Sequence record: NZ_CP044414.1
Length of the DNA stretch: 44,285 nt
Strand: one strand, 5' to 3'
From: a plasmid
Shown here: piece after piece, positions 1 through 44,285 of the stretch
How the letters are laid out: each line of letters starts with the position of its first letter
Position numbering within the stretch: position 1 is the first letter of the stretch
Notes under the pieces: generated by a model
What the model was told of the DNA's origin: nothing
What the model saw: the letters and a program-made list of their open reading frames with translations, nothing else
The model's database searches: none
Translations under genes and position numbers: made by a program

Positions 1-1149
1 CACGAAGAAAGATAGCAGGGAGCCCTTTTGTAGCACTTCTAGCAGCTAGAAAGGCTGACAAAATACAAATTAAAATAACACCTAAAACGACAAAGACCGC
101 GCTATATGTGTAGGAGATATTCCAATGGGGGATAGAGAACATTTGTTGTTGACTCTTCAAAACGAACCATGAAATGGTAGGTGAAATTATTAAGCCTGTT
201 AGAGATCCTAATCCTCCTACGAATAAACCAAAACTAGCATAATGAAGCCCAACTCGAAGGTTAGAGAAACCAAGGGCTTTGAAGGTTGCGATTATATCAT
301 ACTGGCTTTTAATCAGTCTTTGTATGGTGGTATACATTGCTAGTATAGCTAATAGAATGAAAATAAACGAGAATAAGTAGGAAAGATTACGAATCTGTCC
401 AACACGATCTAGTGCATTTGAAACATCTGGAAGAGTTGACCGAGAGTTAAATGATACTAATCTTTTTCCAAAAATTGTTTCAGTTGCCTTGCGCATATTG
501 TGATGATTTCCTTTGATTTCTACAATATTATAAGGAACTTGGTAATTCAATTGTGCTTTTAACGCACGTGGGGAAACGTAAGCATAGCCGTAGTTGGAAT
601 AGTTAGGAGCAATAAATTCCTGTGTACCTGTAAAATAAATACGAGTGGGATTTTGAATTATTCCTTTGACTTGAAAAGTACGGTTCGCTTATTTACGGAG
701 AATTTCAACGTATCATTTATAGCTAAATGATGATGTTGAGCGTACTCTTTGTTAATCCAAATTCCATTTACACTTTGATTATTGTACTTTTTTCCTTTAA
801 TGACATAAGATTGCGAAATAGGATGCTCATAGGCATCAATAATCACATAATGTTTATTTTGCTTTACTTGAAGCCTTGTACCACGTTGAGCGTTCGAAAC
901 TCCGAAAGACTATTTTATTTTTTTTAAGTCGGTATTAGTAACAGAACTACTTTGCGTCCAGTAATTAGCTAATGTTGATTTATTAATAAAGCTACCTACA
1001 CTGTCCTGTAGGCCGTGCCAAGCTCCCTGAAGTCCGACAAAAACAACAATAGACAACAAAGCCATTAGGAAAACTGAGAAAAATTGTGCCCAGTTATTTT
1101 TAACATCACGTAGTAGTTTTTTATTTAAAATTTCATTTATCCTGTTCAC
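1..1149 (-). pseudogene. FtsX-family ABC transporter permease (MacB/bacteriocin-ABC type), disrupted
   Basis: The N-terminal 79 aa (910..1149, GTG start overlapping the upstream ATPase end) reads as a TM1 helix followed by an extracellular domain. The continuation lies in two other frames (658..846 and 1..657) with stops. The C-terminal motif ...ILICILSAFLAARSATKG is visible near position 1. Confidence 0.55.
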
Positions 1150-1825
1150 CTACCAGTAATGGCTGTTCATTGTCATTGATTGACTCTATTTCACCATCTT
1201 TTAGTCGAATAATTCGATTGCCATAGCGTTCAAACTCCGGATTATGCGTAACCATAACAACGGCAGTGTCTGTAGTATTAGCAATATTTGTAAAATGCCT
1301 AATATTTCATACTGGTAGTTGAATCTAACGCACCCGTTGGCTCATCACATAATAAAAGCTTAGGCTTTTTTGCTAAAGCTCTAGCAATAGAAACTCTTTG
1401 CATTTCTCCTCCAGATAACTGGTTTGGAAAATTGTTCATTCGTTCTTCAAGTCCAACTGATTTGAGATAGTTTTCGGATAAGTCATCATTGTTATTAAGC
1501 TGTGCTGCAATTGCAACATTTTCTAATGCCGTTAGACTTGGAATTAAATTGTAGAATTGAAAACAAAACCGACCACTTTTCTTCGATATGATGTTAAGTC
1601 ATGATCATTCAATTTATTAACCTGTTGGTCATTAAAACTGATGTCTCCTTTTGTTGGTCGGTCCATACCGCCTAAAATATTTAAAAGGGTACTTTTACCT
1701 GATCCAGATGGTCCTAAAATTACAGTAAGCTGGTGAGGTTCAATTTCAAAGTTAACTTGATTAAGTGCTTTTACAAACTGGGTACCAACGTGGTATTCTT
1801 TGCTGATATTAGAAAATTTAATCAT
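1134..1825 (-). pseudogene. ABC transporter ATP-binding protein, frameshifted
   Basis: The N-terminus 1544..1825 carries Walker A GPSGSGKST. The downstream frames encode [48 protein letters not shown] and VVMVTHNPEFERYGNRIIRLKDG. Uniting them requires a T5 to T4 indel near 1550 and two A4 to A3 indels near 1300. Confidence 0.7.
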
Positions 1826-1922
1826 TAGTTGCTCCTTTCATTAATACTTGGTCATTAATTTAATTTTTTCTTTTAAGGTTGGCTCATGATATTGTTCAAT
1901 AATCCGTTGAGAGACGGCTTCC

Positions 1923-2622
1923 CTATTTTTTCTTAATTTGTTGTTGAGCTAATTCAATAGCTTTATCTATAGACATTGTTTTAGTAAGTCCAAGATGGCT
2001 AATAATAGCCTCTAACCTATCCGGAATAGATCCCTTTACAGGATACGGAGAAAAACCAAGATTTTTGAATGAAGTTATGATTTCTTGGTCTGATAATCTA
2101 CGATATTTTTCTGAAACTGGTCGATGTCCGTCTGGATCCATTTGAAATTCTATTGGTATGAATGACATCTGTATACCAGTTTCTTGCATGCTTGTTTACT
2201 ACAACTCCGTAACTTTCAAGGTATTTATTTACAAAAGGTTTAGAGGTAAAACCGGTAATTCTCTTAGCAATACGATGTGGCAGAGTTGAACCTGGATTAA
2301 TTCCGACTTTCATTCTGACTGTTCCATAAATCCATTCGTTAAGTACAGATCCATCAGAAATAAAGCCATCATATTGAGATAGAGCCTGTTCTTCTGCTCG
2401 AATTCTCTCTTCAAATCTTTTTAATCCTAGAGCCATTAATTCAGTAGCTGTCATATCCTGAAATCTTCTTCCAGGGTATAAATCTGTGAGAATCTCTCGA
2501 GCGGAAAGAGCATTGATCATAGGAATGCCAGTAACAATTGAAAGCGCTGTTGTTGTAGTTGTTTTTCCAGTTGAATAAGTTCCCGAAATAACAATTCGTT
2601 TATTTTTACTTAAGGTTGTCAT
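1923..2622 (-). pseudogene. P-loop NTPase (AAA/NadR-C-terminal-like kinase fold), frameshifted
   Basis: The 174-aa ORF carries ISGTYSTGKTT (Walker A). It continues in another frame from about 2160 as QETGIQMSFIPIEF... (ORF 1923..2189). The frame switch lies at aagCATGcaa. Confidence 0.45.
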
Positions 2623-2631
2623 GTATTCCTC

Positions 2632-3204
2632 CTATTGCGGTAATTGATGCGTAATTTTAGCTTCAAAAAACACTTCGTTATTAATATCAGAGCCTTTTTC
2701 TTTAAGAATCCGCCAACTATTTCCCTTCATTTTAATGATAGAGGCTTTGGTAATTTCACTAATTGTTTTGATAGGATAACTTAATGTAGCTTTTTCATTA
2801 AATGTGGCCGTTACATGCTTCATCCACAAATTATTTGAATATTGGCGAGATATATGATCATAGTTGTATGCCATAATTTCACCAATTTGTGAAAATACAA
2901 TTAACCATTCTAATAGTGATAAATGATCTTGAAGACAGCTTCCTAATCCATGATATGTAGCTTGTGGCTTTCGTTTGCGATTAACGCTGGCCGAAAGTCC
3001 AGAATCACCCAAATAATTAATTTCATTAATATCTAAATGAGTATCTTTTAAATGATTATTTAAGAAGCTGGCAGAGTTAGTGAAATCAGAATTGTTTTGC
3101 TTATAGGTTTCACTTTTTTTGAGTACAATTGATACTTTCATTCCCTCAAGTATGGTTTTAAAAGAAATTGTAGGTTCATCGATAATAAGGTTCATAACCT
3201 CCAT
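2632..3204 (-). CDS. hypothetical protein (190 aa)
   Basis: The ORF starts 10 nt upstream of the ATPase gene start. No family recognised. The upstream fragments 3192..3380 and 3350..3589 may be its frameshifted N-terminal part. Confidence 0.4.
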   Translation of the reverse strand: MEVMNLIIDEPTISFKTILEGMKVSIVLKKSETYKQNNSDFTNSASFLNNHLKDTHLDINEINYLGDSGLSASVNRKRKPQATYHGLGSCLQDHLSLLEWLIVFSQIGEIMAYNYDHISRQYSNNLWMKHVTATFNEKATLSYPIKTISEITKASIIKMKGNSWRILKEKGSDINNEVFFEAKITHQLPQ

Positions 3205-3589
3205 ATCAATATTTTTGATATCTTCAATAGCACTGCGCCCAGCCTTAAAATCAAATTTCTGATAAAATAATTGTCCAAATTTAATGAGGTTATTACTTTT
3301 TCAATCAGTAAGCAACTTAAGGTAATGGCATCTATAGTACTAACATGCGCTACTTGTTGGATTCCATTTTTGTTGACCATTGATCTGTATTAAAATCAAG
3401 ACTGGCTAAAGCAACATAATTTCCTTTAGTGTTTTTTTTCACGTCAGCAATAGCATAAGTTGTATGTTTGTGCCCAGCACCAAAATAGCGAGTCTCATAG
3501 TTCCCTAGAATATCATTAACATCCATAAAAATGTTCCCCCCCTTTAATAATCGATGACACGTCATGCATGACATGTCATCGATTATCAT
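3192..3589 (-). pseudogene. two short overlapping ORFs, possibly a disrupted 5' part of the 2632..3204 gene
   Basis: Contiguous ORFs lie in different frames. The ATG at 3589 sits in a divergent promoter region. Confidence 0.25.
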
Positions 3590-3590
3590 A
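3541..3590. promoter_or_regulatory. 44-bp near-perfect palindrome (operator-like) in a divergent intergenic region
   Basis: taataatcgatgacacgtcatgcatgacatgtcatcgattatca has one mismatch. It lies between the minus-strand ORF start (3589) and the MarR-like gene (3699). Confidence 0.5.
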
Positions 3591-3698
3591 ATATTCTCAA
3601 ATTAAATACATGTCAATTAAATATAATGAAATCTGTACACTTTTCCGGTAAAATGGTTTTAAATAACTAATGGCGTGAGGAGCGTGTGAGATTTTCGT

Positions 3699-4013
3699 AT
3701 GTTAACAGAAAAAAAAGTCGAGCTTTTGAGATTTTTAATTAAAGGAAGTGAACGTGAATCAACCAGCGTATTCAACAGTATGCTTAGTACTTACGGGCTT
3801 ACTACTAATCAAGCGGAAGTGTTATTGATTCTATTTCAATCAGGTCCACTATCATTAAAGGAACTTGGTCAATTATTAATCTGTGAAAAAGGCTCTCCGA
3901 GTCGTTTGGTCCAATCCTTAATTAATAAAGGTTTCGTTGATAAGTTAGTAAATAAGAAAGATCGCAGGAAGAATTCTATCATTAACAGAAAAGGGAAAAC
4001 TATTAGTGCCTGA
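3699..4013 (+). CDS. MarR-family winged-helix transcriptional regulator (C-terminus continues in another frame to about 4121)
   Basis: LTTNQAEVLLILFQSGPLSLKELGQ...SPSRLVQSLINKGFV is a MarR HTH. A frame change at ggg-aaaa-cta extends it as ...PDINEASHRLNLFILQQIDD. Confidence 0.6.
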   Translation: MLTEKKVELLRFLIKGSERESTSVFNSMLSTYGLTTNQAEVLLILFQSGPLSLKELGQLLICEKGSPSRLVQSLINKGFVDKLVNKKDRRKNSIINRKGKTISA

Positions 4014-4489
4014 TATCAATGAAGCCAGTCATCGTTTAAATTTATTTATTTTACAGCAAATCGATGATGCTAGTTCAATAGACCAATTAATAAAAATCTT
4101 TAAAACTTATTAAGCCAGACTGATTCAGGTGCCGAAAATAAAACGCAGATACCCGGAGGAATGGAAAATAGTGATATAACTTTTAAAACATTTTATAGAT
4201 ACAGAAAGCACAAAAGAACCTGAACATGATCTAAAAAAGCGATTAGCCCAGGAACTTAATAAGGGCGTATCAAGACTTGCAACAAAAAGTTCAACAAGCG
4301 ACTGATCCACAACAAAAATCAGAACTAAAAAACCAGTTACATGAGGTGCACCTAGAAATCAGTAAACGAACGCAAAAGCAGTTGCAAGGATTTTGCTAAA
4401 CAAAATCCCAAGATCAAACAACCCGATCCTGAACCTGATCAAAGTCTGAAACGGTAGCCAGTTTGGTTAAGTCATGCTATAATGTAGGT

Positions 4490-4610
4490 AGGAAAAAGGA
4501 AGTCCCGAGTGAACAGGACTTCCCATGTAGAGCCGTTAAAGACGGTGGCAGATTTTAACGACATTTAATAACCGCTAGCTTGCCAGAGCTAAGGCGGTTA
4601 TTTTTTTTGC
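4490..4610 (+). ncRNA. candidate antitoxin sRNA convergent with the Fst-like toxin gene
   Basis: Extended -10 TGcTATAAT at 4475..4483. 5' hairpin ggaagtcc...ggacttcc. Core motif gtagagccgttaaagacgg. Shared terminator stem ataaccgc/gcggttat followed by T8. Confidence 0.4.
4572..4608. terminator. bidirectional intrinsic terminator shared by the convergent sRNA and toxin genes
   Basis: Stem ataaccgc...gcggttat flanked by A-run and T8. The toxin stop codon lies inside the stem. Confidence 0.6.
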
Positions 4611-4702
4611 TGACTTTTGATCAGCTCAACACTTAATGCGATTAAGGCCACGATAAAGGTACCGAAAGCCAGCATTAATTGTAAAGCGTCCGACACGGAC
4701 AC
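4598..4702 (-). CDS. Fst/Ldr-like type I toxin (34 aa, single TM helix plus charged tail)
   Basis: VSVSDALQLMLAFGTFIVALIALSVELIKSQQKK. GTG start 8 nt after AAAGGAG. Not in the ORF track because of its size. Confidence 0.5.
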   Translation of the reverse strand: MSVSDALQLMLAFGTFIVALIALSVELIKSQQKK

Positions 4703-4818
4703 TTAGGCTACTCCTTTCGTTAGGATTTATGGGCTTTAAGGTTTAACACCATAAGCACCACCTTCTTCCAGTTTCGCCACCGCCTTAACTTCTCTACTTA
4801 ATCCATTATACAGAAAAA
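4703..4818. repeat. 116-bp toxin leader and promoter repeat (second copy at 40895..41010)
   Basis: About 70 bp are identical (accaccttcttccagtttcgccaccgccttaacttctctacttaatccattatacagaaaaatt). A TATAAT sits on the minus strand. Confidence 0.7.
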
Positions 4819-4982
4819 TTAAGGGTCTACCAAGTTTAGTAAAAGACAGAAATAGTGCTTATAAAACAAATCCTTTGAAGCAAAAAAATGTCCACTAGAG
4901 TATACCCTATTGGCCTTTTTTATTTCTGTGCTATACTAGGAATTACAAATGTTCATTAGAACTGTCCAAAAGGAGAATTAGA

Positions 4983-5570
4983 ATGGCTAAAATCGGTTAT
5001 GCGCGTGTGAGTTCCAAGGAGCAACATTTAGATCGACAGTTAGCGGCTTTAAAAGACGTTGATAAATTATTTACGGATAAATTAAGTGGGGCAAACACTA
5101 ATCGGCCAGAACTGCAAAAAATGCTGGCCTATATTCGTGAGGGTGATATTGTCCTGGTCACTGAATTAGATCGCTTAGGCAGAAACAACCAGGATTTAAC
5201 TAAGATCATGAACACCATTCAAAATAAGGGGGCCACCTTAGATGTGTTAAATTTGCCGTCCATGACAGGGATTGCTGACCCAAATTTACGTCAACTGATG
5301 ACCAACTTGATTATTGAACTCTATAAGTACCAGGCCGAAAGTGAACGTAAGCGAATCATTGAGCGCCAGCAGCAAGGAATTACCTTAGCTAAGCGGCAGG
5401 GTAAATATCATGGACGCAAACCCCAATACACCCAAGACGATCCCCGCTTACAACACGCTTTTAAACTTTATCAGGCAGGCATGAGTGACATTGATGTGGC
5501 TCGAAATACCGGGATTAAACGGACGACCTTTATTCGATACCGTGTGAAATACGGTATTAAAAGAAAATAG
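4983..5570 (+). CDS. serine recombinase (resolvase/invertase family)
   Basis: MAKIGYARVSSKEQHLDRQ with catalytic Ser context. A C-terminal HTH is present. Confidence 0.85.
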   Translation: MAKIGYARVSSKEQHLDRQLAALKDVDKLFTDKLSGANTNRPELQKMLAYIREGDIVLVTELDRLGRNNQDLTKIMNTIQNKGATLDVLNLPSMTGIADPNLRQLMTNLIIELYKYQAESERKRIIERQQQGITLAKRQGKYHGRKPQYTQDDPRLQHAFKLYQAGMSDIDVARNTGIKRTTFIRYRVKYGIKRK

Positions 5571-5918
5571 GGACCCTATTTTTCTTTACTTATAGTTTTG
5601 GAGGTTGTTTACTAAAGTTTTTTTCTTGGAATCTGATTCCGTGTTTATTAAACTATTCGACGAGATGTCATACAAGAATGACACCCTGACTGTGTATACA
5701 TCATGATCATTTTTCATTTACCCACTTTTTTATTTTATTTAAGAAAAAATGATTAATGTTAAACTTTTTAACAATCTTTTAAATGAATCCATGGTTGTTA
5801 TTGGCTGGTCAATTACTGTAGTAATTGGCTTTTTTTATAAATGTTTTACTTTAATTTCAGGCAGATTGTAAAATTAATCCGAACGCTGTTCGGACAAAAA
5901 AGATCAGCTTCCTTTAAA

Positions 5919-6191
5919 ATGTGTTTACCACAAACCCATCTTTTAGGAGCTGATCTTTTGTCTAGTATAACCTATTTCGAACGAATTAAAATCGAAACCT
6001 TTTGTGAACTAGGGCTGTCCAATATCCAAATGGGCGTTCGGCTGAACCGATCACCGTCAACAATTTCTTATGAATTATCTCGATGTCAACCTTATCAGGC
6101 TGAATTAGCACAAAACAGATGCCGAATACAAGCGATCACGATGTGGGTAAGTGTCAATATTTTTGCGGTAGTCCAAAAACCATTAGTCTGA
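5919..6191 (+). pseudogene. IS30-family transposase N-terminal HTH fragment
   Basis: ERIKIETFCELGLSNIQMGVRLNRSPSTISYELSR is an IS30 HTH. It is truncated with no DDE domain. Confidence 0.55.
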
Positions 6192-6239
6192 CCTTAATTT
6201 CTTAATATTTTATGTGGTTTAACATCCGATCTAATTTAG

Positions 6240-6597
6240 CTAAATAGCTTCCCCCGGCAACCTCTGCTGTTAGTGCTCCGTGTTGAATGCCGACATGAAT
6301 TTCATGGCGACGCTTCAAGCTGCGGCCAAAGAATTGGCAGTAGATAAAATTACTGTTAATGCTTATAATCCAGGAATTGTTCGCACAAAAATGCGAGATG
6401 CAATTGATAAAAAATTGCAAAAATTAAACATGAAACAATAACGCAGCAACAAGCAAATTGTCTCAAAGGAGATAGCGCTTGGTCGTGAAGCAAAACCTAG
6501 CGATGTAGCTGAAGTTGTGGCTTGGTTTGCTTCATCAGATGCTGGGTATGTTACTGGACAATCACTTCAAGTTGATGGTGGAATGAGATTTCATTAA
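6240..6597 (+). pseudogene. short-chain dehydrogenase/reductase C-terminal fragment, frameshifted
   Basis: [25 protein letters not shown]... then, in another frame, VAWFASSDAGYVTGQSLQVDGGM. Confidence 0.55.
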
Positions 6598-6627
6598 AAA
6601 AATATTTAGAATAAATAATCTCTAATA

Positions 6628-6668
6628 ACAATAAAAAATAGTTATTAGAGATTTTTTTGTCAAAAAAG
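6628..6668 (+). terminator. intrinsic terminator
   Basis: atctctaataac...gttattagagat followed by a T-run. Confidence 0.6.
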
Positions 6669-6862
6669 CAAAAAACAACACCTACATTATTTTTGGAAGA
6701 TAAAATAAATTTGAAAATAATTTTGTATTATCAAAACGGCTTAGCCACAATATATTGATTATAAATAACCAAAAAATCCACATGTTGTATTATTGAGCAG
6801 AAGATGCTATATTATGTTCACACAAATATTAGATAAAACAATAAATAATGATAGGAGCAAAT

Positions 6863-7870
6863 ATGAGTTATTATAATCATTCACAGTCACCAGTTGAATT
6901 TGCTTACAATAACAACGGCAAAAATATGCGAGCTATTAACTGGAATGACATTAAAGATGATAAGGATCTTGAGGTTTGGAACAGAGTTACTCAAAACTTT
7001 TGGTTACCTGAAAAAATCCCAGTTTCGAATGATATAAGTTCTTGGAATCAATTATCTGATGACTGGCAACAGCTTATAACTCGCACTTTCACTGGATTGA
7101 CTTTATTAGATACAACTCAATCAAGTGTGGGTGATGTAGCCCAAATTAAAAATTCACAAACTGATATAGAGCAAGCTATCTATGCAAATTTTGCTTTTAT
7201 GGTTGCTGTCCATGCAAGATCATATGGAACTATTTTTTCTACTTTATGTACTAGTGAACAAATTGAAGAAGCGCATGAATGGGTAGTTAATAATGATGCT
7301 TTACAAGCAAGAGCTAAAGCGGTAATTCCGTATTATACAGGCAATGATCCGCTTAAATCAAAGGTTGCCGCAGCAATTATGCCAGGGTTCCTGCTCTATG
7401 GTGGTTTTTATTTACCATTTTATTTAGCTGCAAGAGGTAAATTGCCTAATACTGCTGATATTATTAGATTGATCTTAAGAGATAAGGTTATTCACAATTA
7501 TTATAGTGGTTACAAATATCAATTGGCCGTAAAGAAATTAGCTCCAGCTAAACAAGCAGAAATGAAAAAATTCGTTTTTGATTTCTTAGATAAACTAATT
7601 GATTTGGAAAAGAAATATTTGCACGAGCTTTATGATGATTTTGATTTGGTTGATGATGCAATTCATTTCAGTTTGTATAATGCAGGTAAATTTTTACAAA
7701 ATTTAGGCTATGATTCTCCTTTTACCGCAGAAGAAACTTATATTTCCCCAGAAGTATTCGCTCAATTATCAGCTCAAGCTGATGAAAACCATGATTTCTT
7801 TTCTGGTAATGGTTCTTCATATGTAATGGGAACAGGAGAGGAGACTAAAGATGATGACTGGGATTTCTAA
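6863..7870 (+). CDS. nrdF: ribonucleotide reductase beta subunit NrdF, class Ie-type (Val/Pro/Lys at three metal-ligand Glu positions)
   Basis: [20 protein letters not shown] (V where Glu is expected; His and Tyr retained). [14 protein letters not shown] (P for Glu). [11 protein letters not shown] (K for Glu; His retained). C-terminal DDDWDF tail. Confidence 0.9.
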
Positions 7871-8276
7871 AAAGCCATTAGTTGTCTATTATTCTTCCAC
7901 TTCAAATAATACAGCACGCTTTGTAGAAAAGTTAGATTGTAATTCTATTAGGATTCCTATTAAACTCAGTAAAGAAATTTCAGTTTCTGAAGAATATATT
8001 TTAATTACGCCAACTTATTCTGGTGGCCATGGGACTACAGGTGCTGTGCCTGAGCAAGTTATCCACTTTTTGAACAAATTGGCTAATCGGCAAAAATGTA
8101 TTGGTGTTATTGCTAGTGGAAATACCAATTTTGGTAATTCTTTTGCCTTGGCAGGGGATGTAATTTCTAAGAAATTACATGTTCCTTATCTATATAAATT
8201 TGAGTTACTGGGAACAACTGAAGATGTAAATAATGTTAATAAAATAATTGCTGATGCAGGTGAAGACAATGACTGA
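7851..8276 (+). CDS. nrdI: flavodoxin-like NrdI
   Basis: [21 protein letters not shown]...ITPTYSGG. It overlaps the nrdF end and the nrdE start. Confidence 0.85.
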
Positions 8277-10437
8277 TAATCTTAATAATGATTCATATAT
8301 TTCTTTAAATGCACTTGCTAAATTTAAAGATGAAAAAGGAAATTATAATTTTAAAGCTGACAAGGAAGCTACTAAGCAATATCTTGAAAATCATATTGAA
8401 CCAAGAATGAAAAAGTTTGCTTCTTTAGAAGAAAAATTAGCTTATTTAGTTGATAATAATTACTATGATAAAAAAGTTCTAGATTTATATACAGCTAAAT
8501 TTATTAAAGAAATTTTCAAATTAGCTTATGCACAAAATTTTAGCTTTTTGAACTTTATGGGTGCAGCTAAATTCTATAAAGCATATGCCTTAAAAACAAA
8601 CGATAATAAACAATTTTTAGAACGTTTTGAAGATCGGGCTGTTATGAATGCTTTATTTTTAGCTGATGGCAATGAGGAACTGGCCTTGAATTTAGTTAAA
8701 GATATTATTAGTAATCGTTTCCAGCCAGCAACTCCGACTTTCTTGAATGCAGGTAAGAAGAGACGCGGTGAATATATTTCATGTTATTTGCTCAGAGTTG
8801 AAGACAATATGGAATCAATTTCACGAGCAATAAGCACAAGTCTGCAATTATCTAAACGTGGTGGTGGTGTTGCTCTATGCTTAACTAATTTGCGTGAATT
8901 AGGTGCACCTATTAAAAAAATGAAGAATTTATCTAGTGGGATAATTCCTGTAATGAAATTACTAGAAGATTCATTTTCTTATGCCAATCAATTAGGGCAA
9001 AGACAAGGTGCCGGTGCAGTTTATTTAAGTGCCCATCATCCTCAGATTATGCAATTTTTAGATACTAAACGAGAAAACGCTGACGAAAAGGTAAGAATTA
9101 AATCTTTATCACTTGGCGTAGTGATTCCAGATATTACTTTTGAACTAGCCAAAGAAAATAAAAAGATGGCTTTGTTTTCACCATATGATATTAAACGTGA
9201 ATATGGTAAACCAATGTCAGATATTTCAATTACTAAAGAATACCAAAATCTCCTTAATAATCCATGTATTAAAAAGACATTTATCAGTGCTAGAAAATTC
9301 TTCCAAACTATTGCTGAAGTTCAATTTGAATCAGGGTATCCTTATATTATGTATGAAGATACTGTCAATCGAAGAAACCCACAAAAGAAATTGGGGCGGA
9401 TCGTGATGTCTAATTTATGTTCAGAAATTGCTCAGGTTAATACGCCAAGTACCTATAATGAAGACTTAAGTTTTAATAAGACGGGCTACGATGTTTGTTG
9501 TAATTTAGGATCACTTAATATTGCAGCAGCAATGAATAGCGCTGACAAGTTAGGTGGTTTGGTTTCTGATAGTGTTCAAGCGCTTAATCGTGTTGCCAGG
9601 TCTTCAGATTTAGATTGTGCTCCTTCAATTGAAAAGGGAAATAAAGCTAATCGAGCAATCGGTCTAGGAGCAATGAATTTACATGGCTTTTTAGCAACTA
9701 ATCATATTTATTATGATTCACCAGAAGCAGTTGAATTTACAGGAATTTTCTTTTATACAATTACATACCATGCATTTAAAGAATCAAATAAATTAGCTGA
9801 AAAGTATGGTGCTTTTAAAGGATTCAAAGATTCATCATATGCTAGTGGTGATTATTTCAAAAAATTTATTGATGAGGAAGTTTCACCGAAAACAGACAAG
9901 ATTAAAGAAATTGTAGCTAAATATAAATTAGTTATTCCAACTAAAGAAGATTGGGAAGAATTGATTACTAAAATTAAAAAGACAGGTATAGCTAATGCTA
10001 ACTTGTTAGCAGTTGCACCTACTGGATCAATTAGTTATTTATCTTCATGTACACCAAGTTTGCAGCCAGTAGTAGCTCCTGTTGAAACACGCAAAGAGGC
10101 TGATTTGGGTCGAATTTATGTACCAGCTTATAAGATTAATAAAGACAATTATGAGTATTACGAAAAGGGTGCATATGAAGTAGGACCTAATGCTATTATT
10201 GATATTACAGCTGCTGCACAAAAGTATGTTGATCAATCAATTTCGTTAACTTTATTTGTTGAAGATAATGCAACAACAAGAGATTTAAATAAGGCTTATA
10301 TTTATGCCTTTAAAAAGCGATGCAACTCAATTTATTATGTTAGAATAAGAGAAAAAGTTTTAGCTGGTAGTGAGAACTTGACTGCAGACGAATGTTTAAT
10401 TCAAAATGGTGCAGAATGCCAGAAATGTATGATTTAG
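8268..10437 (+). CDS. nrdE: ribonucleotide reductase alpha subunit NrdE
   Basis: [24 protein letters not shown] and a C-terminal CxxC tail. ATG 8268 follows GGTGA. Confidence 0.9.
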
Positions 10438-10474
10438 TTTAATAATAGAAAAGCAGCTAAAGTGTTTATTGATA

Positions 10475-19640: not shown

Positions 19641-21212
19641 GTGTCTTTTAAAGATCTATATGCTGTTAATAGAATAAGAATGATATCGCTATTAGTTCTA
19701 GAATTCCTAACTTCTGGTTTGATAATTGGGGTCAGCTATATTAATACATATCAAATAACGGCTATTAAAGACCGCAAATGGCAACAATTTATTTTCTTGA
19801 TTACTCTATCTTTGATTTTGTTCATTATAAGCTATGCTGGTCTTAATGTTTGTCAGTATTGGATAGAAAAACAAATTCAACAATATAATCATCAAATAAG
19901 ATTTAAAATAGTAGATCATTATTTTTACGATAATAAACCGCATAATGCTGCCCAAGTTCAGAATCGGCTAACTAACGACCTGAACTTAATAAAGGATTCA
20001 AAACTTGCAGTATATACGGATATTCCATATTATTTAGCTCAAATTATCTTTGCATCAATTGGTTTGTTGCTGTTTCATTGGAGCCTATTAATTGTCGTTT
20101 TGATATTGGGAACACTCAGTTTTTATTTACCTAAACTTCTTCGTCCTGCCATGCAAGCAGCTGCTCTAAAGTTATCTCAAGCAAATAAGCAATATTTAGA
20201 TACAGCTGAAAAATGGTTAGATGGCCTATCGGAACTTAAAAAATTTTCAGTGGGTTCACAGTTGTCTAAGATTATGGATCATGCATCTGATACATTAGAA
20301 AGTGCAAATATAGCAAGAAGAGGTACTATGCAAGGCTTAGCTGTATTGAATAAGGCTACCTCAGCGTTGTTACAATTTGTTTTATTAGCCGTTACGGCCA
20401 TATTAGTTACAAACCATATTGTTGTATTTGGTGTAATAGTAACTGTTGAAAGCTTTAGCTCTTATATCAATGTATCAGTTAAGATGCTTGCAACTGAATT
20501 AGGACAGATTCACTCAGTAGATCGTTTAAGCAGGGAAGTTAATGCGGACACAGCTGTAATTGAGCATACGGGCGACTTACAATCTCCAGCTAGTTTAACT
20601 ACAAAAAACGTGTCAGTAAAATTTTCTAACGGGAAAATAATAAAATTTCCTAATTTAAATATAAAAACTGGTGAGAAAATTTTGTTGACTGGTGACTCAG
20701 GATCCGGAAAAACTACTTTATTTAAAGTACTTCTTGGTAAGATTAAACTTCATACCGGTATGATCAATTTTAAAAATAAATATGGTGACGATATTAACAT
20801 CGATAAGGCTAAGATAGGATATATCCCACAAGATCCGATTTTATTTCCTGATAGTATCGAAAATAATATTACAATGTTTAATTCAAAATTGAAAAATAAA
20901 GTGCTAGATTATGTTAAAAACGTTTCTTTTGAATCTGATATTAGAAAAATGTCGCTAGGTCTAAAGACAGAATTAAATTTGCAAAAATTAAATATTTCTG
21001 GAGGTCAACGACAAAAAATTGTGTTAGCTCGGGCTTGCATTCACGATGATGATTTTATTTTGATTGATGAGGGCACTAGTGCTATAGATAAAAAAGCAAC
21101 GCTTGAAATCTTAAAGAAGTTATTAGATGGCCCATACACTGTGATTTTTATAGCTCATAATTTTAATGAAGAAATGTACAGTCTCTTTGATAGAGAGATA
21201 CACTTAACTTAG
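19641..21212 (+). CDS. ABC exporter, fused permease and ATPase (half-transporter 2)
   Basis: GTG start after AGAGGTGAG. GDSGSGKTT, ISGGQRQK, ILIDE. Confidence 0.8.
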   Translation: MSFKDLYAVNRIRMISLLVLEFLTSGLIIGVSYINTYQITAIKDRKWQQFIFLITLSLILFIISYAGLNVCQYWIEKQIQQYNHQIRFKIVDHYFYDNKPHNAAQVQNRLTNDLNLIKDSKLAVYTDIPYYLAQIIFASIGLLLFHWSLLIVVLILGTLSFYLPKLLRPAMQAAALKLSQANKQYLDTAEKWLDGLSELKKFSVGSQLSKIMDHASDTLESANIARRGTMQGLAVLNKATSALLQFVLLAVTAILVTNHIVVFGVIVTVESFSSYINVSVKMLATELGQIHSVDRLSREVNADTAVIEHTGDLQSPASLTTKNVSVKFSNGKIIKFPNLNIKTGEKILLTGDSGSGKTTLFKVLLGKIKLHTGMINFKNKYGDDINIDKAKIGYIPQDPILFPDSIENNITMFNSKLKNKVLDYVKNVSFESDIRKMSLGLKTELNLQKLNISGGQRQKIVLARACIHDDDFILIDEGTSAIDKKATLEILKKLLDGPYTVIFIAHNFNEEMYSLFDREIHLT

Positions 21213-21282
21213 ATGCGTTTTTTGTAGTACTAAATCACTATAGTCTGAACACTATTTAGTGCTAAGACTACTAAATTAAAAT
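21208..21282. repeat. right copy of the cassette-bracketing direct repeat
   Basis: cttagatgcgttttttgtagtactaaatcactatagtctgaacactatttagtgctaagactactaaattaaaa. It lacks the 15-bp left hairpin arm present in the left copy. Confidence 0.7.
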
Positions 21283-21374
21283 AAAATTTCAAAAAAAGTC
21301 TATGCAACTTAAAAATTACATTCTATACTATTACCTACATCAAGAAAGACATAAATAATTTAAGAAAAGTAACT

Positions 21375-21425
21375 AAGCAATGATGAATCGATCGAGAAAA
21401 AATGTCGAGAAAAGCATCATTGCTT
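21375..21425 (+). terminator. orphan hairpin with T-run in a 470-bp non-coding stretch
   Basis: aagcaatgatg...catcattgctt followed by tttttg. Confidence 0.35.
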
Positions 21426-21766
21426 TTTTGATGCTTTTGCCCGTCATTTTAGTATTTTTACACATCTATGTTCAAAAAATTAAAAAGGAGAATTTGATAA
21501 ATGAAGATTTTATCCGCAAGAACAAGTACCGCTATATAATGATCCGGTTCTGACTAATAGCTGGTATAGGCTAAAGAATAATGGGGCTTCACTGATTCAT
21601 TTTGCACATTATTCAAATGAATCAATTACTAATAGTCTTAATCTTACCAAGATTTATAAGGCTAGTGTCTATAACAAAAATATTAAATAGGTTGTAGTTA
21701 AAAATGGAATTATCATAAGTTTAGCAAAGCTAATTACATCTTTAATGAGGTGAATATTAGAAAAAT

Positions 21767-22561
21767 ATGTTTAACGCTAGAACTAAAAGTATAGTAATTA
21801 ATGGCTATAGTATGGATTATATTAGCTTCGGCAAAGGTAATAAATGGTTAATACTCATTCCTGGACTATCCATCAACCGAATTCGCGGCCACGCTTTACA
21901 AATGTCTTTCATGTATCGTCAATTTGCTCGAAAGTATAAAGTATTAATGTTTGATCGACGTGATCACTTAACTCCTAGCTATTCAATCGGTCAAATGGCT
22001 GATGAATTGTATTCTGCCTTGCGAAAACTAGGTATCTACAAAATTGATGTGGTTGGCGTTTCTGAAGGTGGTATGATCGCCCAAAAATTGGCAATTAATC
22101 AACCTGATATAGTTCATAAACTGGTCTTGGCGGTCACCATTTCAGAACCCAATAATACAAGTAATACAACCATTAAGCAGTGGATTAGTTTAGCTAAAAA
22201 TAATCAGCTGAAGGAGTTAGTATGGGATTCATTTCAACGATCTTATTCTACTCACTATATCCATAAACATCATCACCTGCTTAAACTACTTGCAACTATT
22301 ACTAAAGTTAAAGAAGTCGATAGATTTATCATTTTAGCCCAGGCAATCTTGAATTTTAATGTTGCAGCTCAACTGACCAAAATTAAGTGCCCAGTCTTTG
22401 TAATTGGTGCACAACAGGACCAGGTTCTTTCAGTAGAGGGAACTAAAACTATAGCTAAAATTTTACATGCTCCACTATACATATATCCACACTATGGCCA
22501 CGCGGTTTATATTGAGGCGAAGGACTTTAATCAAAGAATATACAATTTTTTAATGAGCTGA
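21767..22561 (+). CDS. alpha/beta-fold hydrolase
   Basis: GVSEGG nucleophile elbow. 264 aa. Confidence 0.7.
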   Translation: MFNARTKSIVINGYSMDYISFGKGNKWLILIPGLSINRIRGHALQMSFMYRQFARKYKVLMFDRRDHLTPSYSIGQMADELYSALRKLGIYKIDVVGVSEGGMIAQKLAINQPDIVHKLVLAVTISEPNNTSNTTIKQWISLAKNNQLKELVWDSFQRSYSTHYIHKHHHLLKLLATITKVKEVDRFIILAQAILNFNVAAQLTKIKCPVFVIGAQQDQVLSVEGTKTIAKILHAPLYIYPHYGHAVYIEAKDFNQRIYNFLMS

Positions 22562-22688
22562 CGTAAGTCAAATTTAGCATCACTGATTCACTTGGCATAT
22601 TACATAGATAAACCCTGGCAAGTAATCAAGTAATAGATAAACAAAACCTATTTTTGATATACTTAAATTAAAAGTCGAGGTGGCCTTT

Positions 22689-23118
22689 ATGTTTTTATTA
22701 AAGCTACATGATTTAATTAAACATAATTATGAAAATGGCTTGTATTCCAAAGATTACAGCTATAAAGCTAAAGATTACAGTTATAAGTCTGATGATTTTA
22801 ATAGCCTATCAGATTTTGATAAAGGAAAGTTTCAAGCCCAGACTGATTATCAAAAGCGGAGTCCTTGGAAATATATTATTCAGCGTTTAATTGAAGATAA
22901 AACCATTCCAGATTATTTTTATCCGCATGCTTTAGAAGGCCTAAAGGACTTAAAGAAACAAATTAAGCGTCAATTAAATGATGCCAATATGACGATAATC
23001 ATTCTAGAATTACATTTTGATGGTCATAATGGCGATCATTTATTGGTGTATGTACCAACTGATAAAACTGTCTGTCTTCTTAGCTGGCATTGGTACGCAT
23101 AGTGAACTATTTGGATAA
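22689..23118 (+). pseudogene. YafQ/RelE-family toxin with internal 21-bp tandem duplication and a C-terminal frameshift
   Basis: KYIIQRLIEDKTIPDYFYPHALEG...[20 protein letters not shown], then [12 protein letters not shown] in the +1 frame. KDYSYKA/KDYSYKS duplication. Confidence 0.5.
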
Positions 23119-23129
23119 CTTAAAAAGGG

Positions 23130-23765
23130 ACGCTCAAATAGATTAATCGGTAACCGGCGGCTCGCGTGTGGATGAATATTAGCCGTCAAAATACGCTGAA
23201 CTGAGTTTGTCGAAATACCGGTGAGACTGGCGATAGTCTTAGCCGGGAGTGATTTACTGGCTAGCTTCAGCACATGAGTCGCTAGTCCGTGACCGATGGC
23301 GTGGTTGGTTGATACCACTGGAGTGGTGGCCGTACAAGTGCTATGGCAGTTACTACAACGCCAGCGTTGCTTGTTTAGCTCTAGAATTACGGGCCGGTCC
23401 ATGGATCCTACAATGTGGACATGAGTGAGCTTGTGTCCGTTAGGGTGCAACGTATTGTATCCACAGCTGGGACAGCGCCTGAGTGTGTAGGTAAGCTCTG
23501 CCTGGATGACCAAATACTTTTTGCGACCCGAGCCCCGACCATGAAATTCCTCACGAGTACCGAACACCCGAATGTTTGTGTCTGTAACTCCCAGTAATTT
23601 AAGTGTATTATCTAGTTGAGACATCTATTCCTACCCCCGCTTATCTTGAGTTTCGTCGCTTAAAGCATAGCACTAGGGAGGCTTAGATGCCTTTTTTTGT
23701 TATCAAAAAGGGCCTAGTACTTTTGGAATGGAAATACTTTCCAACACCAAAAATTCTAGACCCCT
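23130..23765 (-). mobile_element. ISL3-family IS fragment (transposase N-terminal zinc-finger/HTH region plus terminal inverted repeat)
   Basis: [15 protein letters not shown]...CPSCG...RWRCSNC N-terminus. Candidate IR GGGGTCTAGAATTTTTGGTG (complement) at about 23745..23765. No DDE domain. Confidence 0.55.
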
Positions 23766-23831
23766 AAATTTGCGATCTACCACGTATGTTTAAATCAAAT
23801 TTATTTTAAATATACCTTGTACAGTGAAGTT

Positions 23832-23891
23832 TACTGATTGTGTGATTTATGATAAAAGATTAATCTTTTATCATAAATCACACAATCAGTA
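23832..23891. repeat. perfect 60-bp palindrome downstream of the ParA-ParG-like operon
   Basis: tactgattgtgtgatttatgataaaagattaatcttttatcataaatcacacaatcagta. Confidence 0.8.
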
Positions 23892-23912
23892 ATACATAAG
23901 TTAAGCTCAATC

Positions 23913-24128
23913 TTATCTACGTTTAGCAAGGCCTTCACGAATAATTTTTTCTAAGACATCAACAATTTTTTCGTCATTCTCAAAAGCGATGCGTTTAACT
24001 TCTTTATATGTGCTCATGCGAAGTTGAACGGTTTTAGTTCTTTCTGTTTCGAATTGGTATGGACTTTTTAGATTTTTAAGTTGTTCAGATGCCTTTTTAC
24101 TAACTTTGTTTAAAAAATCTTCTGCCAT
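23913..24128 (-). CDS. ribbon-helix-helix ParG/CopG-like small partition protein
   Basis: KTVQLRMSTYKEVKRIAFENDEKIVDVLEKII fits a strand-helix-helix pattern. Located downstream of parA. Confidence 0.5.
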   Translation of the reverse strand: MAEDFLNKVSKKASEQLKNLKSPYQFETERTKTVQLRMSTYKEVKRIAFENDEKIVDVLEKIIREGLAKRR

Positions 24129-24134
24129 GATAAA

Positions 24135-24920
24135 TTACTCCTCTAACTGTTGAATTCTAAGTAGTTGTTCATTAAGAACCATTTGGTACATTTGGATTGC
24201 TCTTTTATCCCAATGGTCTTTATTCCGTATTCCTTCATTAGCAAACGTTTTAACCCGTTCTTGAGTTCTAATTGAGTTTGAAAAGACCCCTTCGCCAAAA
24301 AAGTCTTTTGCTTGTGCAGAAATTTCAGTATCAACTTTTGCACGTGGCTTCATTAAGTACAATATGACACCAACTAACTGAAAACTTCCATTGTATTGTT
24401 CACGTAGTTCACCTAAATGCGTAGCTGTTTTTAAAGAACTTGTATATGACTGCTTTTGAGTTTGTAAGACAATTGAGATGAAATCTGAAGCCATGATTGC
24501 ATTATTAGTAAAGACATTTATTGTTGGTGGTACGTCAATAAAAATATAATCGTAATTTTGTTTTAATTTTGAAAGCATTTGTGGTAATAGAATATTACGT
24601 TTAACCCGACTAACTTTTTCTACAGCACCAATCCATAAAGATAATGTCCAATCTGTAGGAATCATATCAATTTGGTTTGTAACAGACACAATAGATTTAG
24701 ACAAATTCCCTCCAAGAAGGCCCTCATATAATGAAAGTTCCGGCTTTAAATCGGCTTTATAAGTCTCCTTCATAATTTCAGTTGCATTTCCCTGGGGATC
24801 GAAATCTATCAGTAGTACTTTTTTCCCCTCTTGACCCAATAAATAGGTTTCCATTACAGTCAAGGTGGTCTTACCAACGCCACCTTTAAAGTTGAAGTTT
24901 AATAGTGTTTTCCCATTCAT
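24135..24920 (-). CDS. parA: ParA/Soj-family partition ATPase (second system)
   Basis: NFNFKGGVGKTTLT deviant Walker A. Confidence 0.85.
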   Translation of the reverse strand: MNGKTLLNFNFKGGVGKTTLTVMETYLLGQEGKKVLLIDFDPQGNATEIMKETYKADLKPELSLYEGLLGGNLSKSIVSVTNQIDMIPTDWTLSLWIGAVEKVSRVKRNILLPQMLSKLKQNYDYIFIDVPPTINVFTNNAIMASDFISIVLQTQKQSYTSSLKTATHLGELREQYNGSFQLVGVILYLMKPRAKVDTEISAQAKDFFGEGVFSNSIRTQERVKTFANEGIRNKDHWDKRAIQMYQMVLNEQLLRIQQLEE

Positions 24921-24949
24921 AGTAGCACCTACCTTTACATAAACATTTT

Positions 24950-25006
24950 ACCATGATTTATGATTAATCACAAATTTTATATGACTTATGATTAATCATA
25001 AATCAT
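24950..25006. promoter_or_regulatory. two 16-bp palindromes TTATGATTAATCA(C/T)AA upstream of the second parA
   Basis: The half-sites are related to the arms of the 60-bp palindrome. Confidence 0.5.
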
Positions 25007-25062
25007 ATCCATAAAAATATTTACTTAACCTTTGCAGAATGATATGCTTTGTTCATAAACAA

Positions 25063-25095
25063 AAAATCCCAATCCACTCGGGATTGGGATTTTTG
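25063..25095. terminator. bidirectional hairpin terminator
   Basis: aaaaatcccaatcc...gggattgggattttt. Confidence 0.6.
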
Positions 25096-25317
25096 CAGTA
25101 TTGACAAGTAGCTATCTTGCAGCTACCTAGTCCAAGCAATTTTCACCGCCAAGTTAAAATTGCTTGAACAAATTGTAATCTTGTTTACGTGCTAATTATA
25201 CCGCAAGCAAACCTTAAAGGGCAAGCAAAGGTAAACTAATTAAAACGAAGATAAGACCAATGGACTAAGTAGCTTCTAATAACTACTTAGTCCATTTTTA
25301 GTTCTCAAAAATTAAAA

Positions 25318-25346
25318 AAGTTGCCGACTGGGCAACCCAGAATAGA
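25318..25346 (-). terminator. minus-strand terminator upstream of repA (candidate end of an antisense control RNA)
   Basis: gttgcccagtcggcaac followed by tttttt on the minus strand. A perfect 14-bp hairpin lies at 25258..25297. Confidence 0.35.
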
Positions 25347-25498
25347 CACATGCTGGTGAAACTACAAAGCCGATCACGACCAATGTTCACTTTGTAATTC
25401 TATTAAAGCATATCAGATTTGTATTTTAAAGCAAGTCAGATGTTTTAGCAACTCTCTTTTGAGACAGCATGTGTCAGTCAAGAAAGGGAGTTTTTATT

Positions 25499-26602
25499 AT
25501 GACAAAATCAACAAATTTTAATTACTATGAAGCCGATAACGTATATGGAGCCTTATTTTTCCAGTTTCCTAAGGTATTAATGTATGGCGAGCAATACAAG
25601 CATTTAAGCAGTGACGCTAAATTGGCTTATATGGTACTGAAAGATCGGCTCGAGTATTCTTTGCGCAACAATTGGGTTGATGAAAAAGGACACGTCTACT
25701 TTATTTTTACCGTTAAAGAACTACAAGACTTATTTAATTGCGCTACTGAAAAAGCCGTTAAAATCAAAAAAGAATTGCAAACAGCCAATCTATTAAAACA
25801 AATTCAAATGGGATTTAATCCTAAAACGAAAAAGAATGAACCAAATCGTCTATACCTTTCTAAACTCGATGTGAAAGCTACTGATGTCTATTTAAGGGGC
25901 GAATATGGGCAAAAAGAGCCTGAAACCCTTGCTACGAGCGGAATTTCGAAAATCGAAAGTCCGCATGACTTCGTTGAAACCCTTGCTACGAGCGGAATTT
26001 CGAAAATCGAAAGTCCGCATGACTTCGTTGACGACAATCCTCAAACCCTTGCTACGAGCGGAATTTCGAAAATCGAAAGCAATCTATATAAAGACTATAA
26101 AAATAATATAGATACTAATAGATACGATATAGATACTCAAAAGTTGGACTTTTCCACAGCCAATTTTTCACCAGCTGAAATTGAAGCCCAAAATCGGGAT
26201 TTAGTAAAACATGCTGATGAGTTCTTAACTGACGAAGATAATGGTTTGCCGGTCTTCTTAGAACCAGAAGCAGTGCAACTACTTAGCTTTTGGTGCCGTA
26301 CCCCACAACAAATGCGGCGCTTTATTGGCATTATCTTAAACGCCAAATATGCTGTTGAAAAAGAACATAAGGATTTAGGCGTATGGATTCTATTAGACGA
26401 TCCTGATTTAAAAAAAATGATGACCAAAACATTAAGACGCTATTTTAATGCCCTAAGAAGCGATGAGAAACATATCAAGAATGTTGAGAACTACCTGTAC
26501 GGCACCATGCAAAACCTATTTGATGTTTGGTGGAACCAACAAGCGGCTAGAGACTATGCGGCCAAAGACCAAAATATTGATAACGAGCATACTTGGGATT
26601 AA
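25499..26602 (+). CDS. repA: RepA_N-family theta-replication initiator
   Basis: YYEADNVYGALFFQFPKVLMYGEQYKHLSSDAKLAYMVLKDRLEYSLRNNWVDEKGHVYFIFTVKEL. RBS AAGAAAGGGAG. Confidence 0.8.
   Translation: MTKSTNFNYYEADNVYGALFFQFPKVLMYGEQYKHLSSDAKLAYMVLKDRLEYSLRNNWVDEKGHVYFIFTVKELQDLFNCATEKAVKIKKELQTANLLKQIQMGFNPKTKKNEPNRLYLSKLDVKATDVYLRGEYGQKEPETLATSGISKIESPHDFVETLATSGISKIESPHDFVDDNPQTLATSGISKIESNLYKDYKNNIDTNRYDIDTQKLDFSTANFSPAEIEAQNRDLVKHADEFLTDEDNGLPVFLEPEAVQLLSFWCRTPQQMRRFIGIILNAKYAVEKEHKDLGVWILLDDPDLKKMMTKTLRRYFNALRSDEKHIKNVENYLYGTMQNLFDVWWNQQAARDYAAKDQNIDNEHTWD
25922..26080 (+). repeat. 54-bp tandem repeats (2.7 copies) inside repA, candidate in-gene origin iterons
   Basis: gaaacccttgctacgagcggaatttcgaaaatcgaaagtccgcatgacttcgtt twice plus a partial copy, encoding ETLATSGISKIESPHDFV. 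Confidence 0.6.
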
Positions 26603-26855
26603 AACGCCACATAAGCTCATTTAAGCCGTTTTAAGTGCTACAGGCATGATTATATTAAAATCGCTTTAAAATCGCTTAGACAGAAGAATAGGGACTTTTA
26701 AATGAGTGCCAGAGCTAACCAGGCTAACCAACTCAAAAGTTCAGCCTTTAGATCAACGCCAAGCTCAGGTGATTTGAGGCCAGGGCTTTATCTATTGATA
26801 AGGTACTCAAAAGGTAGTATAATGGTAGTAATAAAAGAAAGGAGATGAGACAATC

Positions 26856-27137
26856 ATGGCAGTTAAGGAAAAGAAACGGGTCCAAGTCAAGATTGATAAA
26901 GATTTGGCCGATGATACCGAAGCCGTTTTAAGCGAATTGGGCTTAAATCCAACCACGGCCATTAACATGTTTTACAAGCGGATTGTTGCTAATGGTGCTT
27001 TACCTTTTAAGGCGTCTTTAAGCGAAGAAGAAAGAGCTAATTTACGCTTTTTAAAGGCGACCGAAGGGACACCAGTCACCGAGTTCAAAGACGCTAAAGA
27101 GGTCGCTGATTGGCTCAACGATCCAGATGAGGACTAA
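26856..27137 (+). CDS. RelB/DinJ-family antitoxin
   Basis: RVQVKIDKDLADDTEAVLSELGLNPTTAINMFYKRIVANGALPF. Confidence 0.7.
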   Translation: MAVKEKKRVQVKIDKDLADDTEAVLSELGLNPTTAINMFYKRIVANGALPFKASLSEEERANLRFLKATEGTPVTEFKDAKEVADWLNDPDED

Positions 27138-27633
27138 TGACTTAGTCAGCCTATACGTTAGTTTTGTAGAAACTAACGGTGGCAAGTCTCGACCAGTTTT
27201 AATTCGTCGGGTATCAGAACAGACGGTCGAGGCTTTTAAAATTACTAGTCAGTATGAAAAGAAGTCGGCTTATATCAAGCAACAATATTATCCGATTCAA
27301 GATTGGCAATCCGCTGGGTTGAAGAAACCTTCCTGGGTCGATCTTGGTAATATTTATTGCTTTCCCAAAGCCGGTTTAAACTTTAAAGAAATCGGTCATT
27401 TAAGTAAGCTAGATCAAAATAAAATTTCAGATTTTACGCTTGACCTAAAATCAAAAAGAAGAGGTAAGGGTCAAAAGATAATTCAACAGCGATCAAGTAA
27501 AAGGAAGTACAAAGAAAGTGAAGCAGAGCTTACACAAAGAATTCAAAAACAGTTAAAAGACTTTGCTAAACACAATCCAGAAATTAAGCCAAAAAACAAT
27601 CCTGAAAATAAAAACGATCGGCCTAGTTATTAG
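27127..27633 (+). CDS. MazF/PemK-like toxin with a long Lys-rich C-terminal extension
   Basis: DLVSLYVSFVETNGGKSRPVLI...AFKITSQ...SWVDLGNIY. Confidence 0.45.
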   Translation: MRTNDLVSLYVSFVETNGGKSRPVLIRRVSEQTVEAFKITSQYEKKSAYIKQQYYPIQDWQSAGLKKPSWVDLGNIYCFPKAGLNFKEIGHLSKLDQNKISDFTLDLKSKRRGKGQKIIQQRSSKRKYKESEAELTQRIQKQLKDFAKHNPEIKPKNNPENKNDRPSY

Positions 27634-27901
27634 GCTGATCGTTTTTGAATTTGTTCGGTTTATGGGCATTAACGTAATTAGCAAATATTTTTAAAAGTTC
27701 TTCGGTTTGTTCGACTGATAATTTATCAGCCTGAAAGTATTTTTCGAGTAAGGCTCCTTTTTGAATTAGTCGGCGAGAACGGGCTTTACGGGCTTGCCGA
27801 TTTTCATAGTATTTAGATTGCCGTAATTTAAAATCTTCTCGCTCAATTTTTTGTTTTAAACGCGCTTGCTGCTCGACTAGTTTTTCATATTGATTAGACA
27901 T
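27623..27901 (-). CDS. hypothetical coiled-coil protein (mobilization-region accessory)
   Basis: 92-aa charged helical ORF divergent from the relaxase. Confidence 0.4.
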   Translation of the reverse strand: MSNQYEKLVEQQARLKQKIEREDFKLRQSKYYENRQARKARSRRLIQKGALLEKYFQADKLSVEQTEELLKIFANYVNAHKPNKFKNDQPNN

Positions 27902-27923
27902 GGAATTTCCCCATCTCGTATGG

Positions 27924-28166
27924 CTAATGATCTACGGACTTTACCTTTAAAAATTCAGAAAATTGCTGGGCTAAAAGCTTAATCTGATCGTTAGACAAAT
28001 TAGCATAATCTAAATTGGCTTGACTGATGATTTGTTTACCTAACCGTTGTTCAATCTTATTTTTTTCGTCCTTAATTTTTTGATTAAGGGCTTTTAATTT
28101 AGCTTCTTGTTTTTCTAAGTTACTTTGAGACATAACGATCCCTCCAATCATATTAGAAATAATCAC
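27924..28166 (-). CDS. hypothetical coiled-coil protein
   Basis: 80-aa ORF. Start uncertain (perhaps MSQSNLEKQ). Confidence 0.35.
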   Translation of the reverse strand: MIISNMIGGIVMSQSNLEKQEAKLKALNQKIKDEKNKIEQRLGKQIISQANLDYANLSNDQIKLLAQQFSEFLKVKSVDH

Positions 28167-28269
28167 CGAAACTATATCATATAAGAAACGTTAAGTCAAA
28201 GTATAAAAGTTGAAAAAGCGAAGCGGAAGGCATACACTAAGTTGAAGTTAAGAGAATCAGCAGACCGAG

Positions 28270-28300
28270 TGAAACGAGGTCAATGCGCACTTATACATAG
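28270..28300 (-). promoter_or_regulatory. candidate oriT nic region
   Basis: The complement reads TAAGTGCGCATTG (28281..28293), resembling an RSF1010-type TAAGTGCGCCCT nic core. It lies about 110 bp upstream of the relaxase. Confidence 0.4.
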
Positions 28301-28401
28301 AATAAATTCTATGTTGTGCTAACCCAAAAATCCTGTATTAGAAGTCGCCGATGGCGACAACAAAGTCAAGCCCATAGAATCAAAGCAAAGAGGTGACTAA
28401 C

Positions 28402-30462
28402 ATGGCAATTTTTCATATGAGTTTTAGTAATATTAGTGCTGGTAAAGGCCGGAGCGCAATTGCCAGTGCCGCCTATCGAAGTGGTGAAAAACTATTTGAT
28501 GATAAAGAAGGACGAAGCTATTTTTATGCCCGTTCGGTTATGCCAGAAAGCTTTATATTGACCCCTAAAAATGCGCCAAAATGGGCAAATGACAGGCAGA
28601 AATTATGGAACGAAGTTGAAAAGAAAGACCGTAAGGCTAATTCACGTTATGCAAAAGAATTCAACGTTGCCCTACCAGTTGAATTAACTAATGAGGAACA
28701 AAAGGCTTTAATCACAAAATTTGTACAAGAAACATTTGTCGATAAAGGTATGGTCGCAGATGTCGCAATTCACCGCGACCATGAAGAAAACCCACATGCT
28801 CATGTTATGCTTACCAATCGCCCTTTTAATCCAGATGGAAGTTGGGGATTAAAGTCAAAAACGCAATATGTTTTAGATAAAAATGGCAAACAATTATTAA
28901 CTAAAAATGGTAATCCAAAACAAAGAAAAATCTGGTTAGTAGATTGGGATAAACCGGGAAAAGTTGAAGAATGGCGACATGCTTGGGCAGAAGAAGTAAA
29001 TAGTTTATTTCAAGCTAAAGGTATGCCAGAAAGAATCAGCGAAAAATCGTATGAAGAACAGGGCATAGAAAAGACACCAACCAAGCACGAAGGACACAAC
29101 AGTCAAACCAAAGAAAGAAAAGCATTTAACGAAGCAGTTAAGGAGCAAGACAGAACTAAAAAGCAATATCAAAATAACCAAGAAAAGATTAATAATCAGA
29201 AGCACTTTGACGCTTTAAGTCAGCATTTTTCTTTCAATGAAAAACGGTTAATCAAAGAGTTAAGCCATGAGCTTAGAACTTATGTCAGCTTAGAGAGTTT
29301 AGATGATAAACGCAGAATGTTGTTTAACTGGAAAAACAGCGTTCTTATTAAACATGCGGTTGGGGAAGATATTAGAAAAGAATTGCTAACAATTAACCGT
29401 CAAAGTCAGTCACTAGAAAAGGCAGATAGACTGTTAGAAAAGGTTACTAATCGAGTAATTGAGAGATTATATCCAGAGCTAAAACTTGATGAAATTACAC
29501 CAGCAGAACGGCAAGAATTAATTAAAGAAACCAACAGCGAACAAAAAGTTTTCAAGGGTGAAGAACTACATGATCGTCTATTGATGATTAGAGAAGATTT
29601 GATTAATCGTCAATTATTAACTTTCACCAAGCGCCCTTATATCAGTTGGCAATTATTAAGTAAGCAAGAAACAAGGGATAAGGAAAAGCTAACCCAGATT
29701 TTGAGCAAACATGGTAATTCCCTTGAAGAATTAGAAACAGCAAATAGGGGAGTTCTAGTCAATTACAGTCCAGCTGAGCAAGGACAAATTAAGCAAGCCG
29801 TTAAGGACTTGCGGACAATTAAGGCAGTTAAAGAGATTGTTCAAACACAGTATCAAGCAGTATTGAAACAAGCATTCCCAGATACCCCAATAGATAAAGC
29901 ACCGATTGAGAAACAGGAACAAGTTTATACCGCTTTGATGTACTACAATCCGAGTTTAAAGGCTTGTCAGCTGGAAACGATTAAGGCATGGCAAAAAGAA
30001 CCGCCAGTAGTCTTTACCCATGAAGAGCATGAACAAGGATTAGCTTATTTAACAGGCAAAAAAGCGCTTAATGATTTAACTAATAAGCAACTCCAAAGAG
30101 TAATGAAGTATGACGGTACTAGACAGTTATTCTTAGGGGAATGTGAGAATGACCCAGCCATTAAAGACAGTCGGATTAAGACAGTACGACAAGAGATTGC
30201 CAATGGACAAAATCAAGACGATCAAAAACGACAAAGTCAACTTTCAGACTATGAACCGTTTAACTACAAAGAAGTCACCCCCAGTTACTACCTAGAAACC
30301 GCCTTTAGTGACGCATTATTAGGAATCTTGTACTCAAGAAGCGAAGACCGCAGACGAAGCAAACAAGCCAAAGGTTTACGAGAAACCGAATGGAAAATGA
30401 CGAGAAAACAACGGCAACATCAAACGAGAAACCGGCATGATGATTTTGGCTTACATATGTAG
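28402..30462 (+). CDS. mobA: MobA/MobL-family relaxase
   Basis: [31 protein letters not shown] and the [14 protein letters not shown] three-His motif. Confidence 0.85.
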
Positions 30463-30957
30463 TTAAACTATATGACTTTAAAATGTTACCGAAAAGAAGT
30501 AATTCATAATGCATTAAGTGAGATTCAATCGTCAGCAAAAAGGCGATTGATATTACTGATGAATTAACCCAAAAACTAGGCTTACAAGAAGAACAAAAAG
30601 AAAGCAATAATCTCAAAGCTGAAACGAAACAAGAAACAACTTCTGAAAATAAGCAGCCAACCAACAACAATAACAAATCATTAAGTGATCGTGTCCAAGC
30701 GCAACTTAATAAATTTATCAAACAAAACCCAGATATGAAGAAGCCCGAACAAGAACAGACACAAGAATTAAAAATGTAGTTTGGAGCAATCAAGATGAAA
30801 AATTTAAGTTGGTTTAACCTGTAAGGCTTTAGCACTTCCTTGGTCTTATTAATTTATCCAAATATATATGAATGAAATTATGAGCTTTTCTTGACTAATT
30901 TGATTTATGCTTTAGTACAGTTTATAATCAATAAGTTGTTTAGAAAGGGGTCAGCAA

Positions 30958-31341
30958 GTGGTCAAAGAATTTAAAGAATTCATTTCTCGTGGCAATATGA
31001 TGGACTTAGCTGTTGGAGTTATTATTGGTTCAGCTTTTACTGCCATTGTTAATTCTCTAGTTAAGAATTTAATTAATCCATTAATTGGTTTATTTATTGG
31101 AAAAATTGATCTTTCAAATCTAAAACTCACTATTGGTGAAGCAACTTTTAGGTATGGTAGTTTCTTAAATGCCGTTATTAACTTCTTAATTATTGCTCTG
31201 GTAGTATTTATTTTAATGAAATTAGTTAATAAATTTACAATCAAAAAAGAAGCAGAAAAAGAAACGCCAGCTCCTAGCAACGAAGAAATTTACCTTCGTC
31301 AAATTAGAGATGCACTACAAGAAAAGAAAATCTTGCGATAA
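30958..31341 (+). CDS. mscL: large-conductance mechanosensitive channel
   Basis: [28 protein letters not shown] start after AAAGGGG. Confidence 0.85.
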
Positions 31342-31399
31342 CAGGACTTCTCAGTAGAGCCGTTTAATACGACGGTGAACATAAATTTAATCCAACAAT

Positions 31400-31443
31400 T
31401 AAAGCCTTCAGAATCCTCATTTTGAGATTCTGAAGGCTTTTTA
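31400..31443 (+). terminator. intrinsic terminator of mscL
   Basis: aaagccttcagaatc...gattctgaaggcttttt. Confidence 0.7.
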
Positions 31444-31713
31444 ATCTGTTCCGGTGACTTCTTTTATAACCAAATTTAATTTTGGCTTTGATCTGCAAGT
31501 CTTCGCGCTTGGGTAGCTAATCCTGCAAACTTATCTACATAACCTGCAAGACTTTTATCCTGTCCTAAAATTTCTTGTCCAAATTTATGTTACGCACCTC
31601 GCCTTTATCTCGTAATGGTGTGCTTTTTATGTCTGTTGTAACGATACCAATAAAGTGATTTTCGGCGACTATGCAAGCTAATTCTACTTAAAACTTATAC
31701 GTCACCTTCTGGC

Positions 31714-32910
31714 TCACCTAAGCAACCAATCTAAAACATATTCAACATTGATTCCATTAATATCTCCAGCATCAAATTGGTTCAGAGTAAGTACGACCTT
31801 TTTATAACCATCCGGAATAAATCGTAAGTTATCAGTCTCACGTTTATTAGCATCTGGTATTTGCTGAGTAATTTGATAGTACTCAATTGTAGATCCTTTG
31901 CGGGCAATAAAATCAATTTCTTTATCGTTATACTTACCAACATCGATTGAATAGCCACGACGAAGTAATTCAATGTAAACCACATTCTCTAATTGGTGAC
32001 CGAGATTATCGATAGCATCTTTGTTAAGCAGAGTATTACGTAGGCCATTATCAACAAAATAGTATTTATGCTGGGTACTAAGCCATTTTTTGCCGCGTAA
32101 GTCGTAACGATTTGTTTTATAAAATAAAAAGGACTGTTGTAATAGGTCTAAATAATTAATAACTGTTGATGTTGAAATTTTGAAGCCATTGGATCTTAAA
32201 GTATTAGCAATTTTAGTTGCAGAAACTAGATTGCCAATTTCGCTCATTAAATAGTCACAGACAGCAAGGAGAGCCTGATCGCTATTAGCTTTTAGACGCG
32301 AAGAAACGTCACTTAGAATAATCGAATCAAAGATTCCACGTTTTAAAGCGTCTTTAAGATTAGTATTAGGAGCAACATCAACCGCTGGAAATCCCCCCTC
32401 TAATAAATAGTCTTTAAATAGTTGATAGACCTTTTCTGGGGATCCATTTTTAAAGTCATAATATTCCTTGAATGATAATGGATAAACTTTAAGTTGAACG
32501 TATCTTCCAGTTAACAGCGTAGCAAGTTCACTGGATAATAGGAATGCGTTCGAGCCAGTGATATAAATATCAGCGTCCATATCAACTCGAAAGCTGTTAA
32601 TGGCCTTTTCCCACTCTTTAACGTATTGAATTTCGTCAAAGAAGAGATAATTTTTTTTATGATGGTTTTGATGTTGGTGGACATAGTCATATAGATCTTT
32701 AGCATTACGAATGTTGATAAAAGCAAAATTTTCAAAATTAATGTGAATAATTTGATCATCTTGAATACCATCACCTTTAAGTTTTTGAATAAACATATTC
32801 ATCAAAAAGGTTTTTCCTGAACGCCGAATACCAGTAATTACTTTAATAGCCTCGTTATCTCGAAAATCTTCAAGGAATTGCATATATTGAGGGCGGTTAA
32901 TGTAGTTCAT
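31714..32910 (-). CDS. ATP-binding protein (AAA plus DUF4143-type)
   Basis: ITGIRRSGKTF P-loop. 398 aa. Confidence 0.65.
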   Translation of the reverse strand: MNYINRPQYMQFLEDFRDNEAIKVITGIRRSGKTFLMNMFIQKLKGDGIQDDQIIHINFENFAFINIRNAKDLYDYVHQHQNHHKKNYLFFDEIQYVKEWEKAINSFRVDMDADIYITGSNAFLLSSELATLLTGRYVQLKVYPLSFKEYYDFKNGSPEKVYQLFKDYLLEGGFPAVDVAPNTNLKDALKRGIFDSIILSDVSSRLKANSDQALLAVCDYLMSEIGNLVSATKIANTLRSNGFKISTSTVINYLDLLQQSFLFYKTNRYDLRGKKWLSTQHKYYFVDNGLRNTLLNKDAIDNLGHQLENVVYIELLRRGYSIDVGKYNDKEIDFIARKGSTIEYYQITQQIPDANKRETDNLRFIPDGYKKVVLTLNQFDAGDINGINVEYVLDWLLR

Positions 32911-33120
32911 ATTAGCTTTTGCTCTCTTTCTATTTTGTATACAAGATATTATATCACCATTTTATATTTTATTTTGTGTACTATACAAAATTCAAAAAAA
33001 TTAATTTTTGTTACGTAAGAGATACAAATGTATCAAGATTAAAATAAATCTGTCGACTTTGAATCAAAGATACAGATACTTCGAAATACGGACACTGCTA
33101 TCAAAGAAAATTATGAAATA

Positions 33121-33723
33121 TTAATCTTGTGAATTAGTTTTTGACGATGATAGTCGTATTCGTAGCTTCTTAAATTTTTTGAAACGCCTTTTCTGCGTGG
33201 CAATGCTTATCCCTGTTTTGCGTTCAATCATCTTATAGGTCATACCTTGCTGTCTTAATTCGTAAGCCAGTTGAATTTGTTCATCACTATAAGTTTGGGG
33301 GCGACCCTCTCTAAAATTCGGGTCATGGGCTTTTGCATACATTTTGCCTTCTTGTGTTCTCGTAACAATCATATCTCTTTCAAATTGAGCAAAGGCACTA
33401 AAAATGGTAAAGATGAGCTGGCCAGTTGGTGTATTATCAATTACTCCCATATTTAAGATGTTGACCTTGATATTTTGCTTAAATAATTTCTGAATGAGTT
33501 CTAGAGCTTCGGTTGTGTTTCTGGCGAACCTATCTAATTTAGTCACAATTAAAGTATCATTTACTTTTAACTCGTTAAGTAGTTTTTGAAACTCTGGTCG
33601 TTGGGTAGTCGTGCCTGTATATTTTTCTTGAAAAATTTTGTCTGCGCCAGCTGACTTTAACAAGTCAATTTGATTTTCGAGTTTTTGGTCACTGGTGCTA
33701 ACTCGTGCGTAACCGTATTTCAT
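33121..33723 (-). CDS. serine recombinase/resolvase
   Basis: [18 protein letters not shown]. Confidence 0.8.
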
Positions 33724-34208
33724 GCTTTTTTACTCCTTACTAACGAACCTAAGATACGAGCTATTATATAACTAATAAAATCAAGGGTACAAAAATAAGC
33801 TCACAACTGTTAAGTTATGTCTTTTGAACTTGGAGTGAGAATGTAGTCAAGTGCTAGGTGTGGAGATTTTTTTGTGGACTTCAAAAAAATACTACCCGTT
33901 CTTGACGGAATGAAACGACACACTGAAACGGCTGAAAGCCAAAGTTAGTTACACTAACTTTGCTTTCCTGCCACACGGCGAGTGGGCGAGTGAGTTTGAG
34001 CGGGGGAAAAAAATTCCTCTCATTATTGCGGTCAAGCTGGTTCAGCTTGTGGGTGTGGGTAAAACCCACGGTTTGTCTTGAATTAAAAACAGAAAGTTAC
34101 TTTTTATAAGCAAAATTGTAGACAGCTGACATCTATCGTGCTATTTTGTAAAAGAAATATGTTACTGATAAAAAATAAGTAGTAAGAATTTGGATTAGGA
34201 GTCTAAGT

Positions 34209-35054
34209 ATGAGACATTTTAAGAATATTATTATTGGTTTTGGTAAAGCTGGTAAGACTTTGGCAGGGAGCCTGACAAGTCATGGCGAAGAAGTGCTTTT
34301 GATTGAAAAAGATCCAATGATGTACGGCGGAACATGTATCAACATCGCATGTTTGCCAACTAAGAACTTGGTAATTAACTCTCAAAGAGGAGTTAAGTAT
34401 GAAGAAGCTTTCGAAACTAAGGAAGCTATGACAGCAAAACTACGCAACAAGAACTACCACAAGGTAGCAGACCAAGACTTGGCAACTGTGCTTGATGCAA
34501 GTGCTGAATTTATTGATGATAAGATAATCAAGGTAACTGATGAATCAGGTACAGAAGAATTAACATTCGACCGTCTTTTCATTAATACTGGTGCCGAAAG
34601 TAATGTACCAAATATTGATGGCCTAAAGATTGACGATAAGATATTGACTTCAACTGAAATGCTTGCTAAAAAAGAACTTGCTAAGAATCTGGTTATTTTA
34701 GGTGGTGGACCAATCGGACTTGAATTTGCTTCAATGTACGCTGGCTTTGGCAGTAAAGTAACTGTAATTGAACCAATGCCAAGTATCTTGGGCCGGTTTG
34801 AACCAGAAATTGCTCAGGCAGCTAAGGCTGATATGGAAGCAGATGGCGTTACCTTCATGCTTAAGTCTTCTTTGACCAAGGTTGAAGAAACTGAAGCTGG
34901 TCTTAACTTAACTGTTGAAACCGAAGATGGTGTTAAGGACTTGCAAGCAGACGTGATGCTTGTGTCAGTTGGCCGCCACCCAGCCACTGCCGCCCTTCAC
35001 CTAGAAAAAACCAGTCTTGAAGTTGGCCAAAGAGGGGAGTGGTGGATAGTATAG
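34209..35054 (+). pseudogene. class I pyridine nucleotide-disulfide oxidoreductase, C-terminally truncated
   Basis: IIGFGKAGK FAD site. GGTCINIACLP redox CxxxxC motif. Second GGGPIG NAD site. Ends at 281 aa in unrelated sequence. Confidence 0.6.
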
Positions 35055-35101
35055 ATAAGTAGATGGTTTTGTATACAAAGCGTGTTCTAAGGAGAGGAAA
35101 A

Positions 35102-37861
35102 ATGAAAAGAATTCGAACGTTTCTATCTTTGTTGATAATTGTAGGCGGAATTTTTGCAGCCCCAATTCAAACTATGGCTGCCACTAATATAAATGGGACA
35201 CCATCTGTAGCTAGCAGTCAAAGTAAGGGTGACTTACCTAGCATCGATCAAGCACAAAGTTCCAAATCAAAGTTTGCCAGTTCTGCAAAAACTAATGATA
35301 TTCCACAAAATGTTACGAAAAATGAAAATAAAGTCAGCCAAAAAGCATCCAATGAGCTTGGAAACAATGAAGGTGTGAGAGGCCCATCTTCTAGTATTGA
35401 TATTACTATTAGCAATTCCAAGTTAACCACTAATGTGATTGAAGGAGGTTTTGGCACTACTGAATTTAAATTCGATTTCTCAGTTCCAGATTCAGCCAAA
35501 TCTGGGGATACAACAACTATTTCATTACCGGATCAGTTAGATTTCCAACGATCTCAGAAGTTTAATATTTATGCACCTGATGGCAAAACTGTTGTAGCTA
35601 CAGCAGTTATCGATAAGCCCAGCAAATCACTTGTTCTAACCTACACCGATTACGTTGATTCACATGACTCAATAAGTGGCCATATTGATATGCAAGTAAC
35701 GGCCGCTACAAGTGAAATTAATAAAGAAGAGACCATACCAGCGGAAATCAAGATTAATGGGCACACCGTTACGATTGATAGATCTGGTATAAAACACATA
35801 CCTTCCAAGGGTGATACAGCAACAGACTTTTGGAAGTACGGATATGTTGATTATGACAATAACAAGAATGAAATTATCTATCACGTCAACATTAACGCCT
35901 CTATGCAAAGTGTCAGTAATGTAGTTATCTCTGATAGTTTGGCTTCAGATGGTTTTTCTTATGTGCCCGGAAGTTTTTCTATTTCTAAAGGAAATTGGGA
36001 AAGAAATTCTGAGAACTATTGGACATTGAGCAATCCACAAGATGTGACAAGCCAATATAACATTGATATTAATTCAAGCAATAGTGCTTATACAGTGAAA
36101 TTGGGCAATATATCTGAGGGTTATGCAATTGTCTACCGGGTTAAGTCAAACCATCCATTACTTAATGGCGAACTGGTCGAGAATGATGTTAGCTATAAAT
36201 CTAATAAGAAGGTAATAAACAGTTCTATAAATAGAGTTCTTTACCAAGAGGCTAATGGCAAAGCTAATGGATATAATTATAGTTTAACTATAAATAAAGA
36301 GGATGAATCTGGAGCCCCACTTGCAAATGCTGTTTTTTCTGTTATTCGCAAGTCAACTAATGGGGTTGTTGGAACCATAACTACTGGTCCTGATGGTAAA
36401 GGAACAATTTATGGTCTTCTAAAAGATGATTATATTATACGTGAAACTTCGGCTCCATCGGGATATACATTGGCTAAAGATGTTACTGTTTCAGCTGATA
36501 GTTTTGACTCTAAGGGAGCAACAGCAACGATCACAGATAAGAAAGCTGTTACTACCGTTTCAGGTACAAAGACTTGGAAGGATAATGATGATCAAGACGG
36601 CAAGCGCCCTGATTCAATCAAGGTTAACTTATTAGCTAATGGTAAGGTTGTTCAAAGTAAGACAGTGAAGGCATCAGACAACTGGAAGTACAGCTTCACT
36701 AACTTACCTGAATTTGAAAATGGTAAGAAGATTACCTACACCGTTACTGAAGACCAAGTTAAAGACTATTCAACGACGGTAGACGGGTACAACTTAACTA
36801 ACAGCTATACGCCGGCTAAGACGAGTGTTAGTGTAACTAAAGCATGGAACGACAATAATAACCAAGATGGCAGTCGTCCAAATGAAGTTAAAGTTCAGCT
36901 CTACGCTAATGGTGAAAAGAGTGGTAACGAAGTTACCCTTAATGCGGCCAACAAGTGGACTCACACTTGGACCGAATTAGCTGAAAAATCAAATAAGAAA
37001 ACTGTTCAATACTCAGTTAAAGAAGTTGGTACTGTTAAGGGCTACACTTCATCAGTTAACGGTAAGAATGGTAACTTCATAGTGACTAACACGCATACGC
37101 CAAGCACTACTACCGTTTCAGGTACAAAGACTTGGAAGGATAATGATGATCAAGACGGCAAGCGCCCTGATTCAATCAAGGTTAACTTATTAGCTAATGG
37201 TAAGGTTGTTCAAAGTAAGACAGTGAAGGCATCAGACAACTGGAAGTACAGCTTCACTAACTTACCTGAATTTGAAAATGGTAAGAAGATTACCTACACC
37301 GTTACTGAAGACCAAGTTAAAGACTATTCAACGACGGTAGACGGGTACAACTTAACTAACAGCTATACGCCGGCTAAGACGAGTGTTAGTGTAACTAAAG
37401 CATGGAACGACAATAATAACCAAGATGGCAGTCGTCCAAATGAAGTTAAAGTTCAGCTCTACGCTAATGGTGAAAAGAGTGGTAACGAAGTTACCCTTAA
37501 TGCGGCCAACAAGTGGACTCACACTTGGACCGAATTAGCTGAAAAATCAAATAAGAAAACTGTTCAATACTCAGTTAAAGAAGTTGGTACTGTTAAGGGC
37601 TACACTTCATCAGTTAACGGTAAGAATGGTAACTTCATAGTGACTAACACGCATACGCCAAGCACTCCGAATGTTCCTACAAATAAGACCCCAAACAAGT
37701 CGAGTCGCCACAATAATCCGATCAAAAAGATAGTTCAAAAGATAGTTCAGCTAATTCTGCCACAAACAGGCAGTTCCTCTGAAACGTATCTTATTGCTAT
37801 TGGTGGGGTATTGCTGATTTTGCTGCTCAGTGTCATCCTTCTTAAAAGGAAGAAAAAGTAA
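35102..37861 (+). CDS. LPXTG-anchored surface adhesin with Cna-B-type repeats
   Basis: Signal peptide MKRIRTFLSLLIIVGGIFA. Repeated TKTWKDNDDQDGKRPD modules. C-terminal LPQTG, TM helix and KRKKK. Confidence 0.8.
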   Translation: MKRIRTFLSLLIIVGGIFAAPIQTMAATNINGTPSVASSQSKGDLPSIDQAQSSKSKFASSAKTNDIPQNVTKNENKVSQKASNELGNNEGVRGPSSSIDITISNSKLTTNVIEGGFGTTEFKFDFSVPDSAKSGDTTTISLPDQLDFQRSQKFNIYAPDGKTVVATAVIDKPSKSLVLTYTDYVDSHDSISGHIDMQVTAATSEINKEETIPAEIKINGHTVTIDRSGIKHIPSKGDTATDFWKYGYVDYDNNKNEIIYHVNINASMQSVSNVVISDSLASDGFSYVPGSFSISKGNWERNSENYWTLSNPQDVTSQYNIDINSSNSAYTVKLGNISEGYAIVYRVKSNHPLLNGELVENDVSYKSNKKVINSSINRVLYQEANGKANGYNYSLTINKEDESGAPLANAVFSVIRKSTNGVVGTITTGPDGKGTIYGLLKDDYIIRETSAPSGYTLAKDVTVSADSFDSKGATATITDKKAVTTVSGTKTWKDNDDQDGKRPDSIKVNLLANGKVVQSKTVKASDNWKYSFTNLPEFENGKKITYTVTEDQVKDYSTTVDGYNLTNSYTPAKTSVSVTKAWNDNNNQDGSRPNEVKVQLYANGEKSGNEVTLNAANKWTHTWTELAEKSNKKTVQYSVKEVGTVKGYTSSVNGKNGNFIVTNTHTPSTTTVSGTKTWKDNDDQDGKRPDSIKVNLLANGKVVQSKTVKASDNWKYSFTNLPEFENGKKITYTVTEDQVKDYSTTVDGYNLTNSYTPAKTSVSVTKAWNDNNNQDGSRPNEVKVQLYANGEKSGNEVTLNAANKWTHTWTELAEKSNKKTVQYSVKEVGTVKGYTSSVNGKNGNFIVTNTHTPSTPNVPTNKTPNKSSRHNNPIKKIVQKIVQLILPQTGSSSETYLIAIGGVLLILLLSVILLKRKKK
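36551..37666 (+). repeat. perfect 558-bp tandem duplication inside the adhesin gene
   Basis: Unit starting actaccgtttcaggtacaaagacttgg at 36551 recurs identically from 37109. Confidence 0.85.
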
Positions 37862-37867
37862 CTTTTA

Positions 37868-38007
37868 ATTAAAAAGAGTCTGGGAAAAAAGTCATTTTTT
37901 GACTAAATTCTAATAAAACTCAAAAATAAAACCGTTGATATATTAAGGTTTATAGAACCAAGATAATCAACGGTTTTTGTAATTTAAGAGTTTCTTCCCA
38001 GACTCTT
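37868..38007. terminator. nested inverted repeats between convergent genes
   Basis: aaaagagtctgggaa...ttcccagactctttt enclosing aaaaccgttgat...atcaacggttttt. Confidence 0.5.
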
Positions 38008-38178
38008 TTGTCTAGTTATAGATTTTTTGATTAGTCCATTTTTGCGAGTGTAGTTTAATTGGTAGAATAATTGCTGGCGAGTATTCGCACGCTTTCTTTT
38101 TGCCCGCAACACACCCACCGATAAACTGTAATCTGGAAAATAGTGATATGTGTTCCATTTTCATATAAATATTAATCA

Positions 38179-38865
38179 TCAAACTTCAACATAGTAATGA
38201 CTATAATTGTTAGGATCAACGTAGACATAAATGGTATCACCCACGTTTAACCCATGAAGAGCAGTGGAGTTAAAGACAGGGGCACTTTCGAAGTGGTATC
38301 GTTCATTTGCTTCCTCATAGTAGCACTTTATTATCTTGCCAACCACACCGTTCAAAATTACATGACTATCGGTTATAGCTGATACTATCGCAGTGACTCG
38401 CTGTCCAGTTTTCTTTAATCGATGTCTCCCTCTATCAGCAAAGACGTATTTAAGGAAGATACTTCCTAAAATGGTGAAAACTAAGCCTATCCCACCCCAA
38501 ATGGCAAGATTAAGTATTCCTGCACCGGGTATAGTTGGATTTGCTGGGGCTTGAGGATTAATAAGTATTTTGATTTTCTTACCTATCTGCATCGAGGGAG
38601 TATATGTATCTAAACGGATATCGGTGTAGCGTTGACCGTGATAGCGGTAGTCTATGTACACCTCATGACGTCTGGAATCCTGAGAATAGTGGGAATAGCG
38701 ATTACCGCTCTCGTGATAAGTAACGATATCTGTGATCCTGGCAGTAGCACTCTCTCCCTTGGCCTGTAGCTGAGAAGTACGCCAGTAGGCTAGAGAGCCG
38801 ATCCCAATTAAAGTTACGCCCAGTAATAAGAAGATCCATCCAAATAGGCTAAGAATTTTTTTCAT
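38179..38865 (-). CDS. membrane protein with two DUF3592-like repeats
   Basis: N-terminal TM helix, central TM helix, duplicated beta-rich segments. Confidence 0.5.
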   Translation of the reverse strand: MKKILSLFGWIFLLLGVTLIGIGSLAYWRTSQLQAKGESATARITDIVTYHESGNRYSHYSQDSRRHEVYIDYRYHGQRYTDIRLDTYTPSMQIGKKIKILINPQAPANPTIPGAGILNLAIWGGIGLVFTILGSIFLKYVFADRGRHRLKKTGQRVTAIVSAITDSHVILNGVVGKIIKCYYEEANERYHFESAPVFNSTALHGLNVGDTIYVYVDPNNYSHYYVEV

Positions 38866-39193
38866 CGCAAGCTCCTCCGTTAACTATTATGAAGACCAAT
38901 CTTGGAATCACTATTCTTCTAAAAGTCTAATGATCTAAGAGTGAATCGTACTTTTAGTCATATTATATTAAAGATAATACCTTATTTCACCTATGTGATG
39001 ATAGTACCATTTAAAAAGGACTAGCTTAGTCGCATAATCTTTCACCAAGAGATGTGAATTTGGGGTCCATTTTGAGAAATAGCCACTTGAAAATAAAAGC
39101 CCCTCAATCCTACGATTAAGGACTAAGGGGCTATTTTTTTGTTAAAACATATTTTCGCCCGTATTTTGTGGCGGATAATGCTATAATTTAGAC

Positions 39194-39310
39194 AAACAAA
39201 AAGGAAGCTTTGCACTAACAAGGCTTCCCCAGTAGAGCCGTTTAAGACGGTAGCAATTAATTAGTGATTAAATAACTGCTAGCTTGCCAGAGCTAAGGCG
39301 GTTATTTTTA
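39194..39310 (+). ncRNA. second full copy of the sRNA-like element
   Basis: TGcTATAAT at 39179..39187. Hairpin ggaagc...gcttcc. Core agtagagccgtttaagacgg. Terminator ataactgc...gcggttat. Confidence 0.35.
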
Positions 39311-39357
39311 TTGATAGGGAACCAGTATCTATGATGGAACTATTGGAAAATTAGCAG

Positions 39358-40215
39358 GTGCATAATATGTTTAACCAAACTTATAAACAAATATCAGGGT
39401 ACATTCAAAGAAAGGATATAAATGAAACTTTAAAATTCTCCTATTCTAATTTTTTTACAAAATTTGGTGTATTTATCTTAGCCATGGGATTCGTCTTTGG
39501 ATTATACGCTATTGGTATTGGGCCTACGCAAGGAAATTGGGGAGAAACAGGGAACATGGTCGCTAGAATATTACTGGATATCGTGGGCCCACTGGTAAAA
39601 ATATCTGACGGTATCTTTTTCCTGATGCTATTGGCGTGGGTAGTTATACCATACTACAATCGAGGAATTGCAGCAGTACAGGGCTCGTTGATCGGATTAG
39701 TTTGGTGTCTGACGACATTTTTTTCACTTTGTTCTTTGTCTACGATAGCACTTGTAATAGTACAAGGCTGGATTTCCTTTTTTATTCAACTTGCCATTGT
39801 GCTTATGTATTTTTGTGTATCTATTTATATGTGGATTATGAAAATACACACTAAGGAAACGAAGATAGGTACTCTAAAAGTTACTATTGTTACATTAGGC
39901 GTAATGTTGCTCATTAATTTTGTAATGATTATATACTTAGTTACCTGTAAGCATATAAATTTTTACTTCTCATTAGCTTCAGCATTAATCGTATTTTATG
40001 TTCTATTAATTGCAATAATGTTCTATCAATTAGATAGGACTTATAAAATGATTTATATCCAGAAGTATAATCGACAATTCAGAATTGCATATAAAATACC
40101 AGATAAAAAGTGGTGGTTCACAGCCAAGAGGGCAGCGAAACATCCGCGGGTTTATCCGCCAGTAGAGGAAGGAACAAAGGAACCAACGCCAAAGGAGGGA
40201 AATAAGCATGGATGA
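39358..40215 (+). CDS. polytopic membrane protein, hypothetical
   Basis: 285 aa with about 7 TM segments. Confidence 0.5.
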   Translation: MHNMFNQTYKQISGYIQRKDINETLKFSYSNFFTKFGVFILAMGFVFGLYAIGIGPTQGNWGETGNMVARILLDIVGPLVKISDGIFFLMLLAWVVIPYYNRGIAAVQGSLIGLVWCLTTFFSLCSLSTIALVIVQGWISFFIQLAIVLMYFCVSIYMWIMKIHTKETKIGTLKVTIVTLGVMLLINFVMIIYLVTCKHINFYFSLASALIVFYVLLIAIMFYQLDRTYKMIYIQKYNRQFRIAYKIPDKKWWFTAKRAAKHPRVYPPVEEGTKEPTPKEGNKHG

Positions 40216-40456
40216 TGACGAATCTAATTTCTCGTATAAAACCTATTTATGGGGAATTGTCGGCTTTATAGTTTTCGCATTAATTTATACGCCCCTTGTT
40301 TGGTTACCAATTATAAAGAATCGCCTACAAACGGGAGTTGGAAATAGCACACTCTTTTGGATCGTCAATTGTATCGGCGTAATACCCTTCATCGCAGTTT
40401 ATGGATTAATCAAGGCAATGTTTAAAAAGTGGCGCAAAGAGAAAGGAAGTAAGTAG
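40208..40456 (+). CDS. small membrane protein (2 TM helices)
   Basis: ATGGATGA start-stop overlap with the upstream gene. Confidence 0.45.
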   Translation: MDDDESNFSYKTYLWGIVGFIVFALIYTPLVWLPIIKNRLQTGVGNSTLFWIVNCIGVIPFIAVYGLIKAMFKKWRKEKGSK

Positions 40457-40457
40457 G

Positions 40458-40562
40458 ATGGGAAAAGCAGATTTATTACCGATGGGTTCGTTAGTATATT
40501 TAAAGGGCGGCGATATGAAGTTAATGATTATTGCCCGGGGACCGATTTTTGAAGATAAATAA
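40458..40562 (+). pseudogene. DUF4176-like N-terminal fragment
   Basis: MGKADLLPMGSLVYLKGGDMKLMIIARG. Confidence 0.3.
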
Positions 40563-40737
40563 GCTTTATCAGACTGTTCGGATCTAATTTTCTAAACACG
40601 GCATCAAGTGCCCACAGAATCCGAAGAGACTGACAAACAGCTGGTAAAGCAGCCCGTTTTTTTTTACGACATCATGTGTCCAATAGCGATATGGCTTATT
40701 TGCTTTATCTCCACTTTTATTTTAGGCAAAAATAAAA

Positions 40738-40771
40738 GTGTTGAATCATAATTCCGTCGAATTATGATTCA
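40738..40771 (-). terminator. terminator of the second Fst-like toxin gene
   Basis: gttgaatcataattc...gaattatgattcaac followed by a T-run on the minus strand. Confidence 0.55.
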
Positions 40772-40894
40772 ACACCAGGTTAGTATGTTTTTTTGCCGAT
40801 GATTTTTAATCAGCTCAACAACTAAGGCTATTAGATTGATAATCAATGTACCAAACAATAACATTAGCTGTAATGCGTCCGTAATGGACAACAT
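40769..40894 (-). CDS. Fst/Ldr-like type I toxin paralog (41 aa)
   Basis: MLSITDALQLMLLFGTLIINLIALVVELIKNHRQKNILTWC after AAAGGAG. The 5' leader is a repeat of 4703..4818. Confidence 0.45.
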   Translation of the reverse strand: MLSITDALQLMLLFGTLIINLIALVVELIKNHRQKNILTWC

Positions 40895-41010
40895 GGCTAC
40901 TCCTTTCGTTAGGTTTCCGGTTATCTATGATGATTACACCATAGGTACCACCTTCTTCCAGTTTCGCCACCGCCTTAACTTCTCTACTTAATCCATTATA
41001 CAGAAAAATT
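40895..41010. repeat. second copy of the toxin leader/promoter repeat
   Basis: Matches 4703..4818. Confidence 0.7.
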
Positions 41011-41031
41011 ATCTTAATGTATCATTATTTT

Positions 41032-41539
41032 TAGCTCACAGCTTAAGCCTTTAGAAAAACATGCTTTAGAGCAATTGAAAGATAATTCGCCAATGCAGTT
41101 TACCACTCAGGAGCATGAACAGGGCCTTGCTTATTTGAGTGGGCATGTCAAACCTGATGAGATTCAGAATGCTAACTTGTTACGGGTATTGAAGAATAGA
41201 GGCACGCAACAATTATTTATTGGTGAAGCCAGCCAGGATCACGAGATTTCGGTTAAACAGATTACACAAGTTAAGCAAGCTTTAGAGCGGCATAATCAAA
41301 AAAAGGATAATTACCGTCACGAAAGCATGGCAGATTATCGAGCAGTTAATTATCGGGAAACTAAGCCACGGGACTATTTAGGCAGACTATTAACGGACAC
41401 GTTAATGAACTTATTGTATGACGACCAGCAGGAGCAGATGCAAACACAAAAAAGACAGGTAGACTTAGCGTATGAATTAGAGAGAAAGCAACGGCAACAT
41501 CATAAAAAAGGACGACATTATGGGATTTTGCATAGATAA
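41032..41539 (+). pseudogene. relaxase C-terminal fragment, paralog of MobA residues about 520-689
   Basis: [15 protein letters not shown]...QLFIGE...RKQRQH aligns to the 28402 gene. It begins at the toxin-repeat junction with no N-terminus. Confidence 0.55.
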
Positions 41540-41592
41540 AGACAGACTAACTTATTTTTTGAATTAAATTCGATATATGATATAATTGACTT

Positions 41593-41964
41593 ATGAAAAC
41601 ACCAAAGTTTAAGAGCTATCAACGATTAAATGGTCATGATGAGTTTGTGGAATTTTATCAGCAATTACCAGTCAAAGATCGTAAAAAATTAATTGCATTA
41701 ATCCAAGCAATTGAACAACAAGGACTATTAACAGCTGCTAAAATGGAGTGGATCAAGAAATTAGACAGTAACCTATACGAGATTAGGTCCAAAGTTGCTT
41801 CAAATATCCAAAGAGGTTTGTATTTTCATGCCGAAGAAGAGCAATACATTATTACGCATGGTTTTACTAAGAAGACTCAGAAAACACCAGCACGTGAAAT
41901 AAAGCATGCTAAGGTAATTCGTGCAGAATACTATCAACGAAAGGAAGATGAAAAGAATGGCTAA
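41593..41964 (+). CDS. HigB/Gp49-like toxin
   Basis: LYEIRSK...RGLYFH...YIITHGFTKKTQKTPAREIKHA. Confidence 0.6.
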   Translation: MKTPKFKSYQRLNGHDEFVEFYQQLPVKDRKKLIALIQAIEQQGLLTAAKMEWIKKLDSNLYEIRSKVASNIQRGLYFHAEEEQYIITHGFTKKTQKTPAREIKHAKVIRAEYYQRKEDEKNG

Positions 41965-42244
41965 CAAAATTTATTTAACAGATATTGATGATCTTTTTTC
42001 CAAAGATTTACAAGATCCAACCTTTGCTAATGATGTTAAAGCAGAACTAAATAAATTAAATAGTGCTGTCGCGGTACGGAGTGAACGTGAAGCGTACGGC
42101 TGGACTCAACATGATTTAGCAGAAAAGTCGGGTTTACCACAGTCAACAATTGCTAGAGTGGAAAATGGTGCTAATACAAGCATGGATACCATTTCAAAGA
42201 TTGCAAATGCATTTGGCAAGTCGTTGCAAATTAGTTTTGCTTAA
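41957..42244 (+). CDS. HigA-like XRE-HTH antitoxin
   Basis: WTQHDLAEKSGLPQSTIARVENG HTH. It overlaps the toxin stop. Confidence 0.6.
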   Translation: MANKIYLTDIDDLFSKDLQDPTFANDVKAELNKLNSAVAVRSEREAYGWTQHDLAEKSGLPQSTIARVENGANTSMDTISKIANAFGKSLQISFA

Positions 42245-42326
42245 TTTGTAATTAGTAAAAGGCATTCACCTTAAATGAATGTCTTTTTAACTATCTAGTG
42301 AGTTATTGGAAAGAGGAGATATTAAT

Positions 42327-42585
42327 GCGTTTAGATTATCAGCAAACCTACAAAGAAGAGATTTTAGTGGAATTTGCTAGTAGTGTTTATGCGCAAGTAG
42401 TTAATTTAGTTGTTGAGCATAAGTTGAATATTCATGATGAAAATCATTTCTTAGTTCATCTTATGCACCAGTTAGGAGACGCTAAGTTGGCAATCACAGA
42501 CGCTCATTCTTTGGAAGAACTAGAGACAACTCAAGAATACTGGCAAACTATGAATGAATACGTAAAGAGACTCTGTTTAATGTAA
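42327..42585 (+). CDS. hypothetical protein
   Basis: ORF after GGAAAGAGGAG. Confidence 0.35.
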
Positions 42586-42601
42586 AGAGGGAGGAAAATA
42601 A

Positions 42602-42775
42602 ATGACACCTGAAGAATTAGCACGTGCGTTTCAAGTTTCCGAAGATGATATTTGGAATTTTATGAATGATAAAACCTATTCAAAAAATCAATATGGTGAA
42701 GTTATTATTTCTGGGATTGACTGTGTAGAAATGCATGATTATTTTGTTCATGGCATTAAAGACGGTTTTGATTAA
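42602..42775 (+). CDS. hypothetical small protein (57 aa)
   Basis: MTPEELARAFQVSEDDIWNF... after GAGGGAGG. Not in the ORF track. Confidence 0.3.
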   Translation: MTPEELARAFQVSEDDIWNFMNDKTYSKNQYGEVIISGIDCVEMHDYFVHGIKDGFD

Positions 42776-43056
42776 AGTGAGGAGTGAGTAAAACGACAAC
42801 GAGAAAAGAATATTTTGCGGATAGGATAGCGAACTATCTAGCAGAGTTAAACAAGTTGAATCTTAATGCGTAAGCACAAACATTTAGTCCAGCTGATTAT
42901 CAAGAATATTTAGTTGAATGGGACGATGTCTTAACTTCTTTGCGTGATTGTTCTAATGAGTTTGCTAAGGAAAACCTACAAATGATAGTTGAATGACTAA
43001 CTTCGAGTCTATTTGATAATTAAATATGTGCTGTTGACTGAAATTGAAAAGAAAAT

Positions 43057-43101
43057 AAGAAACGCATGAAATCAATGTTCAAAAACAGATCTCATGCGTT
43101 T
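43057..43101. terminator. bidirectional hairpin terminator
   Basis: aagaaacgcatga...tcatgcgtttctt. Confidence 0.6.
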
Positions 43102-43170
43102 CTTTAGTTTGTCTTATAAAGGAGTTAAAAACTTTTTGTTTTTGTGACTAGCCTTTCAATACTATAAGTT

Positions 43171-44285
43171 CTATTCAACACCTTTTAATGCCTGAACCAT
43201 ATCTATCCGTTTTACGCGACGACTAATAAACAAAGTTGTTGATAGAGAACAGATCCACACAAAAACACTAGATATAACAATTGTTTTCCAATCAAAGTAT
43301 CTTGTATATTCAAGATTAATTGTTGAAAAGATGCTAACATATTGTCCTAAGAACCAGATTCCCGCAGGAATTCCAATAATCCACCCTACGAACGTAGTCA
43401 TTAAATTTTCCATTAATGTTAGATTTCGAATCTCATTTCGATGTGTTCCTAAGACTCGTAGCGTGGCATAATCACGGGTACGCTCAACAAAACTTAGTGA
43501 TCCAAGGTTATACAAAACGATCACGATTAATAAAACTCCAAAAACAATGATCAAAATAAAAATACTCATTAGATTATTAACAAAGTTATAGGCATTGTTT
43601 TTCTGATCTTTGATTTTAATAGTCGAGTCAATTTCGTTTTTGTTATAAGTGTAATTCTTTTTAACTAGTAAAGTTGAAGGAGCAAAGGTTCCTCCTGCTT
43701 TTTCCCAGGACTTTTTAGTTATATAGGCTCCCTGGTTTGTTTCACTAGTAATAATTCCTTTAACCCTAATTCGAGAGTATTGGTTATAGCCAAAGGTTTT
43801 CACCTTAAGCTTGTCGCCAATTTTTATATTAGCCCTTTTAGCAAAGCCTTGAGTTACATAAAGGCCACCATCTTTGATAGTTTTTCCTGTAGTGGTTTGA
43901 CTATTGACACTGTTTCCAGGACCAACAATTACTAGAAGACGATTATAGCCGTCATCAGGGGTAAAATGTGCAGAGCTTAACTGTACCCATTGTTTTGCTT
44001 GTGGGTGCTCAGTTGAGTATTGAGAATAACTATTAACCGTAAGTCGTTTATCATAAGTAAAGTCTTGGGTATATGCTTTGTCGACTAAATGGTTCATAGA
44101 TTGCGGCATACCAACTCCTGCTATCATAAGCATCATACCACCTGCAACACCAATAATTCCCATTAAAGTGCGAGTCCGATTAATGAAGACATCTCTAATT
44201 GCCCATCTACCAGCATATGGAATGTGTGTCCATAACCACTCCCAATGTTCAATAAATATTTTATGGGCAGAACTTTCCTCTTTAC
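43171..44285 (-). CDS. FtsX-family ABC permease, 5' end beyond the window
   Basis: The open frame continues through 44285 (..IRDVFINRTRTLMGIIGVAGG..). Large extracytoplasmic domain followed by three C-terminal TM helices. Confidence 0.65.
   Translation of the reverse strand, partial: KEESSAHKIFIEHWEWLWTHIPYAGRWAIRDVFINRTRTLMGIIGVAGGMMLMIAGVGMPQSMNHLVDKAYTQDFTYDKRLTVNSYSQYSTEHPQAKQWVQLSSAHFTPDDGYNRLLVIVGPGNSVNSQTTTGKTIKDGGLYVTQGFAKRANIKIGDKLKVKTFGYNQYSRIRVKGIITSETNQGAYITKKSWEKAGGTFAPSTLLVKKNYTYNKNEIDSTIKIKDQKNNAYNFVNNLMSIFILIIVFGVLLIVIVLYNLGSLSFVERTRDYATLRVLGTHRNEIRNLTLMENLMTTFVGWIIGIPAGIWFLGQYVSIFSTINLEYTRYFDWKTIVISSVFVWICSLSTTLFISRRVKRIDMVQALKGVE

Follow-up and report, generated by a model that had tools for sequence, protein, structure and literature searches.

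The plasmid of sequence record NZ_CP044414.1 carries, within the 44,285-nt stretch analysed here (the window), a small gene for a hydrophobic peptide and, facing it, a short non-coding unit. The question raised by this convergent pair is which kind of type I toxin-antitoxin system it forms, and with which part of the toxin mRNA the antisense RNA would pair. In the preliminary description, the locus was taken for a type I module of the par (Fst/RNAII) kind with an Fst/Ldr-like toxin. The type I character is borne out, since a gene for a small hydrophobic peptide converges with an antisense sRNA and the Hol_Tox, RatA and rli28 models are matched. The family assignment had to be changed. [quoted passage not shown] This assignment is based on the anatomy of the sequence, on matches to known families, on the finding that the pair is conserved, and on covariation in the long-range helix P1 and in several hairpins. 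The likeness to txpA, RatA, bsrE and SR5 of B. subtilis is judged from the Pfam and Rfam models and from what has been published on these loci.

The toxin gene and its convergent sRNA

The toxin ORF is located on the minus strand (4598..4702) and comprises 34 amino acid codons, from a GTG start (4702-4700) to a TAA stop (4600-4598); its translation is MSVSDALQLMLAFGTFIVALIALSVELIKSQQKK. A Shine-Dalgarno sequence, AAAGGAG (4711..4717, minus strand), is positioned with its AGGAG (4715-4711) 8 nt 5' of the GTG, in a context, GAAAGGAG, that is invariant in the homologue alignment A1. The peptide has a GRAVY of 0.94, with a hydrophobic core devoid of charge and a lysine-rich C-terminal tail (KSQQKK), which confirms the leftward gene for a 34-aa hydrophobic peptide of the preliminary description. 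In sequence comparisons, this ORF evolves like a coding sequence: substitutions among the homologues number 86, 49 and 31 at codon positions 3, 1 and 2, respectively, and the start codon is conserved as GTG or TTG.

The peptide is matched by Pfam family Hol_Tox (PF16935, TxpA/BsrE/PepG1-like) over all of its residues (1-34 of 34), at 59.6 bits with a cut-off of 23.3 (E = 2.7e-16). Hol_Tox was the sole family returned by the Pfam scan of the peptide at E ≤ 1, with neither Fst nor Ldr, and the label of an Fst/Ldr-like toxin is therefore withdrawn. The NCBIfam equivalog for PepG1 (NF041589) scores 41 bits, below its cut-off of 70, and aligns at profile positions 14-47 only, so the peptide is related to PepG1 without being its orthologue. 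The score with the competence inhibitor ComI (NF052249), 35.8 bits, is also below the cut-off, which is 55.

Both transcription units are preceded by promoter-like elements with 10 of 12 consensus matches. The predicted sRNA promoter (4455..4483, plus strand) is made of a -35-like TAGCCA (4455-4460), a 17-nt spacer and an extended -10 box, TGcTATAAT (4475-4483), with the TG ahead of the -10 found in the promoter scan. The predicted toxin promoter (4805..4833, minus strand) is made of TTGGTA (4833-4828), a spacer of 17 nt and TATAAT (4810-4805), and its -10 box falls inside the Rfam rli28 model. Across 18 homologous loci, both -10 boxes are conserved, that of the sRNA as a/gTGyTATAAT, while the -35 regions are variable. 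In total, four promoter-like sites were found by the scan, with 1.7 expected from shuffles, and three sites by the terminator scan, with 0.8 expected.

The sRNA, a predicted antitoxin of the RatA family, would extend over ~118 nt on the plus strand (4490..4608, predicted ends), based on the Rfam match and on its fold. The RatA model (RF01776) is matched in full (positions 1-91) at 4480-4570 on the plus strand, with 80.4 bits for a gathering score of 49 (E = 5e-12). The fold has three hairpins: SL1 (4498-4523), SL2 (4526-4550) and a terminator hairpin (4567-4602) with a G+C-rich stem, followed by a run of eight T (4601-4608). Its energy is -37.8 kcal/mol (z = -4.3), and none of 200 shuffles was as good. 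The limits of the terminator hairpin are those of the fold, as the terminator scan gives only the inner stem at 4580-4597. The toxin stop codon sits within the 3' arm of this stem, and the T-run is complementary to the toxin's two C-terminal lysine codons. The rightward, promoter-bearing non-coding unit of roughly 120 nt proposed earlier corresponds well to this predicted RNA.

On the opposite strand, the rli28 model (RF01492) is matched over all of its 186 positions (1-186) at 4636-4819, with 65.8 bits for a gathering score of 45 (E = 1.8e-7). This match covers the promoter-proximal part of the toxin leader and most of the ORF. The E-values of both RNA families refer to a scan of a 1.5-kb stretch, and both matches are also above their gathering scores on the whole window.

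Long-range closure of the predicted toxin mRNA

The predicted toxin mRNA (4490..4798, minus strand) is ~309 nt long and consists of a 96-nt leader, the 34-codon ORF and a 3' UTR of ~108 nt. Folded from 4798 to 4490, it reaches a minimum free energy of -121.9 kcal/mol (z = -8.6). The leader had been described as long and structured. Folded alone, however, its 96 nt are not unusually structured (z = +0.47), and the gap between the two z-scores results from a long-range helix with the 3' UTR. The strong folding thus arises from long-range pairing and not from the leader itself.

This helix, P1, joins the 5' end of the toxin mRNA to its 3' UTR by 21 bp. The 5' arm (4775..4797, minus strand) corresponds to mRNA nt 2-24, and the 3' arm (4527..4550, minus strand) to mRNA nt 249-272, a stretch which is also the complement of sRNA SL2. 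P1 was detected as inverted repeats (I3 and I5), in the minimum free energy fold and by covariation, and was recovered independently by the RNAalifold consensus. In 13 sequences, 98.8% of the cells are paired, against 30-67% in slid controls, five pairs are changed on both sides, and none of 500 shuffles matches this result. In a set of 26 sequences covering several genera, the paired fraction is 90.2%, and that of the slid controls 36-62%. Over both sets, the controls pair at about 40%, compared to 90-99% for P1. In the same 26 sequences, support for the leader hairpins (helices 2-4) is poor, with 49-68% paired. A second long-range helix of the minimum free energy fold, between a UAACGA 5' of the Shine-Dalgarno sequence and a UCGUUA in the 3' UTR, was rejected, with 55.7% paired.

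The two transcripts had been thought to end at one shared bidirectional terminator holding the toxin stop codon. This part of the preliminary description stands for the sRNA and most likely fails for the toxin mRNA. On the toxin strand, the same hairpin forms SL3 (4567..4602, minus strand), the mirror image of the sRNA terminator, which holds the stop codon and is 95.4% paired in 26 sequences, with five pairs changed on both sides. The tail that follows it, GUUAUUAAAUGUCG, is a poor terminator tail. A canonical terminator is predicted 75 nt beyond (4492..4524, minus strand), where an 11-bp hairpin (4524-4497), the mirror image of sRNA SL1, is followed by UUUUU. This hairpin is 89.7% paired in the 26 sequences, and 9 of its 11 pairs show a compensatory change. 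Given the covariation of P1, the functional toxin mRNA should contain 4527-4550 and therefore read through the shared hairpin. In this model, transcription of the toxin gene most likely continues past that hairpin to the second terminator; some toxin transcripts could end at the first one.

As the toxin mRNA is predicted to extend through the 3' UTR, the whole sRNA would be antisense to mRNA nt 190-309. The overlap predicted in silico (4490-4608) covers the 3' UTR completely and reaches 11 nt into the ORF, and a perfect 120-bp duplex between both RNAs has a calculated energy of -233 kcal/mol. At the other end of the ORF, the GUG start codon is sequestered in a 9-bp hairpin (4684..4704, minus strand), with a predicted probability of being unpaired of about zero, with or without the 3' UTR. 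This start-codon hairpin is 85.7% paired in 26 sequences, and four of its pairs are changed on both sides. The Shine-Dalgarno sequence is partly paired in the predicted folds.

From these elements, the following course of events can be proposed. The two convergent promoters would give rise to a toxin mRNA of ~309 nt and an sRNA of ~118 nt. The free toxin mRNA would be closed by the 21 bp of P1, and its translation should be poor because the GUG is held in the 9-bp hairpin and the Shine-Dalgarno sequence is partly paired. The sRNA would dock loop-to-loop at the stop-codon hairpin SL3, the likely site of first contact, and then zip along the 3' UTR, displacing the 5' arm of P1, until a duplex of ~118 bp is formed. 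RNase III would cut this duplex, and the toxin mRNA would be destroyed. This pathway of contact, extension and cleavage is drawn by analogy with RatA, SR4 and SR5 (PMC6562991). Upon loss of the plasmid, with the sRNA decaying faster than the mRNA, the single-helix peptide of 34 residues would be made, and would damage the membrane, killing or arresting the plasmid-free cells. We infer toxicity, RNase III dependence and the relative RNA stabilities by analogy, and post-segregational killing from the plasmid location and the class of the module. The peptide may be only weakly toxic, as is the case for BsrE, which harms cells on overexpression only (PMC6562991).

Counterparts are found in B. subtilis. 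In bsrG mRNA, nt 1-35 pair with nt 232-262 to form P1, from which SL1-3 branch off; the stop codon is placed in SL3, the terminator directly follows P1, and binding of SR4 turns the 5' arm single-stranded (PMC3834814). For RatA, SR4 and SR5, pairing extends over 100-140 bp at the 3' ends and triggers cleavage by RNase III (PMC6562991). The 3'-to-3' overlap is common to bsrG/SR4, bsrE/SR5 and txpA/RatA (~100-140 bp) and to the module studied here (4490-4608, predicted). The closure by P1, the placement of the stop codon within SL3 and a terminator right after P1, known for bsrG and bsrE, are likewise predicted here. Sequestration of the Shine-Dalgarno sequence or start codon and cleavage by RNase III are also features of these systems; for the plasmid module, sequestration comes from the computed folds and cleavage from analogy. 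The B. subtilis loci are located on chromosomal prophages, whereas this module is plasmid-borne, and their antitoxins are 163-222 nt long with a non-complementary 5' part, whereas the sRNA described here (~118 nt) is predicted to be entirely antisense. The B. subtilis toxins have 30-59 aa, compared to 34 aa here. The Rfam BsrG model (RF01412) scores 16.9 bits in the window, and 25.7-31.4 bits in some homologues, against 55. The architecture is alike, but the module is not a BsrG member at the sequence level.

The leader element and the split second copy

The toxin leader contains a further element (4720..4765, minus strand), in which a Shine-Dalgarno-like box, GAAGGUGGUGCUU, is followed by an AUG (4752-4750) that opens a mini-ORF of 10 codons (4752-4720). 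The box and the AUG are present in all 26 homologues. The mini-ORF itself has no conserved length or sequence; it ranges from 2 to 48 codons, and in many homologues it is reduced to AUG-GUG-stop. In an E. faecalis plasmid homologue (L011, which is not equated with EF3263), the AUG is in frame and leads to a 48-aa form of the toxin, whereas in the window the mini-ORF is separate from the toxin, which has its own GUG start. The 48-aa form is a parallel to the long form of PepG1, which has two in-frame starts giving 44 and 31 aa; in S. aureus PepG1, too, this AUG serves as the in-frame start of the longer toxin. The E. faecalis plasmid homologues align with the module at ~70% and have kept P1.

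The leader box may also act as an anti-Shine-Dalgarno partner of the toxin Shine-Dalgarno sequence. The helix between GGUGGUGCUU and AAGGAGUAGCCU is 98% consistent and nearly invariant, so its covariation is not significant (44 of 500 shuffles do equally well). It is conceivable, though rather doubtful, that the leader box and AUG form a translational control point which has so far not been described. The AUG would then be a ribosome-loading or start-stop site gating access to the sequestered GUG. Alternatively, it would be a decoy keeping the toxin silent.

The window also contains a second module. Its RatA match is found at 39184-39274 and its rli28 match at 40825-41009 (Rfam, whole window), with a Hol_Tox ORF of 41 aa at 40769-40894. 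An intact version, 97% identical, is present on plasmids of L. crispatus KP-1 and L. argentoratensis, and alignment places an insertion of ~1.49 kb, which splits the module, inside the T-run. The insert is 95.5% identical to plasmid DNA of L. salivarius UCC118 and carries a truncated DUF4176 gene. The orphan toxin lacks the 3' arm of P1 and the antitoxin target; it has acquired a new terminator, and its ORF has grown by seven codons. The orphan sRNA, at 39194-39306, can still form a duplex with the 3' UTR of the first toxin, with a computed energy of -137 kcal/mol.

This orphan toxin copy, without antitoxin overlap, appears to be tolerated. Possible reasons are that the copy is inactive or that the leader is sufficient to silence the toxin. 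A control exerted by the leader, if true, would fit the split copy, which has kept its leader in spite of the missing P1 arm, and the apparent tolerance of that copy would be consistent with silencing by the leader independently of the antitoxin.

Family membership, spread and significance

The convergent units and the toxin stop codon inside the sRNA terminator had led to the comparison with par (Fst/RNAII) of the E. faecalis plasmid pAD1, which is likewise a type I plasmid addiction system made of convergent genes with a small hydrophobic toxin. Type I systems of both classes occur on plasmids of Gram-positive bacteria. The par system differs by another toxin family, by an antitoxin that pairs with 5' repeats, and by an overlap limited to the bidirectional terminator. 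The covariance-model search for par-like families suggested in the preliminary description was run: at E ≤ 10, Rfam returned RatA and rli28, and no Fst/par antitoxin family. A repeat search of the region found no direct repeats. Pairing of the sRNA with the 5' 189 nt of the toxin mRNA (-60.1 kcal/mol) is at chance level, as shuffles give -55.1 +/- 5.2 kcal/mol and 36 of 200 are at least as good. The toxin 5' end resembles sRNA 4526-4551 and is not complementary to it, because both pair with the same stretch of the 3' UTR. Overlap at the terminator only is also at odds with the covariation of P1, which requires read-through of the shared hairpin, and with the poor tail on the toxin strand. Taken together, the family scans, the chance-level 5' pairing and the missing direct repeats rule out membership of the Fst/RNAII family, and a par-like module with an Fst/Ldr-type toxin and 5' repeat pairing is very improbable.

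Two other readings concern the role of the peptide. In Pfam and PGAP, its family is named "holin-like toxin", and the product is indeed a small, single-helix membrane peptide, which could suggest a phage-type lysis holin. The locus has no endolysin and no phage context; it lies beside a MarR-family fragment and a resolvase, and it has a dedicated antisense RNA. Moreover, of 50,697 phage records searched by tblastn, only 18, all of S. aureus phages, gave a match (47-53% identity), and in most of them it is unannotated. On gene context and phage search, the lysis holin was rejected as hardly credible. The other reading, a sense/antisense locus whose product is not an addiction toxin, is unlikely, though clearly less remote than the holin. 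The product would be a small membrane protein serving, for instance, ComI-like inhibition of DNA uptake (compare the sub-threshold ComI score), stress response or phage defence. Alternatively, the rli28-like RNA would be a riboregulator, its level merely adjusted by the antisense RNA. In its favour, Listeria rli28 was originally reported as an sRNA and is induced by stress (PMC9484302), BsrE is weakly toxic (PMC6562991), the orphan toxin of the second module is apparently tolerated, and chromosomal tandem arrays (L024) are not explained by plasmid maintenance alone. It is opposed by the coding constraint and conserved start of the toxin ORF, by the toxic or bacteriostatic effect of overproduced EF3263, PepG1, SprG2/3, TxpA, BsrG and BsrE (PMC2887945, PMC6393307, PMC6562991), and by the strong enrichment of the module on mobilizable and conjugative plasmids.

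As a toxin-antitoxin module of the Hol-Tox class, the locus is an ordinary, already catalogued member, and published work has already made this family assignment. The TxpA family was widened to the Lactobacillales by Fozo et al. (2010, PMC2887945), with six copies in E. faecalis V583, four in L. casei ATCC 334 and two in Leuconostoc. They placed the short hydrophobic peptide EF3263 of E. faecalis in this family; it is toxic when overproduced, and an antisense RNA of ~110 nt lies over its 3' UTR, as predicted here. Systems like bsrE/bsrH have also been noted in Lactobacillus and Enterococcus in a review on B. subtilis (PMC6562991). In S. aureus, SprG/SprF pairs interact via their overlapping 3' ends and their peptides, related to the one described here, are membrane-localised (PMC6393307); the S. 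aureus phage copies are the sole phage matches to the toxin in the tblastn search. On the L. monocytogenes plasmids pLM80, pLM7802 and pLM5446, RF01492 and RF01776 are convergent and a small ORF lies inside rli28, as in the window (PMC9484302). In RNA-seq, both RNAs of this rli28-RatA pair are among the most highly expressed plasmid genes (Anast et al., PMC9484302), and the authors speculated on a toxin-antitoxin function; host and sequence are different, and the likeness is drawn from the description.

Similar modules are widespread. The module was found in 297 plasmid records by megablast and, as similar DNA, in 757 by blastn. Most of these records belong to Lactobacillaceae, 92 to Enterococcus, and most of the plasmids are mobilizable or conjugative. 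The best match to the module is L. paracasei pCD01 (92.5-92.8% identity), and from position 4466 to the right, L. gasseri plasmids share 99.6-99.8% identity with the window. In the plasmid records, the usual annotation of the peptide is "putative holin-like toxin". No sRNA annotation is listed under the plasmid matches, in a PLSDB gene table that lists no RNA genes at all. The convergent RatA-rli28 pair is present in 13 of 16 fetched plasmid loci, 11 of them with both models above the gathering scores. It also occurs in contigs of S. mitis, S. pneumoniae, Enterococcus, Liquorilactobacillus, Levilactobacillus, Furfurilactobacillus and Bombilactobacillus. These homologues were collected by blastn against plasmids and by one DNA-pattern scan of genome contigs (16 specified bases), which gave many chance matches in unrelated phyla and from which only Rfam-confirmed loci were kept. 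A literature search found no dedicated experimental study of any Lactobacillaceae plasmid copy.

Sequence comparison shows that P1, described for bsrG mRNA of B. subtilis, is retained in Lactobacillaceae, Enterococcus and Streptococcus, where it carries compensatory changes; this makes the mechanism testable in those hosts. This comparative result is a small added piece of mechanism and will not surprise the specialist. Besides one complete type I addiction module, the window holds a second, broken copy. Such modules probably help to keep mobilizable plasmids in lactic acid bacteria of food and gut, and they can complicate plasmid curing.

Leader of the toxin mRNA and relatives of the module

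The leader of the toxin mRNA carries, at 4720-4765 on the minus strand, a Shine-Dalgarno-like box (GGAGGUGGUG or a variant) followed by an AUG, a combination that is conserved in all homologues compared (26/26). The reading frame opened by this AUG is between 2 and 48 codons long. Only in E. faecalis does it lie in the frame of the toxin, resulting in a 48-aa form of the protein, which the long form of PepG1 resembles.

Three plasmid loci, two from Leuconostoc (L013 and L014) and one from L. sakei (L015), have a toxin leader of the rli28 type and a Hol_Tox gene, and no RatA match was found at any of them at E<0.01. The antitoxin at these loci may be of a different type or may have diverged beyond detection. 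Weak, full-length matches to the BsrG model were obtained for both Leuconostoc loci. In Bombilactobacillus mellis, seven RatA and five rli28 matches lie within ~4.3 kb of a single contig (JAAEDX010000005.1, 3643-7914; L024), forming a tandem array of RatA/rli28 modules. This genome has more copies elsewhere, on contigs L039 and L042.

Left edge of the intact module

From position 4466 on, the window is 99.6-99.8% identical to L. gasseri plasmids, and the DNA to the left has a different origin. The boundary falls inside the promoter region of the sRNA. For the toxin-antitoxin module, identity to its counterpart on one of these L. gasseri plasmids, NZ_CP118089.1, is only about 88%, and the closest match is that of L. 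paracasei pCD01 (about 92.5%). This pattern suggests either a mosaic junction or a cassette exchange. Just left of the module, a MarR-family reading frame (3699-4113, plus strand) is divided between two ORFs that overlap each other (3699-4013 and 4006-4113) and is probably a frameshifted pseudogene.

A split second module and its orphan sRNA

The window contains another module of this family in two parts, the sRNA side at 39184-39306 (plus strand) and the toxin side at 40769-41009 (minus strand). They are separated by an insertion of ~1.49 kb (about 39304-40793) that lies exactly in the T-run common to the terminator of the sRNA and the last codons of the toxin. L. crispatus KP-1 (L017) has an unbroken version that is 97% identical. 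The insert, 95.5% identical to plasmid DNA of L. salivarius UCC118, contains a truncated DUF4176 gene and two unassigned membrane-like ORFs.

With a length of 41 aa, the orphan toxin ORF now ends in ...RQKNILTWC and has acquired a new terminator. It has lost the antitoxin target as well as the 3' arm of P1, the long-range helix between the 5' end of the mRNA and its 3' UTR, and its mRNA shows no meaningful pairing with either of the two sRNAs. The orphan sRNA (39194-39306, plus strand) retains high complementarity to the intact toxin's 3' UTR, with a predicted duplex energy of -137 kcal/mol, and its terminator region is near-identical to that of the sRNA at 4490-4608. Based on this complementarity and near-identical terminator region, the orphan sRNA might provide the intact module with a second, trans-acting antitoxin.

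Follow-up and report, generated by a model that had tools for sequence, protein, structure and literature searches.

Plasmid-borne nrdF-nrdI-nrdE of Lactobacillus sp. JM1, a predicted class Ie (VPK-type) ribonucleotide reductase operon carried as IS-bounded cargo

Does the nrdF-nrdI-nrdE operon at positions 6863-10437 encode a ribonucleotide reductase (RNR) that works without a metal cofactor, and is this operon a mobile part of the plasmid on which it is found? The window analysed here, 44,285 bp in length, is a complete plasmid of Lactobacillus sp. JM1. Class Ie RNR was defined in 2018 and several crystal structures are available (PMC6176560; bioRxiv 10.1101/348268). Our analysis leads to the conclusion that the region is very probably a complete class Ie (VPK-type) RNR operon, borne as IS-bordered cargo by a mobilisable plasmid of Lactobacillus. 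The features of the region are collected in Table 1.

The ATG at 6863 is used as the start of nrdF. It agrees with the RefSeq annotation of the sister plasmid pHL70_1, and a ribosome-binding site AGGAG is read from the sequence at 6853-6857, 5 nt ahead of it. An upstream in-frame ATG at 6848 gives an alternative product of 340 aa. Residues of NrdF are numbered from this 340-aa ORF, which makes the numbering identical to that of M. florum NrdF; 5 has to be subtracted for the 335-aa protein. NrdF was aligned with MAFFT to E. coli NrdF, A. urinae NrdF (6EBO) and M. florum NrdF (6GP2), and the alignment contains no gaps. For E. coli NrdF we take the ligand and radical positions to be D67, E98, H101, Y105, E158, E192 and H195, following the literature on the 3N37 structure. 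In the alignment, E98 falls on Val119 (codon 7202-7204), E158 on Pro179 (codon 7382-7384) and E192 on Lys213 (codon 7484-7486). The three motifs that bear these substitutions are found at 7196-7225, 7376-7411 and 7472-7504, all inside the nrdF ORF. D67, H101 and H195 are retained as Asp88, His122 and His216, and the tyrosine at the radical (DOPA) site is retained as Tyr126 (E. coli Y105, codon 7223-7225). W52 and K281 are also conserved. Thus, the proposal of the preliminary description that Val, Pro and Lys occupy ligand positions, with the Asp, both His and the radical Tyr kept, is confirmed by the alignment. In the A. urinae beta subunit, none of the substitutions sampled at Tyr123, Asp85, Lys210, His119 and Trp49 was tolerated (PMC6176560), and the plasmid NrdF keeps all five of these residues (Y126, D88, K213, H122 and W52).

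Table 1. Features of the nrdFIE region and its flanks in the window
Feature	Coordinates	Strand	Details
Serine recombinase (resolvase), intact	4983..5570	+	PF00239 + PF02796
IS30-type transposase N-terminal fragment, HTH only	5841..6191	+	116 aa, PF13936 alone
Short-chain dehydrogenase pseudogene remnant	6240..6597	+	stop codons in translation; PF13561 C-terminal match
Upstream control region common to all block copies	6727..6862	+	left homology boundary in L. paragasseri JV-V03 = 6727
nrdF, predicted class Ie (VPK) radical-generating beta subunit	6863..7870	+	335 aa
nrdI, flavodoxin-like activase	7851..8276	+	141 aa; TIGR00333 E 1.1e-52; PF07972
nrdE, catalytic alpha subunit	8269..10437	+	722 aa; TIGR04170 E 5e-298; 1PEM E 3.9e-256
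IS3-family element, broken (frameshifted) transposase	~10469..11902	+	HTH_28/HTH_21/rve, rve_2 in separate frame

All three genes are found on the plus strand with overlapping ends. The start of nrdI overlaps the 3' end of nrdF by 20 nt and nrdE overlaps the 3' end of nrdI by 8 nt, and the coordinates match the RefSeq calls on the near-identical pHL70_1. Overlaps of this kind between stop and start regions suggest that the translation of nrdF, nrdI and nrdE is coupled. The best solved relative of the plasmid NrdI is the class Ie NrdI of A. urinae (7MMP_E/6EBQ, E 4e-48). NrdE contains an NLCSE motif (N382/C384/E386), C172, C410/C411, Y689-Y690 and a C-terminal CQKC, which are presumably the catalytic, radical-transfer and re-reduction residues described in the NrdE literature. 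Neither an NrdH homologue nor a second nrd gene was found by an ORF search of the 44,285-bp plasmid, which also gives no NrdR and no NrdI reductase.

Both the VPK signature and the F-I-E gene order have been published for class Ie (bioRxiv 10.1101/348268; PMC6176560). Among relatives in the GTDB species-representative genomes the signature (WDVHYPKHK) is observed in 79/80 and the order in 78/80. The assignment to the class Ie family by these two features, as put forward in the preliminary description, is therefore well founded. Neighbour-joining trees, calculated without bootstrap and with a QSK sequence serving as the outgroup, group the plasmid NrdF with that of L. iners among the VPK sequences. 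This agrees with a position within the VPK clade, which derives from class Ib.

A mechanism can be proposed from the closely homologous enzymes that have been characterised in A. urinae, M. florum and S. pyogenes. Reduced NrdI, with its FMN, would react with O2 to give a reactive oxygen species, most simply superoxide, which would reach the vacated metal site of NrdF through a channel. At that site Lys213 would stand in for metal 1, and the other carboxylates would be eliminated by Val119 and Pro179. Hydroxylation and oxidation of Tyr126 would then yield a stable DOPA radical with no metal bound. In turnover the DOPA radical would oxidise Cys384 of NrdE via the conserved proton-coupled electron-transfer path, and NrdE would then reduce ribonucleoside diphosphates. 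We infer this metal-free DOPA chemistry from proteins that are 76-80% identical. Because NrdH, NrdR and an NrdI reductase are all absent from the plasmid, re-reduction of the C-terminal cysteines of NrdE, reduction of NrdI and probably repression by NrdR at a box at 6745-6760 would depend on chromosomal functions of the host.

A comparison with the class Ie system of A. urinae (6EBO/6EBP/6EBZ; NrdF-NrdI 7MMP-7MMW; Blaesi et al. 2018, PMC6176560) shows the same Val/Pro/Lys substitutions. The plasmid NrdF also conserves the two His and the Asp of A. urinae NrdF, the Tyr of the DOPA site, Trp49 and the surface Lys, and the order beta-NrdI-alpha is that of the plasmid. However, A. urinae is a urinary pathogen with the operon on its chromosome, whereas the plasmid operon is bounded by IS remnants and found on a mobilisable plasmid of a commensal Lactobacillus. 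Furthermore, the alignment reveals a 7-residue insertion in a loop of A. urinae NrdI that the plasmid NrdI does not have. The M. florum system (6GP2/6GP3; Srinivas et al. 2018, bioRxiv 10.1101/348268) is arranged as nrdFIE like that of the plasmid. In M. florum, BIA is the only RNR operon (PMC11846895 table), in contrast to the accessory plasmid cargo in Lactobacillus.

The nearest distinct relative is the chromosomal nrdFIE operon of L. iners DSM 13335, with identities of 83% for NrdF, 62% for NrdI and 73% for NrdE. It is sister to the plasmid block in the neighbour-joining trees of NrdF and NrdE and shares with it the VPK signature, the FIE order and an upstream NrdR-like box. Unlike the plasmid block, it is found on a chromosome (482-kb scaffold), without the dehydrogenase remnant and with a DNA identity to the block of 73%. 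L. iners is not the direct donor, since its operon is chromosomal and only 73% identical at the DNA level. The class Ie QSK variant is known from the NrdF of Gardnerella/Bifidobacterium vaginale, in which DOPA formation depends on co-expression (PMC11846895). It has the same Lys in place of the bridging Glu, but Gln/Ser instead of the Val/Pro present in the plasmid NrdF, and its nrdHIEF operon includes NrdH. The sole QSK sequence recovered, from Bifidobacterium bombi, is 58% identical to the plasmid NrdF. Plasmid-borne RNR operons of lactic acid bacteria are already known, for example on pGdh442 of Lactococcus lactis (PMC3019208 table 2), and another nrdEF/nrdI operon is found on pLOCK 0919 (PMC4758243). 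Like the block, these operons are cargo beside transposases in Lactobacillales. However, their NrdFs are less than 60% identical to the block NrdF, typically 37-41% in lactic acid bacteria, and by this distance we take them to be ordinary class Ib.

Upstream of nrdF, an NrdR-box-like palindrome, CCACAATATATTGATT, is found at 6745-6760 with 3 mismatches to the consensus; a -10-like TATATT at 6751-6756 overlaps it. The NrdR-box consensus is acaCwAtATaTwGtg (PMC4009431). Members of the NrdR regulon are recognised by tandem boxes in the promoter that are whole helical turns apart; upstream of the plasmid nrdF no convincing second box is observed, at best a weak half-site. Within the window 2 matches were found against 1.39 expected. 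A single box is thus not above chance, and as a stand-alone finding it was rejected. We keep it as a putative site by virtue of its enrichment in relatives, in which NrdR-like boxes occur at 1.59 per kb upstream of nrdFIE and 0.035 per kb elsewhere, an approximately 45-fold difference. The boxes of the relatives are often paired, 31-32 bp apart. They are found upstream in many non-Mollicute relatives, but in 0/9 of the Mesoplasma, Spiroplasma and Ureaplasma loci listed. A search of Rfam gave no RNA element within or upstream of the operon.

Several elements are found to the left of the control region. The IS30-type fragment corresponds in position to an intact IS30-like element, ISLga1, on pHL70_1. 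The serine recombinase gene is also present upstream in most copies of the block of the L. gasseri type. Behind the dehydrogenase remnant, a hairpin at 6618-6652 and then a T-run ending at 6658 are read from the sequence. From 6315 onward the remnant moves with the block in several species, as homology boundaries at 6315 reveal. A donor was sought via the dehydrogenase remnant and none was identified: it is present only beside Lactobacillus copies of the block and absent beside L. iners or any other chromosomal nrdFIE. On the right, the IS3 transposase is split into ORFs 10462-11733 and 11696-11902, and a hairpin at 10476-10509 is found in the left end of the element. Homology to an IS3 of an L. 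helveticus plasmid begins at 10469, and the right-hand boundaries of the block in other species are at 10446-10468. The IS3 end seems to have taken the place of the operon's native terminator.

The plasmid encodes RepA, a MobA/MobL relaxase and ParA. Its operon region is approximately 100% identical to L. gasseri plasmids, and much of 4466-25000 is at least 99.6% identical. In PLSDB, 17 plasmids, which belong to L. gasseri, L. paragasseri and L. crispatus, carry the nrdFIE block of approximately 3.8-4.2 kb with an identity of at least 98.5%, and the block occurs at this level of identity in L. helveticus, L. kefiranofaciens and L. kitasatonis contigs too. The backbones that carry it differ, with sizes of 13-127 kb, and the IS neighbours are IS30, IS256 or IS3. 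The index of a public assembly collection lists the exact NrdE in 1198 blocks, mostly on contigs of 5-50 kb. The exact NrdF of the window has no match in this index; it has Asn5 and the common allele has Asp5, and the allele is on record only from Lactobacillus sp. JM1. An NrdF homologue is encoded by 348 of the 72,556 plasmid records of PLSDB, and a class Ie-like NrdF only by the 17 Lactobacillus records and two Mesomycoplasma records of 844 kb and 268 kb, which have the appearance of whole or fragmentary chromosomes deposited as plasmids. In a phage collection of 50,697 records no class Ie NrdF was found, with 610/610 matches being less than 60% identical. Thus, nrdFIE is IS-bounded cargo on a mobilisable Lactobacillus plasmid, and its near identity across species, backbones and IS neighbours indicates that it moved recently between Lactobacillus species and plasmid backbones. 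The plasmid location, the flanking IS remnants and the mobility that the preliminary description had suggested are all supported by these data.

Other explanations of the locus have to be weighed. The NCBIfam class 1b models match NrdF above their cut-offs (NF010572, 609.7 bits; TIGR04171, 423.3 bits), the nrd genes carry the RefSeq name class 1b, and NrdE, NrdF and NrdI are a class Ib gene set, as would be expected of an ordinary dimanganese/diiron class Ib RNR in which the substitutions leave metal binding intact. However, Val, Pro and Lys replace three of the four carboxylate ligands, and of the six-residue dimetal site of canonical class Ib (Asp, three Glu, two His) NrdF keeps only the Asp and the two His. 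Crystal structures of A. urinae and M. florum NrdF, 76-80% identical proteins, contain no metal, and the Lys ammonium is found in metal site 1 (PMC6176560; bioRxiv 10.1101/348268). The plasmid NrdF is 80.5% identical to A. urinae NrdF (6EBO) and 76.4% to M. florum NrdF (6GP2), but only 51.7% to E. coli NrdF. Chance can be set aside as an explanation: the solved class Ie NrdF proteins are matched with phmmer E-values of 1.6e-190 and 3.4e-180. The nrd genes are named class 1b because the NCBIfam and RefSeq models do not separate Ie from Ib; the database label reflects shared ancestry, not the cofactor. A metal-dependent class Ib enzyme is thus extremely unlikely. It is also very unlikely that the predicted class Ie operon is decaying, non-functional cargo stranded among IS elements like the neighbouring pseudogenes. 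Pseudogenes or IS fragments are indeed found on both flanks and the IS3 end is just 31 nt past the nrdE stop, yet nrdF, nrdI and nrdE are intact ORFs both in the window and in those copies on plasmids and contigs that were inspected, and the functionally critical residues are all conserved. The dN/dS values against the L. iners orthologues, 0.07 for nrdF, 0.17 for nrdI and 0.10 for nrdE, have only a qualitative meaning since dS is saturated, and in this sense they point to purifying selection on the three genes. Compared with pHL20_1, the nrdF of the window shows 7 synonymous and 3 non-synonymous differences, and its nrdE 11 and 10. Furthermore, the block has been retained across many backbones while its surroundings changed.

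The different backbones and the IS elements at both ends would also fit a composite transposon able to transfer itself from one replicon to another. In such a transposon two copies of one IS bracket the cargo, whereas here an IS30-type fragment is found on the left and a defective IS3 on the right, and both flanking elements of the window are defective. The flanking families differ between copies as well, with an IS30 fragment or IS256 on the left and IS3 or none on the right; in L. paragasseri JV-V03, IS256 is found upstream of the boundary at 6727. The boundaries of the block are ragged, at 6315, 6648-6662 or 6727 on the left and within 10446-10595 on the right, a pattern better accounted for by repeated insertion of IS elements and recombination than by a single defined transposon. 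We therefore regard a composite transposon as unlikely, and IS-bounded cargo remains our preferred reading.

The preliminary description overstated the novelty of the locus, since genomes that bear the block are already listed as VPK class Ie in Supplementary Data 1 of PMC11846895. This 2025 survey gives NrdF2v = 1 and FIE order for the genomes of L. helveticus, L. kefiranofaciens and L. kitasatonis, and L. iners is also included. The NrdF carried by the genomes of the first three species is 99% identical to that of the plasmid. Our literature search, within the library that could be searched, found no description of class Ie on Lactobacillus plasmids or of its plasmid and IS context, and nothing relevant on the RNR complement of L. 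gasseri, L. johnsonii or L. crispatus. The locus is thus a real, mobile and ordinary member of a known enzyme family, and the chemistry of the enzyme is not new. What is added is the context, a predicted metal-independent aerobic RNR as plasmid cargo, found in PLSDB only on these Lactobacillus plasmids. The block is nearly unchanged across gut, vaginal, urinary and dairy/kefir lactobacilli. The uniform label class 1b hides the predicted metal independence when Lactobacillus genomes are mined for metal needs or oxygen tolerance.

A further reading, somewhat less likely than not, is that the block may be the only oxygen-tolerant RNR of its hosts and the source of their only NrdE alpha subunit, with the oxygen-sensitive class III NrdD and deoxynucleoside salvage as the other routes, and that recent selection may lie behind its spread. 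Partial support comes from Supplementary Data 1 of PMC11846895, in which L. helveticus DSM 20075 (BIA, I, R, D), L. kefiranofaciens (R, BIA, IB, D) and L. kitasatonis (R, D, BIA, IB) have no alpha subunit listed besides that of the FIE operon. If this is true, a mobilisable plasmid would decide whether human-associated lactobacilli make DNA precursors in air without iron or manganese, and the spread of a block at least 98.5% identical through six Lactobacillus species would reflect recent selection for an aerobic metal-free trait. As the only aerobic reductase, the operon would be a plasmid determinant of growth in oxygenated, metal-restricted mucosal niches, which would have a bearing on colonisation by L. 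crispatus and L. gasseri.

A comparison of the window NrdF with E. coli K-12 NrdF (MG1655 record) and the crystallised class Ie proteins of Aerococcus urinae (6EBO) and Mesoplasma florum (6GP2), made with MAFFT, gave an alignment without internal gaps. The three motifs quoted in the preliminary description are located at 7196-7225, 7376-7411 and 7472-7504. Residues are numbered here from the start at 6848 (340 aa), as in M. florum; the 335-aa protein from 6863 is numbered five lower. E. coli D67, E98, H101, Y105, E158, E192 and H195, a ligand numbering that we take over from the 3N37 literature, correspond to Asp88, Val119, His122, Tyr126, Pro179, Lys213 and His216. Val, Pro and Lys (VPK) thus occupy the three canonical carboxylate ligand positions, while the Asp, both His and the radical Tyr are retained, as had been proposed. 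Class Ie equivalence does not rely on the E. coli numbering, because V116/H119/Y123/P176/K210/H213 of A. urinae and V119/H122/Y126/P179/K213/H216 of M. florum match the window NrdF column for column. The window NrdF is 80.5% identical with the A. urinae protein, 76.4% with that of M. florum and 51.7% with that of E. coli, and phmmer searches against the solved class Ie NrdFs gave E values of 1.6e-190 and 3.4e-180. Deep mutational scanning in A. urinae found Tyr123, Asp85, Lys210, His119 and Trp49 to be irreplaceable (PMC6176560). Here all five are kept, together with K281, a surface Lys of the interface with NrdI.

The same residues recur throughout the family. A scan of GTDB species-representative genomes for NrdF relatives yielded 80 loci, of which 79 read W-D-V-H-Y-P-K-H-K at nine checked positions; the exception, Bifidobacterium bombi, has the QSK (Gln/Ser/Lys) form. 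The F-I-E order on one strand is found in 78 of the 80. Both signature and gene order fit the published definition, which comprises VPK and QSK variants and an nrdFIE operon (bioRxiv 10.1101/348268; PMC6176560; PMC11846895). The enzyme class, its signature, the operon order and its horizontal spread have all been published before. VPK was reported in 24 Lactobacillales species (PMC11846895), and Supplementary Data 1 of that paper lists L. helveticus, L. iners, L. kefiranofaciens and L. kitasatonis with NrdF2v = 1 and FIE order. NrdF of L. helveticus, L. kefiranofaciens and L. kitasatonis is 99% identical to that of the window. The preliminary observation is confirmed and its interpretation supported; the nrdFIE block is a new, mobile member of an already known class Ie RNR family.

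In neighbour-joining trees of NrdF and NrdE the chromosomal operon of L. iners is sister to the block, with 83% identity in NrdF and 73% in DNA. The nearest NrdF relatives outside Lactobacillus (75-81% identical) belong mostly to human urogenital-tract taxa of several phyla, including Aerococcus, Dialister micraerophilus, Fannyhessea vaginae, BVAB1, Amygdalobacter, Sneathia, Eggerthellaceae DNF00809 and S. agalactiae. In the NrdF tree most of them cluster with Lactobacillus; Sneathia and the streptococci group with the Mollicutes or close to them. This distribution suggests niche-linked horizontal spread.

The three operon genes overlap one another on the plus strand. The near-identical Lactobacillus plasmid pHL70_1 is annotated with the starts 6863 (nrdF) and 8269 (nrdE), and an AGGAG stands 5 nt 5' of the ATG at 6863. 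Among proteins of solved structure, NrdI matches the class Ie A. urinae NrdI best (E 4e-48), with E. coli NrdI ranking behind it. The alignment of NrdE with Salmonella NrdE (1PEM, E 3.9e-256) spans the whole protein, and NrdE retains the NLCSE motif (N382/C384/E386), C172, C410/C411, the Y689-Y690 pair and the C-terminal CQKC, which we take to be the catalytic, radical-transfer and re-reduction residues. Database annotation labels these genes 'class 1b' throughout. Against the L. iners orthologues, dN/dS is 0.07 for nrdF, 0.17 for nrdI and 0.10 for nrdE, values that are qualitative only as dS is saturated; judged from these sequences, nrdFIE is under purifying selection. The proteins differ from those of pHL70_1 by a single amino acid, N5D at the N-terminus of NrdF; NrdI and NrdE are identical. 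The exact window NrdF occurs in one database record only, that of Lactobacillus sp. JM1. Within 6500-10600 the first difference, at 6638, is one base in the length of an A-run that lies in the upstream hairpin's loop.

Features of the plasmid and of the nrdFIE block
Feature	Position	Strand	Remarks
RatA antitoxin RNA	4480-4570	+	Rfam match
rli28-like sRNA	4636-4819	-	Rfam match
Resolvase	4983-5570		intact; upstream of operon
IS30-type HTH fragment	5841-6191		upstream of operon
Short-chain dehydrogenase remnant	6240-6597		internal stop codons; upstream of operon
Hairpin and T-run	6618-6658		upstream of operon
nrdF	6848/6863-7870	+	ORF listing; NF010572 (NCBIfam), 609.7 bits; Pfam concordant
nrdI	7851-8276	+	ORF listing; TIGR00333 (NCBIfam), E 1.1e-52; Pfam concordant
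nrdE	8248/8269-10437	+	ORF listing; TIGR04170 (NCBIfam), E 5e-298; Pfam concordant
IS3-family element	from ~10469		31 nt past nrdE stop; transposase split, two frames
ParA and DUF5388 protein	12182-13283	-
ThiF-family adenylyltransferase	16146-17162	+	14481-21212 cluster
YcaO-like protein	17159-18037	+	weak match; 14481-21212 cluster
ABC exporter	18048-19634	+	14481-21212 cluster
ORF similar in size to exporter ORF	19641-21212	+	follows exporter; 14481-21212 cluster
RepA	25469-26602
MobA/MobL relaxase	28393-30462
RatA antitoxin RNA	39184-39274	+	Rfam match
rli28-like sRNA	40825-41009	-	Rfam match

The location on a plasmid is correct as described, since RepA, MobA/MobL and ParA are encoded and L. 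gasseri plasmids match the operon region at ~100% identity and much of 4466-25000 at 99.6% or more. The remainder of the window is pieced together from segments of other Lactobacillaceae plasmids. Toxin-antitoxin genes are also encoded. The two RatA matches score 80.4 and 77.1 bits, each with an rli28-like match on the opposite strand, and lie near sequence resembling 'putative holin-like toxin' genes of other Lactobacillaceae plasmids; because of these similarities the plasmid probably carries two type I modules. A conserved plus-strand cluster (14481-21212) begins with two ORFs without Pfam match and looks like one for RiPP or bacteriocin-type biosynthesis and export. In most of the sister plasmids examined this cluster neighbours the parA/toxin-antitoxin backbone, and it is also present on the L. 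johnsonii FI9785 plasmid NC_013505. A candidate adhesin is encoded at 35063-37861 (+): an LPXTG-anchored surface protein of 932 aa that has four Cna-B repeats, Big_8 and SpaA-type domains.

The block does lie between IS remnants, as an IS30-type fragment and a broken IS3-family element stand on its two sides. The arrangement is not that of a composite transposon, because these belong to different families. PLSDB contains 17 plasmids of L. gasseri, L. paragasseri and L. crispatus that carry the block at 98.5-100% identity. Contigs of L. kefiranofaciens, L. kitasatonis, L. helveticus DSM 20075 and a Pseudogracilibacillus-labelled MAG carry it as well, at 98.9-99.5% identity. The MAG contig (DATGTX010000064.1, 11 kb), in which the Lactobacillus block is 99% identical, most likely stems from a Lactobacillus plasmid and was binned wrongly; a transfer into another family is less likely. 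Across all copies compared only the block is common and neighbourhoods vary: in pLC2029 (16.7 kb) its neighbours are a replication-initiation gene on one side and a recombinase on the other, PTS genes follow it in pHL20_1 (127 kb), and in the plasmid of L. paragasseri JV-V03 nrdF is preceded, at a distance of 268 bp, by an IS256. Its limits are ragged, at 6315, 6648-6662 or 6727 on the left and 10446 to 10595 on the right. The exact NrdE protein occurs in 1198 blocks of a public assembly collection, mostly on 5-50-kb contigs; on the long contigs among those listed it still adjoins the ParA/DUF5388/toxin-antitoxin backbone. No donor was identified, and the dehydrogenase remnant was found beside nrdFIE only in Lactobacillus copies. 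In some sister plasmids NAD-salvage genes lie upstream of the resolvase and nrdFIE, namely an NrtR-type regulator, an isochorismatase-family protein (read as a PncA-like nicotinamidase) and a nicotinate phosphoribosyltransferase; in others an ECF/CbiQ-type transporter adjoins the block. Genes of nucleotide and cofactor metabolism seem to accumulate as cargo on these plasmids.

Plasmid-borne RNR operons are already known in lactic acid bacteria. In PLSDB, 348 records encode an NrdF homologue, all less than 60% identical save the Lactobacillus set and two Mesomycoplasma records of 844 kb and 268 kb, which are evidently chromosomes or chromosome fragments. No class Ie-like NrdF was found in phage records, and no paper discussing class Ie on Lactobacillus plasmids was found in the searchable literature.

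The segment 6727-6862 is common to all copies of the block. It contains a palindrome, CCACAATATATTGATT (6745-6760), with three mismatches to the NrdR-box consensus (PMC4009431). The window has two such matches against 1.39 expected, which alone is not above chance, and no second box is evident upstream of the operon. In the relatives, the density of boxes with at most three mismatches is 1.59 per kb within 300 nt upstream of nrdF and 0.035 per kb in the rest of the loci; they are often paired, 31-32 bp apart. Because of this enrichment, the chromosomal NrdR would probably repress nrdFIE. Rfam gave no element for the operon. Reduction of NrdI and of the NrdE tail cysteines would come from host systems, as no NrdH-like or second nrd gene was found on the plasmid. 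A YumC-type reductase is a known partner of NrdI in Lactococcus (PMC4626851).

The published table (PMC11846895, Supplementary Data 1) lists no other alpha subunit for L. helveticus, L. kefiranofaciens and L. kitasatonis, so their sole NrdE is that of the class Ie block, which suggests that the block may be the only aerobic reductase of these hosts. If this is true, the interest of the block could rise. In the table, L. helveticus has an orphan nrdI; for L. kefiranofaciens and L. kitasatonis it shows an additional 'IF' pair (nrdI and a further nrdF) with no second alpha. It may be asked whether this additional NrdF works with the NrdE of the class Ie block.
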